Origin: Fervidobacterium sp.
GTDB lineage: Bacteria; Thermotogota; Thermotogae; Thermotogales; Fervidobacteriaceae
Assembly: GCA_049970055.1 (NCBI GenBank)
Contig: JBMFNR010000001.1
Span: forward strand, 544,001-608,000
DNA length: 64,000 nucleotides
Reading direction: 5' to 3'
Shown here: piece after piece, positions 1 to 64,000 of the stretch
Numbering within the stretch: the stretch's first letter is position 1
How the letters are laid out: each line of letters begins with the position of its first letter
Program-made: the position numbers and the translations under genes
The notes under the pieces: generated by a model
What the model was told of the DNA's origin: nothing
The model's database searches: none
Seen by the model: the letters and a program-made list of their open reading frames with translations, nothing else

Positions 1-868
1 CAACTCTTTCCTGAGCTTCAAATGTTGAGGCTCCTACATGTGGCGTAGCAACAACGTTAGGAAGCGAGAGGAGCTTTTGTCTTAACTCATCAGTTGGAGG
101 TTCCACTTCGAACACATCCACACCAGCTGCGTAAACTTTACCGCTAACGAGTGCCTCGTATAGAGCTCCTTCGTCAATTATTCCGCCTCTTGCGGCGTTG
201 ATAATAATTACACCATCTTTCATTTTTTCAATTGTTTCCTTGTTGATTAGGTGCTTTGTTTCGGGTGTCAGTGGTACGTGGATAGTTATATAGTCACTTT
301 CCTTGAAAATAGTATTAAGGTCAACAATTTTTACATCTATATCAGTTTCTTTCACAAAAGGATCGTATGCAAGTACTTTCATATCGAAAGCAAGTAATCT
401 TTTTGCTACTTCTCTTCCAATGTTTCCGAAACCAATTATACCTACGGTTCGCTTATAAAGTTCGTGTCCTTCAAGTTCTTTCTTTGTCCATTTACCATTC
501 TTCAAATCGTTTGTGCCTCTGGCGATGTGTCGTGAACAGGCAATCATTAGTCCAATGGTAAGCTCTGCTACTGATATACTATTTGCCCCTGGTGTGTTAA
601 TTACCTTGATACCTTTTGCCTCGGCTGCTTTTACGTCGATGTTGTCAAGACCTGTACCCGCCCGACCTATTATTTTGAGTTTTGTGCCGGCTTCAATAAT
701 ATCTGCGGTTACTTTCGTTGCACTTCTTACGATCAAAATCTCTATTTCAGGCATAATTTTTATAAGTTCGTCTTTCTCAAAGTGTTGAGATGTCAGTTGA
801 ACATTTGGTAGACTTGCAAGCTTTTCCGTTGCCTGTTTATCAAGCGGATCATTTACGTGAATTCTCAT
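1..868 (-). CDS. serA: D-3-phosphoglycerate/2-hydroxyacid dehydrogenase (3' end outside window)
   Basis: Read manually because it is not in the ORF track. ATG at 868: MRIHVNDPLD...IVRSATKVT...RAGTGLDNID...NTPGAN...GIIGFGNIG (Rossmann motif). Adjacent to a class V aminotransferase. Confidence 0.85.
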   Translation of the reverse strand, partial: MRIHVNDPLDKQATEKLASLPNVQLTSQHFEKDELIKIMPEIEILIVRSATKVTADIIEAGTKLKIIGRAGTGLDNIDVKAAEAKGIKVINTPGANSISVAELTIGLMIACSRHIARGTNDLKNGKWTKKELEGHELYKRTVGIIGFGNIGREVAKRLLAFDMKVLAYDPFVKETDIDVKIVDLNTIFKESDYITIHVPLTPETKHLINKETIEKMKDGVIIINAARGGIIDEGALYEALVSGKVYAAGVDVFEVEPPTDELRQKLLSLPNVVATPHVGASTFEAQERV

Positions 869-869
869 A

Positions 870-2012
870 TTACTTCACCAGCCCTTTGAAGAGTACTTCT
901 TCGGCTGCTTTAACTCCTTTTCCTATTTCGACTTTGTAGCCCAGCTCGTTGAGTGCAAACTCTAAAGCTGCAATACCAGTGATGATATCGAATGGACTTA
1001 CCCAACCAAGATGTGATATTCTAAATAGCTCATCTTTCATAGGTTCTTGACCAGCTGCAATTGTAACACCGTATTTATCTCTCATGATTTTTGTAATCTT
1101 GCTGGCTGGTATTCCTTCAGGCGAAGTCACCGCTGTGAGTACGTTACCTGGTCTTTCTGAGAAGAATGTAAGGCCAAGAGCTTTAATCGCTGCTCTTGTT
1201 GCTTCTCCAAGCAAGGCGTGTCTTGCCCATACATTCTCAATTCCTTCTTCTTTGAGCATTTTAACTGCCTTGTTCAACATGTAAATAAGGTTAACGGCTG
1301 TTGTCCATGGATTATCTGGAGAACTCTTTTTGTATTTTCTTAAGTCGAAATAGTACCTGCTATTCGTACATTTTTCCACCTTTGCGTAAGCTTTGTCGTT
1401 AATAGCAATGAATGCCAATCCTGGAGGCAACATCCAACCTTTTTGTGCTCCCGAGACTACGACATCGATCCCCCACTCGTCCATCTTTAGAGGCTCAGCA
1501 AGCAATCCACTTACTGCATCGGTTACGAGAATAACATCTGTATCTTTTGTCAATTTGGCTATGTTTTCAAGATCAATAACGGTACCAGTAGATGTTTCGC
1601 TGTATGTTGTGAAAACTACCTTAGCATCCGGATTTTCTTTCATTGCTTTTTCTATCATCTCTGGTGTTACCGCTTTACCCCATGGAAGTTTGATTTCAAT
1701 TGGAACGATGTTGTAAGCCTTTGCTATTTCAACCCATCTCTCACCAAATTTACCAGCATTAACAATAATTGCTTTCTCACCCGGATTGACAAGATTAACC
1801 ATAGCTGTCTCAAGGGCTCCAGTTCCGGAAGCGGTAAGAACGTATACTGGATGTTGTGTTTGAAAGACGTATTTTGTTAGCTCAAGTGTTTCTTCTAATA
1901 TCTTTACGAACTGTGGAGTCCTATGATGGATGGTGTCCTTTGCACCTTCAAGTAGTATCTCTTGCGGTACAGGTGTTGGACCAGGTGCCAATAAAAGGTT
2001 CTTCTTAATCAT
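870..2012 (-). CDS. Class V PLP aminotransferase (serine-pyruvate/alanine-glyoxylate family)
   Basis: [19 protein letters not shown] and [12 protein letters not shown] motifs. Start moved to 2012, which has an AGGAGG RBS upstream. Confidence 0.9.
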
Positions 2013-2421
2013 CTTTCTAACCTCCTTTTGATTAGTAAAATCTTTAGAATTCAATTGATGATACATCACTACAATAAAATCATTAAAACGTGAATGTTGT
2101 CAATCCGACTTAACCGCAAATTTTTCATTTTGTTGTGAAAGTTTACCATTTTTCTTTCTTAAACTGTTTGTTTGGCATGATAGGTGAATAATAAACAAGT
2201 ATTTTAAACTTCATGTCAGTAATTTGTGTAAATATTACATATTGCACAAGATTGCATGCAAATATTTGCAATATATTAACACATAAGTTGTATTATAAAA
2301 CATTTACAAAACATGCATTATACGTAATTTTATTGGCAGTTATAATAGAATGGCATATATTTGCTAAAATACCTGTGGTGAAAAACATTTCTACGAAAGC
2401 TTACACGGGGAGTGATTAAGA

Positions 2422-3657
2422 ATGGATTTGGAAAGCAAGAGTTCGGAAGTTGGCAAGAACCTACGTTCATCACTCATAAGAGAACTTCTCAAGTACGCAT
2501 CTGTACCAGGTTCTATTTCGTTTGGTGGTGGGGTACCAGATCCGGAGACTTTCCCAAGGCATGAACTTGCACAGATAGCAAAAGAAGTTATAGAAAACGA
2601 GTATAAATACACTCTTCAGTACAATACAACAGAGGGCGATGATGAGTTAGCTAAGCAGATGATAAAACTTCTTGAGCGAATATACGGAATTACATGTCTT
2701 GGAAGAGAAAACTTGCTCTTCACCACAGGTTCGCAGCAAGCGCTTGACTTAGTCGCGAGAATATTTTTGGATAAAGAGAGTATCTGCATAGTTGAATTCC
2801 CAGTTTACTTAGGAGCCGCAAGCGCGTTTAGAACTTTTTCACCCAGATTCGAACCGATTCCACTGGAAGACGACGGAATGGATGTCAATGTTCTTGAAAG
2901 AAAACTGAAAGAATTGGATGAAAAAGGTTTAATTAGTAAGGTTAAATTCATTTACACAGTTCCAAACTTCCACAATCCTGCTGGAGTTACTATGAGTTTT
3001 GAAAAGAGGAAAAAATTGATAGAACTCGCAGATAAGTACGATATTTTTATACTCGAGGATGATCCATATGGTATGCTAAGGTTTGAAGGTGAGCATTTAC
3101 CATCGCTGTACAAATTGGCAGGGCCAGATAGAGTTATCCTTTTAAATACGTTTAGTAAGATACTCACGCCTGGTTTAAGGATTGGTGTAATAGTTGGAAG
3201 GCAAGACATAGTTAGAAAAATCACTCTGGCGAAACAAGCTGCAGATCTTTGCAGTCCAAGTTTAAACCAAAGAATCGCTGCGAGATATCTTGAAAGGTAC
3301 GATCTATTCGAACAGCTTAAGCCTGGTATTGAACTTTATAGAAAAAAGAAAAATACCATGATTAAAGCACTCGAAGAGAACTTCTCTGATATTCCAAAAG
3401 CAAAATGGGTCAATCCACAAGGTGGACTGTTTGTGTGGATGACTCTGCCAGATGGATTTGATACTATGGAGATGTTTGAATTTGCAAAAGAAAAGAAGAT
3501 TTACTATATCCCCGGTCAAGCATTTACCATCGACGATAGTATTTCAACCTCAATGAGGTTGTCTTTCTGCTTACCACCTGAAGAAAAGATTATTGAAGGA
3601 GTAAAGAGATTAAAAGAAGTTGTTGTGGAGTATGGTAAGAAGAAGGGGTTGATTTGA
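2422..3657 (+). CDS. Class I/II PLP aminotransferase (LysN/ARO8-like)
   Basis: ISFGGGVPDP, TGSQQALD, NFHNPAG, EDDPYG and TFSKILTPGLRIG motifs. Confidence 0.9.
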   Translation: MDLESKSSEVGKNLRSSLIRELLKYASVPGSISFGGGVPDPETFPRHELAQIAKEVIENEYKYTLQYNTTEGDDELAKQMIKLLERIYGITCLGRENLLFTTGSQQALDLVARIFLDKESICIVEFPVYLGAASAFRTFSPRFEPIPLEDDGMDVNVLERKLKELDEKGLISKVKFIYTVPNFHNPAGVTMSFEKRKKLIELADKYDIFILEDDPYGMLRFEGEHLPSLYKLAGPDRVILLNTFSKILTPGLRIGVIVGRQDIVRKITLAKQAADLCSPSLNQRIAARYLERYDLFEQLKPGIELYRKKKNTMIKALEENFSDIPKAKWVNPQGGLFVWMTLPDGFDTMEMFEFAKEKKIYYIPGQAFTIDDSISTSMRLSFCLPPEEKIIEGVKRLKEVVVEYGKKKGLI

Positions 3658-3658
3658 T

Positions 3659-4727
3659 ATGAAGATCCTCGTGATTAACCCTGGTGCAACAAGTACAAAG
3701 GTTGCCGTTTTTGAAGATAAAAATAAAGTGTTGCAAGAAACTCTCCAGCATTCTGTTGAAGAGTTGGAAAAGTACCCAGACATTATGAAGCAAAAAAAGC
3801 TCAGAGAGGAAGCTATACTGAACTTTCTTTCAAAAAACCACTTAAAAGTGGAGGATTTTGACGCCATCGCAGCAAGAGGTGGCATATTACCCCCAGTTGA
3901 AAGTGGAACATACAAAGTGGATGAAAGAATGGTAGATTACCTTCTTAATAAGACAAAAGTCCAACACGCCTCAAATTTAGCAGCAGTAATAGGTTTTGAG
4001 CTTGCGAAAATTTGTAAAAAGAACATTCCAGTTTACGTCACCGATCCAGTTAGCGTAGATGAAATGATACCTGAAGCTCGACTTTCCGGAATAAAGGACA
4101 TAGAAAGAAAAAGCTTATCACATATTTTGAATATGAGAGTTGTTGGTATAAGAATCTCTGAGGAGCTTGGGAAGAAATTTAATGAACTCAATATGGTGAT
4201 AGCGCACCTTGGGAGTGGTATCTCAGTAGCACCTTTTGAAAAAGGCAGAATGATAGACGTAAATAATGCAAACGATGAAGGGCCGTTCAGTGTGGAAAGA
4301 ACTGGTGAATTGCCAGTTGGTGATGTTGTCAAGCTTTGTTATTCTGGCAAGCATACAAAAGAAGAAATAAAGAAGATGTTCGTTGGTCGTGGCGGTCTTG
4401 TAGCTTATTTAGGTACAAATGATCTGAGAGAAGCTTTTAAGATGGCTGAAACAGATCCTAAAGCCATGGAAGTCATCGAAGCGATGGCTTACCAAATTGC
4501 TCAAGAAATAGGCGCTATGTGCGTTGCACTCAAAGGTCAGGTCGATGCCATCGTTTTTACAGGTGGTATGGCTTACAGCGAAAAGTTCATCTCCATGATA
4601 AAATCATATATTTATAAATTTGGTCCCATATTTGTTGTTCCCGGTGAAATGGAAATGGAAGCACTTGCATTTGGTGCCTTGAGAGTTTTAACAAAAGAAG
4701 AACAAGAGAAAGTGTGGGGTGAAAGTT

Positions 4728-4744
<17 letters not shown>
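3659..4744 (+). CDS. buk: Butyrate (branched-chain carboxylate) kinase
   Basis: ILVINPGATSTK, HASNL and HLGSGIS motifs; next to ptb. Confidence 0.9.
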
Positions 4745-6733
<1,989 letters not shown>

Positions 6734-6748
6734 GAGAAAGGTGAAAAA

Positions 6749-7414
6749 ATGAGTGAAAAAATTATAAAAAATTACGCATTTATAGGACTTTTCGGAAGCG
6801 GTAAAACAGAGGTTGCAATTAATTGGGCTTTGAAATTGAAAAAAGAATACGATAAAGTGGCCATTATTGATGGTGACATTATCTCTCCCTATTTTAGAAC
6901 ACGCGATGTTGCTGAAGAACTTGAGAAAATGGGAATCGTCGCTGTTTATCCCAAAGGTGCACTTAGAAACGCGGATTTACCTATCATTACAGGTGGTGCG
7001 ATTGGTTATTTAGTCAACAGTGAGTACAAGACAGTTATAGACGTTGGTGGAGAAGAAAATGGAATTGTTGTCCTGGGATACCTTAAGCCATACCTAGGCA
7101 ATGCTGAAATTAGTATGGTGGTTAATGTTGCAAGACCCTTTTCGTCAACGGTAGATTCAATAACACGTGCCTATGAGCAACTGAGAAGAATTGCGAGGAT
7201 AGAGGTTAACTACCTGATAAACAATGCTAATCTCTCATATGAAACAACTGTGGATCTGATTCACAAAGGTGAAGAGATACTAAGTCAGGTTTCCGAAATA
7301 ATTGAAGTGCCTGTAAAATTTACAGTAGTGCCTGACTTTATATCCATATCAGAAGATAATTTTAAATACCCAGTTTTAAAAATTAAAAGGTACATGAGAA
7401 TGGAGAATTATTAA
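6749..7414 (+). CDS. Uncharacterised P-loop NTPase
   Basis: Walker A GLFGSGKTE, D-x-D-x-x-S-PYFR and DVGG motifs; located inside the buk/vor operon. Confidence 0.75.
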   Translation: MSEKIIKNYAFIGLFGSGKTEVAINWALKLKKEYDKVAIIDGDIISPYFRTRDVAEELEKMGIVAVYPKGALRNADLPIITGGAIGYLVNSEYKTVIDVGGEENGIVVLGYLKPYLGNAEISMVVNVARPFSSTVDSITRAYEQLRRIARIEVNYLINNANLSYETTVDLIHKGEEILSQVSEIIEVPVKFTVVPDFISISEDNFKYPVLKIKRYMRMENY

Positions 7415-7431
7415 CGTGAGGAGGAGATACG

Positions 7432-7662
7432 ATGCCGAAAGTAAAAGGTAGGATCGAAATCGATCAAGAAAGATGCAAAGGCTGTGGGTTGTGCATAAGT
7501 GTTTGTCCAACGAAAGTTATTGAGTTTTCAGAAGGGTTCAATTCGAAAGGTTATCATCCCGCTGAAGCCAAACATATTGAAAAGTGTATCGCTTGTGGAT
7601 TTTGTTACTACATGTGTCCTGATGTTTGTATAACAGTTTACAAAGAAGTCGAAAGTGCATAA
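7432..7662 (+). CDS. 2[4Fe-4S] ferredoxin-like delta subunit of 2-oxoacid:ferredoxin oxidoreductase
   Basis: Two CxxCxxCxxxCP motifs. Confidence 0.92.
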   Translation: MPKVKGRIEIDQERCKGCGLCISVCPTKVIEFSEGFNSKGYHPAEAKHIEKCIACGFCYYMCPDVCITVYKEVESA

Positions 7663-7675
7663 GGAGGGGAAGTAA

Positions 7676-8734
7676 ATGGAAAGGGTGCTTGTGAAAGGTA
7701 CAGAAGCAATAGGTGAAGCAGCTATAAGAGCTGGTTGTAGATTGTTCTTTGGTTATCCAATTACCCCGCAAAATGAATTACCTGAATACATGTCGAAAAG
7801 GTTACCAGAAGTTAATGGCACTTTTTTACAAACTGAGAGCGAAGTTGCAACAATTAACATGGTCTACGGTGCAGCATGTACGGGCACAAGAGTTATGACA
7901 TCGACATCTTCTCCCGGGTTTAGCCTTATGCAAGAAGGTGTATCGTACATGGCTTGTGCGGAATTACCAGCAGTTTTAGTTAACGTAGTGCGCGGTGGCC
8001 CGGGACTTGGTGATATCCAACCTTCGCAAAGTGATTATTGGCAAGCAACAAAGGGAGGGGGTCACGGCGATTACAAACTGATCGTTCTCGGCCCTTCTAC
8101 AGTTCAAGAAGCAGTAGATCTTACAGTGCTTGCATTTGATTTAGCAGACAAGTACAGAACTCCTGTTCTCATAATAGCAGACGGTGTTATTGGCCAAATG
8201 ATGGAGCCGGTAACATTTCCTGAATTCAGGGATCTAAATACTCTTCCAAAACACGAAGACTGGGCGCTCACTGGTGCCATGGGAAGAGAAAAACACATAG
8301 TAGTATCGTTTGATATAGACCCATACGTTCTTGAAAAAATGAACATGAAATTAGTGGAAAAATACAAAGAAATTGAAAAAACGGAAAAACGATGGGAAGA
8401 GTACGAACTCGAAGATGCTGATATAGTTATAACAGCGTTTGGTACCGTTGCAAGGATTGCGAAAAGTGTTATCAAACAAGCTAGAAAAGAGGGAATAAAA
8501 GCTGGTTTGTTTAGGCCTATTACATTGTGGCCATTCCCGTACGAAAGACTTGAAGAAATATCAAAAGGCAAAAAGTTGATCTTCGATGTAGAAATGAATA
8601 TGGGGCAAATGCTTGAAGATGTAAAGATGGCTGTAAAAGACCATGCACCGGTCGAGTATTACGGTAGACTTGGTGGTGTTGTGCCAACACCTGAAGAAAT
8701 ACTCAACGTTCTCAAATCCAAAATTGGGAGGTAA
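7676..8734 (+). CDS. vorB: 2-oxoacid (2-ketoisovalerate-type):ferredoxin oxidoreductase alpha subunit
   Basis: GYPITPQ, ESE, TSTSSPG and RGGPGLG motifs. Confidence 0.88.
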
Positions 8735-8739
8735 TATGT

Positions 8740-9492
8740 ATGTTCCAGGTAGTATACAAAAAGCCAGAAAGTCTAACTGAAAAGGAGCTCACTTATTGTC
8801 CAGGATGTACACATGGTATAATCCACAGACTTATCGCTGAAGTTATAGACGAGCTTGGTATAAGAGAAAAAACGATAGCTGTTGCACCAATAGGTTGTTC
8901 TGTTTTTGCGTATCAATTCTTCAATACGGATGCAACTGTTGCCGCTCATGGTAGAGCTCCAGCTGTCGCAACTGGTATGAAAAGGGCAAGACCTGATCTG
9001 TACATTTTCACATACCAAGGTGATGGCGATTTAGCAGCTATTGGAACAGCGGAGATTGTTCATGCAGCAAATAGAGGTGAAAAGATCACAACGATATTTG
9101 TTAACAACGCGATTTATGGTATGACGGGTGGACAGATGGCTCCAACAACGCTTCTGGGTATGAAAACAACGACAACACCTTACGGAAGGAGTGCTTCAAA
9201 CGACGGCTATCCTTTGCATGTTAGCGAAATTATCAAAGAGGCTAAAGGGGTAGCATTTTTAGCGAGAACAAAAGTCAATACGCCTCAAGATGTTCAGAAA
9301 ACGAAGAAAGCAATAAAGAAAGCGTTTTTGGCACAGGTAAAAGGTCTTGGTTTTGGTATGGTTGAGGTACTTTCAACATGTCCAACGAACTGGGGTATCG
9401 ATCCCATTTCAGCATTGAAATGGCTTGATGAGCATATGGTACCAGAGTACCCCCTTGGGATATTCATTGACAAAGTAGGTGATGAGCAATGA
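8740..9492 (+). CDS. 2-oxoacid:ferredoxin oxidoreductase beta (TPP-binding) subunit
   Basis: YCPGC, IGCS, HGRA and GDGD...NN-x-x-YGMTGGQ motifs. Confidence 0.92.
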
Positions 9493-10028
9493 CATCAAGA
9501 ATGATTTTCGCTGGTTTTGGCGGTCAAGGTGTAATGCTCATGGGACAAATAACTTCTCTTGCTGGTATGATTGAAGGTAAAAACGTTACCTGGATGCCTT
9601 CGTATGGTCCTGAGATGCGAGGTGGAACAGCAAATTGTACGGTTGTTATCAGCGATGAACCAGTTGCTTCACCTGTTACGGATAAAGCGGAGATTGTCGT
9701 TGCAATGAATATACCATCGCTTTTGAAGTTTGAATCCTACGTTGTAGAGAATGGGGTCCTTTTGATCAATCAATCGGTGGTGGATAGAGATGCCACAAGG
9801 AAAGATATAAATATTGTAAAAGTACCTTGCAATGAGATTGCGGATGAACTCGGAAATTTGAAGGTGGCAAACATGGTTATGCTTGGAGCAGTCATTGGAG
9901 CAACCAATGTCGTTAGTACGGAAAGTGTCTTTAAAGCACTTGAGAAAAAACTAAGTGGTGGAAAAGCAGCACTCATAGAGATTAATAAGCAAGCAATAAT
10001 GAAAGGATATGAACTTGCAAAAAAATAA
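9489..10028 (+). CDS. 2-oxoacid:ferredoxin oxidoreductase gamma subunit
   Basis: [15 protein letters not shown] and NMVMLGA motifs. Confidence 0.92.
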
Positions 10029-10075
10029 TTTTTTCATGCGCTTTAAAAAGCGGATTAGATAAATTAATGCATTGT

Positions 10076-10101
10076 GCTGGGGCTAAGCTCCAGCTTTTTT
10101 T
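10076..10101 (+). terminator. Intrinsic terminator
   Basis: GCTGGGGC-TAA-GCTCCAGC hairpin followed by T7. Confidence 0.8.
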
Positions 10102-10154
10102 ATTTTGTTAAATCTGAGCTCTTGTGATATAATAAATTACACATCAAATGGGAG

Positions 10155-11309
10155 GTGCTATTTATGAGGAAAAACCTGTATATTACTACGTTGGTATTTT
10201 TACTTTTTGTGACGACTCTGACTTTTTCAGAGTTTTATCTAAACGTCAGTACAGTAAATATAGGTCAGGAGAATTACATGGTTTATGAATTTGGGCCAGA
10301 GTTTACAGTAGGTCCAGTAACACTTGGAGTAAGCTTGACAACATACGCTAGTGACCTTACAACAGGAAATTTCTACTTTGGAACACCAGGAGTATCACAA
10401 AGCACAAACATCGTTGATGGACTTAACATAACTGCGCTTGGTTTAGACCTTGGAACGTTTTGGTTCAGATACGGAAATATGAAGCAAATCACTTATGGCA
10501 TGGGATTTGTCTTTAATGGCTATTATTTGCCCAACACAAAAGTTATCGACGGTGGAATAAGGATTGGTAATTTGAATGCCTCTGTACATGTTCCATACGA
10601 ATTAAAACAACTATCAACATTTAGCTTTGGTCCATCTGATACCTTATACGCAGCCAATATATCAACAAAATTACTTGTTTTTGATTTATCCGCTTTCGGT
10701 GGCATGGAGCTTTCGGAAAATAGTAAATTACAAAATATTGCTGGTGTATCATTGACAATGCCAGCACTTGGCTTTTCAATTGGTGCAGAGGCTGATGTTC
10801 AGATGTGGCGAGATAGTACTCTTGGATACGGCGGTTTTGCTGGTATATTTGGAGACTTTGGAATGTTCCAGCTGGTTGCTGGACCATACTATTCAAGCAA
10901 TGGCTTTGCAGCGTGGTTAATCGGTAAAAATTACGCCGAGTTGAGAGACTCTATTGATCCAAGAAACTATTCGATGCAAATGGGATACATAGCCAAAGCA
11001 TCCCTAACGTTTGAGCCATACGGAAAAATAGTTCTCGGATTAAAAGGTGATTTCGATGGTAACTTTACATTGAGTGGGGAAGGAATGGTGAATATCCCAG
11101 CAGTTGCTGGTACAAATGGCCTTGTTTTGTACGGTTATTTATTTGATGATACTCCGTTTAGCTCTGGAAATATACTTGACAACGATACAGTTGCGAGGCT
11201 CACGATAGCTTATCCTGTGTTTGGGAACTTTTATGCGGGAATAAAATATATTTGGAATGGAACAGAATTTGCACAAACAGCGTTTGTTGGAGGAAACTCT
11301 AATTTCTGA
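10155..11309 (+). CDS. Exported beta-rich protein, possible outer-envelope beta-barrel
   Basis: Signal-peptide-like N-terminus, Gly/aromatic-rich alternating strands and a C-terminal Phe. Start may be 10164. Confidence 0.6.
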   Translation: MLFMRKNLYITTLVFLLFVTTLTFSEFYLNVSTVNIGQENYMVYEFGPEFTVGPVTLGVSLTTYASDLTTGNFYFGTPGVSQSTNIVDGLNITALGLDLGTFWFRYGNMKQITYGMGFVFNGYYLPNTKVIDGGIRIGNLNASVHVPYELKQLSTFSFGPSDTLYAANISTKLLVFDLSAFGGMELSENSKLQNIAGVSLTMPALGFSIGAEADVQMWRDSTLGYGGFAGIFGDFGMFQLVAGPYYSSNGFAAWLIGKNYAELRDSIDPRNYSMQMGYIAKASLTFEPYGKIVLGLKGDFDGNFTLSGEGMVNIPAVAGTNGLVLYGYLFDDTPFSSGNILDNDTVARLTIAYPVFGNFYAGIKYIWNGTEFAQTAFVGGNSNF

Positions 11310-11332
11310 TTAGGTTTTAGCAATACAGGATC

Positions 11333-11361
11333 TTGAAAATGATTACGCTATGTGATATAAT
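11333..11361 (+). promoter_or_regulatory. sigma70-type promoter of tRNA-Gly
   Basis: TTGAAA-17 nt-TATAAT with extended TG, 15 nt upstream of the tRNA. Confidence 0.75.
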
Positions 11362-11375
11362 TACTATTGATAAGA

Positions 11376-11451
11376 GCGGGTGTAGCTCAGTTGGTAGAGC
11401 ATCAGCTTCCCAAGCTGAGGGCCGCGGGTTCGAATCCCGTCGCCCGCTCCA
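11376..11451 (+). tRNA. tRNA-Gly(CCC)
   Basis: 76-nt cloverleaf: GCGGGTG acceptor stem, anticodon arm TCAGC-TTCCCAA-GCTGA, GTTCGAATC T-loop and encoded CCA. Confidence 0.97.
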
Positions 11452-11487
11452 GAATTCTACCTGATTCGAAATACCACAATGTGAATG

Positions 11488-11522
11488 TAGCAAGATAGAC
11501 CCACAGTGGGTCTATCTTGCTA
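11488..11522. repeat. Perfect 35-bp palindrome (17-bp arms)
   Basis: TAGCAAGATAGACCCAC-A-GTGGGTCTATCTTGCTA. Confidence 0.9.
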
Positions 11523-11532
11523 TATATGTTAA

Positions 11533-13096
<1,564 letters not shown>

Positions 13097-13098
<2 letters not shown>

Positions 13099-13134
13099 AA
13101 ATAATTCGTGGTCTTGCGACCACGAATTATTTTT
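13097..13134. terminator. Bidirectional terminator
   Basis: AAAAATAATTCGTGGTC-TTGC-GACCACGAATTATTTTT between convergent genes. Confidence 0.85.
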
Positions 13135-13429
13135 AATATTTGTTCCTTGTAGCTACAATAAGTTTTAAACCAATTTCAATAAGACCTGCTGCAATGATTG
13201 CAATAACAAATTCCCAAAATCCCATTCTTATGTATCCAAGCGATTGGGTAATTATAAGACCTCCCAGAATGGATAATCCAAGTCCGTTTGGGAATTTTCT
13301 TATCATGCTCACAATTCCACCGACGATGGCTATACTACCAAGTACAAGCCATACGGGTGAAGTTACGGACAAAACAATACTGAGTAATATAAATATTCCT
13401 GCAGATAGTAAAATAACACCCCAGAACAT
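13133..13429 (-). CDS. Small 4-TM membrane protein (LiaF/LiaI-like)
   Basis: Four hydrophobic segments; last gene of the DUF2089 operon. Confidence 0.7.
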   Translation of the reverse strand: MFWGVILLSAGIFILLSIVLSVTSPVWLVLGSIAIVGGIVSMIRKFPNGLGLSILGGLIITQSLGYIRMGFWEFVIAIIAAGLIEIGLKLIVATRNKY

Positions 13430-13453
13430 TAAATCACCTCCAAAAATTATGTC

Positions 13454-14425
13454 TCACTCTCTTTTTATTATACCATTACCACGTAGATTTTCATATTCAA
13501 AGATATATGCGTAAATTTCTCCAGTATTTTCTACATCTTCACATGAAAATCTGTCGCATATAATCTTTCCTGAGTTTCTAAGTTTTTCAGAATTTATCCG
13601 ATCACATTCTATCGAACCCAAGTTCTTTATCTGTTCACAATCTATTGTATTGCAATTTACTACAGACCTATTATTTAGCACTTCCACGGAAAATTTCTCT
13701 ACTTTTACATTTCCATCGTTTTCAAAAGTCTCACACCGAACTTTTTCAACAACCACATTCCCCATGTTTTTGAAATTCTCGACGTAAAGCTTTTCACAAA
13801 TCAATTCCGCTTTATCGGAAGTAATTAACTCTTCGCAAGTTACTTGTTCGGATTCGAGTTTTCCATTAACAACCAATTCGTCGCAGTCTATTGATGAAAC
13901 TTTGGCATATCCGTCTATAACTATTTTTCTTTTACGTAGAGTTTCTTCTTTCAGATGACCGGTAATTATCAAAACATCTTCATCAAACCCATTGGATGTA
14001 AATTTGTCCTTTATCATACTTTTTGCGAATGGAATATTAAATTCTACAACATTTCTTTTGCCAGCTATTTTGGCTTTTCCTTCTTCTTTTGTCAAAACTA
14101 AATTTACGTTTCCTTCCACTGATCCACCATTCCAAATAACAGTTGAGCGTACAGCATTTAAATTTCCATGTACCACTCCAGAGAGTTCAATAATACTATT
14201 AATTACAGAAACGTCCCCGTATAACTCGCCTAAAATTTTGACTCTTGCGTTTGTTGCCGATATATCTTTTTTAACAACAGTATCCTTTTCAACAATGTAC
14301 TCTCCATTCAGTACATGTTCCTTTGTGTTTTTCCCGCTTTCAAATAAAGTATCGATTAATTTCTCAGCATCTTCAAGGGTTATTTCGCCGCTTTCAACTG
14401 CTATAAGTATTTTTCTTAATTCCAT
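13454..14425 (-). CDS. SHOCT-like + beta-helix (bactofilin-like) repeat protein
   Basis: N-terminal LRKILIAVESGEITLEDAEKLI followed by ~16-aa G-x-V/I repeats. Confidence 0.7.
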   Translation of the reverse strand: MELRKILIAVESGEITLEDAEKLIDTLFESGKNTKEHVLNGEYIVEKDTVVKKDISATNARVKILGELYGDVSVINSIIELSGVVHGNLNAVRSTVIWNGGSVEGNVNLVLTKEEGKAKIAGKRNVVEFNIPFAKSMIKDKFTSNGFDEDVLIITGHLKEETLRKRKIVIDGYAKVSSIDCDELVVNGKLESEQVTCEELITSDKAELICEKLYVENFKNMGNVVVEKVRCETFENDGNVKVEKFSVEVLNNRSVVNCNTIDCEQIKNLGSIECDRINSEKLRNSGKIICDRFSCEDVENTGEIYAYIFEYENLRGNGIIKRE

Positions 14426-14493
14426 AACCAACCACCCCTTTCATACTCTTTCACAATAACTTATGCTCTTTTGTTTTAGCTTGCTGTCTTAAT

Positions 14494-14988
14494 TTACTCT
14501 TCGACCTTGATTCCGGACATAAAAGGTTTTATAATCAAGTGTTTTACAGTGTTAAGGATGCCGTTGATAAAGAAATTATTGATCTCAGTTATATTACCGC
14601 GAACTTTTGGTTTTTCACCTTTGTAATTACATCCAACCATTTCCAAGTTACCTTCTATAATTCCACCGTTCCAAGTAATCGTGCTGCCGACGAGTTCAAC
14701 ATCACCTTTTACTGTTCCAGAAAGTACAAGTTCTCCAAATATAATCTGAAGGTTTCCATTCAAAATACCAAATATAGATGCTTTTCCATTAACGATTTCC
14801 AAATCTCCATCAAATTCTTCTTGTTCATTTAAAGTAAACTCTTTTCCGATTATACTTTTTTCTTTCTTATTGTTATACTTTTCTGCAGATTTTATAGTCA
14901 GAATAAGCTTTTCAGCATCATCTACTGATATTTCTCTTCTTGCAAGAGCTTCTAAAATGGAACGAATATCATTGGGAAGCTCACCCAT
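14494..14988 (-). CDS. SHOCT-like + bactofilin-like protein
   Basis: IRSILEALARREISVDDAEKLI followed by G-x-L/V-x-G repeats; RBS upstream of 14988. Confidence 0.7.
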   Translation of the reverse strand: MGELPNDIRSILEALARREISVDDAEKLILTIKSAEKYNNKKEKSIIGKEFTLNEQEEFDGDLEIVNGKASIFGILNGNLQIIFGELVLSGTVKGDVELVGSTITWNGGIIEGNLEMVGCNYKGEKPKVRGNITEINNFFINGILNTVKHLIIKPFMSGIKVEE

Positions 14989-15002
14989 ATTAGTCCCCCC
15001 TT

Positions 15003-15395
15003 TCATTTACCGGATTTCTCACCTTTTCGTTTTAATAAAGCTATTGCTTCCTCAACTGTAATTTTCTTTTCTTTTAAAAGTCTAAAAACATCTTCCCGAT
15101 CATTTTGCTCTTCATCAACCATTTCTTCAATAGGTGTAAGCCCCATCTTTTCAAGTACTTTGTCTAACCTCCCTCTAAGGGCAAAATAACCAATTCCAGT
15201 TAACCTTTCCATTTCCTTCAAATTTCCTTTTGTGCGCAAAAACATTATTATAAACTTAGTGTCTTCTTCGTCTAAGAAACAAAATTCTGGCACTTCAAAG
15301 TATCCACTAACTGATACTCCATCTTCGTCACACTTTAACTGAGTTACTTTCATTGGTTTACCACATACTGGGCAACGCGGTAACATTTTTGGCAT
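15003..15395 (-). CDS. DUF2089-family Zn-ribbon/HTH protein
   Basis: CPVCG...LKC, F-x-x-L-x-x-E-D-x-x-FI...KGNLKEMER and a C-terminal SHOCT-like motif. Confidence 0.85.
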   Translation of the reverse strand: MPKMLPRCPVCGKPMKVTQLKCDEDGVSVSGYFEVPEFCFLDEEDTKFIIMFLRTKGNLKEMERLTGIGYFALRGRLDKVLEKMGLTPIEEMVDEEQNDREDVFRLLKEKKITVEEAIALLKRKGEKSGK

Positions 15396-15413
15396 AATAT
15401 CACCTCCAAAATA

Positions 15414-15442
15414 ATTGTATCACTATCAAAAATTTTTGTCAA
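15414..15442 (-). promoter_or_regulatory. sigma70 promoter of the DUF2089 operon
   Basis: TTGACA-17 nt-TACAAT on the minus strand. Confidence 0.7.
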
Positions 15443-15623
15443 TATATACAAAATTTATTTTGTGCATTCAAAACGTTCTTATAAAAAAGGATATTTGAAA
15501 TTTCGCAAAAATATGATATAATTTATCGGTGTTTAAATATTCTGATGCTTGTCCTCTTTATATAAGCACAAGAAAAATTGTGCATTTTAGTTCACTTAAA
15601 TCGTATTTATTGGGGGGATTTAT

Positions 15624-15887
15624 GTGGCAAAGGAAAAGTTCAACCTTCAGGATAGGTTTTTGAATATTGTTAGAACGAAAAAGATTGAGGTAAAGGTTTA
15701 CTTGGTCAATGGCTTTCAAACAAAGGGGATAGTACGATCTTTCGATAATTTTACAGTTCTTATCGAAAGTGGCAAGCAGCAAACATTAATTTACAAGCAC
15801 GCTATCAGTACTATACTTCCATCAGAATACATAATGTTAATGAAGACAGAGGAAGAACAAGCAGAGCAAGAAAGTGAACACGAATAA
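15624..15887 (+). CDS. hfq: RNA chaperone Hfq
   Basis: NLQDRFLN, YLVNG and LIYKHAIST motifs. Confidence 0.97.
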   Translation: MAKEKFNLQDRFLNIVRTKKIEVKVYLVNGFQTKGIVRSFDNFTVLIESGKQQTLIYKHAISTILPSEYIMLMKTEEEQAEQESEHE

Positions 15888-15910
15888 TCAAAAGCACCTG
15901 TAAGAAGGGG

Positions 15911-17161
15911 ATGAATGCTTTAGAAAAAGCTTTATTGGTTGGTATTCAAAGTAATTTTAATAAAGAGGCATTTGAATCCTTGAATGAGCTTGAAGCGCTA
16001 TGTGAAACTCTTGGTTTGAGTGTTTTTGAAAAAATCGTTCAAAAAAGAGAAAAACCCGATACAGCAACTTACATCGGTAGTGGAAAATTGGAGAAGATAA
16101 AAGTTTACTGCCAAGAAAATGGTATTAGCTTACTTGTCTTTGATGATGAAATCACGCCTATTCAGCAAAGAAATATAGAAAAAATAACGAATTTGAAAGT
16201 ATTAGATAGGACGCAAGTAATTTTGGAGATATTTGCAAAGCACGCTCAGACAAAGGAAGGAAAGCTCCAAGTTGAAATGGCAAGACTTACATACATGTTG
16301 CCAAGGCTTAGAGGCAAAGGTAGAGAGCTTTCGAATCCAGGTGGTGGGATAGGTACAAGAGGACTTGGGGAAAAAATTCTTGAGCTTGATAAGAGGAAAA
16401 TAAGAGAGAGAATTAATCAATTGAAAAAAGAACTGGAAAAATTAAGGATTAACAGGCAAATCACAAGGAAGGCAAGATCCGAGAGTGGTTATTACGTATT
16501 TTCAATAGCTGGATACACGAATGCAGGTAAGAGCACGTTGCTTAGTGCTCTCTCAAATGAAAAAGATATACTCATATCCGATAAATTATTTGCAACGCTT
16601 AGTCCTACCGTTAGAAAGGTGAAATTACCTAATGGTAGATATTTTTTATTAAGTGACACAGTTGGATTCATCAAGAAATTGCCACACACATTAATAGAAG
16701 CATTTCACTCAACACTTGAAGAAATAACTTGCTCCAACGTAATAATACTACTTGTTGATATATGTGATCCAAGTTACAAAGAAAAAATAATTGCGTCTCA
16801 AAATGTACTTGAACAAATTGGTGTTATTGATAAACCGATCTTTTTAGTGTTCAATAAGATAGATTTGGTCCCTAATGAACATGTGGAAGCGATAAAATAT
16901 CAGTATCCGTCGGCTGTTTTTATATCCGCAAAGTCCAAGTTGGGTTTCGACACGCTTTATAAGAAGATTAAGGAATATATAGATCAAATGGATGTTTCAA
17001 AAAGGATCATTGTACCTTTAGATAAAATTGGAAATCTGATGAAGTATTCCGAATACTTGGAATGGGAGATTATTAGTCAAAATGGGTTTGAAGCGTTAGT
17101 TGATATGAAAGGACCAGAAAGTGTTGTTACAAAAATTGCCGATTCATTGTTCCAGATGTGA
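15911..17161 (+). CDS. hflX: GTPase HflX
   Basis: GYTNAGKS, LFATL, DTVGF and NKID motifs; follows hfq. Confidence 0.96.
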   Translation: MNALEKALLVGIQSNFNKEAFESLNELEALCETLGLSVFEKIVQKREKPDTATYIGSGKLEKIKVYCQENGISLLVFDDEITPIQQRNIEKITNLKVLDRTQVILEIFAKHAQTKEGKLQVEMARLTYMLPRLRGKGRELSNPGGGIGTRGLGEKILELDKRKIRERINQLKKELEKLRINRQITRKARSESGYYVFSIAGYTNAGKSTLLSALSNEKDILISDKLFATLSPTVRKVKLPNGRYFLLSDTVGFIKKLPHTLIEAFHSTLEEITCSNVIILLVDICDPSYKEKIIASQNVLEQIGVIDKPIFLVFNKIDLVPNEHVEAIKYQYPSAVFISAKSKLGFDTLYKKIKEYIDQMDVSKRIIVPLDKIGNLMKYSEYLEWEIISQNGFEALVDMKGPESVVTKIADSLFQM

Positions 17162-17182
17162 GTTAGAGTTACAAAAAGGAGT

Positions 17183-18181
17183 GTGGAAGGTATGTATGCT
17201 ATGGATAGATGTTTCAGGACATTATTTATCTGTTTTTCGATTCTTTTTTCGTACTCTATTTTTGGTTTATATTCCCTGCCAGTCGATAACTCTTACATCA
17301 CCGCAACATTTATGGAGTTTCGTTCAACAGGTAATGAACCACACTTTCATTCAGGTGTTGACTTCAGCACATTTTTAAAAGAGGGGATTCCCATTAAAGC
17401 TGTTGAAAGTGGTTATCTTACCCGCCTTGAGATAGATGAAGGAAGTATTTACGGAATGACCATTGTACTACAACATCCTGACGGTTTTAGAACTTTGTAC
17501 GCACATCTTTCTAAATTCTCTGATAAAATTGATAAAATTACTTCTATGCTTACATCGGAGTTTGGAAAGCAAAGGATTGTTGTAGAATTCTTCTCGAGTG
17601 ATTATAAGTTTGAGAAAGGTGAAGTAATTGGTTATTCGGGCAGTACGGGTGAGGCAGTAAAACCACATGCACATTTTGAAGTAAGAAGCAGTGATGAGAA
17701 AGTGATTTACGACCCTTTGAATTTTTTAGATAAAAGCCTGCTTAGACCTGTTCAGATGGGAATAATTTTGAGAAGCATCAGGATCGATGGTAAGGAATAT
17801 CCTTTTGTGAATGGTGGTACTTATTATTTTACCGGATCGTATCCAAAGATATCGGTGGAAGCGTACACAGAATTAGCAAAAAATTTACTCGGAATTAAAG
17901 AAATAAAGATGTACTTTTCAGATAACTTGGTGTATCATATAATACTTGATGAACTACCAATGGAAATGTGGAATAAACCATACGAAGTGTACGATGAAGG
18001 CACCGTTATGACAAGTTTAATTTATAAAGGTTTCTACAAGTTATACCAAGATAAGGATTTAAGTTTCGTAAAGAAAAACGCCGTTTCCAGTTATACGGGT
18101 AATTATTACAATGTGAAGCTGGAATTATCGGATAATTTTGGAAATTCGTCATCGTTTCAATTTTCTTTACAAAAGAGGTAG
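17183..18181 (+). CDS. M23 family metallopeptidase
   Basis: HSGVD, YAHL and PHAHFE motifs; hydrophobic N-terminus. Confidence 0.88.
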   Translation: MEGMYAMDRCFRTLFICFSILFSYSIFGLYSLPVDNSYITATFMEFRSTGNEPHFHSGVDFSTFLKEGIPIKAVESGYLTRLEIDEGSIYGMTIVLQHPDGFRTLYAHLSKFSDKIDKITSMLTSEFGKQRIVVEFFSSDYKFEKGEVIGYSGSTGEAVKPHAHFEVRSSDEKVIYDPLNFLDKSLLRPVQMGIILRSIRIDGKEYPFVNGGTYYFTGSYPKISVEAYTELAKNLLGIKEIKMYFSDNLVYHIILDELPMEMWNKPYEVYDEGTVMTSLIYKGFYKLYQDKDLSFVKKNAVSSYTGNYYNVKLELSDNFGNSSSFQFSLQKR

Positions 18182-18203
18182 TTACAAGTTAGAAGGTGGT
18201 TGC

Positions 18204-18533
18204 ATGTTATTCTTCAAAAAGCGTGAAAAAACAGAAGCAGAACTTGAAAGGAATCCATTTTATAAAGAAAAGAATGCGCTTGTTGTGTATCTAAAGTGCA
18301 ATAAATGTGGCGAGGTTTTTAGAAGTCATCTCAGGATTGGATACGATTTCATAATTAATTACGATGACAGGTCATCGCCTTATATGATCGAAAAGGTTTA
18401 TGTTGGTTCAAAATGTCCAAATAAAATCGAATTAAAAGCAAAATTCACTGGTGCTTATAAGCCAGTGAGTATCGAGATAGATGGTGGTAAGTTTATCTCA
18501 AAAGAAAGCTATGAAAGGGAGGCAGAGAGATGA
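18204..18533 (+). CDS. Hypothetical protein with CxxC...C
   Basis: RBS GAAGGTGG before ATG 18204; overlaps the metK start. Confidence 0.7.
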
Positions 18534-19720
18534 GGAGATTATTCACAAGTGAAAGTGTCACAGAAGGGCACCCAGATAAGATGGCTGATCAAATCAGTGA
18601 TGCCATCTTAGACGCGATCATTTCAGAGGATAGCAGAGCACGTGTTGCGGTTGAAACGCTTCTAACAACAGGTGTAGCAATTGTTGCAGGAGAGGTTACA
18701 ACAAAGGCGTATGTCGATGTACAAGACATCGTCAGGAAAACGGTTCTGGAAATAGGCTACACAAGAGCAAAGTATGGGTTTGACGGAGAGACGTGTGCTG
18801 TTCTTTCTTCGATTCATAGCCAGTCACCTGATATCGCACTTGGTGTCGACGAAGCTGCAGAATTCAAAGAAGGGGAAAAAGCCCAAGATGAAATTGAGAA
18901 GGTTGGAGCTGGTGACCAAGGAATGATGTTTGGCTACGCTACGAACGAAACGCAAGAGTTTATGCCATTACCAATTATGCTTGCACACAAGCTTGCAATG
19001 AAACTTGCTGAAGTTAGAAAAAGCGGGACAGTTCCATTCCTAAGGCCAGATGGAAAAACGCAAGTTACAGTCGAATACGACGAAAATGACAAACCAATTA
19101 GAGTTGATACTGTTCTAATATCGACGCAGCATGAACCTGATGTTACAATTCCTGAAATAAAAGAGGCACTCATAAAATACGTTATCGATCCCATCATTCC
19201 GGAGAATCTAAGAGATGATAAAATGAGGATATTTGTCAACCCGACGGGTAGATTTGTGCTCGGTGGTCCATCGGCTGATACAGGTTTAACTGGAAGAAAG
19301 ATAATTGTTGATACATACGGTGGTGCTATTCCACACGGTGGTGGTGCGTTCAGTGGAAAAGACCCAACGAAGGTGGATAGGTCAGCACACTATTTTGCTA
19401 GATACGTTGCCAAGAATGTCGTTGCGGCAGGTTTGGCGGATAAATTCATGATTCAAGTTGCATATGCAATAGGTGTTGCAAAACCTGTTTCTATAATGAT
19501 AAACACTTATGGAACAGCAAAAGTTGACGAGGAAAACCTTCTTAAAGTTATCACAGAACTTTTTGATTTCAGACCTGGAGCGATAATTAAAAAACTGGAT
19601 CTTTTGAGACCAATTTACAAAAAGACAGCTGCTTATGGTCACTTTGGTAGAAATGACCCAGATTTCACATGGGAAAAAACCGATATGGTTAGAGAGTTAA
19701 GAGCAGCCTTTAATATATGA
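18530..19720 (+). CDS. metK: S-adenosylmethionine synthetase
   Basis: [19 protein letters not shown] and GGGAFSGKD motifs. Confidence 0.98.
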
Positions 19721-19752
19721 TTAATGCATGAGAAAATGAGGAGGTAAATTGT

Positions 19753-20031
19753 ATGCCAAATAAAAAATCAGCGGAAAAAAGGGTAAGAGTGTCTGAAAAA
19801 AGAAGAATTCTCAATAAGGCTTATAAAACTAGCATGAAGAATAAAATAAAAGCTGTCCTAACAGCAATTGCAGAGAAGAAACCCGCTGAAGAGGTAAGAG
19901 AATTATTTAGAAAAGCCCAAAGTGCAATTGATAAAGCCGCGAGAAGTGGTGCAATTCACAAAAATCAAGCAAGCAGGAGGAAATCAAGATTAGCCGCCAA
20001 GGTAAAGGCTTACTTGGGCGTTGAAGAATAA
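19753..20031 (+). CDS. rpsT: 30S ribosomal protein S20
   Basis: [10 protein letters not shown]...[13 protein letters not shown]. Confidence 0.96.
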
Positions 20032-20042
20032 GGGGTGTAATA

Positions 20043-20450
20043 ATGTCATTCTACTACGTCATGGAACTTGAGGTTAGTGAGCAGAGGGCAGATTATGCAC
20101 TGAAAAACTCCGAGCTTGTTGAGTTCATTAAATCAAAAGGTTGTCAAATATCGTACGATAAGGGAATACTGACTTTAAAATTTCCTGAGAATGAAGATCT
20201 CGATGAAGACGTAATGGAAGAAGTTCTTAAAGTGATCAAAGTACCTGTCAGTGCCAAAGAATACATTTTTGAAAATGGAAGTAAAATTGAGATTTTCTCA
20301 GGAAAGCTAGATCCTCAGCATCCACTGGGTCAAGCTAAGGAAGAGATTCAAGAAAGAACGATAGAAAGCATAGAAGAGGATGAATCGGACTTAAAATCTT
20401 CCTATGAAGAACTCTTAGATGATATTGAAGAGGAAGAAGAGGAAGAATAA
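20043..20450 (+). CDS. Acidic hypothetical protein
   Basis: RBS, operonic position and poly-Glu tail. Confidence 0.75.
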   Translation: MSFYYVMELEVSEQRADYALKNSELVEFIKSKGCQISYDKGILTLKFPENEDLDEDVMEEVLKVIKVPVSAKEYIFENGSKIEIFSGKLDPQHPLGQAKEEIQERTIESIEEDESDLKSSYEELLDDIEEEEEEE

Positions 20451-20480
20451 AGTCAAGGTTGTATAAATGATAAAAAATAT

Positions 20481-20516
20481 AAAAAACAACCCCCCTCCAA
20501 CAGTGGAGGGGGTTTT
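20481..20516. terminator. Bidirectional terminator
   Basis: CCCCCTCCA-ACAG-TGGAGGGGG hairpin flanked by A- and T-tracts. Confidence 0.8.
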
Positions 20517-20553
20517 GGTTTCCATTTTCTTATCTTTATCCATTCTCCTATTT

Positions 20554-22542
20554 TTAGAGCTTGAATTTCTTGACATACTCATTCAGTTCTTGCACAGCAT
20601 GTGCGAGCTCGTCTGAGTAATTCTTCACCTCGTTTATCTGCTCTGCTTGATTTGCTATCTGTGCAGCCATTTCTTCTATGTCATGTTCAACTTCTTGAAC
20701 ATTTTTCGTCACTCTGTCGATTGCAGCACTGACTTCTTCGGTGGCTCCACTTTGTTCTTCCGCTGTGGCTGCAAGGTCTGTTGTCATACGTGAGACTTCT
20801 TCGATTTTTTCAATCAACAACTTTAGACTTTCCCCAGCTTCTCTTACCGTTGTAACGTAACCATCTACTTTTTGGCTAACACCTGTTGTAACTTTTTCAA
20901 CTTTTCTTGCCTGCTCACCTATTTTTCCAAGTATTTCCGCAATTTTCTTTGTTGCTTGTCTACTTTCTTCCGCGAGCTTTCTAATCTCATCGGCAACAAC
21001 CGCAAAACCTCTACCTGCTTCTCCTGCTCTTGCAGCTTCAATTGCTGCGTTAAGTGCAAGCAGATTTGTTTGCTCTGCGATACTTGAGATAGTATCAACA
21101 ATCTCGCTTATTTGATTAGAGAATCTTGTTAGTTCAACTATTGCGGTGAGAGATTCTCCCATACCTGTTCTTATCTCTCCTACTGAATGCTCAACTTCAA
21201 TCATTCTGTTAGAGACAAGACTGACGTTTTCTCTCATTAATTCAGTACTTTGTGAGAGTTTTTCAGAGTACCTAGCGATATTTTGTGCACCGGCTGCTAT
21301 CTCTTCCATACCACTATTTGCCTCTTCGGTTGCAGCTGCGATATCCTGAACTTCAAGTGTTGTTTTTTGGACGGTGTTTTTTGATACTTGCGCAGCTTGC
21401 GCTGAGTTTTGAGCTAAATCATCTAGCATGAATGAGACAGAAGAAACTTGCGCACTAAGTTTCATAACTTCTCCAACAGTTTGTTTGAAGCTTTCGATTA
21501 ATAATTTGAATGCATGTCCAAGTTTTGCAATCTCGTCTTTTCCAAGTTTTGCTTCTTCAATGGTTGCAGTTAAATCATTTTCGGCTACTTTTTGAGCAAT
21601 CTCAACAACGTGTTCTATTCTTTTTGTTATTGTGTCCGTTAAGAATAGGGCAATTAGAGCAGCTCCAAGTGCGATAATTATACCTGCAAAAACTCCAGAC
21701 ATGATTATTTTATTAGCCGCTTGGGTAATTTCTGAGAAAGGAATTATACCTATGGCCGTCAAGTTGTAATTTCCGATCCGTTCAAACGCCGCGAATTTTT
21801 TACCATTGAATGTGTATACTATTGTACCTTTGGTTTTTGAAGTAATCTCCTGGGCAAGTGGCTTTGTTCCCTCTTCTTTAGACAGATCGAGCTTTCCGAC
21901 GTACTCAACTTTTGGATGAGCCACTGTCATCGTACCATAAGTCAATGCGACATAGCCCGCATCCCCGATCTTAATGCTACTAACAAGCTTTTGAAGACCA
22001 TCCAGTGGGTAAAGTCCTACAAGCGCACCTATAATGTTTTCACCAAAGTCGTAAACAGCGGCGCCAACAAGCATGTAATTCTTACCATTGTATTCATACG
22101 GCATGTATATATCTGTTTTCTTTTTGCCTGATAGGATGTTTTCTAAAACACCCGATGGAAATTTCTGATTGGTCAACCCTTCTTTTGAAACAACCCTCAT
22201 ATCAGGCAATACAACAAATACGTCTGCGTAGCCTTTTTGGTTCATACTACTATAGGCGTTTCTAACACCCCATCCAAGTTGACTAAGACCGAGCTCATCG
22301 TTTACGTTTGTCATATAGGGCGAAATGGCTCCGCTAAACGAATAATCGGCAAGTGGTTTAACAACTTCGTTCAGAAAAACTTCGATGTCTTTTTTCACAG
22401 ACTGTAGTACAAGTGACTGGATTTGACTTGATGCATCCTGTACAGCACCTGTCGAAACCAAGACAGAAACTAATACGCTCACAAACGATGATAAAACACC
22501 AACCAAAACCAATGATAAAATAAGCTTAACTCTCAGACTCAT
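20554..22542 (-). CDS. Methyl-accepting chemotaxis protein (Cache + HAMP)
   Basis: Two TM segments and [38 protein letters not shown] overlap with the hutH stop. Confidence 0.95.
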
Positions 22543-24008
22543 GAGAACACCTCCAAACATATCAGATTGTTCACTCTGTCAAATTCATCTCCAAAGAATT
22601 TATCTTGTTGAGCTTTCACATTTATTCTACCACAAAATTCTTCTATTTTAACAGAGCTTTTCAAAGGCCTTCGAAAAGAGAGAGCAGCACTTCCCAGCAT
22701 GGCTTCTATTGAAATTAAGGTAAGTATATTCTCGTAGATTTTTTTGAGCTTTCTTACCGCATTAGCTCCCATACTAACATGATCTTCCTGGTAAGCGGAA
22801 GTAGGTATCGTATCAGAGCTTGCAGGATGCGAAAGGATCTTATTTTCGTTGCAGAGAGCAGCGGCTGTGTATTGCCAGATCATATACCCACTGTTTAAAC
22901 CTTCTTCTCCACCAGCTAAGAATGGGGGTAACCCCTCATTTACCTTAGGATTTACGAGTCTATCTATCCTTCTTTCGATCATATTACCCATTGACGTAAG
23001 TGCAATTGCAAGGTAATCTGCACATAACGCAAGTGGCTCTCCGTGAAAGTTGCCACCACTGACAATACCGTCTTCAAAGACAAGAGGATTATCTGTCGCA
23101 GAGTTTATTTCCCTCTCTACCACACTTTTAACCCATTGAATTGTATCGTAAACAGCTCCGTAAACTTGTGGTATAGTTCTTAAAGTGTACGCATCTTGCA
23201 CTTTCGAGCAATTTTCGTGACTTTTTCGTAATTCACTTCCCTCAAGATATTCTCTCAACCATTGGGAAATGACGATCTGACCGGGGTGAGGCCTTACTAA
23301 CTGTATTCTTTCATCGAAAGCAGCAGGTGTTCCAAGTAAAACGTCGACTGAAAGTGCAGCAACAAGCGTAGCAACCTTCATTAATTTCTCAAGGTCCCTT
23401 ACAATTAGTGATAGATGTGCAGCCATGAATTGGGTACCGTTTATAAGGCTAAGTCCTTCCTTTTCTTCAAGTTCAATGGGGGTAAAATCTATCTCAGATA
23501 TACTAACAACACGCCCATTGTAAAGTACTTTGCCCTCGCCTATTATAGTCATAGCTAGGTGTGCAAGAGGTGCCAAATCACCACTTGCACCAACGGAACC
23601 TTTTTCCGGAACCAGTGGCGTAATTCTCTTGTTAAGAAGTTCAATTAGCTTTTCGACAACCACGGGCCTTACTCCACTGTAGCCCTTTGCAAGGGCATTT
23701 GCCCTTATCAAGATCATCGCCCTAACGATATCTTCTGGAAGACACTCTCCAACACCAGCGGAATGCGAAAGTACGATGTTTTTTTGAAGTTCTTTTAATT
23801 TATCTTTTGATATTTTAACATTAGCTAAAGCTCCAAAACCTGTGTTTACACCGTAAACAGGCACGTCCTTTTCAATGATTTTCTCTATAACCAAACGACT
23901 TCTTTGTATCTTTTTGTAAGCTTCAGAAGAAAGTGAGACGTCTTCGTAATTCCTGCTCACTTTGTGAACATCTTCTAATGTTAAATGTTCACCGTCAAGA
24001 ACAATCAT
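22539..24008 (-). CDS. hutH: Histidine ammonia-lyase
   Basis: [27 protein letters not shown] (MIO), QDAYTLR and QEDHVSM motifs. Confidence 0.95.
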
Positions 24009-24529
24009 AGTTCGCTCCCCTTTATCCTCTTGATGTGTGTACCTTCAATAAATCTTGCCATTATATAGAGTAAATCAGAAATTCTATTGAGGTATTTTAT
24101 CAACTCACCTCTGACTTCTTCCGTATTAGATAATTTGACAACGAGCCTTTCTGCTCTTCTAGCTATTGTTCGACACACATCCAAATGTGCACTTGCAATA
24201 GTCTCACCAGGTACGACAAAAGAGTTCAACTGTACTTTAGCTTCGTATTCGTGAATATAGTTAGTTAGCCTTTCAATATCGCTTTCGTCGATCAACTTCA
24301 CGTACTTATCACCTTTTGCAAGCTCGGCTGCAACTCGGAAAAGATCCTTTTGAACAGATTCAACGAGTTCTCGTTCGTAATCTGGCAGATAGTGTTTTGA
24401 AAGTCCCAAAAACGAATTGAGTTCATCAACGGTACCGTACGATTCCACACGTATGTTATCTTTTCTAACTCGTTCACCATTTGCCAAACTTGTCTCGCCG
24501 TTATCTCCTGTTTTTGTTGTAATGGACAT
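24005..24529 (-). CDS. PduO-type corrinoid adenosyltransferase
   Basis: TKTGD-x-G-x-T, YGTVDELNS, RTIARRAER and YLNRISD motifs. Confidence 0.93.
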   Translation of the reverse strand: MSITTKTGDNGETSLANGERVRKDNIRVESYGTVDELNSFLGLSKHYLPDYERELVESVQKDLFRVAAELAKGDKYVKLIDESDIERLTNYIHEYEAKVQLNSFVVPGETIASAHLDVCRTIARRAERLVVKLSNTEEVRGELIKYLNRISDLLYIMARFIEGTHIKRIKGSEL

Positions 24530-24669
24530 TTATTTACCTCCTTTGATTTCGATGTAATTCTATTTTAATACAAAACCCACAAAATCACAAAATCGAAAAA
24601 CTCCTGTTTTATCAAGATCTACTCAGTATTCGTGTCCATTCATTTTATTATTTTTTTATTGGCACTATA

Positions 24670-25185
24670 TCAAAATAATTTCCCGTATATAACAACATTC
24701 TCGAGAGTATTTCCATTCCTGAGATACCTGCGTAAGGTCCCTTCGAGTTCGAAACCAAACTTTTCCAAAATTTTTCTTACCGCCCAATTTGCTTCAGCAG
24801 TTTCGCCTTGAAGTCTTTTAGCCCCATTACCCTTTGCCCAGTTGACAGCAATTTCGCAAAGCTTTGTTCCAATTCCTTTATTCCTATGTTCCCTCACTAT
24901 TTCCATTCCAAATTCTGCAACATGCGATGTTTTAACCTTATTATCCAAAAACCAACACCAAAGTTGCCCCACGATTTCACCATTGTGTTCTACAACAAGA
25001 AATAGCCTTTTAGGGTTCTCTTTCCAAGACTTAATCCAAGAATTAATACCGTCTAATGTGATTTCTTCTGCTGTTGATAATACCAAATTGCTTTCTGAGC
25101 ACACTTTCTTTCGCATTTCGTAAACTCTCTGTGCATCCTCAAGCTCTGCATCCCTAATCAGATATTCACCAAATTCGTACCTCAT
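24670..25185 (-). CDS. GNAT N-acetyltransferase
   Basis: HRNKGIGT motif A and N-x-x-x-x-x-x-x-EKFGF. Confidence 0.88.
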   Translation of the reverse strand: MRYEFGEYLIRDAELEDAQRVYEMRKKVCSESNLVLSTAEEITLDGINSWIKSWKENPKRLFLVVEHNGEIVGQLWCWFLDNKVKTSHVAEFGMEIVREHRNKGIGTKLCEIAVNWAKGNGAKRLQGETAEANWAVRKILEKFGFELEGTLRRYLRNGNTLENVVIYGKLF

Positions 25186-25212
25186 AGTATCCCCCCAATT
25201 TGTTTACATTAT

Positions 25213-25246
25213 AAAATAAACCCCCAACGTATTTAAAGCGTTGGGG
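25213..25246 (-). terminator. Intrinsic terminator
   Basis: CCCCAACG...CGTTGGGG hairpin with a T-rich tail on the minus strand. Confidence 0.65.
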
Positions 25247-25270
25247 CGTGTTATTTTACGTAAGTAAATC

Positions 25271-25552
25271 TCAATCTGCGCTGCCATTGTTTGGTCTGAG
25301 TTGGAGTATTTCTAATTTTACCATCGATTTTGCACTTTCTAATAACCTTATCGCATCTACCACGGTATCTTTTGTTGCAATCACTCTCAAAAATTTACCT
25401 TCGAAGCTCCTTATATTCATAATGTTGTCTTCCGCTTCTAGTAAATAATTAAGAATGTGAACATCTTCCTTATTTATATCAACGAGAATATCGTATTCTA
25501 GTATATCGGGCGTATCAGATGCATCAAATTTATCAATATTATTCTTACTCAC
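25271..25552 (-). CDS. Hypothetical protein (DUF4911-like)
   Basis: DVHILNYLLEAED pattern; overlaps the upstream gene. Confidence 0.65.
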   Translation of the reverse strand: MSKNNIDKFDASDTPDILEYDILVDINKEDVHILNYLLEAEDNIMNIRSFEGKFLRVIATKDTVVDAIRLLESAKSMVKLEILQLRPNNGSAD

Positions 25553-26072
25553 CTACATTTCCCTCCTCTTTCTTACTTTCTTGCGACTTTTGTTGGAGTA
25601 ATTCATACGCACTACTTATCGGGCATGGAGCTGTTTTTCTTCGTGGCTGAGACAAGAAATTTCTAAATTTTTCCACAATACTCTTTCCTTCATCCTCCAC
25701 CAAAAATCTTGCAAAATCGGAAAATTTGTTAATTATCTTATCGCTCAAGTTGAAATAGATATTCCAGGCAGCTTGATCTGATTCTTTTTCTTCGAGTTGG
25801 AGTATTTCACAGAAGAACATTTTAACAGCGCTAAAGCGTGCGTTTTCAAGGATTGCCACTTTTTTACCTTCCTGTGTTAGTGATATGCCTCCCCTGCGCT
25901 CGTAATATATTAAACCTTGCTCAGTTAATTTTTCCAGAAATTGTTTTGCTGATGGCATTTTAACGTTTAGAAAGTTTGATATCTTCTTTAACCGTGTCCA
26001 ACCCATTTCATTTAAAGTTAGATAAACTGCGAGTAAGTATTTCTTTTCGGTAGATCCAATATGTTTTTCCAT
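25545..26072 (-). CDS. DtxR/MntR-like winged-helix regulator
   Basis: KYLLAVY...ISNFLNVKMPSA...ISLTQEG; GGAGG RBS before 26072. Confidence 0.8.
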   Translation of the reverse strand: MEKHIGSTEKKYLLAVYLTLNEMGWTRLKKISNFLNVKMPSAKQFLEKLTEQGLIYYERRGGISLTQEGKKVAILENARFSAVKMFFCEILQLEEKESDQAAWNIYFNLSDKIINKFSDFARFLVEDEGKSIVEKFRNFLSQPRRKTAPCPISSAYELLQQKSQESKKEEGNVGE

Positions 26073-26091
26073 TTTAACACCTCCAGGTTTA

Positions 26092-27771
26092 TCAATATTT
26101 AAACGCGCTTCGACCAATAAATTCCCTGATTATCGAAGTTCTTGGAATATCTTCGATGTTCGTTATTGGCAAGAAGTAATCCAAAATTTTCAGTAATCTG
26201 TTAGCTTCCGTTGACTCTGGTTCATTATCCGGTACAACTGCGAGAAGCGGTTCGGCAAAAATTTTTAGAACTGAAAGTTCATAGACAAGAGCACTGTTGA
26301 ACATAACATCGGCATTTTCTTGGAATGGGAAGATGTTTCTTTCTTCACCTCTTCTTACACTATTCCACATTCTAAGTGTTGCAAGTGCATCGTGTCCCCT
26401 AAATTTACTGTCTCTTACCATACGTCTTATCAGTCTTACATCAGTTGTGTGTAACCTGTTTACGCTGTCAAGATTTAACTGTGCCAATGCGCTTGCATAA
26501 ATCTTAAATTTCAACTCTTCCGGAACCAGTTCGGTCAATTTTGGATTCAAACCATGGATACCCTCAATTATTATGATCTGGTCCTTATCTATCTTCATTT
26601 TAGTCCCAACGGATTCACGCTTTCCAAGTACAAAGTTGAATTTTGGAATTTCCACTTCCTTTCCATCAAACAGGTCAAGAAGATTTCTGTTGAACAATTC
26701 CACATCTAAAGCTTCAAGTGCTTCGAAATCGTAATTTCCGTTCTCGTCCCTTGGTGTTCTCTCTCTCTCAACGAAATAGTCGTCTAAAGATATTGTAATA
26801 GGTTTTAGTCCGCTAGCTTTTAGTTGGACCATTAATCTCTTTGAAAATGTTGTCTTGCCACTTGACGAAGGACCGGCTATTAATACAAGTCTAACGCTTT
26901 TCCTACTTTTAATTTCTTCAGAAATCATAGCGATACGCTTTTCGTGAAGGGCTTCTGCAAGTATAATTAAGTCATTTACAGCTCTTTCACCTTTTGCGAT
27001 AATTTCATTTAAGTCTCCAACGTTATCTATATCCATTATCTCAAGCCATCTTGAATACTCAAGGAAGACAGCGGATAGCTTTGGGAATGGCTTAAACTCT
27101 GGGACAACAATCTTATCTCCAATTATCTTTGGAAGTAATAAAACAAATCCTTGATCGTACTTAACTAACTTAAACCACTTTAAGTAACCAGTTGATGGCG
27201 GCATATATCCATAGAAATAGTCGAAATGTCCATCTGCTTCGTAGACTTTTACAGTCTTTTTCTTTCTGTATTTTAGGAGTTTTACCTTATCTTCCATTCC
27301 TGTGGAAGTGAACAGATCCATCGCTTGAGTTTTAGGCAATTCTATCTTTTTGAACCTTAAATTTGCTTCAACCCATTTTCTCATTTCGGATTCGAGGTTC
27401 TCAACATCTGCTTGTGAAATCTCAACTGTCTTCGCGTCGCTTCTTATTTCGCAGTAGACTCCGTGACCTATTGTGTGAAGTATCTTCAGCGAGTAATCTT
27501 TGAAGATTTTTCTTGCAGCGGCATGTAAGATGAAAAATAATCCTCTTTGGTATATTCTCATACCATCGGTGCTATCAAGTGTTATGAAAGTGACTTCCCC
27601 CGATCTTACTATAGGTCTAAATAATTCGACAATAAAGTTGTCAAGTCTTGCACCAAGTACGACTTTTCCGGTTTTTTCTTCGTATTGTCTCGCCAAATTT
27701 TCAAGCGTTGAGCCATACGGTATCTCATACTCTTCTTGACCCATGTAAATTTTCAGCGTCTGAACACTCAT
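26092..27771 (-). CDS. Uridine-kinase-like nucleoside kinase with N-terminal TGS/ThrRS-like domain
   Basis: AGPSSSGKTT, ISLDDYF, EGIHGLN and RRMVRD motifs. Confidence 0.88.
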   Translation of the reverse strand: MSVQTLKIYMGQEEYEIPYGSTLENLARQYEEKTGKVVLGARLDNFIVELFRPIVRSGEVTFITLDSTDGMRIYQRGLFFILHAAARKIFKDYSLKILHTIGHGVYCEIRSDAKTVEISQADVENLESEMRKWVEANLRFKKIELPKTQAMDLFTSTGMEDKVKLLKYRKKKTVKVYEADGHFDYFYGYMPPSTGYLKWFKLVKYDQGFVLLLPKIIGDKIVVPEFKPFPKLSAVFLEYSRWLEIMDIDNVGDLNEIIAKGERAVNDLIILAEALHEKRIAMISEEIKSRKSVRLVLIAGPSSSGKTTFSKRLMVQLKASGLKPITISLDDYFVERERTPRDENGNYDFEALEALDVELFNRNLLDLFDGKEVEIPKFNFVLGKRESVGTKMKIDKDQIIIIEGIHGLNPKLTELVPEELKFKIYASALAQLNLDSVNRLHTTDVRLIRRMVRDSKFRGHDALATLRMWNSVRRGEERNIFPFQENADVMFNSALVYELSVLKIFAEPLLAVVPDNEPESTEANRLLKILDYFLPITNIEDIPRTSIIREFIGRSAFKY

Positions 27772-27826
27772 ATTTAAATCCCCCTTAACTTCTGCTGTTT
27801 TTATTGTTGTTTACGACTTACCTAAG

Positions 27827-29209
27827 TTAAATTTTCCATATCAGTTCGTACGAGGACGGATCTAGATGGGTAAAGTGCATATGAACGTTGACATTGAAAG
27901 CATCTTTTAATTTTTCTTTGCTAACTAAAGATTTGAACGAAGGATGCAATTTTATAATGACTTCTTTTGCATTCCTTGGTTTGTTGTTTACTTCACTTAA
28001 CAATTTCTCAACAATGTACTTTGGATGCAAAACGTGACCTGTACCACCACACACCGGACACGGTGCTGTTAAGCGCTCATCCAACGATTTACTTATCCTT
28101 TTACGAGCCATTTCAAGTAAGCCCAGCTGCGTAAAGCCGTACACATCAATTTTGTTCTTATCCTTAGCAATTTCTGATCTAATAACTCTGAGTATATCTT
28201 CTTTACTCTCCTGCGTTCTCATATCTATGAAGTCAACAAGTATTATCCCACCGATATTCCTCACTCTGAGCAATCTGCAAATCTCTCTTGCAGCTTCCAC
28301 ATTTATTCTTCTTGAGAGTTCTTCGTGATCTTGAGAATCAACAAAATGGCCAGAATTAACATCAATAATAGTTAACGCTTCAGTCTTGTCTATTACTATC
28401 TCACCACCCGATGGTAATTCATGAGTTCTTTCAAGAGCTTTTTTTATTTGGTTATAAATTCCGAAAGTTTCAAAAGGATCATCATCTATTACTTTGACAG
28501 GTACGTTTTTGTTGTATCTTCTGATTAATTCCTTCAGATCGTATGAATTTGTTATAACCTGTTCTACGTCGCTTCTCAAAAATTCCCGAACAGTAAATTC
28601 ATCCGTACACGATTCTTTGTAAATTATTTTTGGTTTTCTGGAGCGTTTAAATGTATTAAGTATATCTTTCCACTTTTCATAAAGTTGCTGAGCTTCCGAA
28701 AAAAGGTGTTCCTCATTGCTCTCACCAGAAGCTGTGCGCATTATGAAACCACCATTGTATTTTTCAACTAATTTCTTTCCAAACTCTTTAAGCCACTCTC
28801 TATCTACCTGGGATGTTATCTTTCTGGATATACCGACAGATTTGGAAAATGGTAAATAAACAAGATAGCGCCCCGGAATTCCGATATTTGTTGTTACTTG
28901 TGGCCCCTTTGTATGTCCACCTTCCTTTTTTATTTGCACGAGGATTTTTTGCCCCTCTTTAAGTTTTTTTACTCCAAAAAAATTCAGGTAGTCTGGTCTC
29001 ATGTCCTTGAACCTTAAAAAGGCGTTTTCATCGTTTGCAATTTTAATGAAGGCTGCTTCTAGGGAATGTACAATTTTTTCAACTCTTCCAGCGTAAATAC
29101 TTCCTGCGATGCTTTCTTTTTCATCATCACCGAGGAATATCTCGTTCAAAGTTCCATTGTCTAACAATGCTGCCTGAGTTGTCTTGTCTTTTTTCAGGAT
29201 CAACACCAT
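27827..29209 (-). CDS. rng: Ribonuclease E/G family
   Basis: S1 domain, TEALTIIDVNSG, GGIILVDFIDM and CPVCGG. Confidence 0.92.
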   Translation of the reverse strand: MVLILKKDKTTQAALLDNGTLNEIFLGDDEKESIAGSIYAGRVEKIVHSLEAAFIKIANDENAFLRFKDMRPDYLNFFGVKKLKEGQKILVQIKKEGGHTKGPQVTTNIGIPGRYLVYLPFSKSVGISRKITSQVDREWLKEFGKKLVEKYNGGFIMRTASGESNEEHLFSEAQQLYEKWKDILNTFKRSRKPKIIYKESCTDEFTVREFLRSDVEQVITNSYDLKELIRRYNKNVPVKVIDDDPFETFGIYNQIKKALERTHELPSGGEIVIDKTEALTIIDVNSGHFVDSQDHEELSRRINVEAAREICRLLRVRNIGGIILVDFIDMRTQESKEDILRVIRSEIAKDKNKIDVYGFTQLGLLEMARKRISKSLDERLTAPCPVCGGTGHVLHPKYIVEKLLSEVNNKPRNAKEVIIKLHPSFKSLVSKEKLKDAFNVNVHMHFTHLDPSSYELIWKI

Positions 29210-29216
29210 AATTTCA

Positions 29217-30422
29217 TCAAAACTCCTTTAAGTACCTTTCTTGCTCGTAAGTTAGTTCATCTATAGTAATTCCCATACTTTCAAGTTTTAACTTTGCAAC
29301 AACTTTATCTAGTTCTTGTGGATAATCGTACACCTTATTTTCAAGTTTGTGGTAGTTTTGTGATAGATATAACAAAGAGAACGTTTGAAGAGCAAATGAA
29401 ATGTCCATAATTTCAACGGGATGACCATCCGCTGCAGCAAGGTTAACTAACCTTCCTTGACCTATCACGAAGATATCTTTTCCGTTTACTCTATAGCGCG
29501 TAATATTTTGCCGAATCTCAAATTTTTCTGATGCCATTTTTTCTATTTCTTCCATGGGAATTTCAACATTGAAATGTCCGGCGTTTGCAAGAATCGCACC
29601 ATCTTTTAGATTTTCGATCACTTTTGCCGTTAAAACATCTTTAACGCCAGTCGCTGTGATAATAAAATCAGCCTTTGGCGCAAGCTCTTCAATTCTTCCA
29701 ACCTCAAACCCATCCATTATAGCTTCAACAGCCCTTATCGGGTCAACCTCACTTACCATAACTTTCGCACCAAGTCCGTTGGCTCTCATCGCGATACCTC
29801 TTCCACACCACCCGTATCCGGCAATCAGGACGTATTTTCCAGCAATTAGTAGGTTAGTATTTCTCATGATCGAATCGAGTACCGACTGCCCAGTTCCATA
29901 CCTGTTGTCAAACATAAACTTCATCTTCGCGTTGTTAACAGCAATTACGGGAACACTCAGTATACCATTTTCTTGCAAATTTTTCAAGCGTCTTACACCT
30001 GTTGTTGTTTCTTCACTGACACCTTTCAAACTTTCAAGCACTTCGCGCCTTTGAGTATGTGCAAGCACAGTTAGGTCTGCTCCGTCATCTAATATGAGGT
30101 CAGGTTTGTAATCGAGAATTTTGTGTAAGAACAAAAAATACTCTTCTTCACTTTCCGTGCGCTTTGCATGAACTTTTATACCGTAATCTACCAAAGCCTG
30201 AGCAACATCATCCTGTGTTGATAATGGATTACACCCTGTAACGAAGACTTCGGCACCTAAGTGTTTTAACGTAATCGCAAGGTATGCGGTTTTGGCTTCA
30301 AGGTGTATTGACATTCCAATCTTTAAACCATTAAGCGAGTATTCTTTAGAATTTTGAATTGAGTTGAGTAACTTCATATGCTTACTAACCCAGTTGATTT
30401 TTTGATGGCCAGTTTTAGACAT
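29217..30422 (-). CDS. ahcY: Adenosylhomocysteinase
   Basis: NPLSTQ, DDGAD, EETTTG, FDNRYGTG, GYGWCG and GRLVNL motifs. Confidence 0.96.
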   Translation of the reverse strand: MSKTGHQKINWVSKHMKLLNSIQNSKEYSLNGLKIGMSIHLEAKTAYLAITLKHLGAEVFVTGCNPLSTQDDVAQALVDYGIKVHAKRTESEEEYFLFLHKILDYKPDLILDDGADLTVLAHTQRREVLESLKGVSEETTTGVRRLKNLQENGILSVPVIAVNNAKMKFMFDNRYGTGQSVLDSIMRNTNLLIAGKYVLIAGYGWCGRGIAMRANGLGAKVMVSEVDPIRAVEAIMDGFEVGRIEELAPKADFIITATGVKDVLTAKVIENLKDGAILANAGHFNVEIPMEEIEKMASEKFEIRQNITRYRVNGKDIFVIGQGRLVNLAAADGHPVEIMDISFALQTFSLLYLSQNYHKLENKVYDYPQELDKVVAKLKLESMGITIDELTYEQERYLKEF

Positions 30423-30445
30423 TATTCATCCTCCTTGAAGTGTCA

Positions 30446-31627
30446 CTACTTTCCAACTGCAATTGTGATTTTCTTTTGAATTTTCTGACCTTTCATACTC
30501 AGAGTTATTAAAAGTTCGTAAATGCCAGGCTGTGTGAAATTTAGTTTCTCCAAGCGTGATAGAAAACTTCTGCCAAATTGTATCATCATGACACGTCGAT
30601 TGCCTATTTCGAAATTGTATCCGATCTTGGGTATAGAGAAATTTACGTTATCAACTATGATGAACCTTTTTGTGTTAAGTTTATTCGAAATGTACACATC
30701 TACCTTCGCAGACTTATTTACAACAATTGGTTCCTCCACTTCGATACTAAAATCGATCCCGTTCACATCTTCTTCTGTTTTTTTAGCTGAGTAAACGAGT
30801 GTGCGCAAATCTTTAATCTCACCACTTGCTAGATAAATTTTCGCACTTAGCTCAAGATCTCCCGCTTTATCAACAGTGAAGGCAATGCTTCCGGGTATAA
30901 GGTAACTTTCTCCTGGATATAACCTTACATTGCTTGTTTCTTTGTCGAACGATTGAACGTAATCATTCCCTTGAAAGCTCCAAATGATTTTGCGGATGCT
31001 TATATTTTCAATTTTCGATGTTCTGTTCCAAATTACGAGCGATGGTTTTAGTTGTTCCGTTAAGATATAGAACGGTTCAGTATAAATGGAATACGAGATT
31101 TCTTCGGTGTAAGTAAATGTTCTGTAAATTTCTGCTTGTTTTCCGTTTATTTTACATCGAGCGTATATGGTGTAAGTTCCGGATGGAAGGTTCAATAGTG
31201 TAACTTCGTTTTCCAGATTGTAAACCAACTTATTTGAAAGGCCTTCAATGGAACTTTCGATCGCAGTTGGATAGGAAAATTCGTAAAATGTTTTCTCAGG
31301 AGAGTAAATTTTTAGGTAAAAATCACTCAGAACAAAATTTTTATTCGTCTTCTTTGTATTAACAATGTAAACTTTCGCACCTACCTTTTCCGGTGCTTTA
31401 TATTCGAGTTTTGTTAACTCGATTGTAAGTTGCAAACTATCAACTATGTTTAAATATGTTTGTGGGGATACTCTTTGAACAAAAAGTATAAAAACGAAAA
31501 TCGATATGACTATCATAATATTAACAAAGAGAAACTTAAAGCTTCTCTTTCTCATATTTCCATAGATTTGATTTATTTCCTTTTCTTTCTCTTGCCTATA
31601 TCTTTGTGGATCAAAAGGCAAAATCAT
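30446..31627 (-). CDS. Membrane-anchored hypothetical protein (beta-sandwich-like)
   Basis: Single N-terminal TM segment and a beta-rich body; overlaps pilB. Confidence 0.7.
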   Translation of the reverse strand: MILPFDPQRYRQEKEKEINQIYGNMRKRSFKFLFVNIMIVISIFVFILFVQRVSPQTYLNIVDSLQLTIELTKLEYKAPEKVGAKVYIVNTKKTNKNFVLSDFYLKIYSPEKTFYEFSYPTAIESSIEGLSNKLVYNLENEVTLLNLPSGTYTIYARCKINGKQAEIYRTFTYTEEISYSIYTEPFYILTEQLKPSLVIWNRTSKIENISIRKIIWSFQGNDYVQSFDKETSNVRLYPGESYLIPGSIAFTVDKAGDLELSAKIYLASGEIKDLRTLVYSAKKTEEDVNGIDFSIEVEEPIVVNKSAKVDVYISNKLNTKRFIIVDNVNFSIPKIGYNFEIGNRRVMMIQFGRSFLSRLEKLNFTQPGIYELLITLSMKGQKIQKKITIAVGK

Positions 31628-33342
31628 TCCTCCTCTTCTCCTACGATCGCTAATACTTCTTCTATCGTTGTTTCACCACTGAGAACTTTGTAGAGACCAT
31701 CTTGGAACATAGAGACCATACCTTGTTTTCTCGCGGCTTTGTCAATTTCATAAGTAGAGGCTTCTTTCTGTATCAAGCGACGAATTTCTTCGTTAACCAT
31801 TAAAACCTCTGCAACTGCTGTTCGTCCTTTGTAACCTGTGTTATTACACTTTTGACACCCTCTACCTATATATTGAACTGGTTTCATATCTGGAAATATT
31901 TTTTTAGCTTTTTCAACATATTGTGCTGGCAATTCACTCTCTATTTTACAGTACGAGCAGACTTTTCTCACGAGTCTTTGCCCTAGAACGCCAATAAGTG
32001 ATGCAGATATAAGTGACGGCTCGATTCCCATATTTATAAGCCTATCAATTGCACCTGCTGCTGTGTTTGTATGGAGAGTGGAAAGAACTAAGTGACCTGT
32101 GAGAGAAGCTTCAACGGCAAGCTGAGCAGTTTCTCTATCACGTATTTCTCCAACCATTATGATGTCAGGGTCTTGCCTGAGAAATGCTCTCAAGTACTTT
32201 GCAAAAGTTAAGCCTATTTCTGTATTAACTTGACATTGAGTGATACCTTCAACCGTGTATTCAACAGGATCTTCAGCGGTTACTATATTCACATCTTCAG
32301 AATTCAATGAATTTATTATCGCAACAAGAGTTGTAGATTTACCACTTCCCGTTGGTCCAGTTACTAAAATAATTCCATAAGGATGCTCTATTAATTTTTG
32401 AATCCTTTCGAAATTGTATGGCGAATAACCGAGATCTTCGAGCTTCTTTTTTGAAGAAGAAACTTTCAAAATCCTCATAACGATCTTTTCACCATGTACA
32501 GAAGGCATTGTAGAGACACGAAGATCATATTGTTCTTCGTTTTTCTTTATAAAGAACTTACCATCCTGTGGTAACCGGCGCTCCACTATATCAAGGCCTG
32601 AGAGTATCTTAATTCTTGAAACAACAGCTGAGTGCATGTTTCGAGGATACTCTGTTATTTTTCTAAGTACCCCATCTATCCTATATCGGACCACAACATT
32701 GCGCCTTTGTGGTTCTATATGAACGTCGCTTGCATCAAGTTCGATGGCATGATTTACGATGTTTGAAACAAGTCTCACAACAGGTGTTTCTTCTTCAGTC
32801 ATTTCTTTTTTTTCTTCCTCTTTTTCTGCAATTTCCTCTTGCTGTTGATCGATCACATCTGTTATTTCGTTTACGAAAGTCGCAGGACTAACACCATGTA
32901 AAACACTGTTGTATATAGTTTCAAACAACGAGGGAGAAAAGAGGCAGAAATCGACATCTTTTCCGAGTCTGAATTTTATACGCCTTTTTACTACGGGGAT
33001 ATCATAGACATTTGAAATTCCGACAATCAATTTCCCATCAACTTCTTTTATAGGAACTACTTTCAACTCCTGTACTAGGTCTTTTGGAAAGTTCTTGGCA
33101 AATTCTTCATCGATTTGAACTTCACCAGTGCATGCTTGGATTCCAAATTGTTCAGCTAAGGCTTTCACAATATCATCCCACGTACAGTACCCCATCTGCA
33201 CAAGTACTTCACCAAGAGGTTTTCTTACTTCCGCCTGCAATTCCAGAGCTCTCTCAAGCTCAATCGGAGTTATTATTTTTTTCTCAACCAAAACATCCCC
33301 AAGTTTCTTGGGCTTAACATCACTTTTAACTTCTTTTTCCAA
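31624..33342 (-). CDS. pilB: GspE/PilB secretion or pilus ATPase with MshEN domain
   Basis: KLG-x-x-LV repeats, GPTGSGKSTT, EDPVE, LRQDPD and STLHTN motifs. Confidence 0.9.
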   Translation of the reverse strand: MEKEVKSDVKPKKLGDVLVEKKIITPIELERALELQAEVRKPLGEVLVQMGYCTWDDIVKALAEQFGIQACTGEVQIDEEFAKNFPKDLVQELKVVPIKEVDGKLIVGISNVYDIPVVKRRIKFRLGKDVDFCLFSPSLFETIYNSVLHGVSPATFVNEITDVIDQQQEEIAEKEEEKKEMTEEETPVVRLVSNIVNHAIELDASDVHIEPQRRNVVVRYRIDGVLRKITEYPRNMHSAVVSRIKILSGLDIVERRLPQDGKFFIKKNEEQYDLRVSTMPSVHGEKIVMRILKVSSSKKKLEDLGYSPYNFERIQKLIEHPYGIILVTGPTGSGKSTTLVAIINSLNSEDVNIVTAEDPVEYTVEGITQCQVNTEIGLTFAKYLRAFLRQDPDIIMVGEIRDRETAQLAVEASLTGHLVLSTLHTNTAAGAIDRLINMGIEPSLISASLIGVLGQRLVRKVCSYCKIESELPAQYVEKAKKIFPDMKPVQYIGRGCQKCNNTGYKGRTAVAEVLMVNEEIRRLIQKEASTYEIDKAARKQGMVSMFQDGLYKVLSGETTIEEVLAIVGEEEE

Positions 33343-33354
33343 GAGTTTCCCCCC

Positions 33355-34422
33355 TTACTCGCCAACCCTTCCTTTGTACTCGAGACCAAACTTATAAATC
33401 GCAGGTATATCATCCTCTGATTTCGTAAATTTTTCTTCGACATCAAATTTTGTTGCTATAACTGTTACTCTCATTTCATCATCGGATAATTCATCATCAA
33501 TTACCATACCAAATTTCATGTCGGCATCTTCACTGCACGTTTGTTTAACGATCATCGCAGCTTCTTGCATTTCTTGGAGTGTTGCATTCTTCGGTGCTGA
33601 AATATTCAGAATTATTGACCGGGCGTTCTCGATAGGATAGTCAAGGAACTTACTATCGAGAGCTTTTCGTGCAGCATCAAAAACACGTTTCTCACCTTTA
33701 CCTACTCCTATTCCAAGCATTGCGTTACCTGCGTTTCTCATTACAGATTCGATATCAGCAAAATCAAGGTTAATGTAACCTCGCTTCATTATGAGATCGG
33801 ATATTCCCCTGACCCCTTGATGAAGTATTTCGTCGGCAGTTGAAAAAGCGTCAACTATTGTTGTCGACGGTGATAGCTGCTCTAAAAGTTTATTGTTGCT
33901 TATCTTTATGAGAGTATCCACCTTTCCGGATATCTTTTTAACGCCATCAAGCGCCGCGTTCCATCTCGGTGTTCCTTCAAAGAAAAATGGTAATGTTATT
34001 ATGGCTACAGTCAGTATTCCAAGGTTTTTGGCTATCTCAGCGATAACGGGAGCTGCACCTGTACCGGTCCCTCCACCAAAACCAGCAGTGATGAAAAGCA
34101 TATCCGTTCCGTGAAGTATATCTTCGAGCTTTTTTCTATCCTCCAAAGCTGCTTCTTCACCGATTTTCGGATTTCCACCGGCACCGAGTCCTTTAGTTAA
34201 TTTCTCTCCTATTTGAACAACTACATCCGCCTTACTTACTTCAAGGACCTGTGCGTCTGTATTGACCGCGATTAATGTAACTCCTTTGAGCCCCATCTCC
34301 GCCATTCTATTTATCGCGTTACACCCCGCACCGCCGACACCAATTACTTTCAAAACAGGAACACCGAGAATTCTTTCGTGTTGTTGATTCAATTTACCTT
34401 CCTTTTCTATCATAAATGGCAT
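33355..34422 (-). CDS. ftsZ: Cell division protein FtsZ
   Basis: GVGGAGCN, GGGTGTG and INLDFAD motifs; GGGAGG RBS before 34422. Confidence 0.97.
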   Translation of the reverse strand: MPFMIEKEGKLNQQHERILGVPVLKVIGVGGAGCNAINRMAEMGLKGVTLIAVNTDAQVLEVSKADVVVQIGEKLTKGLGAGGNPKIGEEAALEDRKKLEDILHGTDMLFITAGFGGGTGTGAAPVIAEIAKNLGILTVAIITLPFFFEGTPRWNAALDGVKKISGKVDTLIKISNNKLLEQLSPSTTIVDAFSTADEILHQGVRGISDLIMKRGYINLDFADIESVMRNAGNAMLGIGVGKGEKRVFDAARKALDSKFLDYPIENARSIILNISAPKNATLQEMQEAAMIVKQTCSEDADMKFGMVIDDELSDDEMRVTVIATKFDVEEKFTKSEDDIPAIYKFGLEYKGRVGE

Positions 34423-34490
34423 GAATTTTCCCTCCCGAGATTTTTTGTTATACTCCACCATGCTTTACCATACTTTCATTTTTAACCGAT

Positions 34491-35765
34491 TTAACCGAAT
34501 ATCTTTCCGAAAACATCTGACAATTTTTTGAAAAAACCTGGACCAGTTCTTTTAGGTTTTTCACCAGCAAGCGGGCTGTAAATATTTTGTTCTTTTTCGT
34601 AAACAATAATATTTCCAAATGTTGCCGCATACAAAGGTGAGAACACAGATATATCTTCATTCTCGCATTTAAATTTTTCTACATCAAATAAGTTCCCTAT
34701 TCTAACAGGACATCTAAATATATCACTTGCAAGTGTTTCAATTCTCTGAAGCAACGCGCCACCACCTGTTAGAACTATACCACCTGGGATCCCAACATTA
34801 GCAAATTCTGAGTATTTCAGCGTGTAGTCTTTGTACAATTTTTTAACCCTCATGAAAATTTCTCTAAGTCGTGCGTAAATTATTCTCGAAAGGTATTCTT
34901 TGTCCGTCCGTTGAATTGTCCTACCATCCAATCCTTTGTATTCTATCAATGTGGGTTCAACATCCATGTACATCGCAACTCCATATGTCCTTAACAGTCT
35001 TTCAGCCTCTTGAATTGATGTTTTTAGAACTATCGCGATATCTTTAATTACGTTTTTCATCGCGATATCTATTCTTTCCAATTCCAATGGAGTGTTAGCA
35101 TGGTAAAGTGTCACAACTGTCGAATTATACCCAAGATCGACGTGCAAAACCCCCCGATCTTTTTCTACATTCGAAAGTACTGCTTCCGCGTTAGATATAA
35201 AAGAAATATAGTACTCTGCTTCACCTAGTATATCTTTAGTTGCATATTCTACGACGTTTCTGTATTTTTCTGATCCCATAACTATGGTGTAAACTGCACT
35301 GACCTTTTTTGCTTTCATTCCAACAGGGTTTACAACTATTTTTCTGTCATCTAATATGTATTTTTTGACAAATAAGTGTAAAGAATTTTTTTCATTATTT
35401 GGTGCTATGTCCGAAAGTAGATTTTCTGTTAATTTTGAAACGTGTTCATCCGATATGTATCCCTCTTCTTTATCATTCAAAAGAAGTTCTTCGGTGACCT
35501 CTGTTAGTGTAAAATCACCGCAACTCGAAGAGACAAGAAGTTCTCCTTTAAGTTCCCTACCAATCTGGTCTTCTAAGTCTTCAACGATCTGAATCATTGA
35601 TTCGTTAAGTGCGACAACATCTTTTATCTCTCCATTTTCTATCCCACGAGTTTTAACATTTGAATAAGCTATAACGTTGGCTACCCCATCTGAGAAATCC
35701 ACCACGATAGCTTTTACGCTGTCATTACCAATATCAAGCGAGACTATCTCGTGACTTTTTGCCAT
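34491..35765 (-). CDS. ftsA: Cell division protein FtsA
   Basis: LDIG, VDLG and VLTGGG motifs plus a C-terminal amphipathic helix. Confidence 0.95.
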   Translation of the reverse strand: MAKSHEIVSLDIGNDSVKAIVVDFSDGVANVIAYSNVKTRGIENGEIKDVVALNESMIQIVEDLEDQIGRELKGELLVSSSCGDFTLTEVTEELLLNDKEEGYISDEHVSKLTENLLSDIAPNNEKNSLHLFVKKYILDDRKIVVNPVGMKAKKVSAVYTIVMGSEKYRNVVEYATKDILGEAEYYISFISNAEAVLSNVEKDRGVLHVDLGYNSTVVTLYHANTPLELERIDIAMKNVIKDIAIVLKTSIQEAERLLRTYGVAMYMDVEPTLIEYKGLDGRTIQRTDKEYLSRIIYARLREIFMRVKKLYKDYTLKYSEFANVGIPGGIVLTGGGALLQRIETLASDIFRCPVRIGNLFDVEKFKCENEDISVFSPLYAATFGNIIVYEKEQNIYSPLAGEKPKRTGPGFFKKLSDVFGKIFG

Positions 35766-35777
35766 ATTGTCACCCCT

Positions 35778-36242
35778 TTATATTGAATATAATTTTCCGT
35801 TCTTAAAGAGATATTTTTTTCCTGTGTCTAGATATTGACCAACAGTTCTAAGAACGCTTAAACAGTTTGGAATATCTTCTAAGCTCGTTAAGTAAATTAT
35901 CGCTGCGTTAACCGTTGTTACATACTTTTCTGCCAAATTTATTTCAAATATCGTAGATGGAATCTGCTTTGGAACATAAATCAGTAATTTATCTTTTATT
36001 TGCCCGTTTATTTCATTAATTGTAAGCCCAGTTACTATAGGTGCTGAATCCATTTTGTCTTCGGGCAAAACATCATATATTTTACCATAATCGTTGACTA
36101 ACCAGATTCTTTGCTCATAATACAGAGAGAACCAATAAACATTGTGGGTTGCAATGGAATTCTCAGTTTTTTCTGCAGAAGTTGCAACCCATGCAATAAG
36201 AACTAAAACATAAATTAAAAGTACGACATTGTACCTTTTCAT
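35778..36242 (-). CDS. Membrane-anchored protein at the ftsQ/divIB position
   Basis: N-terminal TM segment, LVNDYG...PIVTG; directly upstream of ftsA. Confidence 0.6.
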   Translation of the reverse strand: MKRYNVVLLIYVLVLIAWVATSAEKTENSIATHNVYWFSLYYEQRIWLVNDYGKIYDVLPEDKMDSAPIVTGLTINEINGQIKDKLLIYVPKQIPSTIFEINLAEKYVTTVNAAIIYLTSLEDIPNCLSVLRTVGQYLDTGKKYLFKNGKLYSI

Positions 36243-36421
36243 TCATAAATCACCTTAGTTTTGATAATTTAAAAGCATACTCCTAGCATTTTATGGTTTC
36301 GTTTCTTCGTATTAATTTTACCACAAAATCTTGATCTAGGTGAATACGAATTTTAATTAATCTGATATAATATAATCAAACTGAATTTTGTACAGATAGA
36401 TTGTATGGAGGTGAAAATACT

Positions 36422-38359
36422 ATGGATCTGCGTTTAAAATGGTACATTATGACTTTTGTTACCGCTTTTTTAATTGTTTCATCAATACTTTTTTCTGAAA
36501 GTATTGTGTATAAAACAGGTGAATCTATGGACGGAAAATTAATAGGCGCGATTGATCAAAACCTAGTGTTTGATACTACTTTGGGCCGTATATTTGTTCC
36601 TATTCAGCAGGTAGATTTCGTTATTTACAATAAAATAGTGAATCCAGAGAAAGGTTTCATTTCAATTTCTGGTAATAAAATCTCTGGATATGTGGAAAAC
36701 ATAAACGATGGATACGTAACCGTTGTGACGAACTTTGGAAAAATGAAAATTAAGTTATCTAATGATATAGATTACCTGTCCTTCTCAAAGGTCGATCTTC
36801 AAATACCAAGCCAAGTTAGCACTTTTACTGTTGAGCTTACCACGTCAGATAATTACGCGGTATTTTTGTCCTCGGGTGAGATGGTTACTGGCATGAAATT
36901 AAGCGAAAATGAAGGGTATCTAACGCTGATCGATAAGTATGGAAATGAGCTGCAAATAAGAAGAGATTTTGTTGAAACAGTTTTTATTCCTGTCGTAAAA
37001 GCCATAGGTTATGACCTTTTAATACTAAAAGATGGGAGAAAAATTTACGGCAAAGTCACAACAAAAAATAACCAAATTTATGAGATCTCCGCTGAATGGG
37101 GAAAATTAACAATCAGTGTTTCAGAAGTTGTATTTACAACTTATAGGCCTGACAAAACAACTCAATCTCTTCAACAATTTACTCAAGAAGTACAAAAATT
37201 AAATAACTTAATTTATGACAAAGATTCAATAGCGACCATGGTGGTTAAAAACCCTCTTAAAGTCGATGGTAAAGAAGTGAGAGTTGTAAAAGTTTACCCC
37301 GAGGAAGTTGTTGATCCACGAACAGGTGTCGTATTCGTTTTTGTACCTGGTGGAATATTCAAGATGGGAGCGGAAAAGGATTGGGATAAGGTCGAAGAAG
37401 ATGAGTTGCCGTCAAGAAATGTATATGTATCTGGTTTTTACATCTCAAAATATCCGATTACGGTTAAGCAATACATCGATTTCTTGCGAGCTGCACAAGT
37501 TTCGAATGTTGCCATAGGTAACAATATTTTACCAGTTCAAATTAATTTTCTCGGTTCACAGTTCAACGTGAGTTATAAAGCCCAAAGCGATGTTCTAAAT
37601 TTACCTATAACAGGTATCAGTTGGAACTCTGCAAAGGCTTATTGTGATTGGGCTGGTTATCAATTACCAACAGAAGCACAATGGGAAAAGGCTGCACGAG
37701 GTACAGATGGAAGAATGTACCCGTGGGGAAACACCTTCCAAAACAAGTACAACGACGGAAAGAAAAATTATGATGTGAAAGCTTTCGAAACTACTGATGT
37801 TTCACCTTACGGTGTGGTTAATATGTACGGGTACCCAGTTGAGTACTGTCGTGATTTTTACGATAAAGATGCCTACAAAAAGCTACCAGCTGAAAATCCG
37901 GTTAGCACTTCTGGGAATTTGGTTGTTGGCCGTGTTGGAGCACTTTCCGGGCGGATCACCGACAAGATAGCAGTAGCCCCATCGGAAATTCGTAATGACT
38001 TTACGTTTAGAGTAGTCATTAATGCAGACAATATATTCACCCTTTTTGATAAACCAACTAACAATAAATTAATGGGAGTTACGTGGTTCGTGGTAAACGA
38101 AAAGGTGAAAACGCAATACAATATAAAAAATGAAGGCATGTATATTGCCTTTGTAGAAGAAGGTTCCCCTGCACAACTCGCTGGTATTAAAATCGGAGAT
38201 GTAGTAATCAGTATAGACAAAAAGCCGATAAAAACCCAAGATGACATAGTAAAAAGTATTTCCGGGAAAAAGATTGGTGATGAGGTAACGGTAACCGTTA
38301 ATAGGTCTGGAAAAATTATAGATTTGAAAGTCAATTTGGGAATTTGGAAACTCTATTAA
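36422..38359 (+). CDS. Exported protein: N-terminal repeats + FGE/sulfatase-modifying (SUMF1-like) domain + PDZ
   Basis: PGGIFKMG, ISKYPIT, YCDWAGYQLPTEAQWEKAARG and YPWG motifs; PDZ GSPAQLAGIKIGDVV. Confidence 0.85.
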   Translation: MDLRLKWYIMTFVTAFLIVSSILFSESIVYKTGESMDGKLIGAIDQNLVFDTTLGRIFVPIQQVDFVIYNKIVNPEKGFISISGNKISGYVENINDGYVTVVTNFGKMKIKLSNDIDYLSFSKVDLQIPSQVSTFTVELTTSDNYAVFLSSGEMVTGMKLSENEGYLTLIDKYGNELQIRRDFVETVFIPVVKAIGYDLLILKDGRKIYGKVTTKNNQIYEISAEWGKLTISVSEVVFTTYRPDKTTQSLQQFTQEVQKLNNLIYDKDSIATMVVKNPLKVDGKEVRVVKVYPEEVVDPRTGVVFVFVPGGIFKMGAEKDWDKVEEDELPSRNVYVSGFYISKYPITVKQYIDFLRAAQVSNVAIGNNILPVQINFLGSQFNVSYKAQSDVLNLPITGISWNSAKAYCDWAGYQLPTEAQWEKAARGTDGRMYPWGNTFQNKYNDGKKNYDVKAFETTDVSPYGVVNMYGYPVEYCRDFYDKDAYKKLPAENPVSTSGNLVVGRVGALSGRITDKIAVAPSEIRNDFTFRVVINADNIFTLFDKPTNNKLMGVTWFVVNEKVKTQYNIKNEGMYIAFVEEGSPAQLAGIKIGDVVISIDKKPIKTQDDIVKSISGKKIGDEVTVTVNRSGKIIDLKVNLGIWKLY

Positions 38360-38901
38360 CTTAGCTTTTCAAAGAAGTACTCTTCAAACTTTTTTACTTT
38401 GCCCGCATCGACGTCACAGAAGATAATTTTTTCAATTGGACCATTGTAATCTTTTAAATAATCAATTAAAGTTTCGATAACGACATGTGCAAATCTTTCA
38501 AATGGATAGCCGAAAATACCTGTTCCAACGAACGGTAATGCGATGTTTTTCACACCGAGTTCATCTGCCTTCTCAATTATGTTTGTTATACATTTTTTCA
38601 TAATTTCATCGTTTTCTAACTTGTCTCCAATGGGACCAACGGCATGTATGACATATTTAGCCGGTAAGCTACCAGCACTTGTGACAGCGACTCCTCCTGG
38701 TGGTACCGGTCCATGTTTTTTCACATATTCGTCACTTTCTTTTTGGATTTCGGGCCCTCCTCTACGCGAAATTACACCTGCAACTCCCCCACCGTGACTC
38801 AAGTGCAAATTCGCAGCGTTCACTATTGCGTCGACATTTTGCATGGTGATATCATCTACGATAAAATGTATCTCAACAGGCTTCTTACCAAAACTTATCA
38901 T
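38356..38901 (-). CDS. Macro-domain ADP-ribose hydrolase
   Basis: DIT, AIVNAAN, HGGGVA, IHAVGP and GTGIFG motifs. Confidence 0.93.
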   Translation of the reverse strand: MISFGKKPVEIHFIVDDITMQNVDAIVNAANLHLSHGGGVAGVISRRGGPEIQKESDEYVKKHGPVPPGGVAVTSAGSLPAKYVIHAVGPIGDKLENDEIMKKCITNIIEKADELGVKNIALPFVGTGIFGYPFERFAHVVIETLIDYLKDYNGPIEKIIFCDVDAGKVKKFEEYFFEKLS

Positions 38902-38935
38902 CTTTTACCACCTCTTATTGCTCAAGTTAAATAAT

Positions 38936-39679
38936 TTAGTCTTTTCGATCTTCTTCAAATCTCTCCGGCCAAAGTTTTCTGTATATTTCACCTATTCTTG
39001 CTTCTTTCGATATGTTATTAGGGTAATAGAATCTTTCTTTTATCTCCTTTGGTAAGTAACTTTGCTTTACAAATCCACCAAACGCATGGGGATATTTGTA
39101 ACCGCTATCCTCAACGTTTAGCAAGTGCCTTGGTACGGGAATGTTCATAGATTGCTTGGCCACCATTTGCGCTTTGTTTACGGCTTCGTAACTTGAATTA
39201 CTTTTTGGGGCAAGAGAAAGGTATATTACACACTCTGCTAGGTTAATAACACATTCTGGTAAACCAACGTTCTCAACTGCTTGCATAGTTGCCGTGGCCA
39301 GTACAAGAGCGAATGGATCTGCAAGGCCTATATCTTCGCTTGCTAGTATGACAAGCCTTCTTGATATAAACCTTGGATCTTCCCCTCCATTTAACATACG
39401 TGCCATATAGTAGAGTGCAGCATCTGGGTCACTTCCTCGAATGCTTTTTATAAAAGCGGATGCTAAGTTATAGTGTTCCGAATCTGTATATTTTGTTAGA
39501 TTTTCACCTACGTACATTTCAAATACTTCTTTATCTATGGTGCTTTTTCGCATCACCTTTGCCATGTTCGAGAGAATTTCGTAGGTGTTGATTAAGAATC
39601 TACCGTCGCCATTTGAAGATTTAACAAGCTGTTCTTTAATTGTATTCTCAACTTCGACACCAACGTAGGAAATTACCCT
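38936..39679 (-). pseudogene. rarA: rarA/mgsA 3' part (247 codons), separated from the 5' part by an insertion
   Basis: Open frame RVISYVGVEV...SNGDGRFLIN...SAFIKSIRGSDPDAALYY...ASEDIG...PKSN...YKYPH. Confidence 0.92.
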
Positions 39680-39713
39680 TACGTAAACAATCGGTAAAAT
39701 CTAAATTACGTAC

Positions 39714-39742
39714 TTGACAAAATGTTGTTTTTGTGGTATAAT
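39714..39742 (+). promoter_or_regulatory. Perfect-consensus sigma70 promoter inside the insertion
   Basis: TTGACA-17 nt-TATAAT with extended TG. Confidence 0.9.
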
Positions 39743-39790
39743 TTAGACGAAAAAGATTAACACAATTTTAACAATGCCAACTTAAACTTC

Positions 39791-39890
39791 TAACTTAGAT
39801 TATGTCTAATTTAGACATGGTCTAAGTTATTGCTTACATGTCAATAATACATAGCTTAGACAAGGTCTAAATTGTACTTTGTCTAAGCTA
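39791..39890. repeat. Two 39-nt palindromic units built from TTAGAC-N3-GTCTAA boxes
   Basis: Units at 39791-39829 and 39852-39890, 29/39 identical, with a 22-nt spacer. Confidence 0.9.
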
Positions 39891-39938
39891 AGTGTTTTCA
39901 TCGGCGTAACATCAAACTGTAAAGAAAGGGTGATGAGA

Positions 39939-40712
39939 ATGTGTAGGTTAGCGGCTTTTAGTAATCTAAAAGTTAAGGGTAAGTGGTTAGATTATCTAAC
40001 ACTTGCTCAAGGTGGTGATGGTAACGGGTTTATTTACCCCACCCCCGACATTGATATGAGAAAAGTAAAGGAAGGGCGGTTACACCACGAACTCTTTGGT
40101 GACTTCGTGGTTTCTAAATGGTACATAGAACCCGAGGTCACCATTGACTTTGAAGTTTCAACAATCTACTACAATTTTGGCATTGCTCAAGAAGTAGTCG
40201 AGCCAAAGAAAAAGTACAGACTCGTAGACTACGAGCATATGAACATTGCATCAAAGCCATGGTTACTATTCCACACCAGACTTGCAAGTGCTGGAGAACG
40301 GAAACTCGAAAATGTGCATCCAGCCATAGCAAAAAACGTACTACTGATGCAAAACGGTCACGACGTGAATTTTACCAAAAAGTTAGCAAAAGCGATGAAC
40401 TACAGTTACCTCGGAACAGATTATCATACAATAGCTTGGATGCTCGCTGACGGCGTGATAAAGCCAGAGTTATTGCTACATTCAACAAGTAACTGGTTCA
40501 TTATTGACATCGAAAAAAGAACATTCACCATTGTAAGCGCCAAAGAATTTGACCCACTCTTCTTCCACAAGAGCGGGAAGGGGTTCTATATTGCCTCTGA
40601 ACCGCTCGAAACAAATCACAAAGGATTTTACTTCACGGGTATCATTCGCTTTAACATCACGAGTGAGGGACTTAAAATATTAGACGAAGATATCGAAGTA
40701 CACGAAAAATAG
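39939..40712 (+). CDS. Stand-alone class II glutamine amidotransferase / Ntn-hydrolase (YafJ/EgtC-like), 257 aa
   Basis: Start MCRLAAF (Cys2) with GAAAGGGTGA RBS; DGNG, HTRLAS-x-G...NVHP, QNG, GTD and IASEPL motifs. Confidence 0.82.
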   Translation: MCRLAAFSNLKVKGKWLDYLTLAQGGDGNGFIYPTPDIDMRKVKEGRLHHELFGDFVVSKWYIEPEVTIDFEVSTIYYNFGIAQEVVEPKKKYRLVDYEHMNIASKPWLLFHTRLASAGERKLENVHPAIAKNVLLMQNGHDVNFTKKLAKAMNYSYLGTDYHTIAWMLADGVIKPELLLHSTSNWFIIDIEKRTFTIVSAKEFDPLFFHKSGKGFYIASEPLETNHKGFYFTGIIRFNITSEGLKILDEDIEVHEK

Positions 40713-40742
40713 TTGGAAAGCATGGAAGGTCTCACTTTTAAT

Positions 40743-40776
40743 AAAAAAGCGAAAAAAGGGGACGGTTTCCCACGCT
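40743..40776 (-). terminator. Putative terminator facing the host rarA transcript
   Basis: Minus strand reads GGGA-AACCG-TCCC followed by two T6 tracts; the stem is short. Confidence 0.45.
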
Positions 40777-40837
40777 AGAGCGGATTATACGACGTATATC
40801 TTCAACCAAATAGCCACCACCTTCTGTTGTTGACCAT

Positions 40838-41323
40838 GTTAAGGAGTTTTTCAAGATCTTGTTCGGAAAGCTTTCTAAATCTCAACATTCTACACCGTGA
40901 AAGTAGAGCTGGGTTTATAACATGTTGCGGATTTTCAGTTGTTGTTCCAAAAAGCACGTAGGTACCAGTTTCTACACCGGGTAAAAAAACATCCTGCTGT
41001 TTTTTGTTAAACCGATGGATTTCGTCTACAAATATTAGGATTTTCTTTATTCCTCTCATATTACGCGCGTACTTTTCCAAGTTCTTTATATCTTCAGTGC
41101 TTGTAAATGCTGCGTTCATTTGGACAACTTCGTAGTTGGTGTATCTTTTGATAAGATTCACCACAGAACTCTTCCCGCTTCCGGGAGGTCCGAAAAGTAT
41201 TGCGGAAAATAAGTTGTTATTCTCAATTGACACACGTAAAAAAGCACCCTCGCCGAGAAGGTGCTCCTGACCAACAAAATCTTCAAAAGTATTAGGCCTG
41301 AGTATTTCGCTTAAACCACTCAA
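40838..41323 (-). pseudogene. rarA: rarA/mgsA 5' part (162 codons, AAA+ core); reads 11 codons into the insert and stops at 40802
   Basis: LRP-x-x-x-x-DFVGQEHL, GPPGSGKS, VDEIHRFNKKQQD, TTENP and ALLSR motifs. Confidence 0.92.
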
Positions 41324-42227
41324 CAGTTTTCTTCAACCCCTCTTCGAGCGTGTACTTTGGTTCCCACTTTAGTTCGATCCATGCACGATTATAGCAAAGC
41401 AAACTTTTTCTTATATCGCCTTTCCTGTGGGGGCCATAGATAGGATCCTTTTTGTATCCGGTAAGCTTCTTTAGCAATTTGAACAATTCGTTTGTAGTTG
41501 TTCCAGTTGCTGTTCCGATGTTAATAACAAGACCATCACCTTTTTCCATTGCCTTTATGTTTGCATCTACTACGTCTTCTACGTAAACGTAATCTCTTGT
41601 GTATTCTCCATCACCAAATATTGTGCAATCTTCGTTTTTTAGCATTCTTGAAGTAAAAATAGCTACAACTCCAGCTTCACCGTATGGGTCTTGCCTTGGA
41701 CCGTAAACATTACCGTATCTTAAAACGGTGTACGAAAGGCCAAATTCTTTGCTAAAAAACCTCAGATAATTTTCAACAGCAAATTTTGCAATACCGTATG
41801 GAGACATTGGCTGCGGGAAAACACTTTCAGGAGTTGGGAAGACCTTGACGTCCTCGCCATAAATAGCTCCACCTGTAGAAGAGAATATAAATTTTTTTAC
41901 GCCATGTCCTATCGATGCCTTTATTAAATTTATGCTTCCAATTATATTCCAATTTGCATCTTTAACAGGGTCCTTTACGGAAATAGCCACACTTGCCTGC
42001 GCTGCCAGATGAAAGACGTATTCGAATTTTTCAGATTCAAATAATTGATCTGTTTTCTCACTTTCGTAAATGTCCATTTCTAAAAACTTAGCTTTTGGAT
42101 TAACATTCTCCCTCTTTCCAGTCGAAAGGTTGTCTATAACAACCACGTCGTGGCCCAGTTCGACTAATCTGTCTGTAAGATGTGATCCAATAAAGCCAGC
42201 TCCACCCGTTACTAGTACTTTACTCAT
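41292..42227 (-). CDS. UDP-glucose 4-epimerase-like extended SDR
   Basis: TGGAGFIGS, HLAAQ, SSTGGAIYG, YGIAK and RYGNVYGPRQ motifs. Confidence 0.92.
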   Translation of the reverse strand: MSKVLVTGGAGFIGSHLTDRLVELGHDVVVIDNLSTGKRENVNPKAKFLEMDIYESEKTDQLFESEKFEYVFHLAAQASVAISVKDPVKDANWNIIGSINLIKASIGHGVKKFIFSSTGGAIYGEDVKVFPTPESVFPQPMSPYGIAKFAVENYLRFFSKEFGLSYTVLRYGNVYGPRQDPYGEAGVVAIFTSRMLKNEDCTIFGDGEYTRDYVYVEDVVDANIKAMEKGDGLVINIGTATGTTTNELFKLLKKLTGYKKDPIYGPHRKGDIRKSLLCYNRAWIELKWEPKYTLEEGLKKTVEWFKRNTQA

Positions 42228-42738
42228 CAACTTCATCCTCCTTTATTTTTCCTTTCAATGTGTAAACTTCTTCTGGTATTTCTAGATTCATTCTTTGCTC
42301 TTTTATAAACTTTTCTAACTCCTCGGCTTTTTCTTTAGTAAAATCAATCAAAACTGAGTAAAACCTTCTTAATTTTCTTCTCGTGTCCGCATCCAAATCG
42401 TACACCATCAGATTTGCAATTTGTTCAGCTTTTTTTTCAGGCACTCCCACCACATACATGAAAAAATACTTTATTCTTGACTCGCCTGATTTTAACATCT
42501 GAGCTATTCTTAAGCCACGTGGGGTGAGTTTTACAAAACCATATCTTTTGTGGTCAACGAGCCCAAGCTCTACAAGTTTTTTCACAGCATTAGTTGCGCT
42601 CGCATAAGATACACTTTTCAATTTAGCTATTTCTGAAATTCTTGCTACGCCTTCTTTTTCGATGAGAGAATATATCGCAGAAATGTAGCTCATAACTGTC
42701 GATGTTAATTTTGTTTCATGCTTGTTTTCGCTTTTCAC
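42220..42738 (-). CDS. DtxR/MntR-like winged-helix regulator
   Basis: YISAIY...ARISEIA...KKLVELGLV...VKLTPRG. Confidence 0.82.
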   Translation of the reverse strand: MKSENKHETKLTSTVMSYISAIYSLIEKEGVARISEIAKLKSVSYASATNAVKKLVELGLVDHKRYGFVKLTPRGLRIAQMLKSGESRIKYFFMYVVGVPEKKAEQIANLMVYDLDADTRRKLRRFYSVLIDFTKEKAEELEKFIKEQRMNLEIPEEVYTLKGKIKEDEVDE

Positions 42739-42768
42739 AAGTCCTTCCTCCTTGTAATCTACTCATAT

Positions 42769-43386
42769 TTACTCATTTTTCCTCTCGATTTTACCCGTCA
42801 TTTCTTGCAAAAACGTATCGTAATAGTTTCTCACCTTTTTAATATCTTGCCAAGTTAAGTCTTTTGGACTTCCCTTTTCTTTCGATGGATTTCTTAGTAG
42901 ATAACTGGGGTGAAACATTGGAAAGATTATTATTCCGCCTTTCCAAATAAATTCCTTCCCTCGTATCTTCGTTATACTTTCTTCCTTTCCTAAAAAAAAC
43001 ATAGCAGCCGTACTACCAAGTGGAACTATCATTCTTGGGTTTATTACTTCTATCTGTGCAATTAAATAATGTGAGCATGCCTGGATTTCCAAGTTTGTGG
43101 GAACCCTATTATTCGGTGGACGGCATTTGACAACATTTGTAATATAAACTTCCTCTCTTTTTATATTTACTGATTCAAGAATCTTCGTCAATAGCTGACC
43201 CGCTTTTCCGACAAACGGTCTTCCCTGATTGTCTTCTTCTTCACCAGGCCCTTCACCTACAAACATAATGGGTGAATATATATTACCTTCCCCTGGTACA
43301 ACATTTTTCCTCACTAAACCAAGAGGACAGCTTTTACAATCTTTTATTCTATCTTCGATGGCCTTTATTAACTCTTCTTTTTTCAT
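42769..43386 (-). CDS. udg: Family 4 uracil-DNA glycosylase ([4Fe-4S])
   Basis: CKSCPL, GEGPG, PFVG, KCRPPNNR and HPSYLL motifs. Confidence 0.95.
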   Translation of the reverse strand: MKKEELIKAIEDRIKDCKSCPLGLVRKNVVPGEGNIYSPIMFVGEGPGEEEDNQGRPFVGKAGQLLTKILESVNIKREEVYITNVVKCRPPNNRVPTNLEIQACSHYLIAQIEVINPRMIVPLGSTAAMFFLGKEESITKIRGKEFIWKGGIIIFPMFHPSYLLRNPSKEKGSPKDLTWQDIKKVRNYYDTFLQEMTGKIERKNE

Positions 43387-43535
43387 ATCATCACCTATCT
43401 TTTAGTGTCTTTTAAATGGTATGAAGATAAACTAACATTGTTATACTAACATTTTTATTATACCACAAAATGCTTATAATATGCAAGTGGTTTGCTAAGA
43501 CATTAAATTAATCGACATATGTATATAAATAGAAA

Positions 43536-43565
43536 TAACCCTGCTTGTTCGCTTAAGCAGGGTTA
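43536..43565 (-). terminator. Hairpin or terminator after the ABC operon
   Basis: TAACCCTGCTT-N8-AAGCAGGGTTA. Confidence 0.7.
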
Positions 43566-43696
43566 AAAGTTTTATTCGATTAATTTTATTAATTTGATTA
43601 TGGAGAGTTAAACTGTCTACAGGTTATCACAGTTTACCGTAGTTTATGATAGTTTATAGTATTTTATTATAGACAATCAACAACTATTATCGACTA

Positions 43697-45595
43697 TCAT
43701 GCATCTACTATCGCACCGAGGAACTGACTTTTGTACATATCTGCGTAGAAGCCACCCTTTTTAAGTAGTTCTTTGTGTTTACCAATTTCTATTATATTTC
43801 CTTCATTCATGACTAGTATTATATCCGCATCGCGTATTGTCGAAAGCCTATGTGCAATAACAAACGTGGTTCTCCCTTTCATTAGATCTGCCATTGCGCG
43901 TTGGATATATATTTCAGTTAACGTATCAACGTTACTTGTAGCCTCATCTAAGATCAATATATCTGGATCTGCTAAGAACGCTCTTGCAATCGTTATGAGT
44001 TGCTTTTCACCTTGCGAAATATTCGATGAGTCCTCTCCAATTAACGTATCATAACCATCCGGCATGCCCATTATAAAATGATGGATATATGCCATCTTCG
44101 CTGCTCTTATTATCTCTTCTTGTGTTGCATTTTCCTTACCGTAAGCTATGTTTTCTTTTATTGTTCCTGAGAAAAGCCATGTGTCTTGTAATACCATACC
44201 AAAATGCTTCCTGAGATTATACCGTTTTATATCTCTAATATCCACTCCGTCTACTTTTATACTTCCACCTTGAATTTCGTAGAATCTCATGAGCAAGTTT
44301 ACTAGGGTTGTTTTCCCTGCTCCCGTTGGACCTACGATAGCAATTTTCTGACCGCTTTTAACATCGATATTCAAATTTTCAATGAGTGGCTTTTCTGGAA
44401 AGTAACTGAACTTTACGTTTTCAAATTTTACATTTCCGTTGACACTTTCAAGTTCTATTGCATTTTCTCTATCGGGTATTTCTTCTTTTTCTTTAAGTAT
44501 CTCAAAAACCCTTTCCGAGGCTGCAAGTGTTGACTGAATCATGTTAACGATGTTAGCGATTTGGACAATTGGTTGATTGAATTGCCTGGAATATTGTATA
44601 AATGCTTGAACATCACCTATTGTTATAGATTTCTTTGTTACTAAAATACCTCCTCCGACCGCCACAATTATATAGCCGAGGTTACCTATAAAATTCATTA
44701 CTGGCATTATGATTCCAGATATAAATTGAGCTTTTTTACTTTCTTTGTAAAGCTGCTCATTAACTTTAGTAAATTTTTCAAGTTCATCTTTTTCTCTACC
44801 GTACGCTTTGACAACTATGTGCCCTCCATAAACTTCTTCTACTTGTCCTGTAAGCATTCCAAGAAACTTCTGCTGTGCAGCAAAGTATTTTTGAGAATGT
44901 TTTGCAATAAAAATCGTTGCAAAAGCGCTTAATGGTAAGGTAATGAGCGTAAGCAATGTCAAATTGACGTTTATCGTTAGCATCATGTACGTTATTCCTA
45001 CTATTGTAACAATTCCTGATATAAATTGTGTTAAGCTCTGTTGGAGTGTGTTGCTTATCAAGTCAATATCGTTTGTTACACGACTGATTATATCACCATG
45101 CGAACGATGATCGTAAAAACTCAAAGGTAGCCTTTTTAGTTTGTCATTCACATCCTCTCTCATTTTTCTAGTAACTTTTTGTGTGATACCAGCCATCAGG
45201 TAACCTTGGAGGAAGTTCAAAACGGCAGAGATACCGTATAAGATTCCAACTGTTGTCAATATCCTAAAAATTTTGTCAAAATCCATCGAAGTTTTAAGAA
45301 AAGCAGAGAACGGAGTCTTTCTGATCATTACCACTCTGAAAATTTCTGTTGTTGCCTCACCCATAATCTTAGGTGCTTTTATTGAAAGTACCGTTGCTAC
45401 TATGGTTAATGCAAGCACGATTATTATCGCAAGAGCGTGCGGTTTAAGGTAGATCATTAACTTTTTCATTGCCTCTTTGAAATCCTTGGGTTTTTCCCCC
45501 CCTCTTGCAAAACTCGGCCCACCTTGTCCCATCAAGCCACGCCTTTGTTGTGAATTTTGAGTAGATATTTTCTGTTTATCTGTCATCTTGATCAC
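43697..45595 (-). CDS. Heterodimeric ABC exporter subunit (TM288-like)
   Basis: TMD, GPTGAGKT, degenerate ISQGE signature and canonical ILDEATS/IAHRL. Confidence 0.93.
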   Translation of the reverse strand: MIKMTDKQKISTQNSQQRRGLMGQGGPSFARGGEKPKDFKEAMKKLMIYLKPHALAIIIVLALTIVATVLSIKAPKIMGEATTEIFRVVMIRKTPFSAFLKTSMDFDKIFRILTTVGILYGISAVLNFLQGYLMAGITQKVTRKMREDVNDKLKRLPLSFYDHRSHGDIISRVTNDIDLISNTLQQSLTQFISGIVTIVGITYMMLTINVNLTLLTLITLPLSAFATIFIAKHSQKYFAAQQKFLGMLTGQVEEVYGGHIVVKAYGREKDELEKFTKVNEQLYKESKKAQFISGIIMPVMNFIGNLGYIIVAVGGGILVTKKSITIGDVQAFIQYSRQFNQPIVQIANIVNMIQSTLAASERVFEILKEKEEIPDRENAIELESVNGNVKFENVKFSYFPEKPLIENLNIDVKSGQKIAIVGPTGAGKTTLVNLLMRFYEIQGGSIKVDGVDIRDIKRYNLRKHFGMVLQDTWLFSGTIKENIAYGKENATQEEIIRAAKMAYIHHFIMGMPDGYDTLIGEDSSNISQGEKQLITIARAFLADPDILILDEATSNVDTLTEIYIQRAMADLMKGRTTFVIAHRLSTIRDADIILVMNEGNIIEIGKHKELLKKGGFYADMYKSQFLGAIVDA

Positions 45596-45596
45596 C

Positions 45597-47336
45597 TCAC
45601 AGGACTTCTTCTTTGGAAAGTTGAGAGTACACTATTTCTTTATAAACTTCGTTACTATTTAGTAATTCATCGTGCGTACCGATACCTACTATTTCGCCGT
45701 CTTTTAAAACAATTATTTGGTCGGCGTGCATTATCGTTGCAACACGTTGAGCTACAATTATTACGGTTGAATCTCTGGTTTCTTTGAAAAGTTTAGCTCT
45801 CACCTTAGCGTCTGTCCTAAAATCAAGTGCACTGAAGGTATCATCAAAGAGGTATATCCTTGGCTTCCCAGCGATAGTGCGTGCGATGGATATTCTTTGC
45901 TTTTGACCACCTGAGAGGTTCAATCCTGCTTGATCTATGTGATAATCTAAACCTTCTGGGTATTTTTGAGAGAATTCTAATACCTGAGCAATGTCAGCTG
46001 CATGCTCAACCATCTCGTCCGTAATCCATTCACGACCAAATTTTATATTCTCTCGTATCGTTCCAGAAAAAATAACTGCTTTTTGCGTTGCGTAACCTAT
46101 ATTTCTTTTCATGATTTCAAAAGGAATTTTCCTCACATCGATACCATCGATCATGATATTGCCAGAAGTCACATCATAAAATCTAACAATGAGGTTCAAA
46201 AGTGTAGATTTTCCCGAACCTGTTGCACCTATTATAGCAGTTATCTTTCCGGGTAAGGCTGTAAACGAAATACCTTTCAAGACAGGCTCAGCTGCGCCCG
46301 GGTAGGAAAAAGTAACATTGTTAAATTCAATCTCTCCGTTAATATCACTTTCGCCTTGAAAGACAGGAAAAAGAGTGTTCTTTTCTGGTTCTTTGATTTT
46401 CGGTTCGGTTGTTAAAACTTCTCTTATTCTTTGATTTGAAACACTTGCGCGTGGAAGAAAGATGAATATAACGGAAATCATTATAAATGAGAACATTATT
46501 TGCATCACATACTGCATGACAGCCATCATTTGGCCGATTTGTAATGTACCGGCATCGATCTGTTTTGCACCAAACCAAATTATTGCTATTATTGTAAAAT
46601 TCATCACTATCATCATGTAAGGGAAAAGTAACGATGCAACCCTATTAACAATTAAAGAAGTTCTTGTAAGGTCGTCGTTTGCTTGCTTAAAACGTTCTCT
46701 TTCTTTGTCTTCTTTATTAAAAGCTCTTATTACCCTTATACCCGTTACCCTTTCTCTGACAATTAAGTTCAATTTGTCTATCTTTTTTTGCATGCTTTTG
46801 AAAAGTGGAGCGACTATCCAAGCTATGATTCCAAGCCCTGCCAACATTACGGGAACGGATACGAGCAGAATACTTGTGAGTTTGGCATCCTTTTGGACTG
46901 CCATTATAATTCCTCCAACCGCCATGACTGGTGCCATTACAACCATTCTGAGAATCATGACGGTAGCTTGTTGTATTTGTGTTACATCATTTGTTGTTCT
47001 TGTGATTAAGGAAGAAGTGCTGAATTTGTTCATTTCTTCTAAGTAGAAAGATTCAACCTTTTTGAAAATAGCTTCTCTCAGGTCTTTGCCAAGCCCCATG
47101 CTTACAATCGAAGACGTGTAACTTGCCAAAATAGCTGCAAGGACACTAAAAAAGGAAACTAGGAGCATCTTACTTCCAATTTGCCAGATATAATTCGTAT
47201 CACCTTTTGTTACACCTTTGTCTATAATATCCGACATCAGATCAGGAAGATACAATGAGATGATAGATTGAACAACCACAAGTAATACAGTTATGACGAT
47301 CAATAACCAGTATTTTTTGAGATATTTTCCTAGCAC
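45597..47336 (-). CDS. Heterodimeric ABC exporter subunit (TM287-like)
   Basis: TMD, GATGSGKS, LSGGQ, degenerate Walker B (FDD) and switch (AQR). Confidence 0.93.
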   Translation of the reverse strand: MLGKYLKKYWLLIVITVLLVVVQSIISLYLPDLMSDIIDKGVTKGDTNYIWQIGSKMLLVSFFSVLAAILASYTSSIVSMGLGKDLREAIFKKVESFYLEEMNKFSTSSLITRTTNDVTQIQQATVMILRMVVMAPVMAVGGIIMAVQKDAKLTSILLVSVPVMLAGLGIIAWIVAPLFKSMQKKIDKLNLIVRERVTGIRVIRAFNKEDKERERFKQANDDLTRTSLIVNRVASLLFPYMMIVMNFTIIAIIWFGAKQIDAGTLQIGQMMAVMQYVMQIMFSFIMISVIFIFLPRASVSNQRIREVLTTEPKIKEPEKNTLFPVFQGESDINGEIEFNNVTFSYPGAAEPVLKGISFTALPGKITAIIGATGSGKSTLLNLIVRFYDVTSGNIMIDGIDVRKIPFEIMKRNIGYATQKAVIFSGTIRENIKFGREWITDEMVEHAADIAQVLEFSQKYPEGLDYHIDQAGLNLSGGQKQRISIARTIAGKPRIYLFDDTFSALDFRTDAKVRAKLFKETRDSTVIIVAQRVATIMHADQIIVLKDGEIVGIGTHDELLNSNEVYKEIVYSQLSKEEVL

Positions 47337-47794
47337 TCTAAATCACGCTCCTTTTGAAAGTATTCGTCAATTAACCTTTTTTCTATTTTATTCAAAATGT
47401 TTCCCAAATTTTCTATTTCTTCATCCGTAATAGCTGAAAGTATATTCCTTTCTAAATTATCTACTATCTCCCTAACATGTTGAAGTACATTTTGTGCCTT
47501 CTGGGTTAGATATACGTGCAAGATTCGTCTATCTTTTTCATCAGCTTCTCGATAAATAAAACCGTTTTTCTCCATACGCTTTAGCATCACCGCGACTGTT
47601 CCTGGTTCAATATTTAAAGTGTCAGCAATTTCACGTTGGTTGATACCAGGTTTACGATTTATGATAAAAAGCATAGGTATCTGCCCAGGGTGAATTCCAA
47701 ATTCTTTTGATATTTTTTCATGAATAATCTTGAAAATCGCTCTTTGAAGCTTGTTTAGAGAGTAAATAAGACCTTTGTGATAACCATCAAACAT
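47330..47794 (-). CDS. MarR-family regulator
   Basis: QREIA...LKRMEKNGFI-x-R...DRR...LT. Confidence 0.92.
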   Translation of the reverse strand: MFDGYHKGLIYSLNKLQRAIFKIIHEKISKEFGIHPGQIPMLFIINRKPGINQREIADTLNIEPGTVAVMLKRMEKNGFIYREADEKDRRILHVYLTQKAQNVLQHVREIVDNLERNILSAITDEEIENLGNILNKIEKRLIDEYFQKERDLEC

Positions 47795-47870
47795 AGTTTC
47801 ATCCCTTTCTGTCTCAGTATCGTTTTTGGCATAGTTTCATATAGTTTCATGTATAATAATTATATGTCTC

Positions 47871-47898
47871 ATTATAATACGTATAACTATTTTGTCAA
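47871..47898 (-). promoter_or_regulatory. sigma70 promoter of the marR-ABC operon
   Basis: TTGACA-16 nt-TATAAT on the minus strand. Confidence 0.75.
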
Positions 47899-47968
47899 TG
47901 CCAGGAAATTGCTGGTATTTATTCGAATGTTATGGTATAATTTATCTGAAGTTAATTAATTTGATGGA

Positions 47969-48469
47969 GTGTTCGTTATGCTTAAGTTCTTAAAAAGTGA
48001 AAGAGTTTGGATTGCTATAATCGGTTTAATAGCTTTGACTTTTCTAATTCTGTCCCTTTCAGGTTTGAAAAGGGTGTTTTTTATTGTGCGTGATATTAGG
48101 TTAAATCTCGATGTTACCGAGGTTAAAGTAAATGGTATAAATCTGGAAATCAAATCTAAGCTGTCAATGAGTTTTCCAAAGAATGACGAAGGTTTAGCAC
48201 AAAATACTGACATAGAAATTGTACAGATAAAAGTGTTTGATGATGGTGGCAATTACTTGGGTTCATGGAATGGTAATGTTCAAAGGGAAGGTAATGGAAA
48301 GTACGTATTGAACTTTTCTTTTTCTGATGTAAAAATATTTGAAGAAAATAAGGAACTTGATAAATTTAACATAGAAGGTTTTGCCAAGGTGAAGATGAAC
48401 GTTGGTAGGTATGGCTTAAAAATAAACGTTCCGCTGAAAGCCGAGGTGTCGAATTTTGGAAAGGACTAA
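47969..48469 (+). CDS. Membrane-anchored hypothetical protein
   Basis: N-terminal TM segment; start may be ATG 47978. Confidence 0.7.
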
Positions 48470-49514
48470 TAATTTTCAAGAGGAATTGACAGAAAGAGTT
48501 GTTTCGCCTGAGCGTACCGGGTACGATACTTATTACCTAAGACCAAAGTTTCTTTCGGAATACATCGGTCAGGAAAATATAAAGCAAAGATTAAAACTTG
48601 CAATCCAAGCTTGTAAAATGCGTTCAGAACAACTGGATCACATACTTTTAGCAGGCCCTCCGGGGCTTGGCAAAACAACACTTGCGACAATAATTGCAAA
48701 TGAACTAAACGCTAACATACACATAACAAGTGGCCCCATACTTGAAAAGCAAGGCGACTTAGCCGCGATTCTTACAAACCTTGAAGCAGGTGATGTACTA
48801 TTTATAGATGAAATACATAGAATGAATAGAAATGTTGAAGAGATACTTTATTCAGCAATGGAAGATTATCAGATCGATATAATGATAGGCAAAGGGCCTG
48901 CTGCAAGATCTATAAGGGTAGACCTCCAACCTTTTACTCTAATTGGTGCGACAACACGCAGTGGGCTTTTGACTTCGCCACTTAGAAATAGGTTTGGTAT
49001 GATCTTTGAAATGAGTTTTTACACTAACGAAGAGTTGAAGCTTATAATCACACGAGCTGCACAGGTCATGGAAACAAATATAGACGACGACGCAGCACTT
49101 TCAATCGCTCAAAGGTCACGTGGTACGCCAAGAATTGCTATTCGGCTGTTGAAAAGAGTTCGTGACCTAAGTACGGTTAGAGGTTCTGAAAAGATAAATC
49201 TCTCTATGGTTAGCGAGGTGATGAATTTACTCGGTATTGACGAATATGGGCTTGATGAAATGGATAGGAAACTGCTAAAAATAATAATAGAAGTTTACAA
49301 GGGTGGTCCGGTTGGTTTGAAATCACTTGCAGCTTCGCTTGGTATTACAGAAGATACAATATCAGAAGTGTATGAACCATTCTTAGTCCAAAGTGGATTT
49401 ATTGCACGTAGCGCTAGAGGCAGAGTGGCAACGGAAAAGGCTTATAGGCACCTTGGTTATACTTTTCTATCTGGGGGACTGTTTGATGGAATTGATGATA
49501 AAAGAAAAATATGA
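48456..49514 (+). CDS. ruvB: Holliday junction helicase RuvB
   Basis: [27 protein letters not shown] and YEPFL motifs. Confidence 0.97.
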
Positions 49515-50172
49515 GAATGTTTTGAGTACAATATTTATCAACGCTTCAAAAGCTGGTAGAAACCCATCGGACATTAAAGTTGTGGCCGTTACGAAGACTC
49601 ATCCTGTTGAGGTTATAAAAGCTGCTTACAGCGTAGGTTTAAGAATCTTTGGAGAGAACTACGCTCAGGAACTGAGGGATAAATCAAGGGAGCTGGATTA
49701 TCCTGATATAGAATGGCACTTCATAGGTAGGATTCAAACGAACAAATTGAAATACGTTGTACCGGTTGCTTATCTTATCCATTCTGTGCACAGACTTGAA
49801 GAGTTAGAAGAAATAAATAAGGTAGCTGGAAGAATTGGTAAAGTGCAAAAAATCTTGATAGAAGTAAATGTTTCTGGTGAGGAGACAAAAAGTGGTATTC
49901 ACCCAGATGAAGTTGAAAAACTGTTGGAAAGTGCACAACATTTTCAAAACGTTGAAATTGTAGGTTTAATGACCATGGCGCCGTATATTGAACCAGAGCA
50001 AACAAGAAAGTACTTCAGGATGTTGCGTGAACTTAGAGATGAGTTGTCAAGGAAATTTCCAAATTTAAAAGAACTTTCGATGGGAATGACTAACGATTAT
50101 CATGTGGCTGTTGAGGAAGGTAGTACTATTGTAAGGATTGGTACTGCTATATTTGGTGAAAGGGGGAAATAA
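49486..50172 (+). CDS. yggS: PLP homeostasis protein YggS
   Basis: [18 protein letters not shown]-x-x-QTNK, LSMGM and VRIGTAIFG motifs; start approximate. Confidence 0.94.
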
Positions 50173-50174
50173 TT

Positions 50175-50471
50175 ATGTTCATACTTGGAAATTTCTTCTC
50201 AGCTATAGGCTATGTTTTAAGAGTGTTTATAAACTTTGAGATTACTATCATCATAATTAGTGCAATATTGAGTTGGATACCAGGTGTTTATTCATCTAGA
50301 ATATATCACGTTTTTAAGGAACTGGCAGAGCTAGTTGAAAGACCTTTAAGAAGGTATATACCACTTATCGGTTATTTAGACATAACACCATTCATAGCTA
50401 TTTTAGTTCTTATTTTTATAGATCGTTTCATAGCTCAGTCACTTATAGACCTCGGTTGGAGATTAAGATAA
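50175..50471 (+). CDS. yggT: YggT family membrane protein
   Basis: ILSWIP...PLRRYIP...LDITP. Confidence 0.88.
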   Translation: MFILGNFFSAIGYVLRVFINFEITIIIISAILSWIPGVYSSRIYHVFKELAELVERPLRRYIPLIGYLDITPFIAILVLIFIDRFIAQSLIDLGWRLR

Positions 50472-50474
50472 GTT

Positions 50475-51263
50475 ATGAAAATTGGGATTTTTTATAGGAC
50501 GGACTATGTTCAGTCGGCAAAGTTTGTTTTAGATACGTTGATTAAACAATTCGAAGTCAGACATTTCACAGATTCCTCAGTAATTTTTGATGAGGAAAAA
50601 TTTGATGTTGACATCACAATCGTTGTTGGCGGTGATGGAACAGTCCTGAGGACTTTGAAAAAGGTGAAAACACCTGTTATCGGTATTAAAGCAGGGCGCT
50701 TAGGATTTTTTTCAGGTTATTTACTCAACGAACTTGATAGATTGATAGAAGATTTGAAAAATAATAACTTTGCTGAAGATAAACGCTGGACACTCAGGAT
50801 AGAAACGAAAAAAAGTACATACTTTGCTATAAACGATGCTGTCTTTCAAAAAGATATCGAACAGAAAATATTAGACCTTGATGTTAAGATAACTGATGGG
50901 ACGTTCTTTTACCATGCTGATGGTTTGGTGATAAGCACTCCCACGGGTTCTTCTGCTTATGCATTAGCACTTGGAGGACCTATTATGCTTCCGAATGTAG
51001 AGGCTTTTGAGATAACGCCGATTGCCCCGCAGTTTTTGGCAACACGTAGCCTTGTCATTCCAAGTAGTGAGAAAATTTTTGTCAAATCAAGTGAAAACGC
51101 TAATTTGATAATAGATGGAGATTTAATTGAGAAGGTCAATGAATTTTACGTGCGTAAATGTACGAGGTTAGTAACTATTCTGAGACCCAAAAACTACGAT
51201 TTTTCAACTTCGATTAAAGAAAAAATTGGATACGGAAGAAAAGTTCTGGGAAATGGCGCATAA
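50475..51263 (+). CDS. nadK: NAD kinase
   Basis: GGDGT, GRLGF, ND and DGLVISTPTGSSAY motifs. Confidence 0.94.
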   Translation: MKIGIFYRTDYVQSAKFVLDTLIKQFEVRHFTDSSVIFDEEKFDVDITIVVGGDGTVLRTLKKVKTPVIGIKAGRLGFFSGYLLNELDRLIEDLKNNNFAEDKRWTLRIETKKSTYFAINDAVFQKDIEQKILDLDVKITDGTFFYHADGLVISTPTGSSAYALALGGPIMLPNVEAFEITPIAPQFLATRSLVIPSSEKIFVKSSENANLIIDGDLIEKVNEFYVRKCTRLVTILRPKNYDFSTSIKEKIGYGRKVLGNGA

Positions 51264-51283
51264 GGCCTATAAATGCAGATTAA

Positions 51284-52000
51284 GTGCAGAAGGTGAAACT
51301 AATGAAATGGATAGTGGAAAAAAGCATCGGTGAGTTAAAAAAAGCGGTAACAAAAGAAGCTTGGTATGTTGAAGACATTCTAAGGCTTACGAGTGAAGCA
51401 TTTAAGGAGCGTAAAATTGAAACCGCAAAGATAGTGGAGGAACGTTGTTGGGATGTCTATAACGAATACTTGAATATTGTAAGAGGTTCACAGATCATTG
51501 TGGGCACATGCAATCCTGAAGGATACGCTCTCCGATTTTTGTTCGGTTCGGTATTGGTTTCAAAGATCTTACTCGATGCTAGTTCTCGCCTTAAAGATAT
51601 TTCAGACGATATCAAAATGTTGGTTAAGGAACCTGAAATGAACCAGAGTGCAATGGTACCGGAAATGTTTTCGTTTGTCCAGAAGATGATGAGAAGAGCG
51701 CTAAGAGTATACGTTGACCAAAATATCGAGGGAGCTCAGGGGATATGTAGCCAAGACGCATTTATGGATGAAATGTTTTTGAAGTTTAAAGATGAAATAA
51801 TAACATTGATTCAGAATAACCCAAGGGTTGTAAAAAGAGGTCTATTGTTAATGGATATATCTAAAGCTCTTGAGGAAATTTGTGATTTTGCAGTTCAGAT
51901 TATAGAAATTACATTTTACATATTGACCGGCAAAAATTATACATGTTACGGACACCAGTTTCAACTATTTTCTGTTGATGTCTTTAAGAGTATGGATTAA
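51284..52000 (+). CDS. PhoU-like protein
   Basis: Duplicated helical repeat and a C-terminal KALEEICDFAVQIIE..FYILTG resembling PhoU. Confidence 0.7.
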   Translation: MQKVKLMKWIVEKSIGELKKAVTKEAWYVEDILRLTSEAFKERKIETAKIVEERCWDVYNEYLNIVRGSQIIVGTCNPEGYALRFLFGSVLVSKILLDASSRLKDISDDIKMLVKEPEMNQSAMVPEMFSFVQKMMRRALRVYVDQNIEGAQGICSQDAFMDEMFLKFKDEIITLIQNNPRVVKRGLLLMDISKALEEICDFAVQIIEITFYILTGKNYTCYGHQFQLFSVDVFKSMD

Positions 52001-52025
52001 GAACTAATGGACAGAATATCAAGGG

Positions 52026-55000
52026 GTGAACATTGTGCGCGTCCTTACAAGATATGTCCTAAAGCAATCTTTGAAACCGTTTGTCATGGGACTCGTGGGC
52101 TTCATAGTCTTTGTAAGTGTTGAATGGTTGTACCAAATCTCTGATTACATAATTAGAAATCGTGTTGGTATTGATAAATTACTCGTTTTCGTTATGTATA
52201 ATATCCCTTACTTTACTTTCCTCGGTATTCCTGTTGGGGTTCTCTTTTCGATATTCTGGGTTATAAGTGATATGTATAATAACAGAGAAATTACCGCCCT
52301 TTTAGTGCATGGAATAAGTTCAAAAAGCTTGGTTGTACCTTTTGTTATTTTAGCCTTAATTTTGGGTTTTTTTTCTTGGCTGCTTGGAGATTTTGTCGTT
52401 CCTACTGCCAATTACAAATCCTCACAGATATTGAATCAATACATATTTCAGTCCCCGGAAAGTATAGTTAAAACGAATACACTGGTGGAACTAGAAAAAG
52501 ATTTATATTTTTATGTAAAAGAATATAACAAGCAAAAAGGCGAGTTATACGATGTTGTGCTCTTCAGAAATGAAGAAGGAAATGAGCAAATCTTGACGGC
52601 AAAAAGAGTAGTAAAAATGAAAGATGGTTGGTTTCTATTAGACGGTTCTATGTACGTAGTTGAGTTGGAAAGTGGATTTCTAAAGCTTGAAATGCAATTT
52701 AAAGAGATGAAATTAGATGTTGCAGGAGAAATCGAAGAAATGCTAAGATCAGCCAAAACTACAAGAGATAAGACATCAAAGGAATTGAGAGAACAGTTGG
52801 AAACGTACAAAAAGCTTGGAATCAATACTGCAAATTTGGTTGTTGAACTCCAACAACGGTACGCAAATGCACTTGGTGCGTTGGTTATCGTATTAATTGG
52901 CTTGCCTGTTTCATTGCTTTTCGGATTCACAAGTAGGTCGTGGAGTATCATCGTTACGTTCATTATCGTTGTTTTGTATCAAGGTTCTGGTGCGTGGCTA
53001 TCTGGCATGGGCAAAGAAGGTTACATGGATCCAGTACTTGCAACATGGTTACCTAATATTGTTTTTACCATTGTTGGATCTATAATGTACATTCTAATTG
53101 ATACCCCCATAGCTTTTAGAGTGCGTGAATTTTTGACAAGGTTGTTCATCATTTTCATTATTTTGGCATCAGTAATAACTTTTACAAGCTCTACATCCTT
53201 TGCAGGCAATCAAATTTTTGTCAGATCACAGGATTTTTACGTTTCCGAGAGTATGGCGATTTTTAAAGGTACTGTTTCTTTCGCTTGGGATAACTATAAA
53301 CTGTATTGTGATGAAGCATCAGCAACAATAATTGATGGAAAAGTTAAATCGATTGAAGCGAGTGGTGACGTAAAGTTTTACGATAAGGATAGACTCTACC
53401 GTGCTAGAAATCTAAGGTACGATTTTGAATCGGAAAAGGCTTTGATGGTTCAGGCAAAAACAGTTTATAACTATAAATACAACAACAAGAATGTCCTAAT
53501 ATATGTTTATTCCTCAACGGTGGAGTACGATACTTCAAACTCTCTTGGCTTTCTTGAAAATTCCTATATAACAACTTGCGATTTTGAAGAGCCGCATTAT
53601 ATGATACTTTCATCGGAGATATATGTGCTTGAGAATAAATACATCATAGCCAAGAACTCTTTCCTTGTAGTCCTAGGGGTTCCTATTTTTCCCTATCCTT
53701 TGTATATCACAACACTTGAGGGGGTTCCTCCCTATTCATTCTCTATTTCATTTGGACAAACTTTGAATATTAGTCAAACTTTCAGTTTTTTGGTGAATGA
53801 TTGGGCAATTAGCATATCAACTGGATTTAACAATGTTTCTTTTAATTTCGAAGATACAAAAAATAAGCTTAACAAGTTAACTTACGATCAGGTTAAAAAG
53901 ACAATTGAATTCTCTTTAGCAACTTTTACATACAGATACAGCAACGGGATTGTTTATTATAAATACGATGGCCCCGTTTACCTGGAAGGTAACTATTACA
54001 ATGATAGTAACTACTACCAAAAGTTAGGAATTAACCTTCAAAATCAAAATGTTTATGTAAGGCCTTACATTATGTACGATGGAAAATTAAATGACACAGT
54101 AATATTACTTAACGGTGGTTTGAAAAATCTTTCTTTTAATTTATTCGCCGATAATATTCTAAATTTAACTGCGGTTGATAGTACCTATAAACTACAGACA
54201 GACGGCTACTTATTTGAGCAAGATAGTTCAAAAATTTGGTCGATGTACTATAAAACTTTGTATGATGTTTCTCTATCGAGTAAGTCAATAAATTATAACT
54301 TAAGCGTGAGCGGTAATGTGTACAAAAATGCTGAAAATAGAAACATATTGTACACCTTCCAATTTCCATGGAACTACAAAGACGGGCCATTTTCGCTTAA
54401 TTTTAATTACACGTTCTCGGTAAAAAGTTTTTACAATTACGCTAACAGCAAAGCAATACAATCTTTGGGAACAACCGATAAATATACCGTAATCGGAAAC
54501 TATTCATTTGGGCCATTTAAAACTTCTTTATCCTGGGATCAAACGTATAATTTTCTTGATGAATCAACAACAACGAATAAGAATCTCGTAAAAATATCAC
54601 TCGAATCAAATGCACAGGATATAGCTTTTTCCGTTAATAGGACCTGGGATGTTTTGAACGAGAAATTGTTGCCAGATAATCTTACATTGCGTTATAGTCA
54701 AGTTTTCAGTGGATTTGAATTTAATGGAAGCTTAACTACATCGTACGATAATACCTTAAAAAAAATTGGAAATGAAAATGTTTCGTTTGGTATTTCATGC
54801 AAACCTCTAACTTTAAGTTATACACTGCAATTTACTATTCAACCGGATAAACCTCTGGACGTGTTTGTACACACAATTAAGTACAGTAATCTTTCCATTA
54901 CAGCATACCAGCAAGCAGATTATGTTAAAAATTTAATAGCCTCGGGCAGCTTTAATCTTTTCGATTATAAATCGAATTTGAAACTGAACTATACAAAAAC

Positions 55001-55376
55001 CTCAAAAGATGCCGAGCCAGTTTGGAATTTCACCTACACGATGGAGAAAAAAGATGAGAAATACACCCTGTCATACAACAATGACGGCAAGAAGACTTAC
55101 AAAACCGAGATAAATCTTAAGACTTTCGATCCGTACATAAAACTCGGATTGACATTCAATCCTTCAACTAATTCATTGGACTATTTTTCGTTAAATATTG
55201 ATAAATCTTTGCACTGTTGGAGGCTCAATTTTGGTGTGGACTTCACAAATAGGAACGCCACTAACATCATAGACAATATAGATAAAATTTATATAAAATT
55301 CTACTTAACTGACATTACCGACAAATTCTTCGAATTTGATCCTAAAAATGGAACATTTAATTTCAGTGGGATGTGA
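52026..55376 (+). CDS. LptF/LptG-family permease fused to OstA/LptD-like domains
   Basis: REITAL..HGIS and LATWLPN (YjgP/Q family), then ITTCD..PHY and LGVPIFPYP (LptD N-terminal-like), then a long beta-rich region ending near LHCW. Confidence 0.8.
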   Translation: MNIVRVLTRYVLKQSLKPFVMGLVGFIVFVSVEWLYQISDYIIRNRVGIDKLLVFVMYNIPYFTFLGIPVGVLFSIFWVISDMYNNREITALLVHGISSKSLVVPFVILALILGFFSWLLGDFVVPTANYKSSQILNQYIFQSPESIVKTNTLVELEKDLYFYVKEYNKQKGELYDVVLFRNEEGNEQILTAKRVVKMKDGWFLLDGSMYVVELESGFLKLEMQFKEMKLDVAGEIEEMLRSAKTTRDKTSKELREQLETYKKLGINTANLVVELQQRYANALGALVIVLIGLPVSLLFGFTSRSWSIIVTFIIVVLYQGSGAWLSGMGKEGYMDPVLATWLPNIVFTIVGSIMYILIDTPIAFRVREFLTRLFIIFIILASVITFTSSTSFAGNQIFVRSQDFYVSESMAIFKGTVSFAWDNYKLYCDEASATIIDGKVKSIEASGDVKFYDKDRLYRARNLRYDFESEKALMVQAKTVYNYKYNNKNVLIYVYSSTVEYDTSNSLGFLENSYITTCDFEEPHYMILSSEIYVLENKYIIAKNSFLVVLGVPIFPYPLYITTLEGVPPYSFSISFGQTLNISQTFSFLVNDWAISISTGFNNVSFNFEDTKNKLNKLTYDQVKKTIEFSLATFTYRYSNGIVYYKYDGPVYLEGNYYNDSNYYQKLGINLQNQNVYVRPYIMYDGKLNDTVILLNGGLKNLSFNLFADNILNLTAVDSTYKLQTDGYLFEQDSSKIWSMYYKTLYDVSLSSKSINYNLSVSGNVYKNAENRNILYTFQFPWNYKDGPFSLNFNYTFSVKSFYNYANSKAIQSLGTTDKYTVIGNYSFGPFKTSLSWDQTYNFLDESTTTNKNLVKISLESNAQDIAFSVNRTWDVLNEKLLPDNLTLRYSQVFSGFEFNGSLTTSYDNTLKKIGNENVSFGISCKPLTLSYTLQFTIQPDKPLDVFVHTIKYSNLSITAYQQADYVKNLIASGSFNLFDYKSNLKLNYTKTSKDAEPVWNFTYTMEKKDEKYTLSYNNDGKKTYKTEINLKTFDPYIKLGLTFNPSTNSLDYFSLNIDKSLHCWRLNFGVDFTNRNATNIIDNIDKIYIKFYLTDITDKFFEFDPKNGTFNFSGM

Positions 55377-56710
55377 TATTTTTGAGCACAGAGTTGCTTG
55401 AAAGATTTACCAAAGTATTGGAGCGGTACCTATCAAAAGGCTCTTCCATATTACTCGCAGTCTCCGGTGGTGTAGATTCCATTGTTATGCTTGACCTTTT
55501 TGATAGAGCAAAGCGACTGTTTAATTTAAGGATTGCAGTTGCAACATTTAATCATAAGCTAAGAAAAGAGGCATATGATGAGGTTCTTTTTGTTGAAAGC
55601 ATATGCTATGCAAGAAATATTGATTTTTTCAAAGGCGAAGGTGATGTGAAAGAATATGCAGAAAAAAACAAACTTTCAACGGAAGAAGCTGCGCGGATAT
55701 TACGTTATGATTTTTTAAATGCTATAGCTCAGAGATACAGCTTTGGATATATAGCTACAGCGCATAACTCTAACGATTTGCTCGAGACGATGATTTTACG
55801 TTTAGTGAAAGGTACAGGTCCCTTTGGTTTGGCGGCAATTAAACCATTGAGCGGAAAATATTTAAGACCGCTTTTATTTTTTTCAAGAGAGGAACTAGAA
55901 AATTACGCAAATCAGATGGGATTAAAATACGTTGTTGATAAATCCAATTTCGACATTCAATACAACAGAAATTTCCTACGGCACAAAGTTATTCCACTGT
56001 TGAAAGAAATCAATCCTTCAGTTGAAGATGCGTCACTAAAGCTTGCCAAAAGTATCTGGGAACTTGATGATTATATCGAGAATACTTTAAGATCACTGTC
56101 AAAAGATGTTACTAAAATTGCGGGTAGGGTTATATTCAAGCTTTTGGATGATGAATATTTGCAAATAGAACAAATTCGAAGGGAGGCACTTTCTTTTTTC
56201 GGGAAGCCTGTAGATTTTGAAAAGCTTGAGAGGTTTAAAAAAACCAAGAAAACAGGTAAAACTTCCTTTAAAATATCCTTGTGGGGAAATCTTGGTATTG
56301 AAATTTCTTATGGTTGGTGTATGATGGGAGATATACACAATTATCCAGCGTATGAACACGTTGTCTGCTTGGATCAAAAAGCTGATAAGAAAAGTATAAA
56401 TGTAAACGGCTACTTTATAACTTTTAGTTATTGTGATATAATCTCTAATAGGCTCAGCGAAATTTGTCTGAAAGTCCGAAATTGGAAAGAAGGCGATAGA
56501 GTAGCCAGCGAAAAGAAGGTTAAGGAAATATTCTCCAAGAAAAAATTGCCTACTTTTGTTAGAAAGTTGATACCAGTTGTGGTATTTCAAGACTTCCATC
56601 AGAAGAAAGAGGTAGTTGTTTATATTCCGTACGTATATGAAGGAAAGGATTTCTTAAAAGAATACGGAATATCGATCGAAGCGAAAGGAGGTTTGCATTT
56701 TGAATCGTAA
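55373..56710 (+). CDS. tilS: tRNA(Ile)-lysidine synthase
   Basis: AVSGGVDS, EEAARILRY, TAHN, RPLL and RNFLR motifs. Confidence 0.95.
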   Translation: MIFLSTELLERFTKVLERYLSKGSSILLAVSGGVDSIVMLDLFDRAKRLFNLRIAVATFNHKLRKEAYDEVLFVESICYARNIDFFKGEGDVKEYAEKNKLSTEEAARILRYDFLNAIAQRYSFGYIATAHNSNDLLETMILRLVKGTGPFGLAAIKPLSGKYLRPLLFFSREELENYANQMGLKYVVDKSNFDIQYNRNFLRHKVIPLLKEINPSVEDASLKLAKSIWELDDYIENTLRSLSKDVTKIAGRVIFKLLDDEYLQIEQIRREALSFFGKPVDFEKLERFKKTKKTGKTSFKISLWGNLGIEISYGWCMMGDIHNYPAYEHVVCLDQKADKKSINVNGYFITFSYCDIISNRLSEICLKVRNWKEGDRVASEKKVKEIFSKKKLPTFVRKLIPVVVFQDFHQKKEVVVYIPYVYEGKDFLKEYGISIEAKGGLHFES

Positions 56711-58544
56711 CATAGGATCTATAATTTTTCTCATACTCATAGCCTTAAGTTTGTTTTGGATTTACGAAGGATTTATAAACACAAGAACTGGTATTGAGCT
56801 TAACATGAGTTACAGCGATTTTATTAAGCGTTTAGGTAACGGCGAGACGGATATAGCCGAGGTAATTATAAAAGACGATGGAAATCTGAGTGTTACTACC
56901 AAGCAAGGACGTTCTTATTCGATTTATGCACCATGGTTTAGATACGATGTTGAGACTATAAATAAACTGGTTGATTACGGAATAGTAGTTCAAGCTGAGA
57001 AGGTAACAGACAGTACTTTTTGGGTGAATGTTGTCGGTAATATAGCAATGTTTGTTATAACACTACTTTTGTTCGCCTTCATCATAAGAGGTCTTGGAAG
57101 GGGCAATAATCAAGCATTTACATTTACAAAAAGTAGGGCCGAGAAAGTGGGGCCAAATAAAATCAAAGTAACATTCAAAGATGTAGCTGGTGTGGACGAA
57201 GCCGTTGAGGAATTGAAGGAAACTGTAGAATTTTTGAAAAATCCTGGTAAATTCGCAAAGCTAGGTGCTAGAATGCCAAAAGGTATCTTACTTGTTGGAC
57301 CTCCGGGCACTGGTAAAACACTACTTGCTCGTGCTGTTGCAGGGGAAGCCAATGTTCCGTTTTTTCATATCAGTGGTTCAGATTTTGTAGAACTTTTTGT
57401 CGGTGTGGGAGCGGCAAGAGTTAGAGATCTATTTGAACAAGCGAAAGCAAGTGCACCTTGTATAGTGTTTATTGACGAAATCGACGCGGTTGGTAGACAC
57501 AGGGGAGCAGGTCTTGGTGGTGGACATGATGAAAGGGAACAGACATTGAACCAATTACTCGTTGAGATGGATGGCTTCGATGTTAATCAGGGTATAGTTG
57601 TTATGGCAGCTACCAATAGACCTGATATACTTGATCCTGCATTACTAAGGCCTGGAAGGTTTGATAAAAAAGTGGTAGTTGATCCACCGGATGTAAAGGG
57701 TCGGGAAGCTATATTGAAGATACACCTTAGGAACAAGCCAGTTGACAAGGATGTCGATGTTTCAGTGCTTGCAAAACGGACAACAGGTTTCGTAGGTGCT
57801 GATTTAGAAAATCTGGTCAACGAAGCTGCACTACTAGCTGCAAGAGAAGGGAGAAATATAATTAAAATGAATGACTTTGAGGAGGCCATTGATAGAGTAA
57901 TAGCGGGACCTGCAAGGAAATCAAGAGTTATTTCGGAAAAACAAAAGAGGATTGTGGCGTATCATGAAGTTGGACACGCGATTATAAGTTCTTCTTTACC
58001 GAACTCAGACCCAGTACACAGAATATCGATAACACCGCGTGGCTATGCGGCACTCGGATACACCTTACATTTGCCTGCTGAAGATAAATACCTCGTAAGC
58101 AAGAATGAATTACTTGATACTATAACCACACTGCTTGGTGGAAGAGCAGCTGAAGAATTGACTTTTGGAGACTTTACAAGTGGTGCTGCAAATGATATTG
58201 AGAGAGCGACGGAAATCGCAAGGAAGATGGTATGTGAATACGGAATGAGTGACAATTTTGGACCTCTGGCGTGGGGAAAAACGGAACAGGAAGTATTCCT
58301 TGGCAAAGAGCTCACAAGAATAAGAAATTACAGTGAAGAAGTTGCAAAGATGATAGACCATGAAATACAACATATCATAAAAACATGTTACGATAGAGCG
58401 AAAGACATACTTATTAAAAATCGCGAAAAAATGGAGCAGATTGTGGCTGTGTTGCTTGAGCGTGAAGTGATGAGTGGAGAAGAACTCAGGGCGATGCTAA
58501 ATGGTAATGAAAAAGGGTTTGAAGATCAACCACAACAAGTATAA
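56700..58544 (+). CDS. ftsH: ATP-dependent Zn metalloprotease FtsH
   Basis: Two TM segments, [11 protein letters not shown] and HEVGH motifs. Confidence 0.97.
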
Positions 58545-58594
58545 CCATGTGTATTTATGTTACTTACTTTTTGATACATACGGGGGGATAACTT

Positions 58595-58996
58595 GTGAAT
58601 GAGAATTTAAATAGTCTTCTTGGTCTAAATAAGTCTATGGAAATTGTTTCTGACGAATCCTTGGTGTGGGATGAAGACGATGAACTGTCACATTTGCATC
58701 TTGTATCGACTTCCGGCTTATTAAAAGAGATTAATTATGTTACTGGAATGTTTTTAAATCAATATCTTGAAGAGGAAAGTATATCAGTTGTCATATACAG
58801 TGATATTAGTCATTTAAAACCTGTTGTTGTTGGTGAAAGATTAGTTGTAGGTGTTAGAGTTGTTCAAGTCGAAAACAATATCGTCACATTTAAAGCTATA
58901 ATTATGAAAGAATCAGTAAAGATTGCTGAGGCAACGGTAAAAAGGGCAGTGGTGTCGAAGAATTACTTGAGAAGAAAAGCTTTAGAACAGATGTAA
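58595..58996 (+). CDS. Hot-dog fold thioesterase-like protein (FlK-like)
   Basis: VST..L...ISHLKPVVVG pattern. Confidence 0.65.
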   Translation: MNENLNSLLGLNKSMEIVSDESLVWDEDDELSHLHLVSTSGLLKEINYVTGMFLNQYLEEESISVVIYSDISHLKPVVVGERLVVGVRVVQVENNIVTFKAIIMKESVKIAEATVKRAVVSKNYLRRKALEQM

Positions 58997-59003
58997 TAAA
59001 TAC

Positions 59004-60431
59004 TTGGAGGTAACGATGCGAAGGCCAAAAGATGAAGAATCATTTAAGGAATACAGTTATGTTCAGAAAATGAGAGCGACGGAAAAGATTTTAGAAAATA
59101 TATCGGGCAACCTCCCAAAGGTTGCCCTTATTTTTCCGAACGGATATGAAATTGCTAGCAGTTCTTTAGCCTGGAGCTGGGTTCAACAACTTTTATGTAA
59201 AAAAGGCATAGGTGTAGAAAGATTTTTTTACGAACCTTGGTTCAAGAGATTTTATTCTCTTGAAAGTCAAAAACCACTCGACGAGTTTCCCATATGGATG
59301 TTCACATTACAATTCGAAAACGATTTGTTAAACATTGCAGATATTTTGGTAAAACGAGGCATTCCATTGAATTCCGCCGATCGATTTGATTATCATCCAC
59401 TCATTATTATAGGTGGACCAGTTACGTTATTTAATTACAAAGTTGTTGAAGATCTTGCAGATTTTGTATTTGTAGGCGATCTGGAATGTTCGGTGGAAGA
59501 ATTCTCTAATGCGCTTGACACTTTCAGTGAAAGTAGATCAATCGATGAATTCTTGAAAGTTAAACGAGTCTATTCTAAAAAATTTGGTAAAATTAACTTT
59601 GAAAAGTGCTTTGGAAAATTAACTCCAGTTCCTTATTCACACTACATTACAAGTAGATCCACGTTTAAGAATAAACTTCTAGTGGAAGTCGGAAGAGGTT
59701 GTATTTGGCGTTGTGCATTTTGTGTAACTGGGTATACAAAAAAGCCTGTTAAATTTGCTAATCTCAATGATGTATTGGAATTGATGGAAAGGTACAAAGA
59801 GCTTGAGTTCGGTTTAATAAGTGCTTCAATTACTGATTACCCGTACCTAAATGAATTATTGGAGTTCGTCGAAAGAAATAATATAAGATTTTCGGTCTCA
59901 TCTATGAGAATCGATAAGGTAAGTTATAAATTACTTGATTTACTAAAAAGGACAGACCACCAATCGTTTACAGTTGCTCCAGAGGGAATATCACAAAAAA
60001 TGCGTGATATTATGATAAAGGATCTAACGGCAGATAAGATAATCCATGGTTTACGTATTGGGCGAGAAGTAGGTTTTGAGAGTGTTAAACTTTACTACAT
60101 AATCGGACTTGAAGAGGAAAGTGACGATGATTACAAAGAGTTCTTTGGGTTCATAAAAGACATACAAAAAATGGGTTATAAGAATATAACACTTAGTATA
60201 AACCCACTTGTTCCGAAACCTATGACGCCGTTTGAGAAAAGATCTATTATCTCGAAAAAAGACTACGAAGAACGGATGGTATTTATAAAGAAAAATCTGC
60301 ACAAAAATGTTAAAATAAATTTTGAAAGCTACAAGGAAAGTCTCGTTCAATACGAACTATCAAGTCTAAAAGGTATTGAAACAATCGAATATTTAATAAA
60401 TCATATCAAAAAAGAACAAAGTAAAGCATAG
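59004..60431 (+). CDS. Radical SAM protein
   Basis: EVGRGCIWRCAFC, SSMR, TVAPEG and KLYYIIGL motifs; start may be 59016. Confidence 0.9.
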   Translation: MEVTMRRPKDEESFKEYSYVQKMRATEKILENISGNLPKVALIFPNGYEIASSSLAWSWVQQLLCKKGIGVERFFYEPWFKRFYSLESQKPLDEFPIWMFTLQFENDLLNIADILVKRGIPLNSADRFDYHPLIIIGGPVTLFNYKVVEDLADFVFVGDLECSVEEFSNALDTFSESRSIDEFLKVKRVYSKKFGKINFEKCFGKLTPVPYSHYITSRSTFKNKLLVEVGRGCIWRCAFCVTGYTKKPVKFANLNDVLELMERYKELEFGLISASITDYPYLNELLEFVERNNIRFSVSSMRIDKVSYKLLDLLKRTDHQSFTVAPEGISQKMRDIMIKDLTADKIIHGLRIGREVGFESVKLYYIIGLEEESDDDYKEFFGFIKDIQKMGYKNITLSINPLVPKPMTPFEKRSIISKKDYEERMVFIKKNLHKNVKINFESYKESLVQYELSSLKGIETIEYLINHIKKEQSKA

Positions 60432-60591
60432 AGTATAAAAAACACCACTCTATGCATTACTTAGAGTTTTTTTATGGATATCCCTTAAGCCTAATGTTTA
60501 ATAAAAATTGTAGTTTCATGAGAAGAAATACAATTACAATCAGAATAATCATTACAGCTATAGTTACGCTTCCTCTTCGCATAATCCCTTA

Positions 60592-62028
60592 TCAGTATAT
60601 CCTTTTGTACTGATTGTAATTTCCTTTTGTCTTGTTTGTGGCCTTTAATATTCTGAACCCCTTCGAAGGTATGTTAAATCTGAGCACACCACCGACAATC
60701 CAAAATTCCTCTTGTGTGAATAAATCAACAAAACATGTGCCAGCAAGTAATCTACCGTCTGGTACCGATACAGCAATCTCTTGTTTGCCCGATTTGTTAA
60801 TTGCAACGACTATGTCATCGAGTACATAAGGGGTCCTTCTGAGAAAGACAAATGGTTCATCGTTAAGAACTTCGAAAGTACCAATCTTTAAGGCAGTCTG
60901 TGTCTTTCTTATTTCAATAATTTTTTTATAAAATCCCAAAAGTTCCCTATCCCATCTATCTTCATCCCAAACCATAGCAGCTCTGTTTTCTGGATCCGCT
61001 CCACCTTGCATTCCTATTTCGCTACCGTAATAGATAAATGGAACACCAGGATAAGTGAATTGTAGAATAATTGCAAGTTTCCTTAAAGATTTCTCAGGTA
61101 TAACCGTAGCAATACGAGGTGTATCGTGGCTATCAAGCATGTTCCAACAACCATATATGTTAGGAGTTAAATTGTAAGCACTTTGAAGTGGCTGTGTAAT
61201 ATTCTTTAATTCGCCTTTTAACCAGCCTACAACACTTTCTCTGAAATGGTAGTTCATAATACCATCGACAACTTCCCAATTCGATGGGAAATTCCAAGTT
61301 TCTGCTACAACATATTTTTCGACAGAAACAGCTTTAGCTCTTGCAGTGATTAGTGCTGTATTAACGTATCCAAGATCAAATGCAACATCCAAACGCCAAC
61401 CATCAATACCTAGTTTTAAATAATGTTCAACAACGCTTAAAAGATATTCCCGTACGGTTGTCTCCTCCCAATTCCACTCTGGCATATCTTGAACACCTTG
61501 CCATGATCTGTAACCATTTTTGTATATGGAAAATTTTGCAATATGCCTTTTATCTCCCTTAAGTGCCCTTTTAAACCATTTATTCTCTTTGCTTAGGTGA
61601 TTGAACACACCGTCGAGCATTACTCTGAAGTTATTTTCTTTAGCTGCTTTTAAATAGAACTTAAAAGCGCGTTCGCCTCCAAATTGAGGGTCAATTTTCA
61701 TATAATCTATCGTATCGTACTTGTGGTTTGATGGTGACAAGAAAATAGGAGTTGTGTAGATAAGGTTTACCCCGAGGTCCCTTAAATAATCAAGCTTTTC
61801 CGCTATTCCCCATAAGTCTCCACCGTAGAATTCGAAACAATGTTCAATGTTTGGTTTGTGTTTCGGTAACACGTACCAATCTGCTATTTTCCCTCCACGC
61901 GATGTGTAAAGCTGTGTTTTATCATGTACACTTTTCCCTTTACCTATAGCAAATCTGTCTGGAAAAATTTGGTAAATCACCGATTCGTATACCCAACTTG
62001 GTAATGGATAATGCATACTATGACACAC
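60592..62028 (-). CDS. GH13 neopullulanase/cyclomaltodextrinase-like glycosidase
   Basis: YQIFPDRF, GGDL, HKYDT, DGVFNH, DGWRLDVA and LDSHDT motifs. Confidence 0.92.
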   Translation of the reverse strand: MCHSMHYPLPSWVYESVIYQIFPDRFAIGKGKSVHDKTQLYTSRGGKIADWYVLPKHKPNIEHCFEFYGGDLWGIAEKLDYLRDLGVNLIYTTPIFLSPSNHKYDTIDYMKIDPQFGGERAFKFYLKAAKENNFRVMLDGVFNHLSKENKWFKRALKGDKRHIAKFSIYKNGYRSWQGVQDMPEWNWEETTVREYLLSVVEHYLKLGIDGWRLDVAFDLGYVNTALITARAKAVSVEKYVVAETWNFPSNWEVVDGIMNYHFRESVVGWLKGELKNITQPLQSAYNLTPNIYGCWNMLDSHDTPRIATVIPEKSLRKLAIILQFTYPGVPFIYYGSEIGMQGGADPENRAAMVWDEDRWDRELLGFYKKIIEIRKTQTALKIGTFEVLNDEPFVFLRRTPYVLDDIVVAINKSGKQEIAVSVPDGRLLAGTCFVDLFTQEEFWIVGGVLRFNIPSKGFRILKATNKTKGNYNQYKRIY

Positions 62029-62232
62029 TCCTCTTCACTAGTTTGTTAATTTACATAAAACTTGCGTACATAAAATTATAGCATAATTATTTATACGGTT
62101 CCACACATATAGTGTACTCTGACAGTTGAGTGAATAGTTGAACAACGCTATTTGTGTGGTATAATACTCTGGAAGCTTAAAAAGTTAAATTAAAAAGAAA
62201 AGATCCTAAACTAAAAACGTGGGGGGAAGTAT

Positions 62233-63807
62233 ATGAAATATGATTTTCTAAGCCGAACGCTTGCCGTTATCAACGATTTTTCAGTCCAAGAGCAACTTTT
62301 TTTGTACAGTAACACGAAACGACTGAAAGAAAAAGTAAAAAGCAAGGAAGATATTTCAGAATTTCAAATTAAGAAGGATACGAGTATCTACATAGTTTTT
62401 GTTGAACCGTCAACGCGTACCAAAGAATCATTCATAAATGCCGCAAAATTCCACAAAAACGCAAAAGTAAACATCTTCGATTCTGAGCACTCCTCGTTCA
62501 ATAAGCAAGAAAGTTATGTTGATACGTTTAATATGCTTACGGGCTACAGTGAATACTCCATTTTTATTTTGAGAACACGACTAGAAGGAGTAGTAAGGCT
62601 TTTGGAGCAAAAAGTTGGCGAATTTTCAAACAGACATGGTATAGAAAGACCCGCTTTCATCAACGGTGGAGACGGAAAACATGAGCATCCAACACAAGAA
62701 TTATTAGACGAATTTACGTTTCTTGAACAGATGAAGTTTGATAATTCCCACATAAGAATAGCGTTGGTTGGTGATTTATTGCACGGAAGGACTGTTCATT
62801 CAAAAGCAGATGGATTAAAGGTATTCAGAAATGTAGAAGTTGATTTAATCGCTCCTGAAGAACTCCAAATGCCAAGAAGTTACATTGAAAAAATGAAAAG
62901 GAACGGTTTTGAAGTAAGAATATATAATTCAATAGATGAATATCTTTCAGCAACTACTCCCGCATCTATATGGTATTTCACACGGCTTCAACTTGAACGA
63001 ATGGGTGAAGATATACTTGAAAAAGCTCCACTATTAAAAAAAGCGGTGACGTTCAGAAAAGATATGCTCGAAAAAATCCCACAGGGTACAAAATTTTATC
63101 ATCCACTCCCAAGACCAAAAATTGACCCTGAGATACCTACATTCCTAGATACCCTTCCTTTGAACGGTTGGGAAGATCAAGCGATAAATGGATACTGGGT
63201 AAGGGTTGTCTTGCTCTCAATGCTTGGAGGTGCATTAATTGCAGATTTTGATACTACTGTAAAAAAACAAGAATTAGATGATAATTTTATCGTTCCTGCA
63301 CTTATTGTTGATGGTATGAAGGGTGTTGAGAAGGAAGGAAAGAGAGGCATTAAACCTATAGATAACGGTACAGTTATTGATCATATTGCAAAGGGAAAGT
63401 CAACAGATGAAATATACAACACAATAATCAAAATCAGAAGGATATTGAGGTTATATGACGTGGACAGTGCGGATGGAATTTTCAAATCTGCCGATGGGAA
63501 TTACAAAGGTTACATAAGCCTTCCAGACAGATACCTATCTTTCAAAGAGATAAAAAAACTTGCAGCAATATCACCTAACACGACGGTAAACATAATTAAA
63601 AACAGGAAAGTTGTCGAAAAATATCGATTGCAGTTGCCTCCGAAAATATACAATTTCGATGAGATAAGGTGTAAAAACGAAAACTGCATTACTAATCCTG
63701 CGCACGGTGAACCCGTAAGTGCTTCATTTGTACAAATTGATGGTAAATTTGTATGTGAGTATTGTGAAACTGTCCATGAATATCACGAAATATGGAACGT
63801 AAAGTAA
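62233..63807 (+). CDS. pyrBI: Fused aspartate carbamoyltransferase catalytic/regulatory subunit
   Basis: STRT, HPTQ and HPLP, then IDNGTVIDHI and C-x-N-x-x-C...C-x-YC. Confidence 0.95.
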   Translation: MKYDFLSRTLAVINDFSVQEQLFLYSNTKRLKEKVKSKEDISEFQIKKDTSIYIVFVEPSTRTKESFINAAKFHKNAKVNIFDSEHSSFNKQESYVDTFNMLTGYSEYSIFILRTRLEGVVRLLEQKVGEFSNRHGIERPAFINGGDGKHEHPTQELLDEFTFLEQMKFDNSHIRIALVGDLLHGRTVHSKADGLKVFRNVEVDLIAPEELQMPRSYIEKMKRNGFEVRIYNSIDEYLSATTPASIWYFTRLQLERMGEDILEKAPLLKKAVTFRKDMLEKIPQGTKFYHPLPRPKIDPEIPTFLDTLPLNGWEDQAINGYWVRVVLLSMLGGALIADFDTTVKKQELDDNFIVPALIVDGMKGVEKEGKRGIKPIDNGTVIDHIAKGKSTDEIYNTIIKIRRILRLYDVDSADGIFKSADGNYKGYISLPDRYLSFKEIKKLAAISPNTTVNIIKNRKVVEKYRLQLPPKIYNFDEIRCKNENCITNPAHGEPVSASFVQIDGKFVCEYCETVHEYHEIWNVK

Positions 63808-63827
63808 ATAACAATGACGCCAGCAAA

Positions 63828-63859
63828 ATGCCCAAGCGAAATACTTGGGCATCTTTATT
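63828..63859 (+). terminator. pyrBI terminator
   Basis: ATGCCCAAG-N7-CTTGGGCAT followed by CTTTATT. Confidence 0.7.
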
Positions 63860-63881
63860 AATATCTTGAAGTCATTTTAAT

Positions 63882-63958
63882 AAAAAAGCTCCCCGGTTAG
63901 GAACCGGGGTGGGAAGGTGTGGTGGCCGTTGTGAGGTCGAGTCCTCACTATGTATGCA
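63882..63958 (-). ncRNA. Candidate ~80-nt small RNA
   Basis: TATAAT at 63970-63965, a 6-bp hairpin, a C-rich linker and a GC-rich hairpin followed by U6. Confidence 0.45.
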
Positions 63959-64000
63959 TTCTTCATTATAACTTCACTTTGTCATTTTTTCCATTAACAT

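Follow-up and report, generated by a model that had tools for sequence, protein, structure and literature searches.

The question raised by this locus is what has happened to rarA. In the window (the whole stretch of DNA that was analysed, 64,000 nucleotides of a hot-spring Fervidobacterium), the gene runs on the minus strand and is split at 39679/39680 and 40837/40838 by a segment with a gene of its own, and it may be asked whether this segment is a device that leaves and re-enters rarA or a piece of foreign DNA that has destroyed it. The earlier note took it for a minimal non-autonomous cassette, mobilised in trans, that may toggle a replication-stress gene, with recent insertion, or the reduction of a prophage to a remnant, as its fallback. 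It is the fallback that fits the data best. We put at about 60% the probability that the insert is a phage-derived, moron-like unit, either the remnant of a trimmed prophage or a captured fragment, and that it inactivated a dispensable rarA. The source assembly, G000, comprises 26 contigs and 1.87 Mb, is 98.7% complete and is probably a metagenome-assembled genome (MAG). The coordinates of the features are collected in Table 1.

Table 1. Features of the interrupted rarA locus, in coordinates of the window.
Feature	Position	Strand	Remarks
rarA 3' half	38936..39679	-	247 codons + stop; AAA lid (AAA_assoc_2) and MgsA_C
TTACCCT in rarA flank	39673..39679	+	Imperfect direct repeat (5/7) with TGACCAT
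Insert	39680..40837		1158 nt (386 x 3); single-copy in genome; boundaries slide by 1 nt
Sigma-70 promoter TTGACA-17-TATAAT, extended -10 TG	39714..39742	+	12/12 consensus
Leader with two long palindromes/hairpins and three 15-bp TTAGAYNNNRTCTAA sites	39791..39897	+	z = -7.5
Protospacer	39936..39977	+	CRISPR spacer of sister species G003
Ntn hydrolase/class-II glutamine-amidotransferase-like gene (MCRLAAF..., 256 aa)	39942..40712	+	Alternative ATG at 39936
Right-hand 76 nt of insert	40762..40837		Not shared with the ~95% variant in run X1
Out-of-frame tail MVNNRRWWLFG, with stop at 40802	40802..40837	-	11 insert-encoded codons; N-half ORF = 173 aa
rarA 5' half	40838..41323	-	162 codons; Pfam AAA/RuvB_N matches

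The split coordinates and reading frames are as first described, and both halves are free of frameshifts and stops. The claim that precise excision would restore RarA also holds at the protein level: when the insert is taken out, 162 and 247 residues are fused into a product of 409 aa, which aligns without gaps over the junction with the intact RarA (408-421 aa) of all seven relatives compared. All three domain types of RarA/MgsA are found by Pfam in the two halves together, namely the AAA+ core (AAA, E 1.9e-13, residues 42-147 of the N half), the AAA lid (AAA_assoc_2, E 2e-14, beginning at residue 8 of the C half) and MgsA_C (E 1.5e-58). The N half also carries what we take to be the Walker A (GPPGSGKS), Walker B (FVDEIH) and SRC arginine-finger motifs, whose residues are visible in the alignment. 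The insert, which lies in rarA at its native locus, truncates RarA after residue 162; judged from the Pfam ranges, this is where the AAA+ lid begins. It also cuts the C half off from transcription of the operon.

rarA is uninterrupted and the insert absent in 12 of 12 genomes of the same genus: ten loci were fetched, in each of which tblastn placed the N and C halves directly next to one another (10/10), and the halves are likewise contiguous in two further, fragmented genomes, G004 and G007. The gene order galE-like/rarA/macro-domain is conserved among relatives. An identical truncated N-half product has been recorded elsewhere, on a contig 209 kb long, and belongs to a cluster of four sequences; given this record, the interrupted allele may be common to several strains.

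The contents of the insert were described in the earlier note as a promoter, a structured leader, one Ntn-hydrolase gene and a terminator-like structure. The first three stand, with the hydrolase gene as the sole long ORF. The last is not supported: the proposed structure at the right end folds much as its shuffled versions do (z -0.2 on the plus strand, -0.8 on the minus strand), and a scan of the insert gave no plus-strand terminator. The TTAGAYNNNRTCTAA sites of the leader begin at 39795, 39811 and 39856. Promoters similar to that of the insert occur throughout the phylum, where they account for short DNA matches in a phylum-wide search. The insert lacks terminal inverted repeats, and at an offset of 1158 the two junctions are identical over 1 nt only. 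The partner of the TTACCCT in the flank, TGACCAT, lies at 40831-40837, inside the insert; a 5/7 agreement of this kind has a chance of about 0.018 per side.

There is evidence from several directions as to what the gene encodes. Of 20 sequences, at least 90% keep Cys1 and Arg2, while the HTR and NG motifs are invariant. The predicted structure has a pLDDT of 89.3, and a Foldseek search with this model found 71 matches in the PDB at E<=0.001, with the glutaminase domain of GlmS at the top (E 2.8e-9). The protein has the Ntn fold, as predicted, and the N-terminal cysteine nucleophile by which class-II glutamine amidotransferases are recognised. With the class-II domains (the glutaminase domain of GlmS, EgtC, PurF and YafJ-like proteins) it has in common a catalytic Cys directly after Met, the HTR and NG motifs and the predicted fold; it differs from them in being very divergent (10-16% identity), in standing alone without a synthase partner domain, and in belonging to a very rare family. 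Pfam GATase_6 scores 19.7 bits, under the curated cut-off of 27, the NCBIfam glmS matches are far under their cut-offs, and PADLOC left the ORF unmatched. Only 15 clusters are found at E<1e-10 among 1.84 billion representatives, just four genomes out of 151 in the phylum encode a member, and metagenome contigs supplied two homologs only, 41% identical. A further homolog, P0001, is 97% identical and comes from a contig of 334 kb. In genome G042 and in a JGI contig, homologs lie amid small same-strand ORFs with no Pfam matches; the surroundings of the family are phage-like.

The foreign character that the earlier note gave to the insert is the part of its main proposal that has fared well. The sister species G003 has a CRISPR array of 16 repeats, adjoining csm6, and one of its 15 spacers matches the hydrolase gene over its opening codons, with 36 nt at 97% and the whole match at about 93% (38/41 nt; 42 nt at 93%). 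A second line of evidence comes from the leader. TTAGAYNNNRTCTAA has five sites in the 1.87 Mb, three of them in the leader and two in the non-coding end of contig C10, and a pair with 16-nt spacing occurs at both loci; leader and C10 have 21 nt identical and 31 nt at 94%. C10 is co-assembled with the window and is taken for a phage contig; by eye, one of its ORFs is read as a tail fibre and one as a cell-wall amidase. Its end region was not found in 40 relatives. The spacer and the operator-like motif common to the insert and the phage contig support an origin in a mobile element.

Further copies of the cassette, diverged from that in the window, are present in three metagenomes from three studies. 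Since 10 of the 16 ORF differences listed are synonymous, the gene is maintained in the population. One copy, a variant of about 95% identity in run X1, loses similarity 76 nt before the right end of the insert (loose end at 40761), as would be expected at the deletion joint of a trimmed prophage. The flanks of the variants in X1 and X3 have no match in the G000 genome. The exact end and operator strings have no match in viral contigs, and the only DNA matches of the cassette and its ends across the phylum were to generic promoters and to the G003 spacer. The cassette protein likewise found nothing in genome contigs, viral contigs, phage records or plasmid records.

We propose that the insert came from a mobile element, with a temperate phage related to that of C10 as the likeliest source, and that what arrived was a self-contained, moron-like transcription unit in which a strong promoter and operator-like palindromes precede one Ntn-hydrolase gene. 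Two routes can be envisaged. In the first, a prophage would have entered rarA and then undergone an internal deletion, leaving its two ends and an end-proximal moron; in the second, a fragment would have been captured through illegitimate recombination. A length divisible by three would on either route be a one-in-three accident, and both halves of rarA would still be intact because the event was recent. rarA would simply have been knocked out, and this would be tolerated because RarA/MgsA is non-essential in model bacteria. The cassette would still be expressed, under the control of a DNA-binding protein that recognises TTAGAYNNNRTCTAA and is probably phage-encoded, and the hydrolase would cleave an amide bond by means of its N-terminal cysteine.

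Phage morons are independent transcription units that spread horizontally among phage genomes (PMC3594210). The insert resembles them in its own consensus promoter, its one accessory gene and the evidence for a mobile-element origin; unlike them, it lies inside a chromosomal housekeeping gene and not between two phage genes, and no terminator was found for it. Five observations weigh against a phage-derived remnant that disabled rarA. The putative link to C10 consists of a short motif; an exact, in-frame, scarless-looking insertion with intact halves is also what is expected of a switch; a degenerate att core could underlie the imperfect 7-nt repeat seen at the junctions; the record on the 209-kb contig may mean that several strains have the allele; and no donor phage carrying the cassette was found among phage records, plasmid records or IMG/VR. 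If this ordinary explanation is right, the locus is a clear example of a phage accessory gene that has come to lie, alone with its regulatory region, in a housekeeping gene on the chromosome of a thermophile. For annotation, rarA would be a fresh pseudogene here and the hydrolase a mobile-element gene, which the CRISPR evidence places on an invader; the locus would also offer a way into the phages of Fervidobacterium, of which little is known.

A different phage-based account starts from the PeSL cassettes of T4-type phages. In these, a strong sigma-70-like promoter and stem-loops accompany an ORFan, and small encapsidated circles are proposed as transfer vectors (PMC2839356). A small circular DNA of this type, made by a phage, could have integrated into the chromosome, the cassette being a unit of horizontal transfer. 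The 12/12 promoter, the two hairpins and the one rare ORF, all within 1158 nt, fit the published anatomy and its size of around 1 kb, and the ORF is targeted by a CRISPR spacer. Against this, no second promoter-stem-loop module that could have served for recombination was found, the C10 operator pair being the only sequence shared, and no circle junction was seen in the contigs, the only form of the reads that was searched. PeSLs are repeated many times in a phage genome and act as terminators, whereas here there is one unit, with its hairpins in the 5' leader. We regard this origin as unlikely.

The main proposal of the earlier note, a non-autonomous cassette that a recombinase encoded elsewhere, by phage or host, precisely excises and re-inserts so as to toggle rarA, can be set beside elements that are known to behave in this way. 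The skin element in sigK is a gene-intervening switch with its own recombinase. Three others are SPbeta, which excises from spsM (PMC4191935); SpyCI, which interrupts mutL (PMC4129442); and gin in gerE, which has its own girA/B/C recombinases and a 9-bp consensus core (PMC5595907). All four, like the insert, are foreign DNA that interrupts a coding gene and whose exact excision would rebuild the frame, and the target of SpyCI is, as rarA is, a gene of DNA metabolism. A switch would explain why an exact deletion of 1158 nt yields a gap-free RarA and why neither half has a stop or a frameshift; the imperfect 7-nt direct repeat at the junctions could be its trace, and the phage contig that shares the leader palindromes is a possible supplier of a protein in trans.

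The mobilisation and the toggling nevertheless find no positive support in the data. The junctions share 1 nt, whereas the known elements use a shared core and their own recombinases (PMC5595907); inverted repeats are absent; the element is single-copy; the X1 variant does not have the same right end; and the insertion is missing from rarA in all 12 congeners. The insert has no recombinase of its own and is only 1.16 kb long. In the 26-contig, 98.7%-complete assembly, the models for serine recombinases (PF00239), Y1 transposases (PF01797) and IS110 (PF01548) gave 0 matches each, and no rve or DDE_Tnp_1 gene was found. PF00589 gave two matches: one is a 302-aa open frame, probably the housekeeping tyrosine recombinase of Xer type, and the other a truncated integrase of 124 aa located at the end of contig C1. 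Neither an empty site nor a circle joint appeared in four runs; as these were searched as contigs, which drop rare forms, and the run that holds the insert has a depth of 3-5, the test is a weak one that does not count against excision. Taken together, the searches of ends, repeats, copy number and recombinases revealed nothing characteristic of a dedicated mobility system, and toggling of rarA seems to us distinctly unlikely. Were excision real, gene-intervening switches would be extended to recombinase-less elements and to a non-sporulating thermophile.

A further reading, which we also hold to be improbable, makes the 1158-nt unit a minimal mobile element in its own right: a recombinase-less, promoter-bearing element of phage origin with a single gene, perhaps moving as a mini-circle, inserting with no target duplication and removed exactly by a phage or host enzyme. 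It would then be the smallest gene-intervening element known, toggling a replication-restart gene. IS200/IS605, IS110 and IS91 elements have neither target duplications nor inverted repeats, and the insert is like them in this and in the hairpin-forming DNA that it contains. It differs from them in having no transposase in cis, genes of the Y1 and IS110 types not having been found in the assembly, and in being single-copy, with hairpins 110-215 nt from the end and not subterminal.

RarA might also function as two polypeptides, the N part as ATPase core and the C part as lid plus MgsA_C, in a gene fission that is tolerated or selected. Both halves are intact ORFs, and an in-frame ATG opens an ORF of 209 aa in the C part. 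The cut, however, falls by the Pfam ranges at the start of the lid, with no clear linker; the C half stands behind the insert with no recognisable promoter of its own, a scan having given only weak 9/12 matches, on the opposite strand; and no relative has a split rarA. We consider a working two-part RarA very improbable.

In favour of an artefact, a chimeric join in what is probably a MAG, are the 26 contigs of the assembly and the second variant of the cassette in run X1, but we find it scarcely credible: separately built Logan contigs of X1, which is possibly the source sample of the window so that its support is not independent, cover 39427-39779 and 40680-40946 and thus span both junctions by 100-253 nt on each side with 0 differences, two chimeric joins that jointly restore an exact frame are improbable, and the 209-kb contig on record carries the same truncated N-half ORF.

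Several other candidates were rejected. For an intron or intein, Rfam at E<=1 gave two chance miRNA matches only; the rarA frame stops 11 codons into the insert, and the ORF of the insert is on the opposite strand. An integron cassette, IS200/IS605-style targeting of TTAC and XerCD/dif-type integration were dismissed by eye, the ends being unlike the consensus sequences; the TTAC that lies 3 nt from the junction would, if the junction were shifted there, give Met where relatives have K/R/N. The loose end of the X3 variant at 39679/39680 is no indication of a discrete left end, as any relative that lies outside rarA loses similarity exactly there. Contigs of 1162-1199 nt with the homologs P0003, P0005 and P0006 suggested free circles, a reading that was not supported; in a 5.6-kb contig, a P0006-like gene is flanked by paralogous ORFs of a kind that breaks assemblies.

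The claim of the earlier note that rarA is cleanly split, and that excision of the insert would rebuild a 409-aa RarA, is borne out by alignment with the proteins of seven intact relatives (408-421 aa): when the two translations are joined, the junction LLN/RVISY falls in a gap-free stretch, with R163 of the joined protein opposite K, R or N. The N- and C-terminal halves are 0-3 residues apart in 10 of 10 relative loci (tblastn), in eight of which the galE-like gene lies upstream and the macro-domain gene downstream, and they are likewise contiguous in the fragmented genomes G004 and G007; an insertion at this site is thus missing from all 12 genomes of the genus that were searched. As far as can be told, the split is not a misassembly: contigs from the hot-spring metagenome run X1 match 39427-39779 and 40680-40946 exactly, which, X1 possibly being the sample of origin, is the support of a second assembly and not of independent DNA, and the identical 173-aa truncated product is recorded from a 209-kb contig, as against 661 kb for the contig of the window. 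The 5' piece reads through 11 more codons inside the insert to a stop at 40802, and the boundary of the insert can slide by a single nucleotide. The rarA start codon is TTG and overlaps the 3' end of the galE-like gene. The galE-like protein is 86-97% identical to its orthologs in relatives, against 61-79% for the adjoining rarA halves (38356-42236); by this measure, rarA is the faster-evolving gene of the two in the genus.

Features of the split locus (window coordinates) and of the CRISPR locus of the sister species G003 (coordinates of retrieved locus L063)
Feature	Position	Strand	Remarks
Uracil-DNA-glycosylase-like gene		minus	Operon-like row; named by reading the translation
Repressor-like gene		minus	Operon-like row; named by reading the translation
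galE-like epimerase	41292-42236	minus	Operon-like row with rarA
rarA 5' piece	40838-41323	minus	AAA and RuvB_N hits
Hydrolase gene	39942-40712	plus	Product begins MCRLAAF
Promoter	39714-39742		Perfect TTGACA-17-TATAAT with TG; sequence scan
rarA 3' piece	38936-39679	minus	AAA_assoc_2 and MgsA_C (E 1.5e-58)
Macro-domain gene	38356-38901	minus	Operon-like row; named by reading the translation
CRISPR array	L063 2038-3220 (G003:C1, about 1594540-1595720)		16 repeats (36 nt), 15 spacers (39-42 nt)
csm6, adjoining the array	L063 3832-5268	minus	Csm6 HEPN, E 4e-14

The insert had been described as holding a promoter, a structured leader, an Ntn-hydrolase gene and a terminator-like structure. The first three stand. 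The leader, of approximately 190 nt, contains two hairpins of 17-18 bp and folds at -62.7 kcal/mol, compared with -33.4 for shuffles (z = -7.5). The terminator does not: the 3' 125 nt of the insert fold like shuffled sequence on both strands, and a scan for a plus-strand terminator in the insert found none. Transcription started at the strong promoter probably continues, antisense, into the 5' half of rarA. In Pfam, the hydrolase matches GATase_6 alone, below threshold. Evidence for its assignment includes Cys1/Arg2, conserved in at least 90% of 20 aligned sequences, the HTR and NG motifs, invariant among the same 20, and an AlphaFold model (pLDDT 89.3) whose structural matches include the GlmS glutaminase domain, EgtC and PurF (E<=0.001 for 71 PDB chains, 2.8e-9 for the best); judged from the model and these residues, the Ntn-hydrolase label is sound. 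A profile of its relatives also weakly matches open frames of 457-478 aa and 608 aa, which we take, from their size, to be PurF- and GlmS-type enzymes.

Two observations point to a mobile-element origin of the insert. The first is a 42-nt match in G003, which proves to be a CRISPR spacer; it matches the hydrolase gene over 36 nt at 97% (38/41 overall), and its target comprises the ribosome-binding site and first codons. The remaining 14 spacers of that array have no match in the source assembly. The second is a 15-bp palindrome, TTAGAYNNNRTCTAA, present in five copies in the 1.87-Mb genome, three in the insert leader and two in the non-coding end of C10, a co-assembled 6.6-kb (6648 nt) phage fragment in which tail-fibre-like, metallophosphoesterase-like and cell-wall amidase-like ORFs were read by eye. 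Leader and C10 each have a pair of copies at 16-nt spacing, and the stretch common to them is identical over 21 nt and 94% identical over 31 nt. The hydrolase family is itself rare and mobile, with only 15 clusters at E<1e-10 among 1.84 billion representatives, only six proteins in a word-indexed search, and members in 4 of 151 genomes of the phylum. Distant members (33-41% identity) in genome G042 and one JGI contig are surrounded by small ORFs on the same strand that have no Pfam hits, a setting that looks phage-like, and a 1.9-kb segment with a 226-aa homolog is common to G008 and G009 at 98% identity (L017 186-2085, L018 1390-3289). Two other metagenomes (hot spring and oil field) contain diverged copies of the cassette, and X1 itself a second copy of approximately 95% identity; when cassette copies are compared, 10 of the 16 differences listed inside the ORF are synonymous.

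We conclude that a phage-type accessory unit recently landed in rarA, inactivating it. A prophage may have integrated in rarA and then been trimmed by deletion, or a fragment may have been captured through illegitimate recombination; the two routes are equally possible. Accessory genes usually lie near prophage ends, and trimming would fit this position, the 76-nt tail and an imperfect 7-nt repeat. The length of the insert, 1158 nt or 386 x 3, preserves the frame, which is a one-in-three accident. Regulation of the unit probably persists, by way of the palindromes and a protein that binds the C10 phage as well.

It had been proposed that the insert is a dedicated, recombinase-less element, mobilised in trans, that may reversibly switch rarA. 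This is not borne out, and we regard it as improbable. Against a switch, the junctions have 1 nt in common, the best junction repeat (TTACCCT/TGACCAT) matches at 5/7 (probability by chance about 0.018 per side), terminal inverted repeats were sought and not found, and neither the ends nor the whole unit has another copy in the source assembly. In that assembly (26 contigs, 98.7% complete), genes of the Resolvase, Y1_Tnp, IS110, rve and DDE_Tnp_1 types are lacking, and Phage_integrase gives two hits, one a 302-aa open frame that is presumably an Xer-type recombinase and the other a C-terminal fragment of 124 aa. Moreover, in the X1 variant similarity to the insert ceases at 40761, 76 nt short of the right end, so this end is not fixed from one copy of the cassette to another; the continuation of the variant has no match in the source assembly. 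Four runs yielded no joint for an empty site or a circle, which carries little weight as these offered low-depth contigs only. Known gene-intervening switches encode recombinases of their own and recombine within a common core, as for gin (PMC5595907) and likewise SPbeta and SpyCI. The closest anatomical parallels are phage morons (PMC3594210) and the promoter-stem-loop mini-circles of T4-type phages (PMC2839356). The split is confirmed, and the feature is a further instance of a familiar type of event.

Several side observations were also made. The 124-aa tyrosine-recombinase fragment lies beside IS-like transposase fragments near the end of the window's contig (G000:C1:656249-660321, outside the window). 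G008 and G009 are different species; their common segment also encodes a protein of 277-280 aa whose start resembles a signal peptide, and the gene that follows it in G008 has an MrfA Zn-binding domain. On a JGI metagenome contig (L042 560-3878), a 305-aa homolog of the hydrolase lies between two paralogous ORFs of 344 and 351 aa, neither with a Pfam hit, which may represent a conserved partner gene. The non-coding end of C10 (L003 1300-1723), where the contig breaks, contains four GTCTAA-type repeats and direct repeats of approximately 98 nt at 84%; it may be an origin or regulatory region, and was not found in the 40 relatives searched. The tandem pattern TTAGAYNNNGTCTAA-N-TTAGAYNNNGTCTAA occurs at 6001-6031 of L072, L073 and L074, from three unrelated genomes (a Woeseiaceae MAG, a Streptomyces and a gammaproteobacterial MAG), where we estimate that chance alone would give about 0.02 hits in 596 Gb; the pattern may thus be what a widespread family of regulators recognises. 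It is intergenic each time and, in L074, upstream of a gene read as a catalase-peroxidase.

Follow-up and report, generated by a model that had tools for sequence, protein, structure and literature searches.

Four 15-bp dyad boxes of the form TTAGAC-N3-GTCTAA occupy the leader of a short foreign module that interrupts rarA in the chromosome of a hot-spring Fervidobacterium, and a second array of such boxes lies on a phage contig of the same assembly. The half-sites and their inner spacing are conserved in two unrelated contexts, one of them a phage, and we therefore read the arrays as operator-like. With moderate confidence, we interpret the boxes as predicted DNA sites for a phage-encoded regulator, set in a phage-derived module of promoter, operator and gene. 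A small piece of phage or mobile-element DNA, comprising a consensus promoter, the array and a gene for an Ntn amidohydrolase, would have been captured in rarA by illegitimate insertion, and the four sites would be recognized by a sequence-specific DNA-binding protein encoded by the phage. If this regulator were present, supplied by the co-assembled phage or by a relative in the cell, the sites would be occupied and transcription of the cargo gene would be blocked or throttled; if it were absent, the consensus promoter would run constitutively. To our knowledge, almost nothing is known of regulation in Thermotogota phages, and the boxes constitute a concrete, testable candidate regulator-binding motif for a Fervidobacterium phage. 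Coordinates given here without a contig name are those of the window, the whole 64,000-nt stretch of DNA that was analyzed (Table 1).

Table 1 Coordinates of the rarA insertion, its leader and cargo gene, and the phage array
Feature	Position	Strand	Description
3' part of split rarA/mgsA (AAA_assoc_2 + MgsA_C)	38936-39673	-	ORF 38936-39565; MgsA_C 9e-59
Inserted module, roughly 1.15 kb	39674-40840		left edge within 39674-39682, right edge within 40832-40840
Sigma-70 promoter TTGACA-17-TATAAT with TG extension	39714-39742	+	12/12 consensus; TG before the -10 hexamer
Lone half-site TTAGAC	39743-39748	+	abuts the -10 hexamer directly (repeat family D7)
U1	39791-39829	+	39-nt palindrome: boxes W1 and W2 plus 4-nt complementary flanks
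W1; W2	39795-39809; 39811-39825	+	both boxes of U1
U2	39852-39890	+	39-nt palindrome: boxes W3 and W4 plus complementary flanks
W3; W4	39856-39870; 39872-39886	+	both boxes of U2
Purine-rich GAAAGGGTGA	39924-39933	+	6-15 nt upstream of the cargo ORF; read as ribosome-binding site
Protospacer	39936-39977	+	start of cargo gene; 39/42 (93%) match to a CRISPR spacer of G002
Cargo ORF, 257 aa, begins MCRLAAF	39939-40712	+	class II glutamine amidotransferase / Ntn hydrolase, stand-alone
5' part of split rarA (AAA ATPase)	40841-41323	-	ORF 40802-41323
Second array, four boxes ATAGACacaGTCTAA, TTATACacaGTCTAA, TTAGATtatGTCTAA, TTAGATcatGTCTAA	C10:6391-6456		start-to-start 18, 17, 16 nt

A foreign module interrupts rarA

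The module separates the two halves of rarA and is oriented against the interrupted operon. The N-terminal frame of rarA enters the insert for 11 codons and stops at 40802. The unaligned gap in rarA is shorter than 200 nt in 11 of the 12 other genomes of the genus, and in the twelfth the two halves lie on two contigs; the module is absent from rarA in the 11 genomes that have both halves on one contig. The halves are 21 nt apart in the Fervidobacterium genome G004. Alignment of the edges leaves about 9 nt of rarA unaccounted for at the insertion, and no direct or inverted repeats of at least 6 nt were found at the junctions. Because the module is single-copy in the assembly, encodes no recombinase (its only ORF is the Ntn hydrolase) and lacks junction repeats, the insertion looks like illegitimate capture rather than transposition or site-specific integration. 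Read in this way, the locus documents a rarA gene knocked out by what appears to be a captured piece of phage DNA.

Several comparisons bear on where the module came from. The spacer with the match to the cargo-gene start comes from another Fervidobacterium species (G002:C1:1595567-1595608) and has the repeat GTTTCCATCTCTTTCAGAGAGAATCACCTTTCCTAC on both sides; the CRISPR array that holds it spans about 1668-2230 of locus L088 (G002:C1:1593500-1597600). The CRISPR arrays of the window's own genome (G000) are collapsed in the assembly. A hot-spring metagenome run, X1, contains junction-spanning contigs identical to the window and, being possibly the source sample of the window, does not count as independent support. 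X1 further yields a leader variant (39726-39882, with 17 differences and 2 gaps) and a variant of the 3' end of the cargo gene, the right flank of which differs after 40761. More diverged copies occur in an oil-field run, X3, where the left flank differs before about 39680. These variant copies with other flanks indicate that promoter, leader and gene travel together. Judged from such sequence comparisons, the module is foreign, of phage or mobile-element origin.

A consensus promoter precedes a predicted amidotransferase gene

The promoter of the module matches the sigma-70 consensus at every position of both hexamers. With a predicted transcription start near 39749-39751, the boxes fall at about +46 to +137, and U1 and U2 lie between the promoter and the start codon, about 45-140 nt past the promoter, in a 5' UTR of roughly 190 nt. 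The array is thus positioned downstream of the promoter and not over it; only the lone half-site abuts the -10 hexamer. At this half-site, GTATAATTTAGAC matches the centre of U1, GTCTAATTTAGAC, at 12 of 13 positions. Protein bound downstream of the promoter would repress most simply as a roadblock. Because a consensus promoter is followed by four sites, the module would be a natural reporter for the proposed regulator.

A 36-nt promoter 86% identical to that of the module (TACTTGACAAAAT...GTGGTATAAT) was seen on the reverse strand of a contig of another genome (locus L087, G012:C72, about 1482-1560). A strong terminator hairpin follows within about 20 nt, which implies a very short transcript, or a small RNA.

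The cargo protein has a weak Pfam match to GATase_6 (20 bits, below the cut-off of 27), and its profile retrieves the glutaminase domains of GlmS and PurF from the PDB at 4e-6. Its AlphaFold model has a pLDDT of 91, and the top Foldseek matches are to the GlmS glutaminase domain (probability 1.00). Class II amidotransferases are characterized by a cysteine nucleophile directly after the initiator methionine and by a four-layer alpha-beta-beta-alpha fold. The residues invariant in an alignment of seven cargo sequences include M1, C2, R3, H112-T113-R114 and N139-G140; in an alignment of 18 sequences, N139-G140 is invariant and M1, C2 and R3 are nearly so. The modeled fold places the cargo protein among the class II glutamine amidotransferases / Ntn hydrolases, with Cys2 as the predicted nucleophile.

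The family is small: a search of 1.84 billion proteins at E <= 1e-10 yields 15 representatives. It occurs in 3 of 24 genomes of the bacterial family and, across the Thermotogota, in 4 of 151; both counts include the window's own genome. The ORF is intact here, as is its 97% identical counterpart in another Fervidobacterium assembly; two further homologs, P0002 and P0003, are 83% and 79% identical. The view that the array belongs with the cargo gene holds for close homologs, with which diverged leaders travel, but not for the homolog 42-49% identical in two other Fervidobacterium genomes (G004 and G001), upstream of which the boxes are absent. In G004, the cargo-family gene stands beside a gene for a 1602-aa DEAD/MZB helicase, and the G025 member has small ORFs around it and a Mu GemA-like gene close by. 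The leader and cargo gene had no match among INPHARED phages by blastn or tblastn, and no cargo relatives were confirmed in IMG/VR and genome contigs. The cargo protein represents a rare family of stand-alone amidotransferases that travels with phages and defense islands.

The boxes cluster at two loci, one of them on a phage contig

An earlier, sequence-only reading of this DNA had described two 39-nt palindromes at a 61-nt period, each holding two boxes. Its coordinates, sequences and period proved exact, and all four boxes were recovered. U1 and U2 are separated by 22 nt, and the stem of U2 can be extended to 39846-39896. Within each unit, a single base lies between the boxes, which deviate from TTAGACNNNGTCTAA at 1, 0, 0 and 2 positions (W1 to W4, respectively). 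The number of boxes alone is not above chance: the window contains 4, the shuffle mean is 3.42, and 45 of 100 shuffles reach 4. It is their clustering that exceeds chance. At least four half-sites within 150 nt occur at only two loci in the whole assembly, the U1/U2 leader and the array on contig C10, and the feature is real and non-random. Boxes with at most one mismatch number eight in the 1,867,062-bp assembly: three in the leader, four at C10:6391-6456 and one at C8:15105.

The C10 array lies about 300 nt past the last ORF of a lysis module, beyond a hairpin and T-run that we read as a terminator. Its third box is identical to the first box of the window. Similarity between the leader and C10 is limited to the boxes (31 nt, 94%, E 2.9e-4), and the flanks are unrelated. 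C10 encodes a tail-tip protein, an endolysin (7e-45) and other phage proteins. C8 carries genes for the terminase large subunit and portal and an ORF of tape-measure size, and C20 holds the end of the tape measure; C12 encodes a RecE-like exonuclease, an AAA_25 replicative protein and a RusA-like resolvase. The assembly of the phage is fragmented, and C10 ends in tandem repeats after the array: imperfect, purine-rich units of about 98 nt with sub-units of roughly 49 nt, at C10 6458-6648 (L021), which probably caused the assembly break.

Among all eight boxes of the two arrays, GTCTAA is invariant and the inner spacer is fixed at 3 nt. The left half is degenerate (TTAGAC, TTAGAT, TTGTAC, ATAGAC or TTATAC), and the distance from one box to the next ranges between 1 and 3 nt. 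An invariant half-site with a fixed inner spacer, a degenerate partner half and variable spacing between boxes argue for binding sites of a dimer rather than for one RNA stem.

The single box at C8:15105, TTAGACgtgGTATAAt, overlaps an extended -10 element upstream of terS. We do not use it as evidence, as it does not exceed the genomic background: it ranks 16th in the genome-wide PWM scan, below box-like sites in two CRISPR leaders. These two leaders, on contig C9 of G000 (6099 and 14337), share the box-like TTAGACATAAT... about 248 nt before the first repeat. The sites score as high as true boxes in the PWM scan and are probably promoter-like sequence. On the minus strand of C8 (L022, 15927-15690), AGAGAGAACAGAGAG-type repeats, made up of purines alone, run for about 230 nt behind a consensus promoter (TTGACA-17-TATAAT). 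Next in line, still upstream of terS, are an AT-rich segment, iteron-like ACACGTA repeats, another promoter-like site and a strong terminator; the region may serve the phage as an origin or for packaging, or may encode a non-coding RNA.

No box with at most one mismatch lies upstream of a host gene anywhere in the assembly; seven of the eight are in the module or the phage array, and PWM matches elsewhere in the genome are at background level. This distribution bears on the proposal that the boxes are an operator for a host protein, either the DtxR-like protein encoded at 42220-42738 or the MarR-like protein encoded at 47330-47794. The sequence-only reading had pointed to the DtxR family: TTAG...CTAA ends are common to DtxR operators, and a Fe_dep_repress gene lies in the interrupted operon. 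The DtxR/IdeR operator is, however, a 19-bp palindrome of 9-1-9 geometry that precedes metal-homeostasis genes, and the boxes have a 6-3-6 geometry in a foreign module opposed to the operon. The DtxR link is unsupported and membership in this operator class is rejected; a host operator has an almost negligible probability.

The motif was also searched for in larger collections. The exact motif pair is absent from 2.9 million viral contigs, from the 23 other genomes of the family and from three viral records related to the phage by their endolysins (79, 60 and 46% identity), which have no boxes at all. A 31-nt double-box pattern had no match in viral contigs and three in genome contigs, all from unrelated bacteria (Woeseiaceae, Streptomyces and a gammaproteobacterial MAG). 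A 22-nt pattern likewise had no match in viral contigs and retrieved 41 metagenome stretches; where the setting was Thermotogota-like or phage-like, none of them had more than two boxes. One 5-box match and six others from one sample resemble a dispersed repeat. The parts of the literature that we could consult on the motif as an operator or on Fervidobacterium prophages contain nothing on this motif or element. In one of the endolysin-related records, a 61-kb IMG/VR contig (L097), a gene for a 542-aa Cpn60/TCP-1 chaperonin (3066-4694) lies directly upstream of the endolysin gene.

Phage genes and alternative roles in phage DNA

Features expected of an operator array are present in part. There are at least three dyad copies with fixed spacing, and sites lie on a phage contig with tail and lysis genes; no cognate regulator was found among 31 ORFs of the phage-like contigs, the phage being incompletely assembled. 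Pfam searches of these ORFs, from C8, C10, C12, C14, C19 and C20, revealed no helix-turn-helix (HTH) or ribbon-helix-helix (RHH) protein at E <= 0.05, and the only HTH seen was the C-terminus of the replicative AAA_25 protein. Of the three candidates put forward in the sequence-only reading, a four-site operator for a trans-acting repressor fits best, as the boxes recur in a phage, although its regulator was not found; a replication or transfer origin was supported by nothing that we found.

The boxes might instead mark a phage site for recombination, partition, packaging or replication (an Xis or Int arm site, the centromere of a phage-plasmid, pac or cos, or iterons), with the module copy as a relic or decoy, a reading that we consider rather unlikely. 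In temperate siphoviruses, attP often follows the lysis module, and the phage array has just this position, with the 98-nt repeats between it and the contig end. The leader array occupies the stretch about 115-210 nt in from the left insert junction, and a small contig, C14, encodes a ParA-like protein. Against this, the phage contigs contain no detectable integrase and the insert junctions no core repeat. C14 has one TAGAC/GTCTA half-site and no box, and its membership in the phage is putative. Moreover, arm and Xis sites are usually direct repeats, and the boxes are dyads.

Just two tyrosine recombinase matches were found, one to a XerC/D-like gene carried by C2 and the other to a 94-aa fragment (C1:659983-660306). 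The latter, a C-terminal fragment at 1465-1749 of locus L090 (G000:C1:658483-661164), sits beside small TA-like ORFs near the end of C1 and is a decayed mobile-element remnant. C14 (L028, 16-1699) holds a hicA-hicB-like pair, the ParA-like ATPase gene, a 125-aa ORF and an open-ended DNA methyltransferase-like ORF; C14 is a plasmid or phage-plasmid fragment with a putative link to the phage contigs. Compared with the 23 other genomes of the family, the 2 kb around the C10 array gave only matches of 30-46 nt, none at the boxes and none in tRNA genes.

The leader palindromes form long hairpins

As DNA, U1 and U2 fold into hairpins with z scores of -7.9 and -5.8, and 0 of 200 shuffles folded as well. 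U1 contains 17 Watson-Crick pairs, 2 G-T pairs and no mismatch, and U2 contains 16 Watson-Crick pairs, 2 G-T pairs and one mismatch (C16/T24). The sequence-only reading had listed changes between the units at 3/37, 10/30, 11/29, 13/27 and 17/23, together with one broken pair; the list is correct, the broken pair being that of U2. Three of the changes (3/37, 11/29 and 13/27) are two-sided and preserve pairing, and the units called 'covarying' are a comparison of n = 2. The seven extra positions outside the half-sites, in the N3 spacers and flanks, all pair in both U1 and U2, as against 0 of 7 in the phage pair. This super-palindromy is unexplained by independent operators. The C10 array does not form the long hairpin (DNA z -2.1, matched by 9 of 200 shuffles), which indicates that it is the boxes that are conserved and not the hairpin.

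These hairpins could act at the RNA level. Transcribed into the 5' UTR of the cargo mRNA, they would operate in cis, through stabilization at high temperature, as a processing site for a double-strand RNase or in put/nut-like antitermination; we assign this role a modest probability. The palindromes have the appropriate location between a consensus promoter and the start codon. The plus-strand leader RNA folds better than the minus strand (-62.7 versus -50.3 kcal/mol; z -7.5 versus -5.9), and at 70 C both RNA hairpins stay folded, at -7.8 and -8.0 kcal/mol. Read on the sense strand, every one of the four non-Watson-Crick pairs is G-U, and the complementarity reaches into the N3 spacers and the 4-nt flanks, with three two-sided changes that distinguish U1 from U2. 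The units number only two, however, and four of four G-U pairs on one strand would arise by chance about once in 16 cases. Self-palindromic arms are odd for an RNA stem and natural for tandem operators, and the phage array retains the boxes in the absence of a hairpin. Rfam 15 returned no family (the best match, at E 0.087 and 22.5 bits against a gathering score of 100, is to a spurious miRNA model), and no T-run terminator was found after the U1 or U2 hairpin. Selection on hairpin structure or symmetry, and with it a structured RNA, had both been suggested from the sequence; the reach of the symmetry, the strand of the G-U pairs and the folding at 70 C agree with these suggestions, and the limitation to two units and the phage array, which has neither hairpin nor super-palindromy, speak against them.

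The order of promoter, repeats and ORF has a superficial likeness to type III toxin-antitoxin systems (ToxIN), in which tandem direct repeats are followed by a terminator and then by an endoribonuclease toxin, and one could envisage a repeat RNA that the cargo protein processes or binds. The leader has only two repeats, which are 22 nt apart and palindromic rather than tandem direct; the stretch from repeats to ORF has no terminator, and the cargo fold is that of an amidotransferase and not of an endoribonuclease. Membership in the ToxIN-like class was rejected on these grounds, and a relationship of this kind is very improbable.

With the boxes taken as DNA sites, the long hairpins may be an extra property that the leader RNA possesses, or may simply have arisen as mutation perfected the palindromes. 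Template switching that perfects palindromes could produce the same picture of symmetry, and the boxes might then have no present function, as decaying operator copies perfected by template-switch mutation in a dead phage fragment. Such a relic is improbable. It would agree with the capture-like insert, which lacks end repeats and leaves the same few nucleotides of rarA unaccounted for, and with the two mismatches already present in W4. A relic would not be expected to keep an intact cargo ORF, found also in the 97% identical copy, or a promoter that still matches the consensus in full, and leader and gene remain together in diverged copies.

Comparison with known systems

By analogy, the closest kinds of system are the operator arrays of temperate-phage repressors and phage morons. 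Repressor operator arrays, exemplified by lambda OR/OL, P22 and 434, resemble the leader in having several closely placed dyad sites by a strong promoter, conserved half-sites with free inner spacers, and one type of site at more than one place in the phage DNA. They differ in that here the sites lie downstream of the promoter at only 16 nt from centre to centre, no repressor gene was found among the 31 phage-like ORFs, and one copy is on a 1.15-kb chromosomal fragment. Phage morons are self-contained promoter-gene-terminator units in prophages. Like them, the module has a single accessory gene with its own strong promoter, an apparent phage origin and a patchy distribution; unlike them, it stands alone in a broken host gene, outside a prophage, and carries the candidate binding sites of the phage.

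Partition and RHH arrays (R1 parC/ParR, TP228 parH/ParG and omega) share with the boxes a close-packed, alternating arrangement in which half-sites recur at distances of about 8 nt, and they can serve as operators as well; here, however, no partner protein was recognized, and the linkage of the ParA contig is putative. The put RNAs of HK022 are two stem-loops just downstream of the early promoters, and the leader likewise would form two stable stem-loops early in the transcribed region of a phage-derived unit. There is no match in sequence or model to put, and the stems here are much longer and perfectly symmetric, with palindromic arms. IS200/IS605 elements and REP/RAYT systems are present in multiple copies, encode a Y1 transposase and bear subterminal hairpins at their ends; this class was rejected for the single-copy module, which has both hairpins on one side and an Ntn hydrolase as its only ORF.

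If the boxes are phage-regulator sites, as we favor, the module could have a further role as a domesticated phage-sensing switch or decoy: the chromosomal array would put the Ntn amidohydrolase under the phage regulator and may titrate that regulator. We regard this extension as doubtful. Were it true, expression of the enzyme, or the lysis-lysogeny or partition decision of the phage, would depend on the presence of the phage, and the hairpin symmetry would add an RNA-level layer. A host copy that senses or titrates a phage regulator would represent unusual host-phage cross-talk.

OxyR-type LysR boxes (T-N11-A, ATAGnt-N3-anCTAT) share with the boxes the 6-3-6 geometry and the TAG-N7-CTA core. 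They differ in that here 1 nt rather than 7 separates the boxes and the context is a phage, not oxidative stress. The LysR/OxyR class was rejected, as PF00126 has no match in G000 (98.7% complete), and the likeness is a resemblance only. Eight unrelated, high-GC metagenome contigs (L055, L056, L058, L062, L067, L069, L070 and L080) carry the same double box as the module, in the form GTCTAAATTAGA(C/T)(A/C)AAGTCTAA, flanked by a divergent gene on one side and by a TTGACAATTGAT motif on the other. In L069, the gene that it precedes encodes a di-haem cytochrome c peroxidase, and a LysR regulator is encoded about 1 kb from it (by Pfam, in one of the eight loci). The double box of these contigs is likely an OxyR-type operator. 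In another unrelated contig, the same double box precedes a 737-aa ORF that we read by eye as a catalase-peroxidase.
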